This document shows positions 1-64,000 of a stretch of 64,000 nucleotides of DNA, one piece after another. Numbering within the stretch: position 1 is the stretch's first letter; each line of letters opens with the position of its first letter. The notes under the pieces are model-generated. The model ran no database searches. It had not been told where the DNA came from and saw only the letters and a list, made by a program, of their open reading frames with translations. This DNA is from Bacilli bacterium (lineage in GTDB: Bacteria; Bacillota_I; Bacilli_A; RF39; UBA660), in NCBI GenBank assembly GCA_017441065.1, contig JAFSAI010000037.1, positions 6,065-70,064 of the forward strand, in the 5' to 3' direction. Both the position numbers and the translations under genes were made by a program.

Positions 1-2
1 TG

Positions 3-377
3 ACAATTGGTTCGAGATATATAGAAGAACTAAGTGAATTTAAATCAACAAAACTAAGACAACTAGGAATTAAATTTTTATCAATGATTTTAAAATTAAC
101 AACTAAGAAAAAAATCTATGATATGACATCAGGATTTAGGGCTGTTAATAAAGATATAATTAAAATATTTGCAAGTGATTATCCTAATGATTACCCAGAA
201 CCTGAAACTTTAGTTGCGGTTATAAAAAGAGGTTATAAAGTAAAAGAAGTGGCAGTAAAAATGCATGAAAGAGAACATGGAAAATCTTCAATAACTCCAC
301 TTAAAAGCATATATTATATGGTAAAGGTTTCTTATGCAATGATTGTAAGAAGCATAATTGAGAGTAGGAATAAATAA
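3..377 (+). CDS. Family 2 glycosyltransferase (GtrB/DPM1-like), C-terminal part; 5' end outside window
   Basis: The frame is open from base 3 (TIGSRYIEELSEF...) and continues into the listed 84..377 ORF. The segment DMTSGFRAVNK...YPEPETL is typical of the C-terminal half of polyprenyl-phosphate sugar transferases. Its stop overlaps the start of a DUF2304-type partner gene. Confidence 0.7.
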   Translation, partial: TIGSRYIEELSEFKSTKLRQLGIKFLSMILKLTTKKKIYDMTSGFRAVNKDIIKIFASDYPNDYPEPETLVAVIKRGYKVKEVAVKMHEREHGKSSITPLKSIYYMVKVSYAMIVRSIIESRNK

Positions 378-724
378 TGGCAAGTAATCTAAAAGTATTT
401 TTAATTTGTTTAATAGTTTTAGGAATATATATGATTTTTTCTACTATTAAGAAAAAGAAATTATCAATGAAATATGGTATGTATTGGACTCTAGTTGGAT
501 TATTTATGTTAATGTTAGTAATATTTCCTAATATTATTGAATGGTTAGCTAACATCTGTGGTTTTAAAGAAGCTCCAAATATGTTATTTTTAATAGCAAT
601 TTTCTTACTATTTTATATAGTATTTAATATTTATACGAGTATATCTAAAATAATTGAGAATAATAAGATTATGGCTCAAGAATTATCAATTTTAAAAAAA
701 GAATTAGAAAAGAAAAATAAATAA
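377..724 (+). CDS. Small multi-TM membrane protein, DUF2304-like partner of the GT2 enzyme
   Basis: Its start overlaps the upstream stop. The 115-aa product has a hydrophobic N-terminal two thirds and a charged helical tail (ELSILKKELEKKNK), the usual pattern of genes that follow GtrB-like GT2 genes. Confidence 0.55.
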   Translation: MASNLKVFLICLIVLGIYMIFSTIKKKKLSMKYGMYWTLVGLFMLMLVIFPNIIEWLANICGFKEAPNMLFLIAIFLLFYIVFNIYTSISKIIENNKIMAQELSILKKELEKKNK

Positions 725-749
725 CTTTACAGTAAGAAATTTAGTAAAT

Positions 750-778
750 TTGAATATCTAGCCAATTTATTATATAAT
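750..778 (+). promoter_or_regulatory. Sigma-A type promoter for the LCP gene
   Basis: TTGAAT (750-755), a 17-nt spacer, then TATAAT (773-778), about 20 nt upstream of the AGAGG RBS and the ATG at 798. Confidence 0.5.
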
Positions 779-797
779 TAAAAAAGAGGTTAGAATT

Positions 798-2294
798 ATG
801 AAGGTAAGTAAAAGAAAAATCAGAAAAATATTTTACATTATTATTTCAGTAATACTTATGTTATCTGTATTTTTAAATACATATTTATTACTTAAATATA
901 ATGTATTACCATTTAAATATTTAATGATTTATTTCTTATTGGTAGGATTAATACCAATACTACTTACTTTTTTTACTGTCTTTAAAAAATTAAAACCATA
1001 TATAAGAAGAATTTTTATTGGAATTGAAATAATATATATAATTATATTATGCTTAGTATTTTTCTATTTAAATAAAACATTTTCTTTCTTAGATGATTTT
1101 ACTGATGGATTTGATTATGAAACTAAAAATTATTATGTATTGGTTAACAAGGATAGTGAATATAACGAACTTAAGAATTTAGAAAATAAAAAAATAGGAT
1201 ATTTTAGTTCTTTGGATAGCAGTATTAATACAGCTTTAGAAAAAATAGACGATGAAGTTAGCTTACAACATGAAGAGGTTGAAGGATTTAGCACTATAAT
1301 AGATAAATTATATAACGATGAAATTGATGGTGTTTTAATTGTACAAAGTTATTATGACTTAATGGTTGAAGGTGATGAAACCATTAAGGAGAGAACTAAA
1401 ATAATATATGAATTTTCAATTAAAGAAAAAGTAAATTCTATAATTAAAGAAAGAGATGTTTTGAATGACACATTCTTTGTTTATATATCTGGTATAGATA
1501 CTTTTGGAAGCGTTACTGAAAAAACTAGAAGCGATGTTAATATTGTAATGGGAATAAATCCTAAAACTTATCAAATTATGATGATTAATATTCCTCGAGA
1601 CTATTATGTTAATCTATTTGGAATTAATCAGAAAGACAAGTTAACTCATGCTGGTATTTATGGTGTGGAAATGAGTACTAAAACAATCGAAAATTTACTT
1701 GGCATTGAAATAAATTATTATGTAAAACTTAATTTTAATGCGGTGATTAAAACGGTTGATGCTTTAGGTGGAGTAGATGTTTATTCGAATTACGATTTCT
1801 ATAGTACAGAGTATAGTCATCATTTTAAAAAAGGCTATAATACAGTTGATGGTGAATTAGCATTAGATTTTGTTAGAACTAGAAAAGCTTTCTTAGATGG
1901 TGATCGTGTAAGAGGAGAAAATCAAGAAGCTATGATTCAAGCTATAATTGATAAAGCTTGTTCACCAGCAATTTTAACTAAATATGATGATATATTAAAT
2001 TCTTTGGAAGATTGTTTTACTACTAATATATCTTCAGAAAAAATTATGGAGCTTGTAAAAATGCAACTTGATAAAATGCCAAGGTGGAATATTACATCTC
2101 TTGGGCTTAATGGAAGTGATAGTTATAACTACACTTACACTTATCCAGGTCAAGAATTATATGTTATGGTTCCAAATGAAAAAACAATTGAAATATCAGG
2201 TGATGCTTTTGAAGATTTAAAGAATGGTAAAATATTAGACGAAACGTATAAAAATATGATTGAAGAATCAATTAAAACCGCATCAGCAAATTAG
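798..2294 (+). CDS. LytR-CpsA-Psr (LCP) family glycopolymer-to-peptidoglycan ligase
   Basis: N-terminal TM segments are followed by the LCP core RSDVNIVMGINP...INIPRDYYV...KLTHAGIYG...ALDFVRTRKAFLDGDRVRGENQ. Confidence 0.85.
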   Translation: MKVSKRKIRKIFYIIISVILMLSVFLNTYLLLKYNVLPFKYLMIYFLLVGLIPILLTFFTVFKKLKPYIRRIFIGIEIIYIIILCLVFFYLNKTFSFLDDFTDGFDYETKNYYVLVNKDSEYNELKNLENKKIGYFSSLDSSINTALEKIDDEVSLQHEEVEGFSTIIDKLYNDEIDGVLIVQSYYDLMVEGDETIKERTKIIYEFSIKEKVNSIIKERDVLNDTFFVYISGIDTFGSVTEKTRSDVNIVMGINPKTYQIMMINIPRDYYVNLFGINQKDKLTHAGIYGVEMSTKTIENLLGIEINYYVKLNFNAVIKTVDALGGVDVYSNYDFYSTEYSHHFKKGYNTVDGELALDFVRTRKAFLDGDRVRGENQEAMIQAIIDKACSPAILTKYDDILNSLEDCFTTNISSEKIMELVKMQLDKMPRWNITSLGLNGSDSYNYTYTYPGQELYVMVPNEKTIEISGDAFEDLKNGKILDETYKNMIEESIKTASAN

Positions 2295-2324
2295 AAAAAA
2301 CAGTAATTTTTTTACTGTTTTTTC
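2295..2324 (+). terminator. Rho-independent terminator after the LCP gene
   Basis: aaaaaacagtaa / ttactgtttttt hairpin followed by a T-run. Confidence 0.7.
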
Positions 2325-2400
2325 TTATAAATAGGCTATTTTGTAGATATGAAGTAGATATTATGTTATAATTTTTAAAGAAATAAGTTAGGAGTTTCAT

Positions 2401-3516
2401 ATGAAAAAAATATTATTTACAGCAAACTTAGAATCCTTTTTTACAAAATTTTTAATACCTCAATTAGAATGGTTTAAAAATAATGGTTATGAAGTTCACA
2501 TTGCAGCAAAAAGCGAAGATAAAGAAATTCCTTTTTGCGACAAAAAATTTGATGTAGATTTTGCTAGAAGTTTTAATCTAAAACAAAATATAAATTCTTA
2601 TAAACAAATGAAAGAGATATTAAAAAAAGAACATTATGATATTATAAGTTGTCACACTCCTTTTGGCGGTGCAATTACAAGACTTGCTACAAAATCCATG
2701 AAATTAAAAAATACAAAAGTAGTATATATGGCTCATGGTTTTCATTTTTATAAAGGACAACCAAAATTAAAATATATGTTATTTTACATAGCAGAAAAAT
2801 ATTTAGCAAAGTATACTGATGAATTAATAACAATCAATTTAGATGATTATGAGATTGCAAAAGAAAAGTTTAAAACAAAGGTTGTTTATATTCCTGGTGT
2901 AGGGTTAGATGAAAATAAATTTAAATTTAAAATGACTAAAAAAGAAAAGAAAGAACTAAGAGAAAGTTTAGGAATAAAAGAAAAAGATTTTGTGATGATT
3001 TATCCTGCTGAAATCACAAAAAGAAAAAGACAAGAATGGTTAATTGAAACGTTAAAGGATATGTTAAATGAAAATGAAACCTTTCATTTGCTATTGCCAG
3101 GAAAAGATTCTTTAAATGGTTTTTGCCAAGATTTAGCAAAAAAATACAACTTAGAAACTCAAATTCATTTTCTTGGTTTTAGAAATGATATTCCTAAATT
3201 AATACATATTTCAGATGTAGCAGTAACTTCATCTAAGCAAGAAGGATTGCCTGTTAATGTTATGGAAGCTATATATGTGGGAGTACCTGTAGTGGCAACT
3301 GCTTGTCGTGGTAATAGAGATTTAATTCAAAACAATAAAAATGGGTATATTATTGATATAGATGATAGAGCAAGTTTTTGTGAAAAAGTGTTAAAAGTTT
3401 ATAATCTTACCAAAGAAGAAAAAGAAAAAATTAAAGAGAAAGATAAAAAAATCATTGAAAAGTATTTGTTAAAAAATGTTTTAAATAAAATAATCAAAGT
3501 ATATTTAAGAAAGTAG
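2401..3516 (+). CDS. Glycosyltransferase family 4 (GT-B fold)
   Basis: The C-terminal motif SSKQEGLPVNVMEAIYVGVPVVATACRGNRDLI matches the EX7E region of GT4 enzymes. RBS is AGGAG. Confidence 0.8.
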   Translation: MKKILFTANLESFFTKFLIPQLEWFKNNGYEVHIAAKSEDKEIPFCDKKFDVDFARSFNLKQNINSYKQMKEILKKEHYDIISCHTPFGGAITRLATKSMKLKNTKVVYMAHGFHFYKGQPKLKYMLFYIAEKYLAKYTDELITINLDDYEIAKEKFKTKVVYIPGVGLDENKFKFKMTKKEKKELRESLGIKEKDFVMIYPAEITKRKRQEWLIETLKDMLNENETFHLLLPGKDSLNGFCQDLAKKYNLETQIHFLGFRNDIPKLIHISDVAVTSSKQEGLPVNVMEAIYVGVPVVATACRGNRDLIQNNKNGYIIDIDDRASFCEKVLKVYNLTKEEKEKIKEKDKKIIEKYLLKNVLNKIIKVYLRK

Positions 3517-3523
3517 GAAAATT

Positions 3524-4330
3524 ATGAAAAAAAATAAAGTAGAAGTTTCTATAATTATGTCAGAATATAATACTCCAGTAGAATTGTTAAAAGAATCAAT
3601 TCAAAGTTTATTAAATCAAACATTTAAAAATTTCGAACTTATTATAGTAGATGATTGTGGAAAAAATGATTTAAGCAAAGTGGTAAAAGAATTTAATGAT
3701 GATAGAATAATAGTTTTAAAGAACAAAAAAAATATGGGGTTAGTAGCTTCTTTAAATAAGGCGATAAAAGCATCTAATTCAGATTATTTAGTTAGAATGG
3801 ATACTGATGATTATTCTTATCCAAACAGAATAGAATTAGAATATAATTTTATAAAAAAACATCCAGAATATGCTGTTGTTGGGATGCAATGTGAATTTTA
3901 TGATGGAAAAGAAATCTATGGTAAATCACATAAAAGTGGAGAATTAACAAAAATAGATTTAATTAATCAAACTTTATTCATTCATCCTTCTGTAATTATG
4001 AAAAAAGAAGTTATAGAAAAAATTGGAATGTATCCAGATTATCAAAGATGCGAAGATTTTGCTTTATGGATTAATTTAATTGTTGAAGGATACCGAGGGT
4101 ATGTGATGGATGAAGTGGGCATTAGATATACAATTAGAGAAGAAGATTATATAAAAAGAACTTTAAAAACTAGAAAAGGACTATTCAAACTTTTGAATGA
4201 AAATTATCAAAAATTAAATCCAACAAAAAAACAAACTTTGAAATTAAAATTAAAAAATTTTGTTGCTGGAATTGTTCCTGGAAAAATAATGTATAAATAT
4301 CATAAAAAAAGGTGTAAAAATGAAAAATAA
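3524..4330 (+). CDS. Glycosyltransferase family 2
   Basis: VSIIMSEYNT...IIVDDCG...RMDTDD shows the GT-A DxD signatures. Confidence 0.8.
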   Translation: MKKNKVEVSIIMSEYNTPVELLKESIQSLLNQTFKNFELIIVDDCGKNDLSKVVKEFNDDRIIVLKNKKNMGLVASLNKAIKASNSDYLVRMDTDDYSYPNRIELEYNFIKKHPEYAVVGMQCEFYDGKEIYGKSHKSGELTKIDLINQTLFIHPSVIMKKEVIEKIGMYPDYQRCEDFALWINLIVEGYRGYVMDEVGIRYTIREEDYIKRTLKTRKGLFKLLNENYQKLNPTKKQTLKLKLKNFVAGIVPGKIMYKYHKKRCKNEK

Positions 4331-5309
4331 TAAAGTTTCGATTATAATTCCTGTATATAATTGTTCAAAATTTTTAAAGAAATTAATTGATTCATTAAAA
4401 AATCAAACATATAAAAATTTTGAAGTTATTTTTATAAATGATGGATCTAAAGATAATTCTCTAAGTATTTTAAAAAAAGTTGATGATGAAAGATTTATAA
4501 TAATTGATCAAAAAAATCAAGGAGTTGCTGTAGCTAGAAACAATGGTTTAAAAAGAGCAAAAGGAGAATATATAACGTTTGTAGATAGTGATGATTATAT
4601 TGGACCAAAATATTTAGAATATTTAGTCACAAATATAGAAAAATATTCTGTGGATTTATGTGTAATGGGTTTCCAAAAGTTTACTGATAATTATAAAGTA
4701 TATGAATCTTATAATTTGAAATTAAAAGAATATTTGTTAGAAAATAGTAATGATTATTTGAAATTTTTAAATAATCTTAATGGGTCGGCAATTTGTGGAA
4801 AATTATATAAACGTAATAAAGTTAAAGATAAAAAATTTTTAAAATTATCAATAGGCGAAGATGCTTTATTTAACTTAAATTATATAAAAGAAAATAATAA
4901 AATAGTTACTCTGGATAAGAATTATTACTATTATAGATGTAATCCAAATTCTCTTACAAATAGCTTAAGAAAAGATTTGTTAGATGAATTAAATGAGGTA
5001 TTAAATGAACTTTCAAAAGAAGATGAATATATTTTCTTTACTTATCGAATTTATCAAGAATATTTATTTAATTTGTATCTAAGTAATTCAAAATTATTAA
5101 AAAAAGGAATTTATAAAATTAAAGATTATAAAAATATATGTAATTATTTAAGTTACGATATAAATGGATTTGTGAATAATTTTACATTTCCTAAGAAAGT
5201 ATATTTCAAAATAATTAATTTTGCAGTTAAGCATAATATGTATTGTTTAATATATATAGTAGAAAAATTGAAGTTAGGGATTAAATATGGAAAGAAAAGA
5301 AATAAATAA
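4320..5309 (+). CDS. Glycosyltransferase family 2
   Basis: VSIIIPVYNCSKFL...IFINDGSKD...ARNNGLKRAKGEYITFVDSDD is the classic GT2 N-terminal domain. Confidence 0.8.
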   Translation: MKNNKVSIIIPVYNCSKFLKKLIDSLKNQTYKNFEVIFINDGSKDNSLSILKKVDDERFIIIDQKNQGVAVARNNGLKRAKGEYITFVDSDDYIGPKYLEYLVTNIEKYSVDLCVMGFQKFTDNYKVYESYNLKLKEYLLENSNDYLKFLNNLNGSAICGKLYKRNKVKDKKFLKLSIGEDALFNLNYIKENNKIVTLDKNYYYYRCNPNSLTNSLRKDLLDELNEVLNELSKEDEYIFFTYRIYQEYLFNLYLSNSKLLKKGIYKIKDYKNICNYLSYDINGFVNNFTFPKKVYFKIINFAVKHNMYCLIYIVEKLKLGIKYGKKRNK

Positions 5310-7680
5310 TATTTTAAATAAAATAATTTTATTGCTAATGGTAATTAGCATTTATTTTATTTCATTTGAACATGTATTATTAAAAACAACAACAATATGG
5401 TTATTAGCAATTTGTTTGTGTTTAGTCAACATATTTATATTTAAAGAAAGTTATAATTATAAAGCAAAAGGCTTAAAATATTTTGTTATATTAGATATTA
5501 TCTTGATAATTTTGTCTTTATTTTCTCAAAATATATTTATATCATTTAAATTTATAATTTTATTTTCTAGCGCTATATTTATTTTTGGCTATTTAAATGA
5601 CAAAATTAAATTATATGATTTTTTTCTTAAGTTAATAGTTTTTTTTAGTAATATATATGCTTATATTACAATATTATCTGTTTTTTTTAAAGAACAATAT
5701 TTTTCTTTAATCAATTTTTTATTTTCTGATAATAGAGTAGAAATTATAACAGGGTTATATAATCAAAAGTGTTTTTCGGGAATTGCTGGACAAACCGGAA
5801 GCAATTCTGTATTAATAACGATAGGATTATTAGCAATAATTGTTTTGATTTTATACAAAAAGAGTAATAAAATAGGGAGAAACCTTTATCGATATTTTTC
5901 TTTATTAATACTTATTGCGGGATTATTATTGAGTAATAAGAGATTCATAACAATTATTGTTGTGTTTTTATCATTATTAATTATTTTTATTTATTCCAAA
6001 AATAAAAATAAAAAAGAGAATATAAAAGTATTTTTAGTGTATACTATGACTCTTTTATATGCTGCATTTTTATTAATTTGTTTTAGCGATACTTTTGCTT
6101 TAGTCTCTAGATCTTTAGGATATGTTCAAAACGAAAATTCCCAAAACTTGGGAAATTCTAATCAAAATAATGATAAGAATGAAGAAAATGGTATTTTAGA
6201 ATTAGAATCTGAAGATATAATTGATAATGTATTAAATGGTAGAATAGAATTATATGAAGAAGCTATTATAATATTTAAAGAAAATCCAGTTGTAGGAATT
6301 GGATTGGATAATTATACTCATATTAATAATATTCAAACACACAATTCAATTTTACAACTGTTATCAGAAACAGGCATTATTGGAACTATGTCAATAATCA
6401 CAGTATTATGTTATGTTTTATTTATAACATTAATAAATATAAAAAAATACAAAGATGATAAAGAATACAATTATATTTATTTATATGCATTTATTGGGGA
6501 ATTATTAATATTGACTTATTCATTAACTGGAAATCCATTTCATGATTTTAATCAAAGAAATTTTTATTTCATAATGATAGCTTTCTTATTTGGAATAATA
6601 GAAAATAGTAACAAACAAAAAAAAGAAATAGGAATTTTAACTTTTCATGCTTCGCAAAATTATGGAGCAGTGCTACAAGCTTATGCGCTGAACAAAAAAT
6701 TAGGTAGTAAATGTGAAATTATTAATTATTATAGTAAACCAGTTTACGATTATTATTCGCCTTTCAGTGTAAAAAAATATGGTGGATTAAGTTTAAAGAA
6801 TATTTTAAAAACGATTTATAAACTACCATATAATTTGATTAGATTATTTGTATTTAATGATTTTAGATATAAATATTTGCCAAGTAGTGAAAGAATTTAT
6901 AACAAAAGAGAGTTGGAAAATTATTCAAATAATTATAAATGTTTAGTTACTGGTAGCGATCAAGTGTGGAATAGTGATATTACGAAAGAAGATTGTGATA
7001 TATATTATTTAAATTTTCAAACCGAAGCTAAAAAATATTCATATGCTGCAAGTATAGGTAAAAATAGTATTAATATTAATGAAGAAAAAATCTTAAAAAA
7101 AATATCTCAAGAATATCATAGTATTACTGTTAGAGAAGAAAGATTGCAAACAATTTTAAGCGACTTAAAAATAAAATCAGAGGTAGTTGTAGATCCTACT
7201 TTATTATTAACAAAAAACGAATGGGAAGAAATTGCTTCTAAAAATGAAATAAGTAAAGATTATATTTTTGTTTATGCTTTAGAAGAAACAAAAGAATTTA
7301 TTAATGTAGTAAATGCGGCTTCAAATAAATATAATTTGCCAATTGTTCATTTAGGAAATAAAAAATTATTTGAAAATGTATTATTAAATAATTATAAAGC
7401 AAGCCCAAATGAGTTTATAACACTTTTGAAAAATGCAAAATATGTAGTAACAAATTCTTTTCATGGCACAGTGTTTTCGATAATTTTTAACAAAAATTTC
7501 ATTTCTGTACCTCATACTACTAGAAGCGTAAGACAAGAAAACTTATTAGAAAGGGTAAATTTAAAAGAACATTTAACTACAAATGTAGAAGTATTAAAAA
7601 ACAATTATAAAGAAGTTAATATGGATAAGTTAAGAGAAGGTTCAATTAAGTTTATTGAAAAAATAAAAGATTATGAATAG
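5287..7680 (+). CDS. Fusion protein: Wzy/O-antigen-ligase-like polymerase (N-terminal, about 10 TM) plus polysaccharide pyruvyl transferase (C-terminal)
   Basis: The N-terminal half is polytopic and carries the Wzy_C-like loop NGRIELYEEAIIIFKENPVVGIGLDNY...HNSILQLLSETGIIG. From about aa 455, IGILTFHASQNYGAVLQAYAL...VVTNSFHGTVFSIIFNKNF is typical of the pyruvyl transferase family. Confidence 0.7.
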   Translation: MERKEINNILNKIILLLMVISIYFISFEHVLLKTTTIWLLAICLCLVNIFIFKESYNYKAKGLKYFVILDIILIILSLFSQNIFISFKFIILFSSAIFIFGYLNDKIKLYDFFLKLIVFFSNIYAYITILSVFFKEQYFSLINFLFSDNRVEIITGLYNQKCFSGIAGQTGSNSVLITIGLLAIIVLILYKKSNKIGRNLYRYFSLLILIAGLLLSNKRFITIIVVFLSLLIIFIYSKNKNKKENIKVFLVYTMTLLYAAFLLICFSDTFALVSRSLGYVQNENSQNLGNSNQNNDKNEENGILELESEDIIDNVLNGRIELYEEAIIIFKENPVVGIGLDNYTHINNIQTHNSILQLLSETGIIGTMSIITVLCYVLFITLINIKKYKDDKEYNYIYLYAFIGELLILTYSLTGNPFHDFNQRNFYFIMIAFLFGIIENSNKQKKEIGILTFHASQNYGAVLQAYALNKKLGSKCEIINYYSKPVYDYYSPFSVKKYGGLSLKNILKTIYKLPYNLIRLFVFNDFRYKYLPSSERIYNKRELENYSNNYKCLVTGSDQVWNSDITKEDCDIYYLNFQTEAKKYSYAASIGKNSININEEKILKKISQEYHSITVREERLQTILSDLKIKSEVVVDPTLLLTKNEWEEIASKNEISKDYIFVYALEETKEFINVVNAASNKYNLPIVHLGNKKLFENVLLNNYKASPNEFITLLKNAKYVVTNSFHGTVFSIIFNKNFISVPHTTRSVRQENLLERVNLKEHLTTNVEVLKNNYKEVNMDKLREGSIKFIEKIKDYE

Positions 7681-9184
7681 AACGAAATTATTTTTTAAAA
7701 ATTCATTTTATACAATATTATTGCAAGTATTTTCGACAATATCTGGCATTATTTTGCCATTAGTAATAATTAAATATTATGGTTCAGAAATTAATGGATT
7801 AGTTTCATCGATAACACAATTTTTAGTATATTTAAAATTAATGGAAGCAGGACTATCTGCTGCAGCAACGTATGCTTTGTATAAACCACTTGCCGAAAAT
7901 GATCATAAGAAAATAAGTGCAATAGTAAGTGCAGCAAATAAATTTTATAAAAAAATAGCAGTATTTTTTACAATTGGAGTATTAGTATTTTCAATAATAT
8001 ATTCTTTTGTCGTAGCGGTTCCAATTAGTCAGTTTGAAACAATTTTATTGATTTTTATAATGGGTTTATCTGGTACATTAGAGTTTTTGACATTATCAAA
8101 ATATAGGGTGTTGCTAAATGCTAATCAAAAAGTTTATGTTATTTCAATTGCATCAATAATTTATGACATTTTAAATGTAGCGATAATATTAATTTTTGCT
8201 TATTTAGGGGTAAATATAACAATAACAAAATTTGTAGCACTATTTGCTGTAATAAGTAGATCATTGATTTTAAAGATTTATGTTAGTAAACACTACAAAT
8301 ATTTAAATTACAAAGAAGAGCCTGATAATAGCGCGTTGAATCAAAGATGGGATGCTTTGTATTTACAAATTCTTGGCGCATTACAAATAGGATTGCCAAT
8401 AGTATATCTAACAATATTTAGTGATAATTTAGGAATAGTAAGCGTTTATAGTGTATATTATATGATTATTGGTGGTATTAATAATTTGCTTGGATTATTT
8501 TCAAATACATTATACGCATCTTTTGGGGAATTAATTGTATTAAAAAAAGAAGAATCATTTGAAAATGCAGTTAAAGATTTTGAATATTGTTTTTATTTAT
8601 TAATAACAATTATATTTAGTATAACATTTGTAATGATAATGCCATTTATAAAAGTGTATACAATGGGGATTGTTGATATAAATTATTACTATCCTTTGGT
8701 GGGATTTCTATTTACTTTAAATGGCTTATTATACAATTTAAAAACACCTCAAGGAATGCTAGTGATAGCAGCTGGGCATTACAAAGAGACTAAATGGCAA
8801 ACAACTTTTCAAGGTTTAATAATTGCTATTATAGGAATTCCTTTAACAATTTATTGTGGAATTGAAGGAATTTTAATAGCTTTGATTATTTCAAATATTT
8901 ATCGTACTATTGATTTAATTATTTATGTTCCAAAACATATAGGTGGAGATAAAATAAAAAATACTTTAATAAATTTTGGAAAAATATTTATTTATACCAT
9001 TTTAATTTGTTTACCATTTATATTTTATAAAATAAATATTAGTTCATATTTGGAATGGTTTAAGTATGCAATATTAGTTGGAATATATAGTGTATTAGTT
9101 GTCTTGTTAGGAGAATTTATTTTCTTTAGAAAAGATTTAAAAAATGTTTTAACTAGAATAAAAAGAATTTTTAGGAGGAATTAG
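7673..9184 (+). CDS. Wzx-type polysaccharide flippase (MOP superfamily)
   Basis: 503 aa with about 12-14 TM segments, the typical length and position for a flippase in a Wzy-dependent locus. Confidence 0.7.
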   Translation: MNRTKLFFKNSFYTILLQVFSTISGIILPLVIIKYYGSEINGLVSSITQFLVYLKLMEAGLSAAATYALYKPLAENDHKKISAIVSAANKFYKKIAVFFTIGVLVFSIIYSFVVAVPISQFETILLIFIMGLSGTLEFLTLSKYRVLLNANQKVYVISIASIIYDILNVAIILIFAYLGVNITITKFVALFAVISRSLILKIYVSKHYKYLNYKEEPDNSALNQRWDALYLQILGALQIGLPIVYLTIFSDNLGIVSVYSVYYMIIGGINNLLGLFSNTLYASFGELIVLKKEESFENAVKDFEYCFYLLITIIFSITFVMIMPFIKVYTMGIVDINYYYPLVGFLFTLNGLLYNLKTPQGMLVIAAGHYKETKWQTTFQGLIIAIIGIPLTIYCGIEGILIALIISNIYRTIDLIIYVPKHIGGDKIKNTLINFGKIFIYTILICLPFIFYKINISSYLEWFKYAILVGIYSVLVVLLGEFIFFRKDLKNVLTRIKRIFRRN

Positions 9185-10338
9185 TGAAAAATAATGTTGA
9201 AAAAGTAGAAAAATGTTATGGATGTTCAGCGTGTTTTAATATTTGTCCAACAAAATGTATTAGCATGAAACCTAATAAAAGAGGTTTTTTAGAGCCAGTT
9301 ATTGATTATGAAAAATGTATAAATTGCGGCGCTTGTATAAGAATTTGTCCTAGAATGAAAGAATATAGAAAAGAAGTTTTAAAAAACCCAAAAACTTATA
9401 TTTTAAAAAACAAGAGCAAAGAAATACGTAATATAAGTACATCAGGTGGCTTTTTCTCAAGTATAGCAGATTATTTTATTGAAAATAATGGTGTAATATA
9501 TGGATGTATAGTTGATGAAGATTTGAAGATAAAACACATAAGAACAGAGTGTGATTACAGTAGAATGCGTGGATCCAAATATGTTCAAAGTGATTTAGGA
9601 AATACTTTTGCGGAAATAAAAAAAGATTTGTTAGATAACAAATTAGTTTTATTTACCGGAAGTCCATGTCAATGTGCTGGTTTAAAAACATATTTAGGCA
9701 AAGATTATGATAATTTGTATATAATTGATTTTATTTGTCATGGTCCTCAATCTCCATTGATTTGGTCAGAATACATAAATTTTTTAACAGAAAAAAACGG
9801 CAAAATAAAAGATTATCACTTTAGAACAAAATTAAATGGATGGCATAGTCATACAGAAGTAATTGAATATGAAAGTGGTATAAAAGAATACGATACATTA
9901 GACTCTAGTTTAAATAAAGAATTGTTCCACCTAGGTCTATCATTAAGAGAAGCATGTTATCATTGTCAATTTACTTCTTTAAATAGATTAGGAGATATTA
10001 CCATGGGTGATGCGTGGGGATTAGAAAAAATAAAACCCGAATTTGATGACAATTTAGGAACAAGTTTAATTTTGATAAATAGTGAAAAAGGAAATAAATT
10101 ATTTAATCAAATTAAAAATACAATATCTTATTTAGAACAAGATATTGAGGATTATATAGTATATAATCCTAGATTAAAAACTAGTAGGCCTAATTCTAAA
10201 AAAAGAGATGAATTTTGGAAAATATATGATAAAAAAGGATTTAAAGGTATTATAAAAAAATATACAGGATATAGTTTTTTTAAGAAAGTCAAAAAAATTA
10301 TTAAGAGAATATTAACTAAGCTTCATTTATGGAAATAA
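9184..10338 (+). CDS. FrhB-like (coenzyme F420 hydrogenase/dehydrogenase beta-subunit family) protein with two 4Fe-4S ferredoxin motifs
   Basis: GTG start 5 nt after AGGAGG. Contains CYGCSACFNICP and CINCGACIRICP followed by an FrhB-type body (GSPCQCAGL...). This family commonly accompanies pyruvyl transferases in polysaccharide loci. Confidence 0.65.
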   Translation: MKNNVEKVEKCYGCSACFNICPTKCISMKPNKRGFLEPVIDYEKCINCGACIRICPRMKEYRKEVLKNPKTYILKNKSKEIRNISTSGGFFSSIADYFIENNGVIYGCIVDEDLKIKHIRTECDYSRMRGSKYVQSDLGNTFAEIKKDLLDNKLVLFTGSPCQCAGLKTYLGKDYDNLYIIDFICHGPQSPLIWSEYINFLTEKNGKIKDYHFRTKLNGWHSHTEVIEYESGIKEYDTLDSSLNKELFHLGLSLREACYHCQFTSLNRLGDITMGDAWGLEKIKPEFDDNLGTSLILINSEKGNKLFNQIKNTISYLEQDIEDYIVYNPRLKTSRPNSKKRDEFWKIYDKKGFKGIIKKYTGYSFFKKVKKIIKRILTKLHLWK

Positions 10339-10372
10339 ATTATGTTAGAATAGAAGTAGAAGGAGTAAAAGT

Positions 10373-11386
10373 ATGAAAAAGAAAATATCAATATTTTTAT
10401 TAGTTTTAAGTTTATTATGTACAGGATGCGGAAAAGAAGAAAATAAACCGATAGAAAACAATAAAGAAAATGAACCTATAGTAGAACCGAAAGAAGTACA
10501 AATTGTAGATTTAAATAGTAATGAAAGACCAATTGCAGTTATGATTAATACTCATAAAGATGCTAGACCTCAATCAGGACTTAGTGATGCATACATGATA
10601 TATGAAATTATGGTTGAAGGTGGCATTACTAGAATGATGGCATTATATACCCAAGATTTTGATGAAGAAAAAATTGGATCAATAAGAAGTTCTAGACACA
10701 ATTATTTAGATTATGTTTTAGAAAATGATGCAATTTATATTCACTGGGGTGGATCTGATGTGGCATATAATCATTTAGCAGAATTAAAATTAGATAGAAT
10801 AGATGGAATGGTATATGGTGGTAAATATTTTACTACTGATAAAACATTAAAACGATCATTAGAACATACGAGATTCTCATCATCAGAACTTATTAAGCAA
10901 GGAATAGAAAAATTAAAATTAAGAACAACAACAGATAGAGATTATTTATTAAATTACACTGCTGATGTAGTAGATTTATCTAAAAAAGATGGAAGCAAAG
11001 TTGCAAATAATATTACTTTAAAATATTCTAATTATCAAACTGTTGGGTACGAATATAATAGTGATGAAAAAGTATATTATCGTAGCATGAGTGGACAAAA
11101 ACATACAGATTTAGTAACTGGTGAACAATATCATTTTAAAAATATAATTGCATATTCAGTTAAATATAATTCATTAAATGGAACAAAATTACAAGATTTA
11201 CAAAATATTGGTTCAGGCGAAGGAGTATATATAACTAATGGTTATAGTGTACCAATTAAATGGACTAAAAAAGATAGAAAAAGTCAAACAATATATACTT
11301 ATTTAGATGGTACTGAAATAGATGTATCTGATGGTAATACATTTATTCAAATTTATCCAACAACAGGAGAATTAAAAATTAGTTAA
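10373..11386 (+). CDS. DUF3048 (YerB-like) lipoprotein
   Basis: Lipoprotein-type signal LLSLLCTGCG. The core PIAVMINTHKDARPQSGLSDAYMIYEIMVEGGITRMMALY is characteristic of DUF3048. Confidence 0.7.
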   Translation: MKKKISIFLLVLSLLCTGCGKEENKPIENNKENEPIVEPKEVQIVDLNSNERPIAVMINTHKDARPQSGLSDAYMIYEIMVEGGITRMMALYTQDFDEEKIGSIRSSRHNYLDYVLENDAIYIHWGGSDVAYNHLAELKLDRIDGMVYGGKYFTTDKTLKRSLEHTRFSSSELIKQGIEKLKLRTTTDRDYLLNYTADVVDLSKKDGSKVANNITLKYSNYQTVGYEYNSDEKVYYRSMSGQKHTDLVTGEQYHFKNIIAYSVKYNSLNGTKLQDLQNIGSGEGVYITNGYSVPIKWTKKDRKSQTIYTYLDGTEIDVSDGNTFIQIYPTTGELKIS

Positions 11387-11433
11387 ATATCACAAAAGAA
11401 TTATTTAATCATATAATTTATTAGAGGTGTTAT

Positions 11434-11676
11434 ATGAATTTAAATGATTCTTTTTTTAATAAGGTAGAGAAAAAAACTAAGGTAGATAAAAATACTATAT
11501 TAGGTCTAGCCGAAAAACTACAAAAAGGAAATATGAAAGATGAAAATACTTTAAGAGAGATAATAGAAACTTTAAGTAAAATGACAGGCAAAAAAGTTTC
11601 AAAAGAGCAAAGTGATAAAATCATTTCTAAAGTAATTGATGGAAGTGTACCAAGTAATATAGATAAGATGTTTTAA
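11434..11676 (+). CDS. Stage VI sporulation protein F (SpoVIF/YjcC)-like
   Basis: FFNKVEKKTKV...LAEKLQKGNMKDENTLREII...KVSKEQSDKII follows the B. subtilis SpoVIF pattern FFKNIEKKTGV...LQNANFKDENTVR...VPKELEDKIV. Confidence 0.7.
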   Translation: MNLNDSFFNKVEKKTKVDKNTILGLAEKLQKGNMKDENTLREIIETLSKMTGKKVSKEQSDKIISKVIDGSVPSNIDKMF

Positions 11677-11756
11677 ATGTCAATTTTGTTCGTAAAATAA
11701 TTGCATTAAGATATTTTTTGTGTTAATCTATTTATAGAATAAAGAGGTGCTTTCAC

Positions 11757-12611
11757 ATGGAAGAGTTTTTAACAAAGTTATATAGCTACGAATATTTTGG
11801 AATATACTTAATAATTTCTATTATTGTATTAATATTACTATTTGTAGTTATTTTATTTTTTGGAAAGAAAGATCAAAAAGAAAGAGAAATAATTGCAACT
11901 AAAAAATTGCAACAAATAAATGAAGATGCATTTAAAGAAGATAGTATTGAAGAAAGATTAGAAGTTACAAACGAAGAAAAATTAGAAAACGATACTATTA
12001 TTGTTCCAACAATAGATGAAGTTCCAACTGTTATGGAAACATCTGAAAATGAAATACCAGAACCAATTTTACCAGTTGTTGAAGATACAACCGTTGAAGA
12101 AGTAATTGAACCAGTAATGAATGTTCCAGTAGATGAAACTCCAGTTCTTACTTCAGAAAGTGAAGTAGTTGAAGAAATTGCTCCATTACTTGAAAAAATA
12201 GAAGAAAAACCATTAGTATTTAATGATATTGTTGAAGCTGAAGTTGTTGATATTAAATTAGAAGCACCAATAGAAGAACCTAAAGAAATTGAAGTTCCAG
12301 CATTTAATTTTGATGAAATAGTTAAAAGTGTAGAAGAAACAAAGAAAGAACAAACATTTACAAAAGGACCAGAAATTTTTAGTTCAGTGTATGTTCCAGA
12401 AAAAGAAGTAGAACTTCCTAAAGTTGAAGAACCAAAAGAAGTTAAAAATGATTTAGGATTTGAATTACCAACATTAAAAAAGGCTACACCAGTTGAAGAA
12501 CCTAAAGAAGAAATTGTACAAGAAGTAAAAGAGGAGAAAATTGAAATGCCAGTATTAAATGATTATAATTTAGATAATCTATCTGGTGAAACATACAATA
12601 TAAATAAATAA
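11757..12611 (+). CDS. N-terminally membrane-anchored, highly acidic E/P/V-rich protein of unknown function
   Basis: One TM segment (IYLIISIIVLILLFVVILFF) is followed by about 240 aa of low-complexity E, P, V and K. RBS is AGAGG. Confidence 0.6.
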   Translation: MEEFLTKLYSYEYFGIYLIISIIVLILLFVVILFFGKKDQKEREIIATKKLQQINEDAFKEDSIEERLEVTNEEKLENDTIIVPTIDEVPTVMETSENEIPEPILPVVEDTTVEEVIEPVMNVPVDETPVLTSESEVVEEIAPLLEKIEEKPLVFNDIVEAEVVDIKLEAPIEEPKEIEVPAFNFDEIVKSVEETKKEQTFTKGPEIFSSVYVPEKEVELPKVEEPKEVKNDLGFELPTLKKATPVEEPKEEIVQEVKEEKIEMPVLNDYNLDNLSGETYNINK

Positions 12612-12615
12612 TTTA

Positions 12616-12638
12616 ATCCACAATTTGTGGATTTTTTT
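12616..12638 (+). terminator. Rho-independent terminator
   Basis: atccac/gtggat stem followed by a T7 run. Confidence 0.6.
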
Positions 12639-12688
12639 ATTAGTAAAGAAAGTGTAAGTAACAAATGTCAAAATTTGTCTAAGTCCGG

Positions 12689-12717
12689 TTGAATGCTTGT
12701 TTTTCTTGTGTTACAAT
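12689..12717 (+). promoter_or_regulatory. Sigma-A type promoter of parE-parC
   Basis: TTGAAT (12689-94), a 17-nt spacer, then TACAAT (12712-17). Confidence 0.55.
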
Positions 12718-12734
12718 AAGTATGGTGAATAGAT

Positions 12735-14642
12735 ATGACAAAATATGACGCATCATCAATTAAGATTTTAGAAGGATTAGAAGCAGTTAGAAAAAGACCT
12801 GGTATGTATATTGGTAGTACAGACAAAAGAGGTCTTCATCATTTAGTATGGGAAATTGTTGATAATTCAATAGATGAAATTATAAATGGATATGGTAACT
12901 ATATTAAAATAGTTTTACATAAAGATGGAAGTATTACAATAGCGGACAATGGTCGTGGTGTACCAATTGGAATGCATGAAAGTGGTAAGTCAACTCCTGA
13001 AGTTATTTATACAATATTGCATGCTGGCGGTAAATTTGAAGAAGGAAACTATAAAGTAAGTGGAGGTCTTCATGGTGTTGGTGGATCTGTTGTTAATGCC
13101 TTAAGTAAGAAAATGGATGTTTTAATTTATCGTGAAGGTATTATTTCAAATATTAGATTTATAGATGGTGGTAAAGTAGAATCGCCACTAAAAACAATTG
13201 GAAATTCTAATAAAACTGGTACTGTAGTAACATTCTTACCAGATTATGAAATATTTAAAAATTGCAGTTTTTCGTATACAACCATATGTGAAAGAATGCA
13301 AGAAAGTGCATTTTTAATTCCTAATATAACAATTGAAGTAATTGATGAAGATAGTAATAGACAAGTTAAATATCATTATGAAGAAGGTTTAACTAATTTT
13401 GTTGAGTATATAAATGAAGATAAAAATACATTACATAAAGTATTAAATTTTAGTGGAAATAAAAATAATATTGAAGTAAATGTAGCATTACAATATACAG
13501 ATACATATAACGAAAATATTATTTCTTTTGTTAACAATGTTAAAACTACTGATGGTGGTACTCATGAAGTTGGTTTTAAAACAGGTATAACAAAAGCTTT
13601 TAATGATTATGTAAAAGCAAATAATGTAATTAAAGGAAAAGACAATACTTTTGATGGTAGTGATGTAAGAGAAGGATTAAGTGTTGTTATTAACTTAAGA
13701 ATTCCAGAAAACTTGTTACAATTTGAAGGACAAACTAAAGGAAAATTAGGAACTCCCGAAGCAAGAAGTATTACGGAAAGTGTTACTTATGAAAATATAA
13801 AATTCTTTTTAGAAGAAAACAAAGAAATTGCACTTAATATAGTAGAGAAAGCTGCTAAAAGTAAAATAGCTAGAGAAGCAGCTAGAAAAGCAAGAGAAGA
13901 TGCTCGTAATGGTAAAGGCAAAAATAAGATAGAAAAGAATTTATCTGGAAAACTAGCCCCAGCTACTAGTAAAAATTCTAAAATAAATGAACTTTTTTTA
14001 GTAGAAGGTGATTCTGCTGGTGGATCTGCAAAAAGTGGAAGAGATAGAAAATTTCAAGCTATATTACCACTTAGAGGTAAAGTTATTAATGCTGAAAAAA
14101 CTAGTGTAGCAGAAATACTAAAAAATGAAGAAATAAATACAATTATTCATACAATAGGAGCAGGTCTTGGTAATGAATTTATTGTAGAAGATTCTAATTA
14201 TGATAAAGTAATTATTATGACTGATGCCGATGTCGATGGTTCTCATATTCAAATATTACTTTTAACATTCTTTTATCGTTTTATGCGTCCATTAATTGAA
14301 GCTGGTAAACTTTATATAGCAAAGCCACCTTTATATAAAATTGATTATGGTAAGAAACATTTTTATGCTTACTCAGATGACGAAAGATTTAAAATTGTTG
14401 CGGAAAATGCAGGAAAACCTGATATATCAAGAAATAAAGGTTTAGGTGAAATGAATGCAGATGAACTTTGGGATACAACAATGAATCCTGATACAAGAAG
14501 TTTAATTAGAGTTAATATTTATGATGCTGCATTGGCAGAAAAAAGAGTAAATGTTTTAATGGGAGATAAAGTAGAACCAAGAAAAGAATGGATTGAAGAA
14601 AACATAGAATTTACTATGGAAGATGATTATAGAGTTAGTTAA
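12735..14642 (+). CDS. parE: DNA topoisomerase IV subunit B
   Basis: Carries the GHKL ATPase, TOPRIM and tail motifs (LEGLEAVRKRPGMYIGST, EGDSAGGSAK, IMTDADVDGSHI). It is paired with a ParC-type A subunit. Confidence 0.8.
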   Translation: MTKYDASSIKILEGLEAVRKRPGMYIGSTDKRGLHHLVWEIVDNSIDEIINGYGNYIKIVLHKDGSITIADNGRGVPIGMHESGKSTPEVIYTILHAGGKFEEGNYKVSGGLHGVGGSVVNALSKKMDVLIYREGIISNIRFIDGGKVESPLKTIGNSNKTGTVVTFLPDYEIFKNCSFSYTTICERMQESAFLIPNITIEVIDEDSNRQVKYHYEEGLTNFVEYINEDKNTLHKVLNFSGNKNNIEVNVALQYTDTYNENIISFVNNVKTTDGGTHEVGFKTGITKAFNDYVKANNVIKGKDNTFDGSDVREGLSVVINLRIPENLLQFEGQTKGKLGTPEARSITESVTYENIKFFLEENKEIALNIVEKAAKSKIAREAARKAREDARNGKGKNKIEKNLSGKLAPATSKNSKINELFLVEGDSAGGSAKSGRDRKFQAILPLRGKVINAEKTSVAEILKNEEINTIIHTIGAGLGNEFIVEDSNYDKVIIMTDADVDGSHIQILLLTFFYRFMRPLIEAGKLYIAKPPLYKIDYGKKHFYAYSDDERFKIVAENAGKPDISRNKGLGEMNADELWDTTMNPDTRSLIRVNIYDAALAEKRVNVLMGDKVEPRKEWIEENIEFTMEDDYRVS

Positions 14643-14655
14643 TTAAGGTGATTAT

Positions 14656-17142
14656 ATGCAAGAAATATTAAAAAGAATAGAAGATTATGCATTAGAAGAA
14701 ATAATGGGTGAAAGATTTGCATCATATGCTAAAGAAATTATTCAAGATAGAGCAATACCAGATGTAAGAGATGGTCTTAAACCTGTTCAAAGAAGAATTC
14801 TTTATGCAATGTATAATGCAAATAATACATATGATAAAAAATATATTAAGAGTGCAGCGACTGTTGGAGATGTTTTAGGTAAATACCATCCACATGGCGA
14901 TTCATCTGTTTACGATGCAATGGTTCGTATGAGTCAATGGTGGAAACAAAATGCCATTCTTGTTGATATGAAAGGTAACAATGGTTCAATGGATGGTGAT
15001 AGTGCTGCGGCATATCGTTATACTGAAGCAAGACTTTCAAAAATAAGCAATGAATTATTATGTGACTTAGAAAAAGAAACTGTTGAATGGGCACCTAACT
15101 TTGATGATAGAATGCTTGAACCAACAGTGTTACCTGCTAAATTTCCAAATTTACTTGTAAATGGAACAATGGGAATAAGTGCAGGATATGCTACAAATAT
15201 ACCTCCACATAATTTAGGTGAAATAATTGATGCTACAATAAAAAGAATTGATTCACCTAATTGTTATTTAGATTCTATTTTAGAAATTGTCATAGGACCA
15301 GATTTTCCAACTGGTGGAATAGTTGAAGGAAAAAATGGTATAAGAGAAGCTTTCAAAACTGGTAAGGGTAGAGTAATAGTTAAATCTAAATATGAAATAG
15401 TTAAAGAAAAAGGAAAAGAAAAAATAATTATTTCTGAAATACCTTTTGATGTTAATAAAGCATTACTTGTTAACAAAATTGATGCGATAAGAATTGATAA
15501 GAAAATTGATGGCATGGCTGAAGTTAGAGATGAATCTGACCGTGAAGGATTAAGAATTGCAATTGATTTAAAAAGTGGTGCAAATAGTGAAATTATACTT
15601 AACTATTTACTTAAAAATACAGATTTACAAATATCATATAATTACAATATGGTTGCTATAGTAAATCGTTGTCCTAAAACTTTAGGAATTTTAGAAATAC
15701 TAGATGCATACATTGCTCATCAAAGAGATGTAATACTTAAAAGAACAAAATTTGATTTAAGAGTTAAAGAAAAAAGATTACATATAGTAGATGGTTTAAT
15801 AAAATGTATTTCAATATTAGATGAAGTAATAAAGGTTATTAGAGCAAGTAAAAATAAAGGAGATGCTAAAAATAATTTAGTAGATAAATTTGGTTTTACT
15901 TTAGAACAAGCAGAAGCAATAGTAAGTTTACAATTATATAGACTTACAAATACAGATGTAGTTGCATTAGAAGAAGAAATGGAATTACTTCGTAAATTAA
16001 TTGAAGGCCTTAAAGCTATTTTAAGTGATGAAGAAGCATTGAAATATGTTATGAAGAAAGAATTAAAAATTTTAAAGAAAGAATATGCTATTCCAAGAAA
16101 AACACAAATAGTTGATGAAATAACAGAAATAAAATTAGATTTAACAAGTATGATTCAAAAAGAAAATGTTCATGTAGTAGTAACTAATGAAGGTTATGTA
16201 AAAAGAGTATCGACAAAATCATTTAATTCATCTGATGGAGATACATTACTTAAACCTGGAGATTATATAACTAATTTATTTGAAACTTCTACTTTAGATA
16301 ATTTAGTATTATTTACAAATTTAGGGAATTATTTATTCATACCAGTTTATAAAATATTTGAAGCAAAATGGAAAGAACTGGGTAAACATATTAGTAATAT
16401 AGTGCCACTTCAAGAAGGAGAAAGACTAGTTGCATCATTTATTTTAGAGGAAGATACAACATTAACTTTATTTACAAAAAATGGTATGGTTAAAAATATT
16501 TTAATGCAAGATTTAATTGTTACAAGATATAGTAAAACAATGACTGCAATTAAATTAAAAGAAGATGATGAATTAGTAAATGTATCAAATAGTGATAACG
16601 AAACATTAATTATTACAAAAAATGGATATTATTTAAGATATAATACTGAAGAAATACCGGTAGTTGGTCCAAAAGCTAGTGGTGTTAAAGGAATTAATTT
16701 ATCAGATGATGAAGTAATATATGGTGGTAATATAAATGAAGCAAGTGAATATTTAGATATATTTACAAATAACAATACTGCTAAAAGAGTAAAACTTACT
16801 GATTTAAAATCACTTTCTAGAGCTAAAAAAGGTAATATGTTAATTAAGAAAAATAAAACAGTTACTTACTCAATTGTTAATGCTTATATTACAAATGCAA
16901 GAGATACAATTATCATAAAAAGTGATAGTGAAATAAAAGAAATAAAAAATAGCGAAATACCTATAATGGACTTAGCTAGTAATGGAAGTAGTATAGGTAA
17001 AGGTCATATTGATAAGTTTGATTTAAAATATAATATTATTACTTCAATAAAAAAAGATGAAGATAAAGAGATAAAAAAGGAAGTAAAAGAAAAAGATAAA
17101 CAAGTATCTTTTGAAGATTTTGCTAAAGACTTTAAGTTATAA
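14656..17142 (+). CDS. parC: DNA topoisomerase IV subunit A
   Basis: LEEIMGERFASYAKEIIQDRAIPDVRDGLKPVQRRILY and MVRMSQWWK match ParC rather than GyrA (GyrA has PVHRRILY and MAQDF). I saw no GyrA-box (QRRGGKG) in the C-terminal domain. Confidence 0.8.
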   Translation: MQEILKRIEDYALEEIMGERFASYAKEIIQDRAIPDVRDGLKPVQRRILYAMYNANNTYDKKYIKSAATVGDVLGKYHPHGDSSVYDAMVRMSQWWKQNAILVDMKGNNGSMDGDSAAAYRYTEARLSKISNELLCDLEKETVEWAPNFDDRMLEPTVLPAKFPNLLVNGTMGISAGYATNIPPHNLGEIIDATIKRIDSPNCYLDSILEIVIGPDFPTGGIVEGKNGIREAFKTGKGRVIVKSKYEIVKEKGKEKIIISEIPFDVNKALLVNKIDAIRIDKKIDGMAEVRDESDREGLRIAIDLKSGANSEIILNYLLKNTDLQISYNYNMVAIVNRCPKTLGILEILDAYIAHQRDVILKRTKFDLRVKEKRLHIVDGLIKCISILDEVIKVIRASKNKGDAKNNLVDKFGFTLEQAEAIVSLQLYRLTNTDVVALEEEMELLRKLIEGLKAILSDEEALKYVMKKELKILKKEYAIPRKTQIVDEITEIKLDLTSMIQKENVHVVVTNEGYVKRVSTKSFNSSDGDTLLKPGDYITNLFETSTLDNLVLFTNLGNYLFIPVYKIFEAKWKELGKHISNIVPLQEGERLVASFILEEDTTLTLFTKNGMVKNILMQDLIVTRYSKTMTAIKLKEDDELVNVSNSDNETLIITKNGYYLRYNTEEIPVVGPKASGVKGINLSDDEVIYGGNINEASEYLDIFTNNNTAKRVKLTDLKSLSRAKKGNMLIKKNKTVTYSIVNAYITNARDTIIIKSDSEIKEIKNSEIPIMDLASNGSSIGKGHIDKFDLKYNIITSIKKDEDKEIKKEVKEKDKQVSFEDFAKDFKL

Positions 17143-17146
17143 TAAA

Positions 17147-17182
17147 ATCACCTAGTAACATATAATATACTAGGTGATTTTT
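17147..17182 (+). terminator. Terminator after parC
   Basis: An 11-bp stem atcacctagta/tactaggtgat followed by a T-run. The 3' arm contains AGGTGA, which is the only RBS-like element for the next gene. Confidence 0.65.
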
Positions 17183-17183
17183 C

Positions 17184-17543
17184 ATGAGTAAAAAAGAAGA
17201 ATTTAAAGAATTTATTAGAAACAAACCAGAACTGGTGGAATATATAAAAAATGATGAAATGACAATGCAAAAATTTTATGAAATTTACGATGTTTATGGT
17301 ACGGATGAGAATGCTTGGAAAGCCTATGAAAGAAAAAATGATACTTCAAATAATTTAAATAATTTTAAATTAACAGATATTATGAAAAAAATAAATGTTG
17401 ATGAATTACAAAAACATATTAATACTGCTCAAAAAGCTTTAGGGGTAGTAGAAGACCTAACTAGTAAAGGTACTAATACTATTAATAATGCTATAAAAGG
17501 ACCTTTATCAAGTAGACCTTTAAATAAATTTTTTGAGGATTAA
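17184..17543 (+). CDS. YlbD-like putative spore coat protein
   Basis: EEFKEFIRNKPELVEYIKN...FYEIYDVYGTDENAWKAY...RPLNKFFED parallels B. subtilis YlbD (EEFKTFVKKHPGL...YEEWYLLGEDDAVWEPY...HPFSFRKD). Confidence 0.65.
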   Translation: MSKKEEFKEFIRNKPELVEYIKNDEMTMQKFYEIYDVYGTDENAWKAYERKNDTSNNLNNFKLTDIMKKINVDELQKHINTAQKALGVVEDLTSKGTNTINNAIKGPLSSRPLNKFFED

Positions 17544-17544
17544 T

Positions 17545-17766
17545 ATGGAATATTTTTTGCAAGAAAAATATAATGAAGATAAAAAATTCAAAAAATATTT
17601 AGATGAAAATTCTAACTATATAAAGTATTTAAATCGTAATCCGGAAACATATAAAAATTTTATTAAAGAAATGAAAGAATTATATAAAGAAAGAACAAGT
17701 GACAAAATTAATGATGCAATAAACACTATTGATATTGTTAGTTCAATATTAGGAACTTTACAATAA
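17545..17766 (+). CDS. YlbE-like protein
   Basis: I chose the ATG at 17545, 5 nt after GAGGA, instead of the listed TTG at 17533. KYLNRNPETYKNFIKEMKELY resembles YlbE (RRLSRNP...FQIEALNYF). It follows the ylbD-like gene, as in Bacillus. Confidence 0.55.
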   Translation: MEYFLQEKYNEDKKFKKYLDENSNYIKYLNRNPETYKNFIKEMKELYKERTSDKINDAINTIDIVSSILGTLQ

Positions 17767-17796
17767 TAAATGTCGAAAAATAGCTTACGAAAAAAG

Positions 17797-17825
17797 TTTA
17801 CAATCCATATACATTATGATTAAAT
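17797..17825 (+). promoter_or_regulatory. Promoter of the small-peptide (toxin-like) transcript, locus 1
   Basis: TTTACA (17797-802), a 17-nt spacer, then an extended -10 TGaTTAAAT (17817-25). Confidence 0.45.
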
Positions 17826-17911
17826 GAATATGGAAGTGTTGAATATGGCGTCGCTTAAGAACTAACTTAACGGGGAGGTAGTATTGATCCTGAAAAGGAG
17901 GTGATGAGCGT

Positions 17912-18016
17912 ATGAAAGTGAAAACCCTAAACAAGTTTTTATTAGTAATAATAATATTAATGTTACTGATTGTATTAGTAATAGAAATAAAAAACGCCAT
18001 TCTAGTATTAAAATAG
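17912..18016 (+). CDS. 34-aa hydrophobic peptide, candidate type I toxin (MKVKTLNKFLLVIIILMLLIVLVIEIKNAILVLK)
   Basis: Not in the ORF track because it is under 60 aa. A strong SD AAAGGAGGTGA sits 7 nt upstream. The peptide has a single TM helix and is a homologue of the peptide at 33499..33597, with the same flanking RNA architecture. Confidence 0.5.
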   Translation: MKVKTLNKFLLVIIILMLLIVLVIEIKNAILVLK

Positions 18017-18061
18017 AATAGCGCTGCTTAAAAATTTAGGCGACGTGAAATTCACGCTTCC
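17989..18061 (-). ncRNA. Candidate cis-antisense sRNA (antitoxin-like) overlapping the 3' end of the 34-aa ORF
   Basis: The minus-strand promoter is TTGTAT (18097-18092), a 17-nt spacer, then TATACT (18074-18069). The minus-strand terminator is cgctattcta/tagaatggcg (18023-17995) followed by U6. That stem has a G-U pair on the minus strand but a C-A mismatch on the plus strand. Confidence 0.45.
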
Positions 18062-18121
18062 TAAGAAGAGTATATTATAAGTTAGAATAATATACAAGTA
18101 TATTTGGTAGATAAAATATTC

Positions 18122-18144
18122 AAGAATGAGAAATCATTCTTTTT
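18122..18144 (+). terminator. Terminator of the plus-strand small-peptide transcript
   Basis: aagaatga/tcattctt 8-bp stem, GAAA loop, then a T-run. Confidence 0.55.
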
Positions 18145-18200
18145 ATATTGTATTTTAAATTTTTAAGTGATATATTATCTCTTGCGAAAGAAGATGTATT

Positions 18201-18731
18201 ATGAATATCATAGCAGGCCTCAGTGTCTCATACATTTATTGCATAATTAATAATATACTTATAATAAATAGTGTTATAAAAAAATTATATAAACGTGGTT
18301 TTATAGTTGAGTTTGATTTAAAAAATCCAAAATTAAAGAAATTTATTTTAAAAGAAATAATTATAAATATTATACCTATTTTAAATATGTTACAGTCTTT
18401 AAAAGTTACTGTAAATTATATGAATAACGAAAGTGGATTAATCAAAGATGTAGAAGAAATTGGAACTACCAAAAAAGTTTCTTATTGGGAACAAAGTCAC
18501 ACTAAAAGAAAAAGTACATCATTAGGAATTATTTATAATCATCTAAAATATAAAAAAATGATGAAAAGAACTAAAAATAATGATTTAATAAGTCTTGATA
18601 TAAATACAGATAATATAGAACCTGTAAAATCATCAGACGATTTTATAATAAGTGATCAGTCTATAGAGGCTTTAGAATATGATGAACTAAAATTAGTTAG
18701 AAAGAAAAAGAATAAGCCAAAACATAAATAA
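18201..18731 (+). CDS. Hypothetical protein (hydrophobic N-terminus, lysine-rich C-terminus)
   Basis: 176-aa ORF with a weak RBS and no motif I recognise. Confidence 0.4.
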   Translation: MNIIAGLSVSYIYCIINNILIINSVIKKLYKRGFIVEFDLKNPKLKKFILKEIIINIIPILNMLQSLKVTVNYMNNESGLIKDVEEIGTTKKVSYWEQSHTKRKSTSLGIIYNHLKYKKMMKRTKNNDLISLDINTDNIEPVKSSDDFIISDQSIEALEYDELKLVRKKKNKPKHK

Positions 18732-18736
18732 ATTGC

Positions 18737-19279
18737 TTATTCTTTTATTAAGTAATCGTTAATACCATATTTTTCTTCGTTAGGATCAAAAAATAGTTCT
18801 AATCTGGGTGTTTTATAAGTTAAATAACCCATGATAATGTAAGTTAATAAAATAAGAATAATACTTATAATACGTTGATTTTTTATTTCCTTAGCTTGTA
18901 ACATTTTAATACCAATTAAGTTAACTATAACTATTGTTATTAACATAACTGAAATAGAAATAAACATATTTTCACCAAATATATAGTAAAGTGGTAAAAA
19001 CATTAATAAATATATAGGAATACTTCCAATAGCTTTTATAAAAGAAGTTAATAAAAAATTATGATTATCAATATCAAATTTTTTCATTATAAAATATTCA
19101 ATTACTCCATACATTAAAATAGTAGTATAAAGCATTTTCATATGTTCCCAAATACTTTCATTAACCGGGAAAAATATTGAAAAAACAGGATTTGGAAACC
19201 ACTCATATATAAAATGGCTTAAAAAACATAAGAGAAATGTACCAATAACATTAATAAAAAACATTTTTTTAAGACTCAT
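18737..19279 (-). CDS. DUF6512-like polytopic membrane protein
   Basis: HFIYEWFPNPVFSIFFPVNESIWEHMKMLY matches the conserved PVNES-WEH signature of this family. About 5 TM segments. Confidence 0.55.
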   Translation of the reverse strand: MSLKKMFFINVIGTFLLCFLSHFIYEWFPNPVFSIFFPVNESIWEHMKMLYTTILMYGVIEYFIMKKFDIDNHNFLLTSFIKAIGSIPIYLLMFLPLYYIFGENMFISISVMLITIVIVNLIGIKMLQAKEIKNQRIISIILILLTYIIMGYLTYKTPRLELFFDPNEEKYGINDYLIKE

Positions 19280-19377
19280 ATAATCACCTTAATATTAATA
19301 TATAAAATTTTAGAAAAAATATACTTTAAAAAATATATATGTTATAATCTACTTGATAAATTTTTAGGTGGTATACT

Positions 19378-20205
19378 ATGGAAAAATTTAAAGAAGTTGA
19401 AAGAAGCATTATAAAAAAATTTAGAAAAGATATATGGAGTAGATTTATGTCTTCCATAAGTGATTATAAATTAATTGAAGAAAATGATAATATAATGGTT
19501 TGTATAAGTGGAGGTAAAGATTCATTTTTACTTGCTAAATGTATTCAGGAATTACATCGACATGGTAAAGTTAAATTTACTGCTCATTATGTGTCAATGG
19601 ATCCAGGATATAATAAAGAAAATTATGAAAAAATAATGGAAAATGCTAAACTATTGAATATACCAATTGAAGTTTTTAAAACTGATGTTTTTGAAGTTGC
19701 TAACAAGTTGAATTCTGAAAATCCTTGTTATATGTGCGCAAGAATGAGAAGAGGTCATTTATATAATAAAGCAAAAGAATTGGGATGTAACAAAATAGCA
19801 TTAGGTCATCACTTTGATGATGTTATCGAAACAACACTTTTATCAATGTTCTATGGTGCGGAAGTAAAAACAATGATGCCAAAGTTATATAGTGATAACT
19901 TTGAAGGTATAGAGCTTATTAGACCACTTTATTTAGTTAAAGAAGATGCGATAATTTCTTGGAAAAACTTTAATGAATTAAATTTTTTAAATTGTGCTTG
20001 TAAATTTACTGAGAAATTAGATAATGACACAACAGGTATAAGTAAAAGACAAGAAATGAAAAAATTAATAAAGAAATTAAGAAGTGAAAGAAAAAATATT
20101 GATAATAATATATTTACAGCATTAAATAATATTAATATGAATTGTATTTTAGGATATAAAAAAGATGGGGAATATACTAGTTTTTTAGATAATTATGATA
20201 AATAG
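19378..20205 (+). CDS. PP-loop ATPase, TtcA-like tRNA thiolation enzyme
   Basis: ISGGKDS PP-loop, CYMCARMRRG and LNCACKF cysteine motifs, and GHHFDD. Confidence 0.7.
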   Translation: MEKFKEVERSIIKKFRKDIWSRFMSSISDYKLIEENDNIMVCISGGKDSFLLAKCIQELHRHGKVKFTAHYVSMDPGYNKENYEKIMENAKLLNIPIEVFKTDVFEVANKLNSENPCYMCARMRRGHLYNKAKELGCNKIALGHHFDDVIETTLLSMFYGAEVKTMMPKLYSDNFEGIELIRPLYLVKEDAIISWKNFNELNFLNCACKFTEKLDNDTTGISKRQEMKKLIKKLRSERKNIDNNIFTALNNINMNCILGYKKDGEYTSFLDNYDK

Positions 20206-20273
20206 ATAATAGAGAAAAAGAACTTAATGTTCTTTTTATTTAGTATGTGGTATAATTTATGCAGGTGGTTTTT

Positions 20274-21023
20274 ATGCTAAAACTAGAAAATTTAAAATTA
20301 AGTATAGATGAAAAAATTTTATTTGAAAATTTGAATTTAGAAGTTAATGCTGGTGAAATACATGTCTTAATGGGAAAAAATGGTGTAGGTAAAAGTAGTA
20401 TTGCCAAAGCTATTATAGGAGATCCAAATTATCAAGTAGAAGGTAATATTTTTTTTGATGAAAATAATATAACAAATTTAGATATATATGAAAGAGCAAA
20501 AAAAGGAATATATTTACTTAATCAAAGTCCTATTCAGATTGAAGGAATAACAAATGCAGAAATGTTAAGAGCGGCATTAAGTGAAAAAACAGGCAAAGGT
20601 ATTAATATTTTTGAATTTAATAAAGAATTAGAAATAATATGTCAAAAATTAGAGTTAGATAAAAGCTTTATTCATAGAGAAATTAATGTTGGATGTTCAG
20701 GTGGAGAAAGAAAAAAAGTTGAACTATTACATATGTGGATGTTAAAACCAAGTTTAATTATTTTAGATGAAGTTGATTCTGGCCTTGATGTTGATGCAAT
20801 TAAATTAGTTGCAAATTCTATTAAAGAGTATTTTGAAGAATATAATCCAGGAATATTAATAATTACTCATTCTATCACTTTAATTAATACTTTTGATGAT
20901 TATAAAGTTCATTTATTAGACGATAAAAAATTAATTAAATCAGGTAATAAGGAACTAGCAAACGAAGTATTAAATAAAGGATTTAAAGAATTATCTAATA
21001 CATTTGTTATAAGTGAGAATTAG
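20274..21023 (+). CDS. sufC: Fe-S cluster assembly ATPase SufC
   Basis: Walker A GKNGVGKSS, signature CSGGERKK, Walker B LIILDEVDSGLD. I chose the ATG at 20274, 5 nt after AGGTGG, instead of 20259. Confidence 0.85.
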   Translation: MLKLENLKLSIDEKILFENLNLEVNAGEIHVLMGKNGVGKSSIAKAIIGDPNYQVEGNIFFDENNITNLDIYERAKKGIYLLNQSPIQIEGITNAEMLRAALSEKTGKGINIFEFNKELEIICQKLELDKSFIHREINVGCSGGERKKVELLHMWMLKPSLIILDEVDSGLDVDAIKLVANSIKEYFEEYNPGILIITHSITLINTFDDYKVHLLDDKKLIKSGNKELANEVLNKGFKELSNTFVISEN

Positions 21024-21027
21024 AATT

Positions 21028-21681
21028 ATGAATAAGTTATTAGTGAGTGATATTATAGATTTAAATACTGGTGATTATATTTTAGAATGTAAAAATAAAA
21101 AATTAAATATTAATATAAAAGGAGAAGTTACATTATATTTAAAAAATCAAATATTAAATGAATTGAATATAAAAATAGCTGATAACAGTATATTAAATAT
21201 TTATCAGTTTAATAATAAAATGGAAAGTAACTTAATTGTTAATATTAATCAGAATAATAATTCTAAGTTAAATTATAATCAATCAATTATAAATGAATTA
21301 GAAAATAATTTGATAATTAATAATTACATTAAAGGAAATAATAATGAATCAAAAATAAATATTAGAAATATTTGTGAAGATAATGAAAGTAAAATAATAG
21401 TTAATGTTGAAATCGAAAAGGATACAATAAATAATATCGCGTTAGAAGATTTAAAAGGAATCAATAATAGCGGATTCATTCATATTGAACCTAATATAGT
21501 TTGTTTAAGTAATGATGTAATAGCAAATCATTTAACAACAATAGGTAGTTTTGATCAAGAAGTATTACATTATTTAATGAGTAAAGGTATTACATTAAAT
21601 ATAGCAAAAATATTATTGAAAAAAGGATTTATATATAGTAATATGAATGAATATTTTAAAAAGAATTTTGGAGGTGAATAA
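21028..21681 (+). CDS. Short SufB/SufD-family protein (about 217 aa)
   Basis: The C-terminal segment ANHLTTIGSFDQEVLHYLMSKGITLNIAKILLKKGF is the SufB/D signature (H-x-atvg-x-d-x-e-x-l-FYL-x-sRG). It is about half the usual SufD length and the N-terminal part is N/I-rich. I chose the ATG at 21028. Confidence 0.6.
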   Translation: MNKLLVSDIIDLNTGDYILECKNKKLNINIKGEVTLYLKNQILNELNIKIADNSILNIYQFNNKMESNLIVNINQNNNSKLNYNQSIINELENNLIINNYIKGNNNESKINIRNICEDNESKIIVNVEIEKDTINNIALEDLKGINNSGFIHIEPNIVCLSNDVIANHLTTIGSFDQEVLHYLMSKGITLNIAKILLKKGFIYSNMNEYFKKNFGGE

Positions 21682-22878
21682 ATGCATAGAGAAGACTTTC
21701 CAATGCTTAAGCAAGATATAATTTATTTAGATAATGGGGCAACTAGTTTAAAACCACAATCAGTAATTGATAAAGTTGTTGATTATTATGAAAACTATAG
21801 CGCTAATGCTCATAGGGGAGACTATGATATTTCATTTAAAGTGGATTTAGAATACGAAAATGTTAGAGATTTAGTAAAAGATTTTATTGGTGCAAAAATG
21901 AAAGAAGAAATAGTTTTTACTAGTGGTACAACAGATAGTATTAATTTAATAGTAAATGGTTTCTTTTTAAATAATTTAGAAAGAGGAGATGAAATCTTAC
22001 TTACAAAAATGGAACATGCTTCAAATATTATGCCGTGGTTTAGAGTGGCTGGAGAAACTGGAGCAATAATAAAATATATTCCTCTTGATGATAATAATTT
22101 TGTAACGTTAGATAATATAAAAAAGAGTATAACACCAAATACTAAAGTAATTAGTTTAGCAGAAATTACTAACGTAGTAGGAGATATTAGACCTATTAAA
22201 GAAATTTGTGAATTTGCTCATGAAAGAGACATATTTGTAGTAGTTGATGGTGCTCAAAGCGTTCCACATAAAAAGATAAATGTTACTGATACAGATGTGG
22301 ATTTCTTAGCTTTTTCTGCTCATAAAATGTTAGGTCCTACTGGAGTTGGTGTATTGTATGCTAAGTATGAGCTAATGCAAAATATTGAGCCAATAAATTT
22401 AGGTGGAGGAATGAATGAATCATTTGATACTCCTGAAAAAATGGTATTAAAAGATGTTCCAACTAGACTTGAAGCTGGTACACCAAATATAGCTGGAGTT
22501 ATTGGTTTTGGTGAAGCAATTAAATATTTAAATAAAATTGGAATGGACAATATAGAAAAATATGAAAAAAATTTACGAGAATATTTAATTGAAAAGTTAG
22601 TTAGCATTCCTCACATTGATATTTTAAATTTAGAATCAGATTCCGGTATAGTAGCATTCAACATTGAAGGAATATTTTCAGAAGATGTGGCTTATTACCT
22701 AAATAAATATGGAGTATGTGTACGTGCTGGTAATCATTGTGCAAAACTTACAAAAGATGTTTTAGGAGTTGCTAATTCTCTAAGAGTAAGTTTATACTTC
22801 TATAATACTGAAAGTGAAATAGACAGTTTAGTAGATTTATTAAAAGATAAAGATAAAATTAGAAATGAGATGTTTTAA
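21682..22878 (+). CDS. sufS: Cysteine desulfurase SufS
   Basis: PLP lysine FSAHKMLGPTG and the catalytic loop VRAGNHCAKL. Confidence 0.85.
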   Translation: MHREDFPMLKQDIIYLDNGATSLKPQSVIDKVVDYYENYSANAHRGDYDISFKVDLEYENVRDLVKDFIGAKMKEEIVFTSGTTDSINLIVNGFFLNNLERGDEILLTKMEHASNIMPWFRVAGETGAIIKYIPLDDNNFVTLDNIKKSITPNTKVISLAEITNVVGDIRPIKEICEFAHERDIFVVVDGAQSVPHKKINVTDTDVDFLAFSAHKMLGPTGVGVLYAKYELMQNIEPINLGGGMNESFDTPEKMVLKDVPTRLEAGTPNIAGVIGFGEAIKYLNKIGMDNIEKYEKNLREYLIEKLVSIPHIDILNLESDSGIVAFNIEGIFSEDVAYYLNKYGVCVRAGNHCAKLTKDVLGVANSLRVSLYFYNTESEIDSLVDLLKDKDKIRNEMF

Positions 22879-23306
22879 TGGATAATGAACTAAAAAGAGA
22901 AATAATTTTAGAACATTTTCAAAATCCAGTAAATAAAGAAGAAGTTCTAGATAAAAAATATAATAAAATTAATACTAGAAATCCTAATTGTATAGATAAT
23001 TTAGATATATATGTTTTAATTGAAGAAAGTATTATAAAAGATATAAAATTTACGGGAGAAGCATGTGCTATCTCAACTGCATCAACATCAATCATGATAA
23101 AAAATTTAATTGGTAAAAATATAGTTGATGCTAAAGAATATATAAATAATTTTTATAATATGACAAATGAAGAAGAATATAATGAAAATCTATTAAATGA
23201 AGGAATTGCCTTTTCAGAAATATATAAACAAAGTAATCGTAAAAACTGTGTTTTACTTCCATATAAAGGAATTTTAAAAGCAATTGAAGAATATGAAGAA
23301 AAATAG
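22878..23306 (+). CDS. sufU: SufU/IscU-like sulfur acceptor/scaffold
   Basis: HFQNP...NPNCID...GEACAISTASTS...NRKNCVLLPY shows the three conserved Cys. Confidence 0.8.
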   Translation: MDNELKREIILEHFQNPVNKEEVLDKKYNKINTRNPNCIDNLDIYVLIEESIIKDIKFTGEACAISTASTSIMIKNLIGKNIVDAKEYINNFYNMTNEEEYNENLLNEGIAFSEIYKQSNRKNCVLLPYKGILKAIEEYEEK

Positions 23307-23844
23307 TTTAATAATTATATTAATACTAATAATTATTGGTTTAATAGGTTATATCATTTTTGATAAATATCAAAATGATGAAGATAACATTCAAGAAGAA
23401 ACTATAACTTTAGTGGATAACATAAATTTAGATTATGTAGATATATATTTAACAAGTGATGGAATCGCTTATATAAAGCCAATTAATAATGAAGAAATTA
23501 ATAATTTAAAAGTGAATAATAATTTAAAAGATAGATTAAATACATTATATGATAGGGCTTTTTATTTTGATATTTATATAGATAACTATAAATTAAAAGG
23601 TTTTAAAATTAAATTAGATAGTGATATTGAAAAGATAAGAAAAGTAGAAATAGATAATAATTATTATGTTGTTTTTATTAAAGATAATAATACAATAGGT
23701 TTATTCAATTATTTAGAATATTATGATTTATTATATACAAAAGTAGAAGATAATTATAATGATTTAAAAAATGTTTTGGATTTGAAAAATAATAAAATAA
23801 TATATCTAGATGGAAGTAGTGAAGCATTTGAATTAAAGAAGTAA
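23284..23844 (+). CDS. N-terminally anchored protein of unknown function
   Basis: One TM segment (LIIILILIIIGLIGYIIF) followed by a 150-aa extracytoplasmic domain. It occupies the position where sufB is normally found. Confidence 0.5.
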   Translation: MKNMKKNSLIIILILIIIGLIGYIIFDKYQNDEDNIQEETITLVDNINLDYVDIYLTSDGIAYIKPINNEEINNLKVNNNLKDRLNTLYDRAFYFDIYIDNYKLKGFKIKLDSDIEKIRKVEIDNNYYVVFIKDNNTIGLFNYLEYYDLLYTKVEDNYNDLKNVLDLKNNKIIYLDGSSEAFELKK

Positions 23845-23945
23845 TATACTTCTTTTTTATTTACAAATTATTAACATTTCATTTGACTTTAAGTATAAAA
23901 TAACTTAATATAAAAATAGTTGGAAATTAGATTGTGGGGGAATAT

Positions 23946-25817
23946 ATGAAATCAAGATTAGAAATTGAACAACAACTACACTTAAGAGAGAATGCTATAC
24001 ATAATATAGGAAAAACTGGATATCCTCATTTAGATAAAAGTCACTTACAATTTTATAGTGAAAATAATATTATTTTAGATGAATTACCAGAAACATCTAT
24101 GTATGCTGCTTTATATCAAAGTATTTGTAAAAATGGTACAGAATCAGTAGCTATTGAATATTTTGGAAGAAAAATTACTTATGGAGAATTTTTATCTAGA
24201 ATTACAGAATATGCTGATACTTTCCAAAATATAGGAATAGAAAGAGGAGAAGTAGTAAGCATTGCTGCGCCAAACTTACCGGAGATTTTTTATGCAATCT
24301 ATGCTCTTAATAAAATTGGTGCTGTAGCAAATTTAATTGATCCAAGAAATAATTTAGATAGAATTAAACAATTTATAAATCAAGCTGATTCAAAAAGATT
24401 AATTATGATTGATTTAGCATATCCTAAAATTGATAGAATAATAAAAGATACAAAGTTAGAAACTGTTTATACAGTGTCTGCAGCAGATTCGCTTCCGCTT
24501 GGACTTAATTATATTCAAAGAGCTAAAACTGTTGTAGAAAATCATCGAAAAGGACTTGCTAATTGTCCTAAAAATGATACTTATGTACCTCTTACTCAAG
24601 TAGTATCAGAATATAAAAAGAGAAGTGGAATAAGTTATACATCAATTCCAGAAGAGTTATACTGTGAAGAAAAGAGAAAAGATGAAATTGCTATTATAGT
24701 AAATACATCTGGTACAACAGGAACTCCAAAAGGTGTAATGTTAACAAACGAAAACTTAAATGCGGTAGCATATGATTACTTATATTCAGGTATGGAATAT
24801 GAAGTAGGAGATGGATTCTTAGGTATAATGCCAAATTTCTTAGCATATGGTATTGGTGTTGGAACTCATATGACATTTATCTTAGGACTTAAAAACATTA
24901 TTATTCCTGCTCTAAAAGCAGAAGAATTTGGTAAATTAATTAGAAAACATAAACCAGCTCACTTTGCAGGAGTACCAAATCATTATCAATATTTAATGGA
25001 TGATCCAAAAATGGAAGGTGTTGATTTATCATTTATTAAAACACCAGCAGCAGGTGGAATGGCATTTGATCCAGAATTAAAAAGAAAAACTAATGAATTC
25101 TTAGCAAGACATAATTGTAGTAGTAAAATTAAAGTTGGTTACGGATGTTCAGAAAATACAGGTATGGCATCTTCTCAATTCCATGTTGGTGAATCAACTC
25201 CTGAAAATGATTTACAAACAGTAGGAATACCAGCTTTCTATACAACATTTAGAGTTGTATCACCAGAAACTGGAGAAGACTTAAAATATAATCAAGATGG
25301 AGAAATATTATTATCTGGAAAAGGTGTAATGGCAGGTTATATTGATAATCCAGAAGAAACTAATAAAGTTATTGAAGTAATTGATGGAGAACGTCATTTA
25401 CATACAGGGGATATTGGTCATATTGATGAAAATGGTTGTATATATGTAGTTGATAGAATAAAGAGAATCATAATAAGACCTGATGGTCATAATGTATTCC
25501 CAAGTTATATAGAAAATGTTTGTACTAAACATCCATCTGTTAAAGCTTGTACATGTGTTGGTGTTAAAGATGTAACTCATGTTAATGGTCAAGCTCCAGT
25601 AGCATTTATAGTTATTGAAGAAGGTCATGAAGCTGAAGTTGAACAAATAATTGCAGAACTTGAAACAATGAGTTTAGATTCACTTCCAGAAAGAGATGTT
25701 GCCCTTGACTATGTTGTTATCGAAAATATGCCAATGACTCCAGCTGGAAAAGTAGACTATTTAGCACTTGAAACAATGTATGAATATAATCCATTAACAA
25801 GAAATAGAAAAAGATAG
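23946..25817 (+). CDS. AMP-forming acyl-CoA/acyl-carrier ligase (ANL superfamily)
   Basis: AMP-binding motifs [25 protein letters not shown] and PAGKVDY. I chose the ATG at 23946 after GGGGGAA. Confidence 0.8.
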
Positions 25818-25867
25818 TTAATATCTTTTTTTTATGCTATAATTTTTATGATAGTAGGTGGTTAATA

Positions 25868-27703
25868 GTGCGTGGTAATTTTTTTACAATTTGTAGTGCT
25901 TTTTATATATTGTTATTATTAGTAGTATTCTTTTCTAAAAAGAGATTGAGTTCAATAGAAAACAAAATATATTCTTGGTTAATAGTAACAAACTTCTTTG
26001 GAGTGATATTAGCTATATTTAGTTATATGTTAATGCTCGATGCTGAAAATTTTGGTATATTTTGTGACATTGTTAATAAAACATATTTATTGTATTTAGT
26101 AACTTGGATAACACTATTTTCAATTTATGTATTTATCATTGCGTATAATTCTAGAAAATTATCAACTAAAGAATTAGTTAAAAAATACAAAAGTGTATTT
26201 CGTAATTGTGGGATAGCTTATATTATTTCAGCAATTTTAGTTTACGTATTACCTTTACATTATAATGTAAAGGGAGCTGCTGTATATTCTTATGGGACAG
26301 CAACAAAATTCATTTCATTGTTATCAACAATTTATATGATACTTTGGGTTTATGCGCTTCTTAGAAATTTTAGAAACATTAAGAAAACAAAATATATGCC
26401 AATACTTATATATATAGCCAGTAGTGGTGTAGTATTACTTATTCAAAATATGTATCCAGAATTATTATTAATTACAGCATTAGAAACATTTATAACATTC
26501 TTAATGTATTTTACAATTGAAAATCCAGATTTAACATTAATTAAAGAATTAAATATTGCTAAAGATCAAGCAGAAAAAGCTAATAAAGCAAAAACAGACT
26601 TTTTATCAAATATGTCTCACGAAATTAGAACACCATTAAATGCTATTGATGGTTTCAGTCAATTAATTCTTGAAGAAAAAGATATTAAAGTGATTAAAGA
26701 AGAAGCAAGAGATATAATGACTGCTAGTCAAAATTTACTTGAAATAGTTAATGGAATATTAGATATTTCAAAAATTGAAGCTAATAAATTAGAAATTGTA
26801 AATGTGGAATATGAACCACAAAAAATATTTGATGAACTTATAAAATTAACACAAGCAAGAATTGGAGAAAAGCCTCTAGAATTTAGAGTTAATATAGCAG
26901 AAGATTTACCATTATATTTAAATGGTGATTATGTAAGACTTAAACAAATTGCGGTTAATCTTTTAACAAATGCAGTTAAATACACTAAAAATGGCTTTGT
27001 TGAGTTAAATGTAAGTACTGTAAGAAAAGAAAATGTATGTCGTTTAATAATAAGTGTTAAAGATAGTGGTATTGGAATTAAAAAGGAAAATGTAGATAAA
27101 TTATTTACTAAATTTGAAAGATTTGATTTAGAAAAAAATATGACTATTGAAGGAACCGGTTTGGGTTTAGCTATTACTAAAAAATTAGTTGATTTAATGG
27201 GTGGAAAAATAGTAGTAGATTCAACATACGGAAAAGGTTCTACATTTACTGTAGCAATTGACCAAAGAATAGTTAATAAAACAAAAGTTGTTCCTGTTGA
27301 AGCTAAAGTAGTAAAAAAAGTTAATATAAAAGGTAAAAAAATATTAATTGTTGATGATAACTTAATTAATTTGAAAGTTGCAGCAAGATTACTAGAAGGT
27401 TATAAAGTAGAAACTGAATGTGTATCTAGTGGATTTGAATGTCTAAATAAGATAAACGAAGGAATAAAATATGATTTGATTTTAATGGATGACATGATGC
27501 CAAAAATGAGTGGAGTTGAAACTTTTAAAAAGCTAAAACAAATTGAAGGTTTTAATGTTCCAGTAATAGCCCTTACCGCAAATGCTATTGCAGGGATGAA
27601 AGAAAATTATTTAAAAGAAGGATTTAATGACTATATTTCTAAGCCAATTGATAAAAAAGAGTTGGAAAGAGTATTAAAAACGTATTTAAATGCAAAAAAA
27701 TAA
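25868..27703 (+). CDS. Hybrid sensor histidine kinase (6-TM sensor, HisKA, HATPase_c, C-terminal receiver)
   Basis: H-box [16 protein letters not shown] boxes LLTNAVKYT and GTGLGLAI, and a receiver domain ILIVDDN...[13 protein letters not shown]...ISKP. GTG start after AGGTGG. Confidence 0.85.
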
Positions 27704-27742
27704 ATAGTATGATATAATTCTAGTATAGTAAGGAGTGGTTTT

Positions 27743-28099
27743 ATGAGAGATGTAAGTATATTAACCGATAATGGTGTTGATTTAAATAGTGCTTTGGAAT
27801 TATTAGGAGATTTATCATTTTATGATGAAACATTAGAAGCATTCCTAAGCGAAAATGAAGTTAGACTACCAAATATTGAAAAATATAAAAAAGAACAAAA
27901 TATGGAAGATTATGCTATATTAGTTCATGCATTAAAAAGTGATTCGAAATATTTAGGATTCAAATCTTTAGCAGATATTGCTTATGCTCATGAACTTGCT
28001 AGTAAAGCAAATAATGTTGATGAAGTAAATAAAAAATATGATGAATTAGTTAAAGAAGTAGAAAAAGTAACAGAAATAGCTAAAAAATATTTGGGATAA
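27743..28099 (+). CDS. Hpt (histidine phosphotransfer) domain protein
   Basis: 118-aa helical protein with the HALKSDSKYLGF motif (H-x-x-KG-x-s-x-x-lG). Confidence 0.7.
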   Translation: MRDVSILTDNGVDLNSALELLGDLSFYDETLEAFLSENEVRLPNIEKYKKEQNMEDYAILVHALKSDSKYLGFKSLADIAYAHELASKANNVDEVNKKYDELVKEVEKVTEIAKKYLG

Positions 28100-28111
28100 G
28101 GAGAATACAAA

Positions 28112-28498
28112 ATGAAGAAAAAAATATTAGTTGCAGATGATTCAAAAATTATTAGTAACATTGTTGATCGTGCTTTTAGAGATGACTATGAAGTAGTTGT
28201 AGCATATAATGGTAGAGAAGCAATAGATATTATAAGAAATAATGTTGATGATTCAATTTTAGGTGTATTACTAGATTTAAATATGCCAGAAGTTGATGGA
28301 TTTGCAGTATTAGATTATTTCAAAGAGAATAATTTATTTAAAAGAATTCCAGTATGTATAATAACTGGAGATGTTCAAAAAGATAGAATTGATCGTGCAT
28401 TTAATTATGATATTGTTGATGTGCTTGCTAAACCATTTACATTTGATAATGTAAGAGAAGAAGTAGAAAAGATAATTAGTCTAAGTTCAATAAGATAA
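28112..28498 (+). CDS. Stand-alone receiver-domain response regulator (no output domain)
   Basis: ILVADDS...[11 protein letters not shown]...LAKPF. 128 aa. Confidence 0.8.
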
Positions 28499-29151
28499 TG
28501 GATTTACAAGTTTTAAGAAATTTATCGTATGGGATGTATATTATAAGTACATCCTTTAATAATGAATTAGCAGGATGTGTTGTTAACACTGTAGTTCAAA
28601 TAACTTCTTCTAATCCAATTATTGCAGTAAGTGTTAATAAAAATAATTATACAAATACAATATTAAAGCAAAGCAAAAGAATGGCAATATCAATTTTATC
28701 TACAGAAACCAGTAAAGAAACAATTACTAACTTTGGATTTTATTCACAAAGAAATGTTAATAAATTTAAAGATAATTATGAATTAATTAATGAAGTGCCA
28801 ATTATTAAAGATAATTTATGTGGCTATTTAATAGGTGATATTATAGATATAATAGAAGCTGAATCTCATGATATATTTTTAATGAGATTAACAAATAGCA
28901 AAAATATAAGCGATAAAAATCCAATGACATATGAATATTATCAAACTAATTTAAAAGGTAAGTCATCTATAAATGCACCAACATTTATTGAAGAAAAAGT
29001 AGAGAATAGCAGTTCTAATAAATATCGTTGTATTATATGTGGTCATATTTATGATGATTCTAAAGAACAAGTAAAATTTGAAGATTTACCTGATGATTGG
29101 AAATGTCCAGTTTGTGGAGTATCAAAAGATAAATTTGAAAAAATAAATTAA
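28498..29151 (+). CDS. Flavin reductase-like domain fused to a C-terminal rubredoxin (high-molecular-weight rubredoxin type)
   Basis: N-terminal [10 protein letters not shown]...AGCVVNTV resembles a flavin reductase domain. The C-terminal segment [10 protein letters not shown]...[13 protein letters not shown] is a rubredoxin knuckle pair. The ATG overlaps the TAA of the receiver gene. Confidence 0.7.
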
Positions 29152-29188
29152 AAAAACTGATAATTTTTATTTTATCAGTTTTTTTATG
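29152..29188. terminator. Bidirectional terminator between convergent genes
   Basis: aaaactgataa/ttatcagtttt hairpin flanked by A- and T-runs. Confidence 0.65.
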
Positions 29189-29190
29189 TT

Positions 29191-31734
29191 TTAATTTAAT
29201 TCTGTAGAATCATCACTATTATCATTGTCTTGATTATCTTCAACAAAGTCATTTACATTATTATCTATAGTCTTAGCAGATATTGTATGTCCAGTACTTC
29301 TATTAGATTTAAATAGTGAATAAGCTGTTTTAACAACAAATTCATATTCGCCACCGGAAGGTACTATATAAGTAAATGTTGGCATATTAGTAAATCCAAT
29401 ATAAGTTTCAACACCATTATTTTTTAGATATATTTCATATCCTAAAGTACCAAGAGTAGTACTATTATATGCAATTCTTGCATCATAATATTTAGTTGCA
29501 TAATCACCATAATATTCATTAAAATGATTTGTTAAATAATTATTATCAATTGCTTCAGGAGTTTTTATACCATCCCATTTTAGATTGATTGTATTACCAC
29601 TATAAGTATAACTTCCATTAGTTGGATTATCTAATGTTGCATATCTTTTAGAAATTTCTGTAGGTTCTGTTCCTTTTACAAAATATTCTTCTACACACAT
29701 TGTACTAGGAGTATGTTCACTACATAATTGTGCAGGGAATGTTTCAAGTTCAACACTTATTTTTGTTAATGTTTTAGGAACTTTAAATGATTCATTCTTT
29801 TCATGTATCTTTGTTGCAAGACCATTCATTATTCTTCTTCTTGCTGTACCACCAGTATCACTAGTTAAATAATATTTATTTTCTTTTGCATTTTTTTCTA
29901 TTTGATCATAACCATACCATAGAGATATAGAGTATGATGGAGAATAACTAACAATCCATACATCCATTAATGCTCCACCAGGAAGATTATATTTCTCTTT
30001 AGTCTTTTTATCTAAGTTAGTTGTACCTGTTTTACCAGCAACGGTAGTACCACCAGGACCTTTACCACCATAAGCATCAAGTAATATATTATTAATCATA
30101 TAAGCAGTAGATTCTTCCATTACTTGTTTTTTAGTATAACTATAATTTGTTTCATCTCCAGTGACATTATTAACAACTTTAGTATATGCATAAGGTTCTA
30201 TATAATATCCACCTCTTGCAAATGTTCCGTAAGCTGCTGATAATTCAATTGGTGATGTTCCATCAAAACCACCTATAGCAGCAGATTCATATAAATCTCT
30301 ACCATAATCTATTCCAACACTATGAACAAAATCTTTTATGATATCAGGATCTAATGCATAAACCTTTTTAAATGCAAGTAGTGCAGGAATATTTCTTGAA
30401 TCATCTAATGCGTAACGCATTGAAATTAATCCTTTATAATTTCTATCATAGTTTGAAATACTAGCACCGTTTGAATACGTTGTAGGTTCATCTAAGAACA
30501 TATCATAACTACTTTGGCTAATATGTTCGATATACATCGCATAATCGAGTAGTGGTTTAGCTGTAGAACCAGGTTGATTTCTAACAGTAGCTCTATTTAA
30601 ACCTTGAGCAGCATAATTTCTACCACCTGATATTGCTACTAAAGAACCGTCATCTGTACTTGTTACAGCAATACTTTCTTGAACTTTATCATTTGGAAAT
30701 TCGTATATTTCACCATTTTCAACTTGTTCTAATACATTTTGAATTTTTGGATCAAATGTTGTGTAAATTGATAATGATACTTGTCTTGGATTCATACCTG
30801 TTTTTTCTGTAACTTCATTTAAAACATAATCAATAAATGCTTGGTTACTTTCTACAGTAATACCACTATTTTCTTTAGTAACTAACATACTATCTATTGG
30901 AATATCTAAAACAGCTTCTTTTTGTTCTTCAGTAATATATCCGTGTCTTACTAACAATTTTAATACTGTAGTTTGTCTATTACGGCATCCTTCAGGATTC
31001 CTATATGGATTATATAAATATGGATTTTGGAACATACCGGCCATTAGAGAAGCTTCAGCTAAATTTATGTCTTTAACAGATTTACCAAAGTAATATTGAC
31101 TAGCTCGTTCAACACCTTCAATACCAGATGTATTAACACTACCAGAGTTAGCAAACCATTGACTGTTTAAGTAGAATTCAATAATTTCTTCTTTAGTATA
31201 ATTAGCTTCTAATTTAAATACTGACATATAAATGTCTCTAAATTTTCTTATAAAGCTTTGAACTGTATTTTCTCGTTCACCTTTTTTTGTATAAGTGTTT
31301 TTTATAACTTGCATTGATAGAGTAGAAGCTCCACCTGCGGTATCAGAACCAACTAATTGTAAAACAGATGCTTTTAAAAATCTGAACAAGTCTAATCCGT
31401 TGTGTTGGAAGAATCTTGAATCTTCTGTTGCTACTAGTGAATCAACTAATACATCGGGAAGTTCATCATATGTTACAATAGCACTATCTTCAGCCCCGAC
31501 TCTAGCAAATTCTTTACCATACTTATCATATAAAACTGTTGGTTCAGTTTGATATAATTCATTTTTTTCAAAATCAGGACTAGATATTACTATATATAAT
31601 GCAAATACTAGGCAAATACTTATTACTACAATAGCTATTGCTAATATAATACTAAGTATTGTTTTCCAAGTTGATTTTTTTGACTTTATTTTTTTTGCCT
31701 TTGTTGGTCTCTTTTTTAATTTAATTTTCTTCAT
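29191..31734 (-). CDS. ponA: Class A penicillin-binding protein (PBP1A/1B; glycosyltransferase plus transpeptidase)
   Basis: GT51 motifs ATEDSRFFQHNG and RKFRD, and transpeptidase motifs STAKP, SRN and KTGTT. I chose the ATG at 31734, 8 nt after GGAGG. It lies downstream of recU, as in Bacillus. Confidence 0.85.
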   Translation of the reverse strand: MKKIKLKKRPTKAKKIKSKKSTWKTILSIILAIAIVVISICLVFALYIVISSPDFEKNELYQTEPTVLYDKYGKEFARVGAEDSAIVTYDELPDVLVDSLVATEDSRFFQHNGLDLFRFLKASVLQLVGSDTAGGASTLSMQVIKNTYTKKGERENTVQSFIRKFRDIYMSVFKLEANYTKEEIIEFYLNSQWFANSGSVNTSGIEGVERASQYYFGKSVKDINLAEASLMAGMFQNPYLYNPYRNPEGCRNRQTTVLKLLVRHGYITEEQKEAVLDIPIDSMLVTKENSGITVESNQAFIDYVLNEVTEKTGMNPRQVSLSIYTTFDPKIQNVLEQVENGEIYEFPNDKVQESIAVTSTDDGSLVAISGGRNYAAQGLNRATVRNQPGSTAKPLLDYAMYIEHISQSSYDMFLDEPTTYSNGASISNYDRNYKGLISMRYALDDSRNIPALLAFKKVYALDPDIIKDFVHSVGIDYGRDLYESAAIGGFDGTSPIELSAAYGTFARGGYYIEPYAYTKVVNNVTGDETNYSYTKKQVMEESTAYMINNILLDAYGGKGPGGTTVAGKTGTTNLDKKTKEKYNLPGGALMDVWIVSYSPSYSISLWYGYDQIEKNAKENKYYLTSDTGGTARRRIMNGLATKIHEKNESFKVPKTLTKISVELETFPAQLCSEHTPSTMCVEEYFVKGTEPTEISKRYATLDNPTNGSYTYSGNTINLKWDGIKTPEAIDNNYLTNHFNEYYGDYATKYYDARIAYNSTTLGTLGYEIYLKNNGVETYIGFTNMPTFTYIVPSGGEYEFVVKTAYSLFKSNRSTGHTISAKTIDNNVNDFVEDNQDNDNSDDSTELN

Positions 31735-32299
31735 TTTTATAACCTCCAATTATATCGACATACTTTAGATAATTTAAACCTTTAGTATAATTATATTCTA
31801 ATTCATAACCAAATTCTTTTATATAATCATATGGAATACTTTTTCTTGTATTGTTATCTATAAATGATATAAAATCAGGACCATTCAATAAATAACATAT
31901 TCCATTAATTCTAATTATTAAAAATACAATCCCGTCATGTTTTATTACATTTCTAATATGTTTTATTTGATGTTCGTGAACATTACTTAAAGGGAAAGAT
32001 GTTTTAGATTCGGTGTTTTTGGCATCAAATTCTATATATTTTCCTTTATAAAGCCCATTATAGTCTAAAGTTGATGGACTAGCAAAATATGCTTTTTCTA
32101 TTATTTGTTTATTATTTTCATAATTTACTTTAACCACACCAATAGGAGTAGGTTTTTTATATATTAGAGCAATATCTTTTGAAAGCAAATATTCATTTGT
32201 ATCATTTATAATATTTTCTAAGTCCATACCTCTATTAGCATAGCTTATTGTTTTATGATATTCCCGATTTATTTTATTAGGATAATTCACACATTTCAC
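31721..32299 (-). CDS. recU: Holliday junction resolvase RecU
   Basis: YANRGMDLENIINDTNEY...KKPTPIGVV...DYNGLYKGKYIEFDAK...SFPLSNVHEHQIKH matches B. subtilis RecU closely. Confidence 0.85.
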   Translation of the reverse strand: MKCVNYPNKINREYHKTISYANRGMDLENIINDTNEYLLSKDIALIYKKPTPIGVVKVNYENNKQIIEKAYFASPSTLDYNGLYKGKYIEFDAKNTESKTSFPLSNVHEHQIKHIRNVIKHDGIVFLIIRINGICYLLNGPDFISFIDNNTRKSIPYDYIKEFGYELEYNYTKGLNYLKYVDIIGGYKNEEN

Positions 32300-32358
32300 C
32301 TATTAATTATTATATCAAATATTCGCTTATTTTTAAACTATTTGACTATTAAAAAAGC

Positions 32359-33324
32359 TTACTTTACAAAGTAAGCATAATATTCATCAAAAGTAATATG
32401 GTTTTCATAAATATATGTTGCAGCTTCAATCCCAACATAACGATAATGCCAAGATTCAAAAGAGTAGCCAGTTACGTCTTCTTTATCTTCTGGATATCTT
32501 AAAATAAATCCATATTTATGAGCATTATCTAAAAGCCAAGCATAAGATTCTGTCTCATGAAAAGTTTTTTGAGTACTTCCTTTTTCAAACATATCAATAA
32601 CATATCCTGTTTGGTGTTCTGAATAACCAGCTCGAGCAGCAATTGAATCAGCATATTCAGTTCCTCTAGAATCTTTATAATCATTATATACAGATTGTTG
32701 ATGGTTATAATCTCTATAAGCAGAACTAACCATTAAATAATATCCTTGTTCATGTGAATCATTCCATAAATTCATGAATGCATCATAAGTTTCTTGAGTA
32801 ACTTTTTTACTTCCATATTCACCCCAAGCGTAAGTAGTAGAAATACTAACTAAAGTTTCTGGCTTATATGATTCATCTAAATAATGATATTTATTAACTA
32901 ACATCAATTCTTTATCTGAAATACTAGTCTTAGTTGTTTCAGTATAATATTCTTTATCAGTTTCTGTATTAATAATTTCTACTATATTAGTAAGAGGTTT
33001 ATCTAAATGTTCTTTTTGATAATCTATATATTCATAAAAATTATCATATATAAAATACTTTTCATTAACTAAATTTAAATAGTTATCGTTTTTTTCATTT
33101 TGTAATATATATTCAATTTCAGTTTCTTTGAATTTATCGAGAATAGTATCTATTTCATTTTCATTATAACCAATATTTGTTAACTTATATTCATAAGTTT
33201 TTTCGTATTGTTTTTGATTATATATCTTTATATATGAAAATATTCCAATACAAAGTAGAAGTGCTAATAAAATAACTATTCCAAATAATTTTTTTACTCC
33301 TTTTTTTATTTTGAGTTTTCCCAT
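32359..33324 (-). CDS. VanY/M15B-type D-alanyl-D-alanine carboxypeptidase, membrane anchored
   Basis: SAYRDYNHQ...SEHQTGYVIDM...ESWHYRYVG are the zinc ligands of M15B. The start at 33324 gives better spacing from AGGAG than 33330. Confidence 0.75.
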   Translation of the reverse strand: MGKLKIKKGVKKLFGIVILLALLLCIGIFSYIKIYNQKQYEKTYEYKLTNIGYNENEIDTILDKFKETEIEYILQNEKNDNYLNLVNEKYFIYDNFYEYIDYQKEHLDKPLTNIVEIINTETDKEYYTETTKTSISDKELMLVNKYHYLDESYKPETLVSISTTYAWGEYGSKKVTQETYDAFMNLWNDSHEQGYYLMVSSAYRDYNHQQSVYNDYKDSRGTEYADSIAARAGYSEHQTGYVIDMFEKGSTQKTFHETESYAWLLDNAHKYGFILRYPEDKEDVTGYSFESWHYRYVGIEAATYIYENHITFDEYYAYFVK

Positions 33325-33401
33325 AATCATTACTCCTTTATTATATATTTAAATTGTAACACATATGATAAGAACTTGCATTAATTTCTTGGATAAAAAA
33401 G

Positions 33402-33430
33402 TTGTTATCAAAACAAATGTTTGGTATAAT
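33402..33430 (+). promoter_or_regulatory. Promoter of the small-peptide (toxin-like) transcript, locus 2
   Basis: TTGTTA (33402-07), a 17-nt spacer, then an extended -10 TGgTATAAT (33422-30). Confidence 0.55.
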
Positions 33431-33498
33431 AATTTTGGAACGTTTTAGTAGCTAGGTGCTTACCAGCTTTAATTTATTAAAGTGGATTGGAGGTGGCT

Positions 33499-33597
33499 AT
33501 GAGTAAGAAAGATTTTATAATCCTATTACTATTCATAATAATATTTTCTCTTATTCTTATTATATTAGAGATTATAAAAAAAGCACCATCCCTATAG
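33499..33597 (+). CDS. 32-aa hydrophobic peptide, candidate type I toxin (MSKKDFIILLLFIIIFSLILIILEIIKKAPSL)
   Basis: Not in the ORF track. SD GGAGGTGG lies 3 nt upstream. The peptide has a single TM helix and shares the C-terminal (L/I)EI(I)K(K/N)A motif and flanking RNA features with the 17912..18016 peptide. Confidence 0.5.
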   Translation: MSKKDFIILLLFIIIFSLILIILEIIKKAPSL

Positions 33598-33650
33598 GAT
33601 AGTGCACCGCAAACCGGTAAGCACTTAGCATCTTCATACTAAAGTGTTCC
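33576..33650 (-). ncRNA. Candidate cis-antisense sRNA (antitoxin-like), locus 2
   Basis: The minus-strand terminator is gcactatcc/ggatggtgc (33605-33583) followed by U7 (33582-33576), again with G-U on the minus strand and C-A on the plus strand. The upstream promoter is weak or ambiguous (TAAAAT or TAGTAT as -10 candidates), so the 5' end is uncertain. Confidence 0.35.
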
Positions 33651-33730
33651 TTTTTTATTTTATGAAGATTTTTTCTTCATATTCATAATAACATAAAAGC
33701 GACTTATTAACAAGTCGCTTTAATTATCAA

Positions 33731-33807
33731 TGGTGTCTCCGAGGTGATTCGAACACCTGACCGATCGCTTAGAAGGCGATTGCTCTATCCAGCTGAGCTA
33801 CGGGGAC
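33731..33807 (-). tRNA. tRNA-Arg (anticodon UCU)
   Basis: The reverse complement GUCCCCGUAGCUCAGCUGGAUAGAGCAAUCGCCUUCUAAGCGAUCGGUCAGGUGUUCGAAUCACCUCGGAGACACCA folds as a cloverleaf. Anticodon loop is CUUCUAA, T-loop is UUCGAAU, and CCA is encoded. There is one C-A mismatch in the acceptor stem. Confidence 0.9.
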
Positions 33808-33878
33808 AACTTGAACAATTAAAATTATATAACAATATTTAAAAAAATTCAACAAAAAACAGCTAAATAACTAGCTGT

Positions 33879-34811
33879 TTAAAGAAAAAATACATCAATT
33901 AACATATTATCAACATAAAAAATGGTTTCATTTATGTTATAAGTATCTCTAATAGATAGGGCAATCGAGTATTTAACTTCTTCAATAATTTTATCTTCTT
34001 CTAAACTTAAAACTTCATTATTAAAACTTAAATTAACTGAATTTTCAAGTATTTCATAATCTAATAATTCTGCGGATGTAGCCAGGTAACTTATCAGATT
34101 TGTTTGATATGTTGGGGATGTTTTTAATTTTTCAATAATAACTTCAACTTTTTCGTTTTTTGTATTTGTTATTGTTGTTACTGGTGTAAAATAAGAGTAA
34201 CCTTCAATTTTACTTACATAATAAGTGGTTATTTTAGTTATGTCTTTCATACTTTCAAGTTCATAAACTTTATTTATCCCATATGATCTATCTAATGTAA
34301 GCGGAAGAGTTTTTTTACTATTAGGAAGTTCTTTTAAATTTTCTCCCTCAACAAAAATCATAATTTTTTTAACATCTTTTATTTCTGTAAGAGAATAGAT
34401 AATTGATTCAATCATTTTTTCTTCATTATCTTTATTAATATTTAATAATTCTTTAGTAAAATTTATTTTTAATAATCCGTCATTTAAATCTTTATTAATA
34501 ATCTTAGTGTTCTTAGGTATTATTTTTTTAAAATTATTTGGAATATGACTAGTACTATTATTATCAATTGTTAAATTATTTATTACTTCATCAACAAGCT
34601 CTAATGAGTTTTTGCTTTTTTGAATAATTTCAAATCTAGAAACTAAATTATTATTATCAACGAGGTAAATAGGAATAGTTTTAGGATTACTATAAGTAAG
34701 AGTAGTGTTAATATTATAATTTTCTGTAGTAGGAAAAAAGTAAATAATTAAAAGAATAAGAAAAGAAAGTGATGTAATAATAATCTTTTTAAGAGCTAAT
34801 CTCTTAATCAT
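33879..34811 (-). CDS. GerM-like (GerMN domain) sporulation/germination protein, membrane anchored
   Basis: N-terminal TM anchor followed by two GerMN-like segments (LLKINFTKELL...MIESIIYSLTEIKDVKKIMIFVEGE). I chose the ATG at 34811, 5 nt after AGGTGG. Confidence 0.55.
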   Translation of the reverse strand: MIKRLALKKIIITSLSFLILLIIYFFPTTENYNINTTLTYSNPKTIPIYLVDNNNLVSRFEIIQKSKNSLELVDEVINNLTIDNNSTSHIPNNFKKIIPKNTKIINKDLNDGLLKINFTKELLNINKDNEEKMIESIIYSLTEIKDVKKIMIFVEGENLKELPNSKKTLPLTLDRSYGINKVYELESMKDITKITTYYVSKIEGYSYFTPVTTITNTKNEKVEVIIEKLKTSPTYQTNLISYLATSAELLDYEILENSVNLSFNNEVLSLEEDKIIEEVKYSIALSIRDTYNINETIFYVDNMLIDVFFL

Positions 34812-34876
34812 TGAAACCACCTAATTAATTATATTTCAAAACAAATTTAATAATACAAAAAAAGCCTTATTGGCTT

Positions 34877-35083
34877 TTAAATTTCTAATTCACCTAATTT
34901 TAATAATTCGACTACAGCTTGAGCTCGGCTTTTAACTCCTAATTTCTGCATTGTATTTGAAATGTGATTTCGTACTGTTTTTTCACTAATGCCTAAAAAT
35001 TCTGCAATTTCTTTTGTACTTTTATTTAACACTAGTAATTCAAAGACTTCTTGTTCGCGATTAGTTAATATTCCCTTAGTCAT
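34877..35083 (-). CDS. gerE: Spore-coat gene regulator GerE (LuxR-type HTH)
   Basis: LTNREQEVFELLVLNKSTKEIAEFLGISEKTVRNHISNTMQKLGVKSRAQAVVELLKLGELEI is near-collinear with B. subtilis GerE. Confidence 0.85.
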   Translation of the reverse strand: MTKGILTNREQEVFELLVLNKSTKEIAEFLGISEKTVRNHISNTMQKLGVKSRAQAVVELLKLGELEI

Positions 35084-35149
35084 TATCTCTTCCTTTCATA
35101 CTTTCATAGTATTTTATGAGAGCTGAAGGCTTTTGGTGTAATTTAAAAC

Positions 35150-35593
35150 TTATATTTTATTATTTTCATCTATTTTTCCCAAAAGATAATCCATTGAGTA
35201 ATTATATCTTTTAGCAAGTTCATATAAAAGTAGAGTAGGTATTTGATATTTTCCATACTCATAACCTGTCCAAGTACTTCTAGATGTATTTAATATTTTA
35301 GCAATTTCCTTTTGAGTTAATTTATTTTCTTTGCGACAATTTTTTAATCTTTCTTTTAATAGATTTTTATTAATATTAATTTTAGAATTATCATACTTTT
35401 TTTTAGAACTTAAACCCATGGCATAATCAATAGATATATCAAAATAATTACATAAGTTATTTAAATGGTTAATTGGTATAGTATCTCTTTCTATTTCATA
35501 AGATGTGTACGTGGAACGATTAATACCTAAAATATTAGCAATATCAATTTGTCTTAAATTCCTTTCTTCACGGATGTTTCTTAAGTGTTCCAT
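35150..35593 (-). CDS. XRE-family regulator with two tandem HTH_3 domains
   Basis: Contains LRQIDIANILGINRSTYTSYE and LTQKEIAKILNTSRSTWTGYE. I prefer the ATG at 35593 over the TTG at 35599. Confidence 0.75.
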   Translation of the reverse strand: MEHLRNIREERNLRQIDIANILGINRSTYTSYEIERDTIPINHLNNLCNYFDISIDYAMGLSSKKKYDNSKININKNLLKERLKNCRKENKLTQKEIAKILNTSRSTWTGYEYGKYQIPTLLLYELAKRYNYSMDYLLGKIDENNKI

Positions 35594-35674
35594 ACTCAAT
35601 TATCCTTTCTGAAGGTTATTATAAATGTTAAAATATATTAGATTTTAAAATGTGTATATATTCGGACATTTTTC

Positions 35675-35703
35675 TTGATTAGGAAAATTTTGTATGCTAT
35701 ACT
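35675..35703 (+). promoter_or_regulatory. Promoter of a candidate sRNA
   Basis: TTGATT (35675-80), a 17-nt spacer, then an extended -10 TGcTATACT (35695-703). Confidence 0.5.
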
Positions 35704-35709
35704 TTTTTT

Positions 35710-35833
35710 TGTTAAGTAATTTGTTACTTAACTTCGCTGAAGTCAGATGATAAAGACATTAAAACATGACCACTTCAGACATTTTGTCGCATGTCTGATA
35801 GATTTTTACATAAGAGTCTTCGGGCTCTTTTTT
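35710..35833 (+). ncRNA. Candidate stand-alone sRNA (about 120 nt), class not recognised
   Basis: Contains a 5' hairpin gttaagtaa/ttacttaac, two partly overlapping 7-bp stems (ctgaagt/acttcag and cagacat/atgtctg), and a terminator agagtc-TTCG-ggctct plus T6 (35813-33). rlmN has its own TGtTACAAT promoter further downstream. Confidence 0.45.
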
Positions 35834-35907
35834 ATTTTTTATAGGAATTTTGTCAATTAATTAATGATTTTTGTTACAATTTAACAAAATTATAGTAAAA
35901 TTAAGTT

Positions 35908-36918
35908 ATGAGAAATTTAATGGATTTAAGTATTAGTGATTTAGAAAATTATTTTATAAGTATAGGCGAGAAAAAATTTAAAGCTATACAAGTTTTTGAA
36001 TGGTTATATATACATAAAGAAAGAGATATAACTAATTTTACAAATTTAAAAAAAGAGTTGAGAGATAAATTAAATGAAAACTTTAATTTAGATTTTATAT
36101 CAATTAAAAGAAAAGAAGAAGGTCATTTAGTAAAAAAATATTTGTTTGAACTAAAAGATAATAATTATGTTGAAGCTGTTTTGATGGAACATGATTATGG
36201 TTTAAGTGTTTGTGTATCTAGTCAAGTTGGTTGTAATATGGGGTGCAAATTCTGTGAAAGTGGAAGACTTAAAAAGGTAAGAAACTTAGAAACACACGAA
36301 ATGGTTCAACAAATAATTTTAATTGAAGAAGACATAGGTAAAAAAATTCAAAGTGTAGTAATAATGGGTATTGGTGAACCTTTTGATAATTATGATAATG
36401 TTATAAATTTTATAAAAGTAATTAATCACGCTAAAGGATTATCTATTGGAGCAAGACATATTACAGTTTCAACTTGTGGATTAGTTCCGAAAATAAATGA
36501 GTTTAGTAATTTAGATTTACAAGTTAATTTGGCACTTTCTTTGCATGCTCCGAATGATGAAATAAGAAATAGAATTATGCCTGTAAACAAAGCGTATAAT
36601 ATAGGTGAAGTAATGAAAGCAATAAAGGCATATATTAGTAAAACTAATAGACGTGTTACTATAGAATATGTTATGCTTAATATGGTAAATGATAGTGTAG
36701 ATAATGCCAAAGAATTAGCAAATCTTTTAAGAGGCATGAATGTTTACGTTAATTTGATACCATATAATGAAACTAATAATTTAGATTTTAAGAAAAGCGA
36801 AAGAATAAAAGAATTCAAAGATACATTATTAAACTGTGGAATTAATGTTACTGTAAGACGTGAATTTGGCGGTAATATTAGTGCTGCTTGTGGACAACTT
36901 AGAAGCAAAGAGGTGTAA
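35908..36918 (+). CDS. rlmN: 23S rRNA/tRNA m2A methyltransferase RlmN (radical SAM)
   Basis: Radical SAM motif SSQVGCNMGCKFCESG, GIGEP and CGQL. The start may be the ATG at 35920 instead. Confidence 0.85.
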   Translation: MRNLMDLSISDLENYFISIGEKKFKAIQVFEWLYIHKERDITNFTNLKKELRDKLNENFNLDFISIKRKEEGHLVKKYLFELKDNNYVEAVLMEHDYGLSVCVSSQVGCNMGCKFCESGRLKKVRNLETHEMVQQIILIEEDIGKKIQSVVIMGIGEPFDNYDNVINFIKVINHAKGLSIGARHITVSTCGLVPKINEFSNLDLQVNLALSLHAPNDEIRNRIMPVNKAYNIGEVMKAIKAYISKTNRRVTIEYVMLNMVNDSVDNAKELANLLRGMNVYVNLIPYNETNNLDFKKSERIKEFKDTLLNCGINVTVRREFGGNISAACGQLRSKEV

Positions 36919-36920
36919 AA

Positions 36921-37658
36921 ATGAAAGCATGTTATATGACTGATTCAGGGCGTGTAAGAAGCCATAATGAAGATAGTGTTACAATACTTAAAAATGCTAG
37001 TGATGAATATTTATTAATAGTAGCAGATGGTATGGGTGGACATAGAAAAGGTGAAGTAGCATCAAGCATAGCGGTATCTCGTTTAGGAAAAAGATTTAAT
37101 GATACTCCAAGTATTGGTTCAAAATTAGATGCAGTTAATTGGTTAAATGATAATATAAATGAAATAAATAAAGAAATATTAGAATATGGTGAAAGAAATG
37201 TCGATTCTAAAGGTCTTGGAACTACAGTAGTTGTTTCTTTGCTTACTAAAAATTATTTGATTTTTGGTAACATAGGAGATTCTTCTGGATTTGTAATCAA
37301 AAACAACAAATTACATAAAGTTACTAAAGATCATACATTAGTTAATTTACTTGTAGATGCTGGAAACTTAACTGAAGATGAAGCAAAAACTCATCCAAAG
37401 AAAAATGTTTTAATGAAAGCTTTAGGAGCTTCAGAAAAAGCAGAGCTTGATATATTTGATGTTGATATGGAAAGTGAAGCTATAATGTTATGTAGTGATG
37501 GACTTACTAATATGTTAACTGAAGAACAAATAGAAAAAGTTTTAATTGATGAAGAACTAGAAGCTGAAGAAAAAGTTGAAAAACTTATTATGAAATGTAA
37601 TGCTAGAGGTGGAAATGATAATATTTCTATTGCATATCTTACAAGGAATGGTGAATAA
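36921..37658 (+). CDS. prpC: PP2C-type Ser/Thr phosphatase
   Basis: DSGRVRSHNEDS...ADGMGGH...GTT...SDGL...GGNDNIS. Confidence 0.85.
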   Translation: MKACYMTDSGRVRSHNEDSVTILKNASDEYLLIVADGMGGHRKGEVASSIAVSRLGKRFNDTPSIGSKLDAVNWLNDNINEINKEILEYGERNVDSKGLGTTVVVSLLTKNYLIFGNIGDSSGFVIKNNKLHKVTKDHTLVNLLVDAGNLTEDEAKTHPKKNVLMKALGASEKAELDIFDVDMESEAIMLCSDGLTNMLTEEQIEKVLIDEELEAEEKVEKLIMKCNARGGNDNISIAYLTRNGE

Positions 37659-37660
37659 AT

Positions 37661-39430
37661 ATGATAATGAAAGGGCAAAAGATTAGTGACCGTTACCAGA
37701 TAATTAAAAGTGTCGGTGAAGGTGGAATGGCAAATGTGTATCTTGCATATGATACCATTTTGGATAGAGATGTAGCCATTAAAGTTTTAAGAGGAGATCT
37801 TGCAAATGATGAGAAATTTGTTAGAAGATTTCAAAGAGAAGCTTTAGCAGCAAGTAGTCTTTCTAATCCTAATATAGTTGAAGTTTATGATGTTGGTGAA
37901 GATAATGGCGAATACTACATTGTAATGGAATACATCGAAGGAAAACATTTAAAACAACTTATTAAAAAAAGAGGAAAATTAACAGTATCAGAAGCAGTAG
38001 ATATAGTAATGCAAATTACTGATGGTTTATCTGTTGCACATGATTCTTATATAATACATAGAGATATTAAACCACAAAATATAATGATTTTAGAAAATGG
38101 TTTAGTAAAAATTACTGACTTTGGTATTGCGATGGCAATGAATTCAACTCAACTCACTCAAACGAATTCAGTAATGGGTAGTGTTCATTATTTACCACCA
38201 GAACAAGCTAGTGGTAAAGGATCAACACTTCAAAGTGATATTTACTCAATAGGTATATTATTTTATGAACTTTTAACTGGTAAACTTCCATTTAAGGGAG
38301 AAAATGCAGTTGAAATTGCACTTAAACATTTAAAAGAATCTCTTCCAAGTATTAGAGAAGAAGTTCCAAATATTCCTCAAAGTGTTGAAAATATTATTAT
38401 CAAAGCAACAGCTAAGAATCCAAAAAATAGATATGCTGATGCTAGAGAAATGCATGAAGATTTAAAGACTTGTTTAGATGCAACTAGAAGTGATGAAGCT
38501 AAAATAAAACTTAAATATCAAGAAGTATCTGATGATACAAGAATGATTAAACAAGTAAAAGATGATACTAAAAAGAATAGTGAGACTAAAAATGCTAATA
38601 CTAAGAAAAAAGAAACAGAAGAAGTTATAGCAAAGAAAATAACAGGTGATGATTTGAAAAAACAAAACAAAACATTAATAAGACTTGCTTCAATATTTAC
38701 TGGACTAGTTATTGTAGTTACACTTGTATTTGTTATGATAATGGTAACAAGTAAAAGAGCTACAATTAAAGTTCCAGATGTATCAAATAAAACTGTCAGT
38801 GAAGCAATAGATATTTTACAAGATGCTGGATTTACAGTTACTGATGAACAAGAAGGAATATCATCAAAAGATATAGAAGTTGGTGATGTAGTTAAAACTT
38901 CTCCTTTAGCAGGAACTAAACGTAAAAAAGGATCATCAATTAAAATTTATATTTCTACTGGGGATGCAACTATTGAAATAGAAGATTATACTGGTAAAAA
39001 TTATTTAGAAGTAAAAGGTGCTTTAGAAGCTAGAGGTATTGTTGTAAATATTGAAGAAGAAGTTATAGAAAATGATAGTGAATTTGAAAATAATCAAGTA
39101 GTAAGACAATCAGTAGAAGCAGGGACTAGCATTAAAAAAGGTGAAAATATAACTTTATATGTTGCTAGTGTTGGTGTTGCTTATCCAGATTTTACAGATG
39201 GTTCTTATACAGTAGCGGATGTTGAAGAATTCTGTTCAGAAAATAATGTTAGATTAGATGTAACTTATACAGTAAGTGATACTAATTTAGCAGGTACTAT
39301 CTATTATCAAAGTAGAGCAGCAGGTACTCCAGCTAAAAGTGGGGCAACATTCAAAATAAAAGTTTATAAAAATTCTGAACCAGTTGAAGAAGAACCAACT
39401 GATGAAACATGTGAAGATGGATTATGTTAA
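37661..39430 (+). CDS. prkC: Ser/Thr protein kinase with extracellular PASTA repeats
   Basis: Kinase motifs GEGGMANVY, HRDIKPQN, DFG and PPE, then one TM segment and three PASTA-like repeats. Confidence 0.85.
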   Translation: MIMKGQKISDRYQIIKSVGEGGMANVYLAYDTILDRDVAIKVLRGDLANDEKFVRRFQREALAASSLSNPNIVEVYDVGEDNGEYYIVMEYIEGKHLKQLIKKRGKLTVSEAVDIVMQITDGLSVAHDSYIIHRDIKPQNIMILENGLVKITDFGIAMAMNSTQLTQTNSVMGSVHYLPPEQASGKGSTLQSDIYSIGILFYELLTGKLPFKGENAVEIALKHLKESLPSIREEVPNIPQSVENIIIKATAKNPKNRYADAREMHEDLKTCLDATRSDEAKIKLKYQEVSDDTRMIKQVKDDTKKNSETKNANTKKKETEEVIAKKITGDDLKKQNKTLIRLASIFTGLVIVVTLVFVMIMVTSKRATIKVPDVSNKTVSEAIDILQDAGFTVTDEQEGISSKDIEVGDVVKTSPLAGTKRKKGSSIKIYISTGDATIEIEDYTGKNYLEVKGALEARGIVVNIEEEVIENDSEFENNQVVRQSVEAGTSIKKGENITLYVASVGVAYPDFTDGSYTVADVEEFCSENNVRLDVTYTVSDTNLAGTIYYQSRAAGTPAKSGATFKIKVYKNSEPVEEEPTDETCEDGLC

Positions 39431-40254
39431 GTGAAGGATTAATAATAAAAGTTAATAGTGATACATTTACTGTTAAAGTAGATGATAAGTATATCGATAC
39501 TAAAGCTAGAGGGAAAAATAGATTTGAAAAAATTAAACCAATAGTAGGAGATAAAGTTTTAGTAGACATAGAAAAAAGTGTTATTGAAAGTGTTTTAGAA
39601 AGACGTAATAGTCTTTCTAGGCCACCAGTAGCTAATATTGATATTGCCTTAATTGTAACTAGTTTAAAAAAACCAGAACTAAGTTTATCATTACTTGATA
39701 GATTAATAAGTATAGTTACAATAAATAAAATAGAACCAGTAATAGTATTTACTAAAATGGATTTAGCAACTCGTGTTGATTTAAAAGATTTAAAAAAATT
39801 AACTAAATACTATGAAAGTATTGGAATAAAAGTATTTAATAATAAAAAGGTAAGAAAATTAAAAAAATATTTAAAAAACAAAATAGTTACAGTATGTGGT
39901 CAAACGGGTGCTGGTAAAAGTACATTAATTAATAAATTAGATAAACATCTTAATTTAGAAACTAAAGAAATATCAGATGCTTTAGGTAGAGGAGTACATA
40001 CTACCAGAATAGTAGAATTATTTGAAATAGAAAATTTCTATATTGTTGATACTCCAGGATTTTCTTCAGTAGATATTAATACTTATTCTCTTGATGAAAT
40101 AAAAACAAGTTTTATAGAATTTAATAATCTAGAATGTAAGTTCAAAGATTGTAAACATGAAAAAGAAATTGGATGTAAAGTAATTGAAGAAGTAAATAAT
40201 GGAAATATTTTAAAGTCTAGATATGAAAATTATTTAAGATTTATTAAGGAGTAA
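39424..40254 (+). CDS. rsgA: Ribosome small-subunit GTPase RsgA (YloQ/CpgA)
   Basis: Circularly permuted GTPase: FTKMDL, GQTGAGKSTLIN, DTPGF, and a C-terminal zinc knuckle CKFKDCKHEKEIGC. Confidence 0.85.
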   Translation: MLSEGLIIKVNSDTFTVKVDDKYIDTKARGKNRFEKIKPIVGDKVLVDIEKSVIESVLERRNSLSRPPVANIDIALIVTSLKKPELSLSLLDRLISIVTINKIEPVIVFTKMDLATRVDLKDLKKLTKYYESIGIKVFNNKKVRKLKKYLKNKIVTVCGQTGAGKSTLINKLDKHLNLETKEISDALGRGVHTTRIVELFEIENFYIVDTPGFSSVDINTYSLDEIKTSFIEFNNLECKFKDCKHEKEIGCKVIEEVNNGNILKSRYENYLRFIKE

Positions 40255-40256
40255 AT

Positions 40257-40880
40257 ATGATTTCAGTTAGTTACTTAAAAAGTATTTATAATAAAAAAGA
40301 TACTATTAAAAAAATTGATGAAAGTATTGCAGATATGATTCATGTTGATTTAATGGATGGACTATATGTGGAAAATAAAAATTTTACTATAGATGAAGTA
40401 ATAGATGATTTGAAAGATACCATAAAGCCATTAGATATTCATTTAATGGTAAATAATCCAGAAATATATATTGATGAATTAGCAAAATTAAAACCATTTG
40501 CAATCACATTTCATTTAGATTCTACAAATAAAAAAGATGATGTAATTAACCAAATCAAAGATTACAATATAAAAGTAGGAATTGCTATTAATCCTGATGA
40601 AAATATTAGTATCTTAGATGGTTATTTAGAATTAATTGATTATGTTCTTGTTATGAGCGTTGTTCCTGGTAAAGGCGGACAACCATTCATAAAAGATGTT
40701 CTTGATAAGATAAAACAACTAGAAAATAAAAATATTCTTATAGGTATTGATGGTGGTATTAATTCTGAATCAATAACATATTTGAAGAACTATAAAATAG
40801 ATAATATTATAAGTGGTTCATTTGTATGTATGAGTGATGATTATAATATGAAAATAGGAGAATTAAAAGAAAGAGCTTAA
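40257..40880 (+). CDS. rpe: Ribulose-phosphate 3-epimerase family protein (divergent)
   Basis: HVDLMDGLYVENKNF, DIHLMV, VMSVVPGKGGQ and DGGIN, in the conserved position after rsgA. Confidence 0.7.
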   Translation: MISVSYLKSIYNKKDTIKKIDESIADMIHVDLMDGLYVENKNFTIDEVIDDLKDTIKPLDIHLMVNNPEIYIDELAKLKPFAITFHLDSTNKKDDVINQIKDYNIKVGIAINPDENISILDGYLELIDYVLVMSVVPGKGGQPFIKDVLDKIKQLENKNILIGIDGGINSESITYLKNYKIDNIISGSFVCMSDDYNMKIGELKERA

Positions 40881-41219
40881 GCTTTTTTTTTCTTGGGATA
40901 AAATATAAAATTACCAACATTTTTTTGTAAAAATTGTTAATCATTAGTTAAAATTATACCGAATTGAAAATTAAAATCAAAGGAAATAAAAACTTTGATT
41001 TTTTACTTTTTTCAAGTAAATGATCGTCAATGAAGACGTTAAAATAAATATGAAAGATAACACACATATCTTTCTTCCTAGAAATTTAAGAACTTAATTA
41101 ATAGTAAGTTCTTTTTTGTTATAAAAGTGACAAATATTAACAATTTTTAAAAATTAAATAATCTCTTATTCTAAAATAGAAAATAATATGTTAAAATGAT
41201 TATAGTAGGGTGAAAAAAG

Positions 41220-42935
41220 ATGACAAGAGAAACTTTTTTACTTATTGCAGTAGCGTATTATGCAGTTACAATGATTATAGTTGTGATTGTTTTAGTATTG
41301 ATGAATAAAAAATATCGTAAGAATATAACTAATGAAATTAATTCATTAGAAAGAGATAAAAATTTAATTATATCTAGTAGTATTATGTCGGAATTAAATA
41401 AAGTGGAAGCTTTAGTTAATAATGATGAACTTAAGAAAAGATATGAGAATTGGCAAAAAAGATTTGAATCAATTAGAGATGAAGAAATACCTAAGATAAC
41501 TGATGAAATTATTGAATTGCAAGATGATTTTAATGAAAGAGATTATGATAAATTAAAAAAAGGTTTAGTAGATGTAGAACTTAATATTAATTATTTAAAA
41601 ACAAAAGCAGATTTTTTACTTGATGAAATAAAAGAAATAACATTAAGTGAAGAAAGAAATAGAGAAACAATAATTAAATTAAAAGCAGATTATAGAGAAA
41701 TTAGAAATTTATATAATACAAATATTAATGATTTTGAAATAGTTAAAAATCCAATTGAATTACAATTTGAAAATGTTGATAAACTATTTAGTGCTTTTGA
41801 AGATGCGATGGAAAAAAATGAATATTTAGAAGTTGGAAAAATAGTTAAAGCAATTGATGATTTAATTGGTAACTTAAAAGTAGTAATTAATGAAACAAAA
41901 ATTATTGTTAATTTAGGAAGTGTATTAATACCTAAAAGAATTGATGATATTAATAATGTATATCATAAGATGAAATTAGAAGGTTATAATTTAGAATATT
42001 TAAATATTGAATATAATATTGATGAAGCTAACAAAAAGATTCAAGATGTATTTAGTAGATTAAATGTTTTAAATGTAGTAGATTCAGTATTTGAACTTAA
42101 AACTATGTTAGATTATTTTGATTCTTTATATAATGATTTTGATAAAGAAAGAATTACTAAAAAATTATATGAAGAATATAAAAGAAGTATTTTGATAAAA
42201 GTAAGTAAATTAGAAAAAATTAATAATGAATTATATCGTAAAATTGATGATATAAAGTATAGTTATGATTTATCTGATGATGAAGTACTAGTTATAAGTG
42301 AAATAAAAGAAGAATTTAATAATATAAGAGCTAGTTATGATAGAGTAGTTGAAATGGAAAGAAATAAAACACTAGCTTATTCTCGTCTTTCTAAAGAAAT
42401 GGAAATATTAAACAATAAATTAACTAAAGCGGAAGAAAAATTAAATATTGCTCTTAGAACTTTAGGAAGTTTAAAAGAAGATGAATTAAGAGCAAGAGAT
42501 CAATTAGATGAAATTAAAGATATCTTAATACAAGCTAAAGAAAAGGTAAGAAGTTATAAACTTCCGGTAATACCTAAAAATTATTATGTTGAATTAAGTG
42601 AAGCAACACTTGCTATAAATGAAATGGTTAAAGAACTTGATAAAAGACCAATTTCAATTAAAACGCTTAATTTAAGAGTAGATACAGCAAGAGATTTAGT
42701 ATTAAAAGTTTATAATACAATTAATGAAACAATTAAGACAGCTAAAATGGCTGAAACTGCAATTGTTTATGGTAATAGATATCGAGTAGTAAATAAAGAT
42801 GTAGATTTAGGTCTTACTAAAGCAGAAAATTCTTTTTATAAAGGTAATTTTAAAAATAGTTTAGAAAATGCAATTAATGCAATTAATATTATAGAACCAG
42901 GAATACATAAAAGATTACTTGATGAATACAAATAG
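41220..42935 (+). CDS. ezrA: Septation ring formation regulator EzrA
   Basis: N-terminal TM anchor plus about 540 aa of repeated coiled coil. Length and pattern (NEINSLERDKNL...ELQDDF...) are typical of EzrA. Confidence 0.8.
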   Translation: MTRETFLLIAVAYYAVTMIIVVIVLVLMNKKYRKNITNEINSLERDKNLIISSSIMSELNKVEALVNNDELKKRYENWQKRFESIRDEEIPKITDEIIELQDDFNERDYDKLKKGLVDVELNINYLKTKADFLLDEIKEITLSEERNRETIIKLKADYREIRNLYNTNINDFEIVKNPIELQFENVDKLFSAFEDAMEKNEYLEVGKIVKAIDDLIGNLKVVINETKIIVNLGSVLIPKRIDDINNVYHKMKLEGYNLEYLNIEYNIDEANKKIQDVFSRLNVLNVVDSVFELKTMLDYFDSLYNDFDKERITKKLYEEYKRSILIKVSKLEKINNELYRKIDDIKYSYDLSDDEVLVISEIKEEFNNIRASYDRVVEMERNKTLAYSRLSKEMEILNNKLTKAEEKLNIALRTLGSLKEDELRARDQLDEIKDILIQAKEKVRSYKLPVIPKNYYVELSEATLAINEMVKELDKRPISIKTLNLRVDTARDLVLKVYNTINETIKTAKMAETAIVYGNRYRVVNKDVDLGLTKAENSFYKGNFKNSLENAINAINIIEPGIHKRLLDEYK

Positions 42936-42950
42936 TTTGTATTCCTTTTT
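42924..42950 (+). terminator. Hairpin/terminator spanning the ezrA stop codon
   Basis: gaatacaaa-TAG-tttgtattc followed by cTTTTT. I see no clear promoter between it and the next gene. Confidence 0.5.
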
Positions 42951-42976
42951 GCATTTTAATTTAAAGGAGAATAATA

Positions 42977-44611
42977 ATGAAAAAAATATTATATTTATCT
43001 TTGATTACAATATTGTTACCAAGCATTGTTTTAGCCGGTGGTAGTGAAGATGATAGAGTTTATACAACTACTTATGAACAAGGATATACTTATGGAAATG
43101 TTAAAGATTGCAATACTAGTTCTGGGATTGCCTGGTTTGAAGGAATTGAAACAGCCAGTGGTTATAAAGTATGTCTATGGAATGTTAAAGATAAAGTAGG
43201 AACTGATAGGTTTAAATGTGAAGATAGTTCAATGGAAAGATTTACTTTGGGCAAAGTAACAGATAATCACGGAACTGAATATTGGGGATATGGTTGTAGA
43301 AAAGCAGATCCTAGTAAAATAGAATATATAAAAAAAACATTATATGTAGGTTATGGGGAACAAGTAGCATCGCAATATTCAAATAAATGTACAATATTAG
43401 AAGGTGATGCAGTTCAGTTTAATAAGCATAATGCATGTTGGGTTGATGCGGTAAAAGCTGGTAAAGCTAAAGTAAAGGTTGTTAACAATGATAATCAAAC
43501 GGCATCATATTATGAATATGAAGTTATAAAAGGTACTCAGAAAGTTTCTGAACTAGATGATAAATATGTTTACGGAAGTGTTGATAAATGTCATTTAGGT
43601 TCTAAGGGTTATACGTATGGTGGTACTGTTACTTTTGATGGTTTAACTTTTTGTGGCTCATCTGCAGCTGGATACAATTATGAAAGTTATGAAATATCAT
43701 GTAAAGATGAAGGATATGATACTTTTAAACTAACTTTTGATTCTAACGGAACTCATTATAAAGGATATGGATGTAGAAAAATCAAACAAGAAGAGAAAAT
43801 TGAATATGTAAAAAAACAATTATATCTAGGTTATGGAGCACAACTTGCTTATGAACATACTCACAAATGTACAATATTAGAAGGAAATTCAGTTCAAATA
43901 AATAAATGGAATAGTTGTTATATCGACGCAGTAAAAGTAGGAGTTTCTAAAGTAAAAGTTGTAAGTGAAGCAACAGGAATGGCTACATATTATGAATATG
44001 AAGTTATTAGTCCAACATCAAGCATAGATGAATTAGATGATAAATATAGGTATGGTAGCGTTGATAAATGCCGTTTGGGCGAAAAAGGGTATACATATGG
44101 TGGAAAAGTTGGTTTTCAAGGATATACTTTTTGTGGTTCTAAAGCAGCAGGTTATAATTTTGAAAAGTATGAGGTTACTTGTTTAAATTCAAAATATGAA
44201 TTATTTACCTTAACCTTTAAAAGTGATGAAGGAACAACATATAAAGGTTATGGATGCAGATGCGAAAAAGGAACAGATTGTGATACCATTTTACCAGAAC
44301 CAGAAGTAATAACTCAAACCTGCGATTCATTACTTGGAAGTCCAAACACTAAAGGAAGTCCAGCTTTTTACTTAGCAACGGTATTTAGTGTTTTAAGATA
44401 TGTAGCAATAGCAATAATTATAGTAATGACTACACTAGATTTTGTGGGTGCCGTGGCATCGCATGATAATGAAATAATAAAAAAAGCAGTTAATAAACTA
44501 TTAAAAAGAGCGATATTGTGTGTAGCAATATTCTTATTACCAACGATAATAGAATTTATATTGCAATTTGTTCATAATAGAACAATAACAACATGTGGGA
44601 TAGGAAAATAA
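42977..44611 (+). CDS. Secreted Cys-rich repeat protein with the conserved C-terminal two-helix membrane hairpin (family member 1)
   Basis: Signal peptide ...PSIVLA|GGSEDD, then 2.5 copies of a 160-aa C/Y/G-rich module, then the 100-aa module ITQTCDSLLGS...HNRTITTCGIGK shared with the next three genes. Confidence 0.8.
   Translation: MKKILYLSLITILLPSIVLAGGSEDDRVYTTTYEQGYTYGNVKDCNTSSGIAWFEGIETASGYKVCLWNVKDKVGTDRFKCEDSSMERFTLGKVTDNHGTEYWGYGCRKADPSKIEYIKKTLYVGYGEQVASQYSNKCTILEGDAVQFNKHNACWVDAVKAGKAKVKVVNNDNQTASYYEYEVIKGTQKVSELDDKYVYGSVDKCHLGSKGYTYGGTVTFDGLTFCGSSAAGYNYESYEISCKDEGYDTFKLTFDSNGTHYKGYGCRKIKQEEKIEYVKKQLYLGYGAQLAYEHTHKCTILEGNSVQINKWNSCYIDAVKVGVSKVKVVSEATGMATYYEYEVISPTSSIDELDDKYRYGSVDKCRLGEKGYTYGGKVGFQGYTFCGSKAAGYNFEKYEVTCLNSKYELFTLTFKSDEGTTYKGYGCRCEKGTDCDTILPEPEVITQTCDSLLGSPNTKGSPAFYLATVFSVLRYVAIAIIIVMTTLDFVGAVASHDNEIIKKAVNKLLKRAILCVAIFLLPTIIEFILQFVHNRTITTCGIGK
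43553..44278 (+). repeat. Intragenic tandem repeat, 480-nt (160-aa) unit, 1.5 well-conserved copies plus a diverged copy upstream (from about 43073)
   Basis: DDKYVYGSVDKCHLGSKGYTYGG...CTILEGNSVQINKWNSCYIDAVK...YYEYEVI recurs with a 160-aa period. For example, CTILEG is at aa 138 and 298, and DDKY.YGSVDKC is at aa 194 and 354. Confidence 0.8.
44309..44611 (+). repeat. 303-nt conserved 3' cassette, copy 1
   Basis: Near-identical at the nucleotide level to 45438..45740 and 46582..46884, with a 64-nt uninterrupted identity to copy 3. Confidence 0.85.
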
Positions 44612-44621
44612 GGTGACATTT

Positions 44622-45740
44622 ATGAAAAAAATTTTGATATTATTAATAATGCTAATGTTTCCTTATTTCGTGTATGCTGGTGGTGAAGAAGATGATGTTG
44701 TATCATCGGATAATAAAAATGAAGAAGCCAAAGCTAAACCTTTAATTTGTATTTATGAAGGTGGTACTCAGAATAGTCCTACAATGTTAGTTCAACATGC
44801 AGATGGGAGTTTCTCAGTTAAAATAAATTATTACGGTGATTACACCGATAAAGAAGATTCGGAATGGTACGATTCAACAAAAGACAATAAATGGACATTA
44901 AAATTTGAAGATACAAATAAATTTGATGGTACAAAACTAACTGATTGTCCTAAATATGTTCAACATCCGGGCTTTAGTCTTTATGAATTAGTATTTCATG
45001 ATTCTAAAGGAGCCTTTAGATTAGACTATGAATTATACAAAAAATATGAAGAAGAAGTAGATGAAAATAATTATGGTCAAAGTTTCGAAGGCGAAAATAA
45101 AGAAGAAATAGAAAAAAATGAATGGTTAAAAGTATGTACATATAGTGATGGAGACGGTGGCTCTGATATAAAAATGTACTTTAATCGTGAAAAAATGATT
45201 TTTTCTGAAACTAGTAGTTTAATTTCAAAAGTATCAACAGATTTTTCTTTATATGATGTTTTAGAACATTATGATAAGATGGGTGGTACATGTCCAACTT
45301 TATATGCCAAAAATGATTGTTATGCAAATATTGGAAATACCTTTTGTTATGTAAATTTTTCAATGGAAAAGTCATTTTGGAATTCAGATGTTGATAAACC
45401 AGTAGGAGATAAACCAATAATTTTAAATCCTGATATTATCACGCAGACATGCGATTCACTTTTAGGTAGTGTAACAACAAAAGGAAGTCCAGCCTTTTAT
45501 TTAGCAGCTATATTTAGTGTTTTAAGATATGTAGCAATAGCAATAATTATAGTAATGACTTCACTTGATTTTGTTAGTGCAGTATCATCACAAGATAATG
45601 AAATAATAAAAAAGGCAGTTAATAAACTATTAAAAAGAGCGATATTATGTGTAATAATATTCTTACTACCAACAATAATAGAATTTATATTACAATTTGT
45701 TCATAATAGATCAATTACAACTTGTGGAATAGGAGGTTAA
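44622..45740 (+). CDS. Secreted protein with a unique ectodomain and the conserved C-terminal hairpin (family member 2)
   Basis: ATG at 44622 after AAGGTGA. Signal peptide ...FVYA|GGEEDD. The ectodomain shows an internal C-x-Y...CP duplication. The C-terminal module is ITQTCDSLLGS...HNRSITTCGIGG. Confidence 0.8.
   Translation: MKKILILLIMLMFPYFVYAGGEEDDVVSSDNKNEEAKAKPLICIYEGGTQNSPTMLVQHADGSFSVKINYYGDYTDKEDSEWYDSTKDNKWTLKFEDTNKFDGTKLTDCPKYVQHPGFSLYELVFHDSKGAFRLDYELYKKYEEEVDENNYGQSFEGENKEEIEKNEWLKVCTYSDGDGGSDIKMYFNREKMIFSETSSLISKVSTDFSLYDVLEHYDKMGGTCPTLYAKNDCYANIGNTFCYVNFSMEKSFWNSDVDKPVGDKPIILNPDIITQTCDSLLGSVTTKGSPAFYLAAIFSVLRYVAIAIIIVMTSLDFVSAVSSQDNEIIKKAVNKLLKRAILCVIIFLLPTIIEFILQFVHNRSITTCGIGG
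45438..45740 (+). repeat. 303-nt conserved 3' cassette, copy 2
   Basis: See copy 1. Confidence 0.85.
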
Positions 45741-45744
45741 TGTT

Positions 45745-46884
45745 ATGATGAAGAATAGAATGATAACATTACTATTAATAATATTATTAGTAGTTCCCTG
45801 TATTGTTTATGCCGGAGGTAGTGATGATGATAATAATGGAGTTACAGGTGCCACAATGGGAACAAAAAATTGTTATTATGTTTCAAAAAATGAACGACAA
45901 ACATCATATGTCCATTTGACTTTATATGGATTAGGACCAGCAATGAGTCAGTCAGTTGCCGTTGAATCATATTTTTATGATAATCAAGGTAATGGTGAAA
46001 AACATGTTACTTTAGATGTTAATAATTTTGATGGCCAAGATTATATATATAATTATATGCATCATTATGATACTTACTTTGCTTTAAATAATCATTTTTC
46101 AATAATTTCAATGCGCATTAGTGAAGGTGAAGCAGATCTTTTAGATAATGATAACCACGAAGCTTGCCCAAGTACAGTTTTTGAAATTACATATTTAGAT
46201 AAGAAAAACAATAAAAAAAATTCTTACTTTTTATGTAATGGTTATAATTCTGATTTAGGCCAAGATACTTGTGCTAATGCAGAAAATTTTTTGAAAAATA
46301 CCGATAAGTTTGGTACTAATCCATCAATAGTAAAACATACATTTACAACATCAACTGCATTTAACAATTTAAACCAAGAAAGTTCATCTCATACAAATAT
46401 TAATGATACTTATAATGAAATTTTGGATGATATTGATGTTGTATGCGATAAAGAAAGTGAACACTATGACGAAGATAAATGTAGAGCTTTAAATGATTCT
46501 GTTGATGATATAAAAGATCAAAATTCAGATTTAGTAGAAGAAGAAAATTTACACAGAGTTGAATTACCAGAAGTAGAAATCATAACTCAAACATGTGATT
46601 CACTATTAGGTAGTGTAACAACAAAAGGAAGTCCAGCATTTTACTTAGCAACTATATTTAGTGTTTTAAGATATGTAGCAATAGCAATAATTATAGTAAT
46701 GACTACACTAGATTTTGTTGGAGCAGTATCATCACATGATAATGAAATAATAAAAAAGGCAGTTAATAAACTATTAAAAAGAGCAATGTTATGTGTAGCG
46801 ATATTCTTACTACCAACAATAATAGAATTTGTATTGCAATTTGTTCATAATAGAACAATAACAACATGTGACATTGGAAAATAA
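45745..46884 (+). CDS. Secreted protein with a unique ectodomain and the conserved C-terminal hairpin (family member 3)
   Basis: RBS GGAGG lies inside the end of the previous gene. Signal peptide ...CIVYA|GGSDDD. The ectodomain is acidic and contains Cys. The C-terminal module is ...HNRTITTCDIGK. Confidence 0.8.
   Translation: MMKNRMITLLLIILLVVPCIVYAGGSDDDNNGVTGATMGTKNCYYVSKNERQTSYVHLTLYGLGPAMSQSVAVESYFYDNQGNGEKHVTLDVNNFDGQDYIYNYMHHYDTYFALNNHFSIISMRISEGEADLLDNDNHEACPSTVFEITYLDKKNNKKNSYFLCNGYNSDLGQDTCANAENFLKNTDKFGTNPSIVKHTFTTSTAFNNLNQESSSHTNINDTYNEILDDIDVVCDKESEHYDEDKCRALNDSVDDIKDQNSDLVEEENLHRVELPEVEIITQTCDSLLGSVTTKGSPAFYLATIFSVLRYVAIAIIIVMTTLDFVGAVSSHDNEIIKKAVNKLLKRAMLCVAIFLLPTIIEFVLQFVHNRTITTCDIGK
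46582..46884 (+). repeat. 303-nt conserved 3' cassette, copy 3
   Basis: See copy 1. Confidence 0.85.
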
Positions 46885-46907
46885 ATACTTAACAAAATAA
46901 AAAAATG

Positions 46908-46947
46908 TGATATAATAGAAACCATCTTTACAAAAAGGTGGTTTTTT
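46908..46947 (+). promoter_or_regulatory. Extended -10 promoter (TGaTATAAT, 46908-16) overlapping a hairpin plus T-run (46919-46947) that contains the RBS of member 4
   Basis: The aaaccatc/ggtggttt stem is followed by T6, and its 3' arm is the GGTGG RBS of the ATG at 46948. A transcript started at the local promoter would lack the 5' arm. Confidence 0.4.
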
Positions 46948-55225: not shown

Positions 55226-55354
55226 ATGGCTTGTTCAAAATGTGAAAAAGATAATAAATGTCAAGGACATAATAATAATTCAAACTATGTATTTATAGTT
55301 TTAATATTATATATATTACTCGCTATAATAATAGGCGGAAGCTTATTTTATTAA
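55226..55354 (+). CDS. YjcZ-like tiny membrane peptide with a Cys-rich N-terminal extension (42 aa: MACSKCEKDNKCQGHNNNSNYVFIVLILYILLAIIIGGSLFY)
   Basis: RBS AAGGAGG. Same hydrophobic tail type. Followed by a terminator at 55354-55378. Confidence 0.55.
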   Translation: MACSKCEKDNKCQGHNNNSNYVFIVLILYILLAIIIGGSLFY

Positions 55355-55378
55355 AGGAAGCTAAAAGGCTTCTTTTTA
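55354..55378 (+). terminator. Terminator after the YjcZ-like pair
   Basis: aaggaagc/gcttcttt stem followed by a T-run. Confidence 0.55.
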
Positions 55379-55434
55379 TATTGACTTTTATTTTAAATTT
55401 TTATAGGATATATCATACATATTTGAGGGATGTT

Positions 55435-56403
55435 ATGGAAAATTTTAATTTAACAAAAAGTGATCATGAAGATATAACAAGTTTAATGAATATTTCATAT
55501 TCATTATTAGATAATTTTATAAAATTAAGAGATTTAGAAATAAATGGTGGTTATGATAGTGAGGAATATAAAAGTACAATTGAATGTTTAAAATCAACGT
55601 TAGCATTAGAAGAATCTTTTTATAATAGATTTGGCAATCATCCCTTAAAACTACAAGCAATATTAAATGAATTTGTAACTCCCGATAAGGCTTGGGATAT
55701 TAATAAAGACTTACAAATTGCTAACTCAAGTAATAGAGAAGAATTAGTTAAAAGAAGAATCATTTTACGATTAGTAGATAAAATGTGTCATATCAAAAGA
55801 AAGATTCCTTCTTTAGATGGTCAAATTTTTAATAATGCAATGGAAATAAGTTTGACTGTTAAGAAAGATGTTATTAATTCTATATTATGTATTTTAAATT
55901 TGTATTTACAAGATTTTAAGTTTCAAACTATTAATGGTAATTTAGAAAATATGAAATATAATTTTGCTTTTTTATATCAATTTGTTGAAGAGGACTTTTT
56001 AGCTAATAACTTTGCAATCAATCCAGAACTTTACTGGGTGGCAAACTTTATGGCCAATATAAAAAGAACACCAATTCAAGCAGTTGATGCATACAGAAAA
56101 AGTTATGCAAGTGAATTATTAGAAAGAGTTTTACAAGATGCGTTAAATCATGATCGATATTCATTGAGAAATAAAGATGATTATGCTAATGCAATTATAT
56201 CTCAGATTTTAATAAGAGCAGGATTACTATTTAGTGGTGAAGAAGTAGTTAATGAATTAGCAAATAAATTTCAACAATTTATTGGAATTAATCAAATGAT
56301 GAATGGTGATAATTCTGCTGAAAAATTAGTAATGGAAGCAATAAACTTACATTCTAGTGATAGAAGTTTACCAAAGATAGTTACTTTGGGAGTAAATAGA
56401 TAA
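55435..56403 (+). CDS. Uncharacterised helical protein, tandem paralogue A
   Basis: ATG at 55435 after GAGGGA; the listed TTG at 55381 is more likely a -35 box TTGACT. Shares LT..D.E.I, LE.NG, EL(V/I)K(R/S)RI, F(L/A)(Y/F).(F/K).E(E/Q)D(F/L)L.N, LYW, I(I/L)IR(A/V).LLF and LP.IV motifs with the next two genes. Confidence 0.7.
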   Translation: MENFNLTKSDHEDITSLMNISYSLLDNFIKLRDLEINGGYDSEEYKSTIECLKSTLALEESFYNRFGNHPLKLQAILNEFVTPDKAWDINKDLQIANSSNREELVKRRIILRLVDKMCHIKRKIPSLDGQIFNNAMEISLTVKKDVINSILCILNLYLQDFKFQTINGNLENMKYNFAFLYQFVEEDFLANNFAINPELYWVANFMANIKRTPIQAVDAYRKSYASELLERVLQDALNHDRYSLRNKDDYANAIISQILIRAGLLFSGEEVVNELANKFQQFIGINQMMNGDNSAEKLVMEAINLHSSDRSLPKIVTLGVNR

Positions 56404-57326
56404 TGGAAAAATATGTATTAACAACCGAAGATTATGAATTAATTAACTATTTACTGAGAGTGACTAATGAATTAAAAGAGTTTTATGATAACTTGATGAT
56501 GCTGGAAATAAATGGTCAAAAAGATACAATTGAATTTACAAGTATTAAGAATATATTAAATCAAAAAATAGAAGAAGAAAGAACTATTTATTTAAAATTA
56601 GGAATTGATACTAATAGATTACAAGCTTTAATAGAATATTTTATTGAAAAAAATAAAATTAATAATTTTTTGGAAGATTTAAAAGTTTTGGTAGATGGTG
56701 AAAATGATGAAATTATTAAAAGAAGAATAGTTATTAAATTACTAGCAAAGAAATTAGAATTAGAAAAGAATAAATTATATCAAATGGGAGAAGAACTAGA
56801 TAAAGATTTAGAAGAAACAGGATTAGAAACAAAAAAAGAAAAAAATTATGCCTATTATGGTTTATCTAATTTGTTATTATTAAGTAGTATTTTAAAACAA
56901 GACTTTTTAAGAACTTTATTAACGCTTATAAAAAAACAAATAGATGATGATATAAGTCAACAGTCATTTCATATAACATATACCTTATCATTTTTATACG
57001 AATTTTTAGAACAAGATTTTTTATCTAATTATAGTGATGAAAGATTATTTTGGTCATCAAAGATAGTTGCGGAATTAAAATGTATTAGTGATGAGGCATA
57101 TATGGATACTAAAAAGATATATGGTTATGATATTGCAAATGTTGTTTGTCAATTTCCAAATAGTGACTTTTGGCAACTTATATTAAGAGTATCATTATTG
57201 TTTTGTAATATGGATGAATTATCAGCTATTAAGCAAAAATATCCTGAAAATATTAAAGATTTATTAAATGATATTGCAAAAGATAAAGAAATTCCTTTAG
57301 TAGTTAGTTTAAAGCAAAGAGGATAA
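56403..57326 (+). CDS. Uncharacterised helical protein, tandem paralogue B
   Basis: Its start overlaps the stop of paralogue A. Shares the motifs listed for A. Confidence 0.7.
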   Translation: MEKYVLTTEDYELINYLLRVTNELKEFYDNLMMLEINGQKDTIEFTSIKNILNQKIEEERTIYLKLGIDTNRLQALIEYFIEKNKINNFLEDLKVLVDGENDEIIKRRIVIKLLAKKLELEKNKLYQMGEELDKDLEETGLETKKEKNYAYYGLSNLLLLSSILKQDFLRTLLTLIKKQIDDDISQQSFHITYTLSFLYEFLEQDFLSNYSDERLFWSSKIVAELKCISDEAYMDTKKIYGYDIANVVCQFPNSDFWQLILRVSLLFCNMDELSAIKQKYPENIKDLLNDIAKDKEIPLVVSLKQRG

Positions 57327-57328
57327 TT

Positions 57329-58375
57329 ATGGCAGGATATAAATTAACAAATGAAGATATTAAAGATATAGAAGAATTATTAAAAATTACCCAAAGAATA
57401 AAATATCTTTATGATAAATTAATTTTATTAGAATGTGGCTTAAGAAAATATACTGATGAGTATAAAAAAGTATTAGATGAATTAAGAAGTGCATTAAGTA
57501 TAGAAAATAAATTATATTTGAAAATTGGTGATAATCCGGTTAAGTTAAGTGAATTATTGTTTAAATTATTTGATTGTGAGCAACCAAATGCAGTAGATAC
57601 ATTTAATTATGCTAGAGATAATAATGTTCAGGAATTGATTAAGTCTAGAATTGGATTTAGGTTAGAAAAAACCGTGACTGATGCGGATTTTATTGAAGAT
57701 GAAGAAGTTGATGAAGAACTTTCTTATCTTGATTATGATGTTGTAGAAGTATTATCAAGTGATGAAGATGGAATAAGTCCAATAATGGATATGGAAGATG
57801 TTGAAAAACAATTTAGATATATGTCTTCATTAGAAGACTATGCAGAATTAGATGTTTTAAATACAATATTAGCAATACTAAATAAATATATAAATGATCC
57901 TAACTATCAAACTATTAGATTGTTTTTAATAAGATTTAAATATATGTTATCATTTGCATTTCAAAAAATTGAACAAGATTTGTTAGAAAATAATTTTGAA
58001 ATTAATTCAGATTTATATTGGGGTGCTAAGCTTGTTGTTGATGTTCATAATGGTAATATTAATGATTTAAAAAAGAGTAATGAAGGATTTTCAGAAGATA
58101 TTATATACGAACAAAGTGATAACTTAACAAGATTAATATTTGAAGATTTAAGTAATATAACAAATTTTGGAAGTGCAGTAATATCAGAAATAATTATAAG
58201 AGCTAGCTTATTATTTTCAACTGATGAAACAATAAAAAATTTTAGAAATTTTATTCTTTGTGAATTAAAAGATTCAGAGGAAGATAATAAAATAATTGAA
58301 AGTGTAGTAAGTAGAGCAGTTAATAGCGTTGATGAAGATAAGACATTACCTAGAATTGTAAGTTTTAAATTATAA
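57329..58375 (+). CDS. Uncharacterised helical protein, tandem paralogue C (with an acidic insert)
   Basis: Lies 2 nt after paralogue B. Shares the motifs listed for A. Has a D/E-rich insertion, FIEDEEVDEELSYLDYDVVEVLSSDEDG. Confidence 0.7.
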   Translation: MAGYKLTNEDIKDIEELLKITQRIKYLYDKLILLECGLRKYTDEYKKVLDELRSALSIENKLYLKIGDNPVKLSELLFKLFDCEQPNAVDTFNYARDNNVQELIKSRIGFRLEKTVTDADFIEDEEVDEELSYLDYDVVEVLSSDEDGISPIMDMEDVEKQFRYMSSLEDYAELDVLNTILAILNKYINDPNYQTIRLFLIRFKYMLSFAFQKIEQDLLENNFEINSDLYWGAKLVVDVHNGNINDLKKSNEGFSEDIIYEQSDNLTRLIFEDLSNITNFGSAVISEIIIRASLLFSTDETIKNFRNFILCELKDSEEDNKIIESVVSRAVNSVDEDKTLPRIVSFKL

Positions 58376-58376
58376 A

Positions 58377-58404
58377 AAAAGAGTTACTAATATAACTCTT
58401 TTAA
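58377..58404. terminator. Bidirectional terminator between convergent genes
   Basis: aaagagtta/taactcttt hairpin. Confidence 0.6.
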
Positions 58405-59627
58405 TTTGCCATAACTTCTGGTAATGGTTCAATTTTTATTGTATCATCATATTTTTTTAATACCGCGCTAAATTCATTATAAACGCTTTCATAATTATTT
58501 AAATATTTTGATTCCATTTTACTAAAAGGAATAACTAAATAATCATTCTTTCCTTTTTCTTTATTATAAAATCTATAACTATAATTTAAATCTGCACCAA
58601 TATTATCAATAGTAATAGTAGTAGTATCTTTTTCTGTATCAACAACTTTTGTTATATCAAGTGTTGCAAACATTCCAATGACACCAACTTTTCTTACTAA
58701 AGCTTGTTCAGCTCCCATTTGATTAGAAATAAAATTACCAAATGAATAGAATACTACAGTATCGCTAATCATTTCCCAGGGTTGAATACAATGTGAGTGA
58801 GTTCCAAGTACAATATCAACACCATTTTCTGCTAAAAATTGTGCTTGTTTTCTTTGAGTTTCACTTGCATTTTGTTGATATTCATTTCCCCAATGCATTG
58901 CTACAATTAAGATATCAACTTTATCTCTAACAGCAGCTATATCCTTTTTTATAACTTCTTCATCATATAAATTTACTAAATAAGGTTCTTTAGCTATTTC
59001 ACTTTTTCCTAAACCATTAGTTCCATAAGTATAAGAAAGCATTGTATAAGTAATGCCATTAGCTTCCATTATTTGATAATTATTTCTTTCTTCCTCACTA
59101 GTAGCCATACCGTGAGTTAAAACATTATCTTGTTCTTTCCACCAAGTAGTACTTCTTTTAGCACTATCAGCACCTCGGTCCATTGAATGGTTAGTAGCAA
59201 GACTTACAACATTAAATCCAGCTTCAATCATACTTTTACCAAAGTCACTAGGAGTATTAAATCTTGGATATCCTCCATAAGATTCTGTATCATCAAATAC
59301 AGTTTCTTGATTATAATATTTAATATCATAATCTTTTAATTTTTCTTTTGTATAAGTTAACATATCACTAAAATCATAAGATGATGTAGAACTTTGATAT
59401 GCAGCTTTATAAACAGTAGAGTGAACTAAACCATCTCCTGTAGCAATTAATTTCGCTGTATATGTTTTAATTGGATCTTCTGGTTCACTTGGAGTTAATA
59501 ATCCACCACTAGGATTTTCTGGATTTTGATTTAAAACATATTTTATTCCAAATATTCCAAATAAAAGTATAACTAAAGCAAATAATAATATAATTCTTCT
59601 TTTAGCTTTTTTTCTTAACTTAGCCAT
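58401..59627 (-). CDS. CapA-family (PGA_cap) metallophosphatase-like protein, membrane anchored
   Basis: ATGDGLVH, ATNHSMDRG, HWGNEY and GTHSH motifs with an N-terminal TM anchor. Confidence 0.75.
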   Translation of the reverse strand: MAKLRKKAKRRIILLFALVILLFGIFGIKYVLNQNPENPSGGLLTPSEPEDPIKTYTAKLIATGDGLVHSTVYKAAYQSSTSSYDFSDMLTYTKEKLKDYDIKYYNQETVFDDTESYGGYPRFNTPSDFGKSMIEAGFNVVSLATNHSMDRGADSAKRSTTWWKEQDNVLTHGMATSEEERNNYQIMEANGITYTMLSYTYGTNGLGKSEIAKEPYLVNLYDEEVIKKDIAAVRDKVDILIVAMHWGNEYQQNASETQRKQAQFLAENGVDIVLGTHSHCIQPWEMISDTVVFYSFGNFISNQMGAEQALVRKVGVIGMFATLDITKVVDTEKDTTTITIDNIGADLNYSYRFYNKEKGKNDYLVIPFSKMESKYLNNYESVYNEFSAVLKKYDDTIKIEPLPEVMAN

Positions 59628-59998
59628 TATTTTAGAACCTCATAAACATCTTTTACGTCTTTTTCACTTCTTAAACCAAAATTAGGAAGTAAATGCATAT
59701 GATAATGTTTTATTTTTTGAGAATTACCATAATTTATATGTACACTTAATTCTTTAGCATTAAGTCTTTCCATAATATGATTTGTATATTTTTTGGCTAC
59801 TTTATTTATATGAGTGACAAGTTCATCAGGTAAATCCATAAATGTATCATAATGTTGTTTAGGAATAATTAATGTATGTCCATCAACATTAGGATAAGCA
59901 TCCATAATTACCATTACTAAATCATCTTCATATAACTTATAACTAGGTACTTCACCTTTAATAATTTTACAAAATAAGCATTCCATTTTTACCACCAT
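59627..59998 (-). CDS. hit: HIT-family nucleotide hydrolase
   Basis: CLFCKII...DAYPNVDGHTLIIPK...HYHMHLLP is the histidine triad. Confidence 0.85.
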   Translation of the reverse strand: MVVKMECLFCKIIKGEVPSYKLYEDDLVMVIMDAYPNVDGHTLIIPKQHYDTFMDLPDELVTHINKVAKKYTNHIMERLNAKELSVHINYGNSQKIKHYHMHLLPNFGLRSEKDVKDVYEVLK

Positions 59999-60030
59999 TT
60001 ATATTATAACATAATAGTATTTTTGGTTAA

Positions 60031-60717
60031 CTATTTTATTTTCATATTTTGTAAAGTTTTTTTGTTTTCTTTACTAATTCTAAAAGACTCAATTCCTTTT
60101 TGTAATGCTTTATTATAAGTCCATTTATCAAAATTGTTTTTATTTGTATTCATAAATTCAATAGTTTTATCAAAATACTTAATTAAACAAATTGATAAAC
60201 ACCAAGAAATAGCCATTTTAACATAGTAATAATCACTTTTAATTCCTAACATTTTATTTAAAACGAAATCTATGTATTCATCATTAATATAATAATTAAG
60301 TAAAATAACAATTGAAAATCTTTTATAATATTCTTTATCACTTTCCAAATATGACAATATATATTTAAGAAATTTTTCTTCATTATTTTTTATAAATTTT
60401 AATTCTCCACAAAATATATCACAGATTGCCCAATTATCTATTTTAGGAATAAATTTATTTATTAAATTTAATTTTTCTTCAAAGTTAACTTTAGCATTAG
60501 CTATGATTAATCCTTGTAACATAACATATTCATAATAATTTTCATTTAAAGAATTTAATATTTCATAGGTATTATAATCTTTTAATAATAATTTACTAAT
60601 CTTTCTTAAGATTGGAATTTTAATACCTATAATCTCATATTCAGTTTGACAAATTCTTTCATGAAATAGTTTATAATTTTTATCTATATATGGATTTAAG
60701 TAATCAGAAATATTCAT
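60031..60717 (-). CDS. DNA alkylation repair protein (AlkD-like HEAT-repeat family)
   Basis: IGIKIPILRKISK...IDNWAICDIFCGELKFI...YVKMAISWCL is the typical pattern of this family. Confidence 0.65.
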   Translation of the reverse strand: MNISDYLNPYIDKNYKLFHERICQTEYEIIGIKIPILRKISKLLLKDYNTYEILNSLNENYYEYVMLQGLIIANAKVNFEEKLNLINKFIPKIDNWAICDIFCGELKFIKNNEEKFLKYILSYLESDKEYYKRFSIVILLNYYINDEYIDFVLNKMLGIKSDYYYVKMAISWCLSICLIKYFDKTIEFMNTNKNNFDKWTYNKALQKGIESFRISKENKKTLQNMKIK

Positions 60718-60823
60718 AAAATCACCTAAAAATATTATAAAGCATATTAGTTAATAATTAAATGTTGACTATGTTTGTTATTTAGTTTTATACTTCAATT
60801 AGAGTAGAAAGAAGGATTTTGTT

Positions 60824-61087
60824 ATGAATAACTTTTTTAAACCAGCAGGAGATCTTCCATATGAAGAAAAAATAAGTGATGAAGATATAAAACAATATTT
60901 AGAAAGAGTTGTAAGTGGTGAAAAAATAGAGGGTTCTTTAGGTGGCGGCATGATGGTTGTATCTTTTTCTAAATTACAAGAATTAGTTGAGCAAGGATGC
61001 AATATAATATCAGCTGAATATTTGAATTCAGATATGATTGTAATAGAATTTCAAGAACTTCCAAAAAATCGAAAAAGCTTTAGATAA
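60824..61087 (+). CDS. Small protein of unknown function (87 aa)
   Basis: RBS AAGGA. A TTGACT-18-TATACT promoter candidate lies upstream. No motif recognised. Confidence 0.5.
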   Translation: MNNFFKPAGDLPYEEKISDEDIKQYLERVVSGEKIEGSLGGGMMVVSFSKLQELVEQGCNIISAEYLNSDMIVIEFQELPKNRKSFR

Positions 61088-61156
61088 ATATATTTAATAT
61101 AAAAGTGTGTTCTTTTTCCCTAGTTATTGCATAAATTAAATTAGGGAGTGATAAAT

Positions 61157-61690
61157 TTGTCTAATTATAGAGAAATTGTAACTAAAGCTGTTATAGGAAA
61201 AGCTAAAAAAACTAGTGGAAATAAATTTAATGTTCAAACAGAAGAAAGACCTGATACGGTTTTAGGGTGTTGGGTAATTAATAATACTTTTAATGGTACA
61301 AATAATAGAGGTAGTGTACTTATTAATGGAGCATTTGATGTAAATGTTTGGTATTCATATGATAATGATACAAAGACTGCAGTATCAACACAAAGATTTA
61401 CATATACTGATAAAATGAATGTTCCGCTTAAAAATGATACAGTACTTGATAATAATTCGGAAATTATAGTAAGAAGTTTAAAACAACCAACAGTTACAAA
61501 TGTTGAAATAAATAATGGCTTAGTAGAACTTACAATAGAAAAAGAATTAGGAGTAGAAATTGTTGGTAATACAAAAGTAAAAATTTCTGTCGAAGATGTA
61601 GATGATGATTACGAAGAACTAATTGACGAAGAACTTGATAATGCAATTGAAGAAATTAATGAAGAATATTTAGATACAGAAGAAATTTAA
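61157..61690 (+). CDS. cotE: Outer spore coat morphogenetic protein CotE
   Basis: [18 protein letters not shown]...LGCWVIN...[17 protein letters not shown]...LKQP...[14 protein letters not shown] plus an acidic tail is collinear with B. subtilis CotE (MSEYREIITKAVVAKG...). I chose the TTG at 61157, 8 nt after AGGGAG. Confidence 0.8.
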
Positions 61691-61709
61691 TTGTGTCAAC
61701 GAAAAAGTG

Positions 61710-61738
61710 TTGACGATTGTAATATGGTTTGTTATACT
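61710..61738 (+). promoter_or_regulatory. Sigma-A type promoter of rpsP
   Basis: TTGACG, a 17-nt spacer, then TATACT. Confidence 0.6.
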
Positions 61739-61766
61739 ATTTGTAGTAAAAAAAGGAGGCAATGTT

Positions 61767-62042
61767 ATGGCAGTTAAATTAAGATTAAAAAGAATGGGTT
61801 CTAAACAAAAACCATTTTATAGAATAGTTGCAGCAGATTCTCGTAGTCCAAGAGATGGTCGTTTTATCGAAGTAGTTGGAACTTATGATCCAATTAAAGG
61901 TGCTGATAAAATTACTATTGATGAAGAAAAAGCATTAACTTGGTTAAGAAATGGTGCACAACCAACAGATACAGTTAAAAATATTTTATCTCATGCTGGT
62001 GTTATGGCAAAATATGCTGATTCAAAAAAGAAAACTAAATAG
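61767..62042 (+). CDS. rpsP: 30S ribosomal protein S16
   Basis: [35 protein letters not shown]. The ATG at 61767 follows AAGGAGG. The listed start at 61707 would add a spurious hydrophobic extension and lies upstream of the rpsP promoter. Confidence 0.9.
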
Positions 62043-62052
62043 GTAGGATTTT

Positions 62053-62298
62053 ATGAGTGTAGTAGAATTTGCAGAATACATAGTAAAAAGTATTGTAAAA
62101 GAAAAAGAACTTGTAAAAGTATCTGAATTTCAAGCTGATGATGACATTAAAATTTTAGAAATACTTGTACCTGAATCAGATATGGGAAGAGTAATTGGTA
62201 AAAATGGAAAAATGTCTACATCAATTAGAACATTAATTCAAGCTTTTGCAGCAGTTAATAATATGCCAAAAGTAAAAATTAATATTGATTCATTTTAA
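62053..62298 (+). CDS. KH-domain RNA-binding protein (YlqC family)
   Basis: VGRVIGKNGKM-type GxxG loop (MGRVIGKNGKMSTSIRTL), in the conserved position after rpsP. Confidence 0.8.
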   Translation: MSVVEFAEYIVKSIVKEKELVKVSEFQADDDIKILEILVPESDMGRVIGKNGKMSTSIRTLIQAFAAVNNMPKVKINIDSF

Positions 62299-62341
62299 GA
62301 AATAGATAAAACTATTTCTTTTTTTGAAATGGAGGTTAAAT

Positions 62342-64000
62342 ATGATTTATATTCCTAAAATATGTGGAACATGTAAAGGCTCAGAAAAAGCTTTAAAAAC
62401 AGTTTATGATGTTTTTGAAAAAGAATCGAAGAAAGAAAATCCTAAAAAAATTTATATTTATAAAGAAATTTTACACAATCCAAAAGTAATTGAAGAATTT
62501 AAAAAATTAGGTATTGAAACAATAGAATCTTTAGAAAAAGTAACAGAAAATGATATCTTAATAATAAGAGCTCATGGCGAAGGAAAAGATGTTTATGATT
62601 ATTTAGAAGCAAATAACATAGAATATTATGATGCAACATGTCCAAATGTAAAAAAAATACATAATAAAGTAGAAAAGAAATATAAAGAAGGTTATGAAAT
62701 AATTATTATTGGAAAATCTACTCATCCAGAAGTTATTGGTACTAATGGATGGTGTAATAATGAAGCTGTTATCATAAGTGATGAAGAAGATTTTAATAAA
62801 ATAAGTCGAAACAATAAAAAATTTATAACTTGTCAAACAACATTTAATAAAGAAAAATTTAATATTTTAACATCAAAGATAGAAGAAATATTTGAAGGCT
62901 GTACTATTGAAATAGATAATTCTTTATGTAGCGCAGTAAAACAAATATGTGAAAGTAGTGTAAATGTATCTCAACAATGTGATTTAATGTTTGTTATTGG
63001 TGGAGAAAATAGTAGTAATACAAATGAATTATATAATTGCATAAGTGAATATGTTAAAGCATATAAATTTTCTGATATCTTTGATTTTTATAAATTTATT
63101 TTAACAGAAGACATTAATTCTTATGAGAATATTGGCATAACTGGTGGAGCATCAACTCCAGTTAGTGAAATTAATAACTATAAATATTTATTATCTTTCA
63201 TTCTTTTTTATAAAGAAACATTAAAAGAACTTAGAAAAAATCAACAGAAAGTTAATAATGATTTATTTGATGATTCAGATAATGAATTAGTTAAAGATGT
63301 TGTTAATGATTTTATTGATTTAAATAGTGATGGAAAATATGTAAGAGGAACATTAATTGCCTTAGGTGAGTATCTTTCAAATAGCAAAAAGAAAAATTAC
63401 TTAAATTTAGCATATGCTTATGAAATGTTTCAAACCTCAGTTTTAATTCATGATGATATAATTGATAATGCAAAAATAAGAAGAGGTAAAGAAACAATAC
63501 CTAGAAGAATATGCCAAAAATTATTTTATAAAGGACAAAATAAAAAATATCAAAGCGACGTATTAAAACTTGCTAATTCAATTGGTATATGTGCTGGTGA
63601 TTTTGGATTTTATGAAGCTAACAAACTATTAATTAATAGTTATGGTAAAAATAAAAATTTTGCTAAATTAATGGATACATATAATGAAATAATATTAAAA
63701 ACAATAAAAGGCGAGATAATTGATGTAACATTGCCATTCTATGGTAAATATAATTTAATTAATCCAAAAGAACAAGATGTACTAGATATATATCATTTAA
63801 AAACAAGCTGGTATACAATTATAGGTCCATTTATTTTAGGTTATATTCTTGGAGGGAAAGATACTTATGCTGAACTTGAAGAAACGCTTAATAAAATTGG
63901 CATAGCATTTCAATTGAAAGATGATATTTTAGGAATATATGCTGATTCTAAAGTAATAGGTAAATCTAATGTATCTGATATAGAAGAATTTAAACAAACT
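62342..64000 (+). CDS. ispH: Fusion: IspH (HMBPP reductase) N-terminal domain plus trans-polyprenyl diphosphate synthase C-terminal domain; 3' end outside window
   Basis: Not in the ORF track because it has no stop inside the window. RBS GGAGG lies 6 nt upstream. IspH motifs are ICGTCKG, DATCPNVKKIH, NSLCSAVKQ, VIGGENSSNT and GITGGASTP (aa 1 to about 285). The frame then continues without a stop into LIHDDIIDNAKIRRG (first Asp-rich motif) and FQLKDDILG (second). I checked the frame at several coordinates. Confidence 0.8.
   Translation, partial: MIYIPKICGTCKGSEKALKTVYDVFEKESKKENPKKIYIYKEILHNPKVIEEFKKLGIETIESLEKVTENDILIIRAHGEGKDVYDYLEANNIEYYDATCPNVKKIHNKVEKKYKEGYEIIIIGKSTHPEVIGTNGWCNNEAVIISDEEDFNKISRNNKKFITCQTTFNKEKFNILTSKIEEIFEGCTIEIDNSLCSAVKQICESSVNVSQQCDLMFVIGGENSSNTNELYNCISEYVKAYKFSDIFDFYKFILTEDINSYENIGITGGASTPVSEINNYKYLLSFILFYKETLKELRKNQQKVNNDLFDDSDNELVKDVVNDFIDLNSDGKYVRGTLIALGEYLSNSKKKNYLNLAYAYEMFQTSVLIHDDIIDNAKIRRGKETIPRRICQKLFYKGQNKKYQSDVLKLANSIGICAGDFGFYEANKLLINSYGKNKNFAKLMDTYNEIILKTIKGEIIDVTLPFYGKYNLINPKEQDVLDIYHLKTSWYTIIGPFILGYILGGKDTYAELEETLNKIGIAFQLKDDILGIYADSKVIGKSNVSDIEEFKQT

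Follow-up and report, generated by a model that had tools for sequence, protein, structure and literature searches.

At positions 17,797 to 18,144 of a 64,000-nucleotide stretch of DNA from an uncultured gut bacterium (the whole stretch is called the window here), a very short open reading frame (ORF) faces convergent signals on the opposite strand. This arrangement raises the question of whether the locus is a toxin-antitoxin module, a small protein gene with a normal cellular role, or a repeat in which the ORF is incidental. An earlier note on this DNA had read it as a type I toxin-antitoxin-like module comparable to txpA/RatA and bsrG/SR4, and had suggested searching the genome for further copies, folding the RNAs and examining conservation of the ORF in related genomes. 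Our analysis makes it likely that the locus is a copy of a multicopy type I toxin-antitoxin cassette that is restricted to one genus and organized like bsrG/SR4, and that it forms a true toxin-antitoxin pair. Comparison between copies supported each element of the proposed architecture: the coding ORF with its SD, the antisense promoter and hairpins, the 5'/3' pairing and the distribution.

A blastn search of window positions 17000-19000 against the bacterium's own genome showed that homology to the paralogues begins at approximately 17771 and ends at 18144. The repeat unit, of approximately 375 bp, therefore coincides exactly with the proposed module. Its features, in window coordinates and with the type of evidence behind each, are as follows.

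17771..18144, plus strand: whole repeated cassette, the unit common to all paralogous copies (blastn between copies)
17797..17825, plus strand: putative promoter of the peptide mRNA, with -35 TTTACA (17797-17802), a 17-nt spacer and TG-a-TTAAAT (17817-17825) (sequence, alignment)
17832..17858, plus strand: 5'-terminal helix arm (P1-like) GGAAGUGUUGAAUAUGGCGUCGCUUAA, nearly identical to the 5' end of the antisense RNA (fold, co-evolution)
17871..17903, plus strand: G-rich box CGGGGAGG (AGGGGG in relatives), small hairpin and SD AAGGAGGUG (17895-17903) (alignment, fold)
17912..18016, plus strand: ORF for the 34-aa peptide MKVKTLNKFLLVIIILMLLIVLVIEIKNAILVLK (ORF list, 81 homologues, dN/dS)
17984..18062, minus strand: predicted antisense (antitoxin) RNA of ~75-80 nt (fold, RNAalifold, covariance model R1)
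17989..18023, minus strand: putative intrinsic antisense terminator: hairpin 18023-17995 with a stem of 10-12 bp, then U6 (17994-17989) (sequence, fold, compensation)
18036..18062, plus strand: 3'UTR helix arm, to which the 5' half of the antisense RNA would also bind (fold, co-evolution)
18069..18097, minus strand: putative antisense promoter, with -35 TTGTAT (18097-18092), a 17-nt spacer and -10 TATACT (18074-18069) (sequence, conservation)
18122..18144, plus strand: putative terminator of the peptide mRNA, AGAATGA-gaaa-TCATTCT followed by a T-run (sequence, minimum-free-energy fold)

The plus-strand promoter, the leader of ~80 nt, the SD, the ORF and the terminator were all found where the earlier note had placed them. 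In a cross-species alignment the -35 box (TTTACA/TTTACT) was near-invariant, and a regular expression combining TTTAC[AT] with a -10 box matched 53 of the 73 copies with enough flanking sequence, the rest carrying other -35 boxes. The SD, AAGGAGGTG at 17895-17903, is strong and conserved; its computed unpaired probability in the free mRNA of the window copy was 0.43, which corresponds to partial pairing. Variants of the closing terminator are compensated in paralogues, as in AGAATAG-taat-CTATTCT, and this terminator was looked for and not found in tandem arrays of other species. The full mRNA of the window copy folded at -81.9 kcal/mol (z = -7.3).

Both promoters match the consensus only moderately. 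A consensus scanner called 16 promoter-like sites, compared with 16.7 in shuffled sequence; neither proposed promoter was among its calls, and it called no terminator because the stems are AT-rich. In DNA of 26% GC, one copy alone therefore proves nothing, unlike the conservation across more than 60 diverged copies, which does support these candidate signals.

The ORF encodes a peptide with a basic N-terminus, ~18 consecutive apolar residues and a short charged C-terminal tail. We collected 81 homologous ORFs, all of them intact and 31-39 codons long save one that is cut to 25; their family consensus is MK(A/V)KTLNKFLLVIIILLL..IL.DK.KD.V..VI. Length changes are in frame, for example a 3-nt deletion in one paralogue. 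Codon statistics were computed on the first 22 codons, the part that is free of antisense overlap. Over this region, column entropy by codon position was 0.90/0.47/1.23, and pairwise dN/dS was 0.28 in frame, compared with 0.64 and 1.9 in the shifted frames. As judged from this substitution pattern, the ORF is coding and under purifying selection, in keeping with the small (below ~60 aa), hydrophobic, membrane-targeted and genuinely coding ORF that characterizes a type I toxin; conservation of the ORF in related genomes is thus borne out.

The peptide matched no toxin family in Pfam or NCBIfam at E-values up to 10, in PHROGs or PADLOC at E-values up to 1, or in the Fst family at E-values up to 10. 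It thus showed no profile similarity to BsrG, Fst/Ldr, TxpA, Hok, TisB, Ibs, ShoB or any further catalogued toxin family of type I. These searches agree with the view in the earlier note that the peptide belongs to no nameable family. Its toxicity is presumed; the indirect support for it comes from the distribution, which resembles that of selfish cassettes, and from the locked design of the mRNA.

On the minus strand, the promoter and the hairpin with U6 proposed earlier were confirmed as sequence features. A TATACT, TATAAT or TACAAT element lies 6-11 nt upstream of AGGAAG (or AGGGAC) in 61 of 63 non-redundant copies, and the spacer sequence between -10 and -35 varies freely. From its 5' end, the predicted RNA consists of AGGAAG, hairpin 1 (CGUGAAUUUCACG), GUCGCCUAA, a linker, the terminator hairpin and a U-run; in the window copy it folded at -25.5 kcal/mol (z = -5.0). 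RNAalifold analysis of 43 diverged copies recovered both the 5' hairpin and the terminator hairpin, with double compensatory changes at all 13 of the 13 predicted pairs. These comparisons show that the candidate antisense promoter and hairpins are conserved.

The putative antisense terminator overlaps the last 9 codons of the ORF. In its stem, C17998 and A18020 face each other as a C-A mismatch when the plus strand is transcribed, but as a G-U pair in the minus-strand RNA; from this the earlier note had concluded that the terminator is built to serve the antisense RNA. This strand bias holds across the family, but the effect is modest: the terminator is more stable in the minus-strand RNA in 41 copies and in the plus-strand RNA in 21 (mean -15.7 versus -14.0 kcal/mol, p = 1e-4). 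For hairpin 1, the minus strand was favoured in 35 copies against 25. The predicted antisense RNA, running from 18062 to 17984, overlaps the ORF end (18016) and the 3'UTR in the convergent manner of bsrG/SR4, and all 14 genome copies found with covariance model R1, built on the antisense RNA, are convergent with a peptide ORF.

The two ends of the peptide mRNA are predicted to pair with each other. The earlier note had pointed to the complementarity between cgtcgcttaa (17849-58) and ttaggcgacg (18036-45), which is present; the helix is, however, not 10 bp but ~27 nt long, and in the minimum-free-energy fold of the window mRNA the first 27 nt (17832-17858) are paired with 18036-18062. Partition-function calculations predicted the helix in 52 of 52 homologues tested, with 15-23 pairs in each; the suggested folding of the RNAs thus yielded both this helix and the antisense hairpins. 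Duplexes between cognate arms had a mean energy of -29.2 kcal/mol, compared with -20.1 kcal/mol for non-cognate arms taken from dissimilar copies (p = 3e-13) and -11.8 kcal/mol for shuffled arms.

Compensatory pair types were found among copies in the helix core CGYCRCC: CGTCGCC/GGCGACG, CGTCACC/GGTGACG, CGCCGCC/GGCGGCG and CGCCACC/GGTGGCG, together with TGTCACC/GGTGACA, CATCGCC/GGCGATG and CGTTGCC/GGCAACG. Outside the core, the pair GGAAG/CTTCC switches jointly to GGGCAC/GTCCC. On the evidence of these matched changes, the two helix arms are shown to co-evolve. The 3' arm is exactly complementary to the predicted antisense RNA. The 5' end of the mRNA is therefore a mimic of the antitoxin 5' end, and both must compete for a single site. 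The helix predicted in the 52 homologues, with its 3' arm inside the antisense target, has the layout of the experimentally mapped helix P1 of bsrG, displaced by SR4.

We then considered the fate of the 5' arm once the antisense RNA is bound, using thermodynamic prediction. With the antisense footprint blocked, the mean predicted unpaired probability of the SD fell from 0.26 to 0.13 (p = 3e-6), and ~77% of the predicted SD pairing involved the first 34 nt of the mRNA. When the 5' arm was shuffled, the predicted value was 0.32 (p = 5e-9). In the subfamily of the window copy, the freed CGUCGCUUA is predicted to pair with UGAGCG.UAU over the spacer and start codon, with the accessibility of the AUG falling from 0.82 to 0.13. 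Inspection by eye across subfamilies gave no clean case of covariation between the 5' arm and the ribosome-binding site, so the anti-SD step remains a prediction; on this modelling, the freed 5' arm would sequester the SD.

These results can be assembled into a working mechanism. The plus-strand promoter would give rise to an mRNA of ~310 nt encoding the presumed toxin, a peptide of 34 aa that spans the membrane once. The initial ~27 nt of this mRNA would pair with a part of the 3'UTR lying ~20 nt beyond the stop codon, forming a panhandle in which the 5' end would also be hidden. The convergent promoter would produce the antisense RNA of ~75-80 nt, with a 5' half near-identical to the mRNA 5' end and with perfect predicted complementarity to that part of the 3'UTR, to the linker and to the final 9 codons. 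Both transcripts are presumed from their conserved signals. Antisense binding would create a duplex of ~75 bp, a candidate RNase III substrate, and would expel the mRNA 5' arm. Finally, the freed C-rich arm (CGYCRCC) would fold onto the ribosome-binding site, such that translation would also be shut off. The present genome has a gene for RNase III, which makes duplex-triggered decay feasible; this enzyme may cleave the duplex.

The closest precedent is bsrG/SR4 of the Bacillus subtilis SPbeta prophage, to which bsrE/SR5 and yonT/SR6 are related. In bsrG mRNA, helix P1 pairs nt 1-35 with nt 232-262, just upstream of the terminator; in the complex with SR4, nt 1-33 turn single-stranded and the SD helix lengthens from 4 to 8 bp, and SR4 both promotes decay and blocks translation, with RNase III degrading the duplex (PMC3834814). 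The 5'/3' locking described here corresponds to this mapped P1 (PMC3834814), which makes the design bsrG-like rather than new and the analogy drawn in the earlier note closer than one of architecture. As in bsrG/SR4, a small hydrophobic peptide (38 aa in BsrG) is combined with a convergent antisense RNA over the 3' end, and the predicted structure has the P1 layout; antisense binding would open this helix, and may then tighten SD sequestration. Unlike bsrG/SR4, the present peptide has no detectable similarity to any catalogued family, and the cassette is chromosomal and multicopy (up to ~15 per 1.2 Mb), occurs in tandem arrays and has no match in phage or plasmid collections. SR4 is 183 nt long with a non-complementary 5' stem-loop, whereas the antisense RNA here is ~75-80 nt and fully complementary. 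Moreover, the displaced nt 1-33 of bsrG stay single-stranded, whereas the displaced 5' arm here is a predicted anti-SD.

Other type I systems share parts of this design. Convergent genes with a 3' overlap are also found in txpA/RatA of B. subtilis and in CD2517.1-RCd8 and its relatives in Clostridioides difficile, where the long complementarity likewise suggests duplex-triggered decay. The toxins of these convergent modules have no homology to other families (PMC6563280), as is also true here. They are, however, 50-59 aa long, compared with 31-39 aa for the present peptides, and the central element of the present design is a co-evolving 5'/3' panhandle.

Convergent organization with a small hydrophobic peptide and a short antisense RNA is shared with Fst/RNA II (the par locus of pAD1 in Enterococcus faecalis), a Firmicute system with a toxin of ~33 aa in which the two RNAs interact near their terminators. 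The par RNAs use one shared bidirectional terminator and pair via 5' direct repeats that cover the ribosome-binding site. In the present cassette, each RNA has its own putative terminator and the repeat is inverted, so that the 5' end of the mRNA imitates the antitoxin rather than binding it. In hok/sok (E. coli plasmid R1) and aapA1/IsoA1 (Helicobacter pylori), too, activity depends on contact between the distant 5' and 3' ends of the toxin mRNA, and metastable or alternative folds similarly determine how accessible the SD is. There, the contact holds the message inactive until its 3' end is trimmed, and the 5' region is what the antisense RNA targets; here, by contrast, the antisense RNA would bind the 3' arm of the 5'/3' interaction itself.

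Searches for further copies, as the earlier note had suggested, found approximately 14 in the 1.21-Mb, 44-contig genome by blastn, peptide profile and covariance model. With blastn, the 348-bp stretch had ~9 full and several partial copies; the peptide profile A1 detected 14-15 copies, including a diverged subfamily (contigs C18, C27, C36 and C2), and R1 detected 14. Within the genus, the peptide profile matched 32 of 42 genomes at 0 to ~15 copies per genome, with frequent tandem arrays. Beyond it, the peptide profile matched none of 179 other genera in a sample of the class, and R1 matched none of 149 other genera in the family. The cassette DNA was without a match in the phage and plasmid collections searched, and Rfam contained no family for positions 17600-18300 at E-values up to 10. 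A permissive pattern scan of public contigs gave two real loci among those checked, both in rabbit-gut MAGs, and did not widen the range. This multicopy, patchy and genus-restricted distribution supports assignment to a type I toxin-antitoxin cassette.

One chromosomal site was compared between species. Between the ylbE-like and DUF6512 genes, several species of the genus have a gap of 0-26 nt. At this position the present genome and its closest relative each carry a single cassette, another species carries three in tandem, and a fourth has a degenerate copy. In the closest relative, the insert is exactly the ~380-bp unit, and this copy resembles a different paralogue of the present genome, a resemblance that implies exchange between sites. 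Presence and absence at this site thus appear as cassette-like behaviour.

Among paralogues within the genome, identity was 98.6% in the antisense promoter, 93% in the 3' arm, 78% in the ORF and 46% in the linker. Approximately 10 paralogues carry near-identical antisense 5' halves, and a second subfamily (contigs C18, C27 and C36) carries a different one. The predicted antitoxins of the ~10 paralogues probably cross-react and cross-neutralize, which weakens a simple per-locus addiction role.

Directly 3' of 9 of the 14 copies in the present genome lies a poly-G promoter, TTGACT-G8/9-TATACT, of a variable surface-protein family; in other species this holds for 6 of 67 copies. Copies often lie at contig ends, beside repeated surface-protein genes, and the closing terminator of the cassette is located just 5' of the poly-G promoters. 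An obligate tie to the poly-G surface-protein genes was considered and rejected, given 9 of 14 copies here versus only 6 of 67 elsewhere; the adjacency is best read as local co-duplication and not as a requirement.

The same neighbourhood bears on the possibility that the peptide is a harmless small membrane protein that serves an ordinary cellular function, for instance by regulating or assisting membrane or surface proteins, with a cis-antisense RNA adjusting its expression. Coding and antisense signals do not by themselves show toxicity, and the position of 9 of 14 copies directly upstream of surface-protein genes hints at a functional link. This link is specific to the present genome, as the count in other species indicates. 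The family is, moreover, missing from 10 of the 42 genus genomes; its copy number varies between 0 and ~15, tandem arrays occur, and one fixed site is occupied in some species and empty in others, all of which is typical of selfish toxin-antitoxin elements and not of housekeeping genes. A bsrG-like locked mRNA additionally points to tight repression of a harmful product. Taken together, we regard a normal cellular role as unlikely.

The pattern of identity among paralogues could instead suggest that the minus-strand RNA is the main product, acting in trans on, for example, surface-protein mRNAs, or that the cassette is a transcriptional insulator placed before phase-variable genes, with the peptide secondary in either case. 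Among paralogues, conservation is indeed highest in the antisense promoter (98.6%) and in the 5' half of the antisense RNA (93%), and a terminator closes the cassette just before the poly-G promoters. These possibilities seem very improbable: the ORF is under purifying selection, solo and tandem copies occur without a downstream surface-protein gene, and the co-evolution of the mRNA 5' arm with the antisense target ties the function of the antisense RNA to the peptide mRNA.

Least probable of all, and hardly credible, is a non-coding repeat, either an element of the MITE type whose inverted repeats are internal or a member of the surface-protein gene family decayed to a stub, with the ORF incidental and perhaps a remnant signal anchor: the multicopy state, the 27-nt imperfect inverted repeat around the ORF and the frequent position at contig ends beside surface-protein genes would suit it, but the dN/dS contrast between frames, the 81 intact ORFs, the exclusively in-frame length changes and the conserved SD argue against it, as do inverted repeats that are internal (17832-58 and 18036-62) with no terminal repeats or target duplications seen at the cassette edges, a peptide profile that matches no N-termini of long proteins and whose matches at E <1e-3 fall in open frames of <=97 aa, and the location of most copies in other species away from surface-protein genes. 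Both the MITE idea and the decayed stub were accordingly rejected, the ORF being under selection and the repeats internal and not terminal.

Returning to the toxin-antitoxin reading, the cassette appears to be a new type I family of a known kind, with the known bsrG-type regulatory design and an unrelated peptide. It would add an unannotated type I toxin-antitoxin family, carried by a lineage of uncultured, small-genome gut Bacilli. Approximately 14 copies per 1.2 Mb is, to our knowledge, among the highest copy densities. The design of bsrG itself rests mainly on structure probing at one locus; the more than 60 diverged natural variants collected here provide covariation support for a bsrG-type 5'/3' helix with an antitoxin-targeted 3' arm. 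Because their arms come in matched pairs, the many natural variants could be put to use directly as orthogonal RNA switches.

A more speculative extension, which we hold only tentatively and think rather doubtful, is that the 5' arm acts as a three-way switch, open when paired with the 3'UTR and closed when paired with the ribosome-binding site, with the antitoxin mimic deciding between these states by strand displacement. Under this extension, the cassettes would form cross-protecting networks. In this genome these networks would be physically joined to the phase-variable surface-protein genes with poly-G promoters and duplicated along with them, and they might stabilize those recombination-prone loci against deletion.

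The family also bears on genome annotation. When 1.84 billion proteins were searched with the peptide profile, only 15 representatives were found, none of them named and most of them 50-75 aa long, lengths which indicate that a wrong upstream start was called and that the N-terminal extensions are false. Gene callers thus miss or mis-start these 105-nt ORFs, and the accompanying RNAs are missed with them.

We compared the gap that separates the ylbE-like gene from the DUF6512 gene (window 17767-18736) with loci L217-L236. The site is a hotspot: depending on the species of the genus, it is empty or contains one to three cassettes, an XRE-like gene of ~150 aa on the minus strand, or unrelated genes. 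The closest relative lacks, at this site, the ORF of 176 aa that lies at window 18201-18731. At L225 (G022) and L226 (G011), from two species, ~260 nt of unassigned sequence separate the two flanking genes (~620-880 in the orientation used for analysis), and this gap gave no match to the cassette peptide profile.

Conservation among the paralogous cassettes is higher around the antisense promoter than in the ORF, reaching 97-99% identity across nine paralogues in the following stretch:

Window 18063-18121: antisense promoter, with 24 nt of sequence upstream of the -35 box

These 24 nt could be an UP element or a regulator site. The plus-strand RNA of the stretch contains a 9-bp hairpin (TATATTATA/TAATATATA).

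In one paralogue of the same genome, the ATG is fused directly to the start of another cassette (TGTCGAAAAATGACACACGAAATTAATTTACA):

Contig C13, 5833-6013: cassette paralogue without promoter and 5' UTR

The fused sequence looks like the product of recombination between cassettes, which would leave the ORF without an SD and without the P1 arm, the mRNA 5' end that is predicted to pair with the 3' UTR.

Downstream of paralogous cassettes lies a promoter of the form TTGACT-TC-G(8-9)-TAATA-TATACT, upstream of paralogous genes for membrane-anchored surface proteins (MQVVNKKMCVIVILVLVIIESC...):

C25:330-450, C1:73100-73225, C31:24230-24350 and others: poly-G promoter sites downstream of paralogous cassettes

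The poly-G run falls within the -35/-10 spacer, and its length varies between 8 and 9 among copies in this genome. Contig breaks are frequent at these promoters. In another four or five species, too, cassettes are followed by this design (L047, L048, L175, L186, L200, L210).

Another cassette of the same design but unrelated sequence is present in the window:

Window 33402-33660: second cassette, peptide MSKKDFIILLLFIIIFSLILIILEIIKKAPSL

As in the 17771-18144 cassette, a 3' UTR segment (CCGGTAAGCACTTAGCATCTTCATACTAAAGTGTTCC) is near-complementary to the mRNA 5' end (GGAACGTTTTAGTAGCTAGGTGCTTACCAG), and a minus-strand hairpin with a U-run covers the ORF end. Neither the cassette peptide profile A1 nor the antisense RNA covariance model R1 matched this second cassette. 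An Rfam match elsewhere in the window scores 64 bits, above the gathering score:

Window 53729-53854, minus strand: DUF3800-I RNA (Rfam RF02969)

Follow-up and report, generated by a model that had tools for sequence, protein, structure and literature searches.

The question raised by a ~320-bp cassette between a VanY-family gene and tRNA-Arg(TCT) in an uncultured Bacilli genome is what kind of element it is. The host assembly has 1.21 Mb and 25% G+C, and the window (the whole stretch of 64,000 nucleotides that was analysed) belongs to its contig C35. A sequence-only reading of the window had proposed a type I toxin-antitoxin-like module, in which a small hydrophobic peptide is encoded on the plus strand and an RNA from the minus strand overlaps the end of its gene. 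That proposal is supported as far as sequence comparison can test it, and the locus is probably a chromosomal module of this kind, from a family that annotation has so far passed over.

The locus and its peptide gene

The VanY-family gene (PF02557) is located at 32359-33330 on the minus strand. On the other side, tRNA-Arg(TCT) occupies 33807 to 33731, also on the minus strand, and runs in the same direction as the predicted antisense RNA. Between them, the toxin promoter (33402-33430, plus strand) is composed of TTGTTA at 33402-33407, a 17-nt spacer, and a TG-extended TATAAT (TGgTATAAT) at 33425-33430. It is followed by the Shine-Dalgarno (SD) sequence GGAGGTGG at 33489-33496 and by an open reading frame of 32 codons at 33499-33597, with its ATG at 33499 and its TAG at 33595-33597. 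Promoter, SD, and reading frame are all present where the sequence-only reading had put them. In approximately 45 homologues, the same promoter layout (-35, 17 nt, TGnTATAAT) stands at the same distance from the start of the long helix described below.

The antisense promoter had been regarded as less clear. It can now be placed at 33713-33685 on the minus strand (feature 33685-33713), where TTGTTA (33713-33708) is separated by a 17-nt spacer from TATTAT (33690-33685), with a TG upstream of the latter. Homologues carry TTGTCA, TTGACA, or TTGTTA, the same 17-nt spacer, and TGnTATTAT, and the position of this promoter relative to the structured elements is kept. An antisense start is thus predicted near 33678, at the foot of the 5' hairpin of the antisense RNA. 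By count, promoter-like matches at the locus are at chance level (5 found, 4.9 expected), and terminator-like sites are above it (3 found, 0.2 expected). A hairpin at 33696-33721, 3' of tRNA-Arg, is the predicted tRNA terminator and holds the antisense -35 element in its loop. A similar hairpin (AAAACGACTT..AAGTCGTTTT) is found at the equivalent position in many homologues. A 21-codon minus-strand reading frame at 33637-33572 was dismissed, as it is not conserved in homologues.

The product of the plus-strand reading frame is MSKKDFIILLLFIIIFSLILIILEIIKKAPSL, a peptide with a single predicted transmembrane helix, an N-terminal KK, and a GRAVY (mean Kyte-Doolittle hydropathy) of 1.78 over its 32 residues. 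The locus therefore holds a gene for a hydrophobic peptide of fewer than 60 amino acids with its own promoter and SD. Homologous peptides fall into several subfamilies of 24-34 amino acids, each with a K/R-rich N-terminal start and an Ile/Leu-rich helix of ~20 residues. Searches of Pfam and NCBIfam with eight variants (this peptide, the peptide of locus 1, and those of six other subfamilies) gave no match. Elsewhere in the window, at 55115-55201 and 55226-55354 (plus strand), two adjacent small open reading frames with strong SDs encode the hydrophobic MNCGNNGIGAAIILVLFILLIIIVGAYI and a 42-residue Cys-rich peptide, likewise with no Pfam match.

Among the matches listed, the hydrophobic reading frame is intact in 90 of 118 modules (76%), in genomes of ~25% G+C. 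These 118 modules were recognized by means of a conserved block on the antisense side. In the remaining 28, also among the matches listed, it is mostly the 5' part or the start codon that has gone, and the antisense gene is kept.

The C-terminal motif EI(I)K(K/N)A, which had been noted as common to this locus (33574-33597) and to locus 1 of the same window (~17985-18010), is real. It arises from dual coding with the antisense terminator. Its two Lys codons, AAA AAA, are complementary to the antisense U-run, and the Ala codon (GCA here; GCN across the two loci) opens the G+C-rich terminator stem.

Predicted folds of the two RNAs

The predicted toxin mRNA extends over ~225 nt of the plus strand, from the +1 (GGAAC) at 33437 to 33661, with its ends deduced from the promoter and the U-run. 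Plus-strand RNA 33437-33662 has a minimum free energy (MFE) of -69.3 kcal/mol (z = -6.6), which no shuffled sequence equalled. The dominant feature is a long-range helix, P1, in which the first 25-29 nt of the mRNA are paired with the last nucleotides ahead of the U-run. Its 5' arm is located at 33437-33465 and its 3' arm at 33616-33650, the latter interrupted by an unpaired 7-nt bulge at 33630-33636; both arms are defined by the fold and by covariation (in 45 modules for the 5' arm). An inverted repeat had already been recognized here, and it is present (33451-33469 with 33611-33629). The helix is longer than proposed, as 33437-33450 also pairs with 33637-33650, so that P1 runs from the predicted +1 up to the U-run. 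The U-run itself, TTTTTTATTTT at 33651-33661, follows P1 immediately, is the predicted mRNA 3' end, and falls within the stretch that the family conserves best.

Enclosed by P1 is a predicted anti-SD/SD hairpin at 33466-33498, with the SD inside. Averaged over 39 modules, the pairing probability of the SD core is 0.87. Of the first 28 nt, 24 (median over the modules) are paired with the last 60 nt in the MFE structures. With its SD sequestered and a long-range helix closing it, the toxin mRNA would have its translation restrained by structure, as judged from these predictions.

Conservation of P1 was examined in a MAFFT alignment (A1) of 45 full homologous modules from many genera. RNAalifold returns P1 as the only consensus structure, with compensatory double changes in 16 of 18 pairs. 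Of the P1 cells, 94.4% are paired, compared with 83.0% in shuffled alignments and 33-44% when the partners are slid. Double-change cells number 108 against 24.8 expected, and none of 500 shuffles reached 108; shuffle controls ignore phylogeny, which is mitigated by the slid-partner control and by the G-U asymmetry described below. The SD hairpin and the antisense 5' hairpin have no single register in MAFFT and were judged by pairing probabilities or sequence inspection instead.

The predicted antisense (antitoxin) RNA is ~103 nt long, is read from 33678 to 33576 on the minus strand, and overlaps the 3' UTR of the mRNA together with the last 22 nt of the open reading frame. It is complementary in full to the 3' ~85 nt of the mRNA, including the P1 3' arm as well as those 22 nt. 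Minus-strand RNA 33680 to 33574 has a folding energy of -36.4 kcal/mol (z = -6.5), again equalled by no shuffle. Homologous antisense RNAs share one plan made up of a 5' hairpin, an A-rich linker, a second hairpin (HP2), a variable spacer, and a third hairpin (HP3) with a U-run.

The 5' hairpin, HP1 (33664-33678), is GAAGA-AAAAA-UCUUC in the window, and its loop is GAAA in most homologues. By sequence inspection, its stem variants (CAAG/CUUG, GAAG/CUUC, UAAA/UUUA, and GAGA/UCUC) all keep the pairing. The single-stranded linker at 33647-33663, AUAAAAUAAAAAAGGAA, is complementary to the U-tail of the mRNA, and its columns are nearly invariant in an alignment of the antisense region (A2). HP2 (33622-33646), defined by fold and covariation, has a variable apical loop, to which the P1 bulge of the mRNA is complementary. 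The terminator, HP3 followed by U7, is located at 33576-33605, with its stem from 33605 to 33583 and the U7 reaching down to 33576. A minus-strand terminator overlapping the stop codon and using G-U pairs on the minus strand had been described from the window alone. It is present, and across homologues its G-U pairs number 22 on the minus strand and 4 on the plus strand.

The consensus structure of alignment A2 is composed of HP2 and HP3, with compensatory changes in 12 of 16 pairs and, within HP3, in 7 of 8. Together the two hairpins have 95.6% of their cells paired and 104 double-change cells against 26.7 expected, a number that none of 500 shuffles attained. The sequence-only reading had named its own test, namely compensatory change in the 5'/3' helix and the minus-strand terminator, and in the 45 homologous modules the outcome is clearly positive. 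The same reading described the antisense RNA as carrying a mimic of the mRNA 5' element. This is correct by construction, as the complement of the mRNA 3' arm resembles the 5' arm. Searches of Rfam with the antisense RNA, at the gathering score and at E-values up to 10, returned no relevant match, only tRNA and chance-level matches. Elsewhere in the window, a DUF3800-I RNA (RF02969) is found at 53729-53854 on the minus strand, with 64.1 bits against a gathering score of 44.2.

A strand test was performed by counting the pairs of each helix on the given strand and on its complement. P1, proposed for the plus strand, is 94.4% paired there and 84.9% paired on the opposite strand, with 80 G-U pairs versus 3. 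HP2, proposed for the minus strand, is 94.7% paired versus 75.6%, with 73 G-U pairs versus 4. The corresponding values for HP3, also on the minus strand, are 96.4% versus 91.4% and 22 versus 4. An inverted repeat maintained at the DNA level would give symmetric mismatches; the strand-specific G-U pairs therefore point to one RNA per strand being selected to fold. This asymmetry is the strongest evidence for such selection. It also accounts for the design of the module, since the same DNA segment self-folds as HP2 in the predicted antisense RNA. As part of the mRNA, this segment has little ability to self-fold, and its partner is the 5' arm.

Copies, distribution, and tRNA linkage

The host genome carries five copies of the module, on which a DNA search and a covariance model of the antisense RNA (R1) agree. 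The five score 71-96 bits with R1, and the window copy scores 75.7 bits. Two of the five are intact, namely the window copy and a diverged copy on contig C26 (C26:46020-46272) that encodes MHKKDLLITVLFIIIFLLLLLLFIVLI. The C26 copy differs from the window copy in the sequence of its P1 arms and of its minus-strand terminator stem, and both structures still pair. In the copy at C37:17676-17943, the toxin start codon has changed from ATG to ATA, a change that recurs in unrelated genomes (L073 and L093). In the copy on C6, promoter and 5' UTR are gone and the reading frame is shifted, and in the copy at C37:41590-41717 an internal deletion fuses the promoter to the middle of the reading frame. Three of the five copies are thus without a toxin gene and all five keep the antisense promoter and body, a count that is not comparable with the converse because modules were ascertained through the antisense-side block.

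Locus 1 (17797-18144) had been taken as the first copy of the same design. The design is shared, as locus 1 has a hydrophobic peptide of ~34 amino acids, 5'/3' complementarity, and a convergent antisense terminator over the end of its reading frame. It is a separate RNA family, however, since it gives no match to R1 and lacks the conserved TTCCTTTTTTATTTTATG block.

Beyond the host genome, 201 genomes, one for each genus of the same GTDB family, were searched at the DNA level, and 136 of them contain matches, which are frequently in tandem, with a period of ~350 bp, and frequently at contig ends. R1, run on the order-level sample, is likewise positive in 136 of 201 genomes, and a 1.2-Mb genome may hold as many as 19 copies. 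Of 301 genomes sampled at the class level, 17 are positive, all from the family of the window. The best-conserved stretch is 33642-33698, which holds the mRNA U-run, the antisense 5' hairpin, and the antisense -10 element. An exact-pattern scan of 185,579 species genomes found at least 120 loci. The listed pattern matches are in metagenome-assembled genomes (MAGs) from the gut of rabbit, deer, mouse, and human, under the labels uncultured Bacilli, Tenericutes, or Mollicutes. Arrays of 3-5 modules with mixed peptide subfamilies and the same antisense scaffold are seen at L048 (G062:C11:5800-8400), L021, L049, and L050. A prophage or plasmid origin was rejected, with no match in phage, plasmid, and IMG/VR collections.

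The modules are linked to tRNA genes. Among the matches listed, 26 of 126 modules have a tRNA 3' end 81-120 nt beyond the conserved block, where ~0.2 would be expected by chance. The linked tRNAs are always co-directional with the antisense RNA and, among the matches listed, represent 10 anticodons. In the host genome, the copy at C37:17535-17943 (L002) has tRNA-Arg(CCG) ahead of its antisense promoter, and no terminator hairpin lies between the two, so that read-through from the tRNA would enter the antisense RNA. A role of the module hairpin as the common tRNA terminator of the genome was considered and rejected, as the tRNA terminators are diverse.

Occupancy of the VanY/tRNA-Arg(TCT) site varies among genomes of the same genus. 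The site is empty (~110 nt) in G201 and G208 and holds other genes in G206 and G207. In G204 (locus L180), a locus-1-type module (MKAKTLNKFLLLIIIILSLFILVDKLKDVVLIVIE) is located at the tRNA-Arg(TCT) flank orthologous to window 33330-33730. The left border of the module was searched for an att-like copy of the tRNA 3' end; there is no repeat of at least 8 nt, and classical tRNA-site integration is therefore not supported. It is conceivable, if doubtful, that the modules are small, interchangeable cassettes without an integrase that settle precisely at tRNA 3' flanks. The narrow range of distances from tRNA 3' ends and the varying occupancy of the tRNA-Arg(TCT) flank would agree with this proposal. 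Where the antitoxin promoter is placed within the tRNA terminator or just behind it, the supply of antitoxin could be fed by tRNA read-through, and hence by growth-rate control. Were the cassette proposal true, up to 19 paralogous toxins in a 1.2-Mb genome could be addressed by one conserved scaffold whose HP2 loops vary.

Known systems, mechanism, and rival explanations

Of the known systems, bsrG/SR4 (BsrE-G-H/as-Bsr) has the closest design. Experimental probing of bsrG mRNA showed a long helix P1 between nt 1-35 and nt 232-262, an SD located in a stem of SL1, and SL4 coming after P1 (PMC3834814). The antisense RNA SR4 overlaps the 3' end of bsrG, binds first by loop contacts, promotes decay, and tightens SD sequestration (PMC3834814). 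The T1TAdb database lists 24 families, and 3'-overlapping antisense RNAs are the rule in the Gram-positive ones (PMC8594479). The module resembles bsrG/SR4 in having a convergent antisense RNA over the toxin mRNA 3' end and the end of the reading frame (as defined in PMC8594479), a P1 that closes the toxin mRNA, an SD within a stem, and a small single-helix peptide. By analogy, RNase III-dependent decay would be the expected route in both.

Unlike bsrG/SR4, the module shows no peptide or RNA similarity detectable in profile searches of Rfam, Pfam, and NCBIfam. Its peptides are shorter (25-34 amino acids), and their charge is N-terminal. Its U-run comes directly after P1, at 33651, with no separate terminator stem-loop, and its antisense RNA has ~103 nt, compared with 183 nt for SR4. 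The module is also located outside a prophage, and one conserved antisense scaffold serves several peptide subfamilies. As the sequence searches assign it to no existing family and no terminator follows P1, the module is provisionally filed as a new family of type I toxin-antitoxin-like systems.

Other families share parts of this plan. In hok/Sok and AapA1/IsoA1, the 5' and 3' ends of the mRNA also pair over a long range, and this keeps the primary transcript inert (PMC8594479). However, their antisense RNAs act on the 5' side, within the mRNA, whereas that of the module lies on the 3' side. Activation in these systems is by 3' trimming, and no such feature is seen in the module; hok further has the mok leader reading frame, and no overlapping leader frame was found at the module. 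The par system (Fst/RNA I-RNA II of Enterococcus faecalis pAD1) and SprA1/SprA1as are Gram-positive, with convergent transcripts, a peptide of ~30 amino acids, and a sequestered SD. Their functional pairing takes place outside the overlap, at 5' repeats (PMC8594479), in contrast to the module, where the complementarity is the ~85-nt overlap itself, including a structural arm of the mRNA. In addition, the module peptide has no match to any Pfam family, those of known toxins included.

Comparison of the homologous modules shows the architecture of the predicted RNAs, their conservation, and their covariation. For transcription, toxicity, and the order of binding, bsrG/SR4 is the model from which we infer the following course. 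The strong promoter would give a ~225-nt mRNA for a 32-residue, single-helix membrane peptide, and P1 and the SD hairpin would hold this mRNA translationally inert with both of its ends protected. The convergent promoter would give an antisense RNA of ~103 nt. The docking site of this RNA may be the P1 bulge, contacted by the HP2 loop, or the U-tail, contacted by the A-rich linker. Pairing would then spread through P1 and displace the 5' arm of the mRNA, and the resulting duplex of ~85 bp would be cut by RNase III, for which the genome has a gene (rnc, C34:1331-1705). The freed 5' end of the mRNA would be open to decay, with translation remaining blocked. A drop in antisense RNA would allow the peptide to be made and the membrane to be damaged.

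The two RNAs could also behave as described with a peptide that is not a toxin, e.g., a small membrane protein with a housekeeping or regulatory function, such as a modulator of a transporter or of envelope stress, that is kept at a low level. Many small hydrophobic bacterial proteins are not toxins, and the peptide subfamilies are conserved within lineages, as this explanation would have it. It is nevertheless unlikely. Genomes of 1.2 Mb hold up to 19 copies, tandem arrays combine different subfamilies, presence and absence vary at one site within a genus, and the toxin side frequently decays with the antisense gene retained. High copy number, arrays, patchy presence, and toxin decay are more in keeping with selfish or addictive modules than with a housekeeping gene.

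Two further explanations are very improbable. One is a non-coding repeat (MITE-like, or a terminator or insulator at tRNA flanks) that acts at the DNA level, with the reading frame and the antisense RNA incidental. The multiple copies, often at contig ends, the long inverted repeats, and the strong tie to tRNA 3' ends are what such a repeat would produce. However, the arms covary with no single sequence being kept, and the G-U pairs of P1 on one strand (80 versus 3) point to selection at the RNA level. Neither the open frame with an SD in 76% of modules (among the matches listed) nor the two conserved promoters agree with a non-coding repeat, and no target-site or att-like repeat was found.

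The other explanation takes the minus-strand RNA to be chiefly a trailer of the tRNA, or a product of read-through, that has its own function and overlaps the mRNA only secondarily. Approximately one-fifth of the modules (among the matches listed) come directly after a co-directional tRNA gene, and the copy at C37:17535-17611 has no hairpin between tRNA-Arg(CCG) and the antisense region. Yet ~80% of the modules (among the matches listed) have no adjacent tRNA and keep the antisense promoter and scaffold, and in the window a terminator hairpin separates the tRNA from the antisense start. The type I toxin-antitoxin-like module thus remains the probable identity of the locus.

To our knowledge, almost all described type I toxin-antitoxin systems belong to cultured Proteobacteria or to a few Firmicutes, and annotation usually misses such systems. 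The present modules are abundant in one family of uncultured, genome-reduced gut Bacilli, represented by MAGs from rabbit, deer, mouse, and human. On each of the two strands, comparison supports RNA structure with unusual clarity, and a covariance model is ready for annotating the family. The helix variants provide a natural series for studying how a toxin mRNA closed between its 5' and 3' ends is opened by a 3'-overlapping antisense RNA. The modules are also a concrete case for asking why such elements gather at tRNA 3' flanks in very small genomes. Near the module, at 33879-35083 on the minus strand, this genome of ~1.2 Mb encodes a Germane/GerM-domain protein and a 68-residue GerE/LuxR-type regulator, both members of sporulation-associated families.
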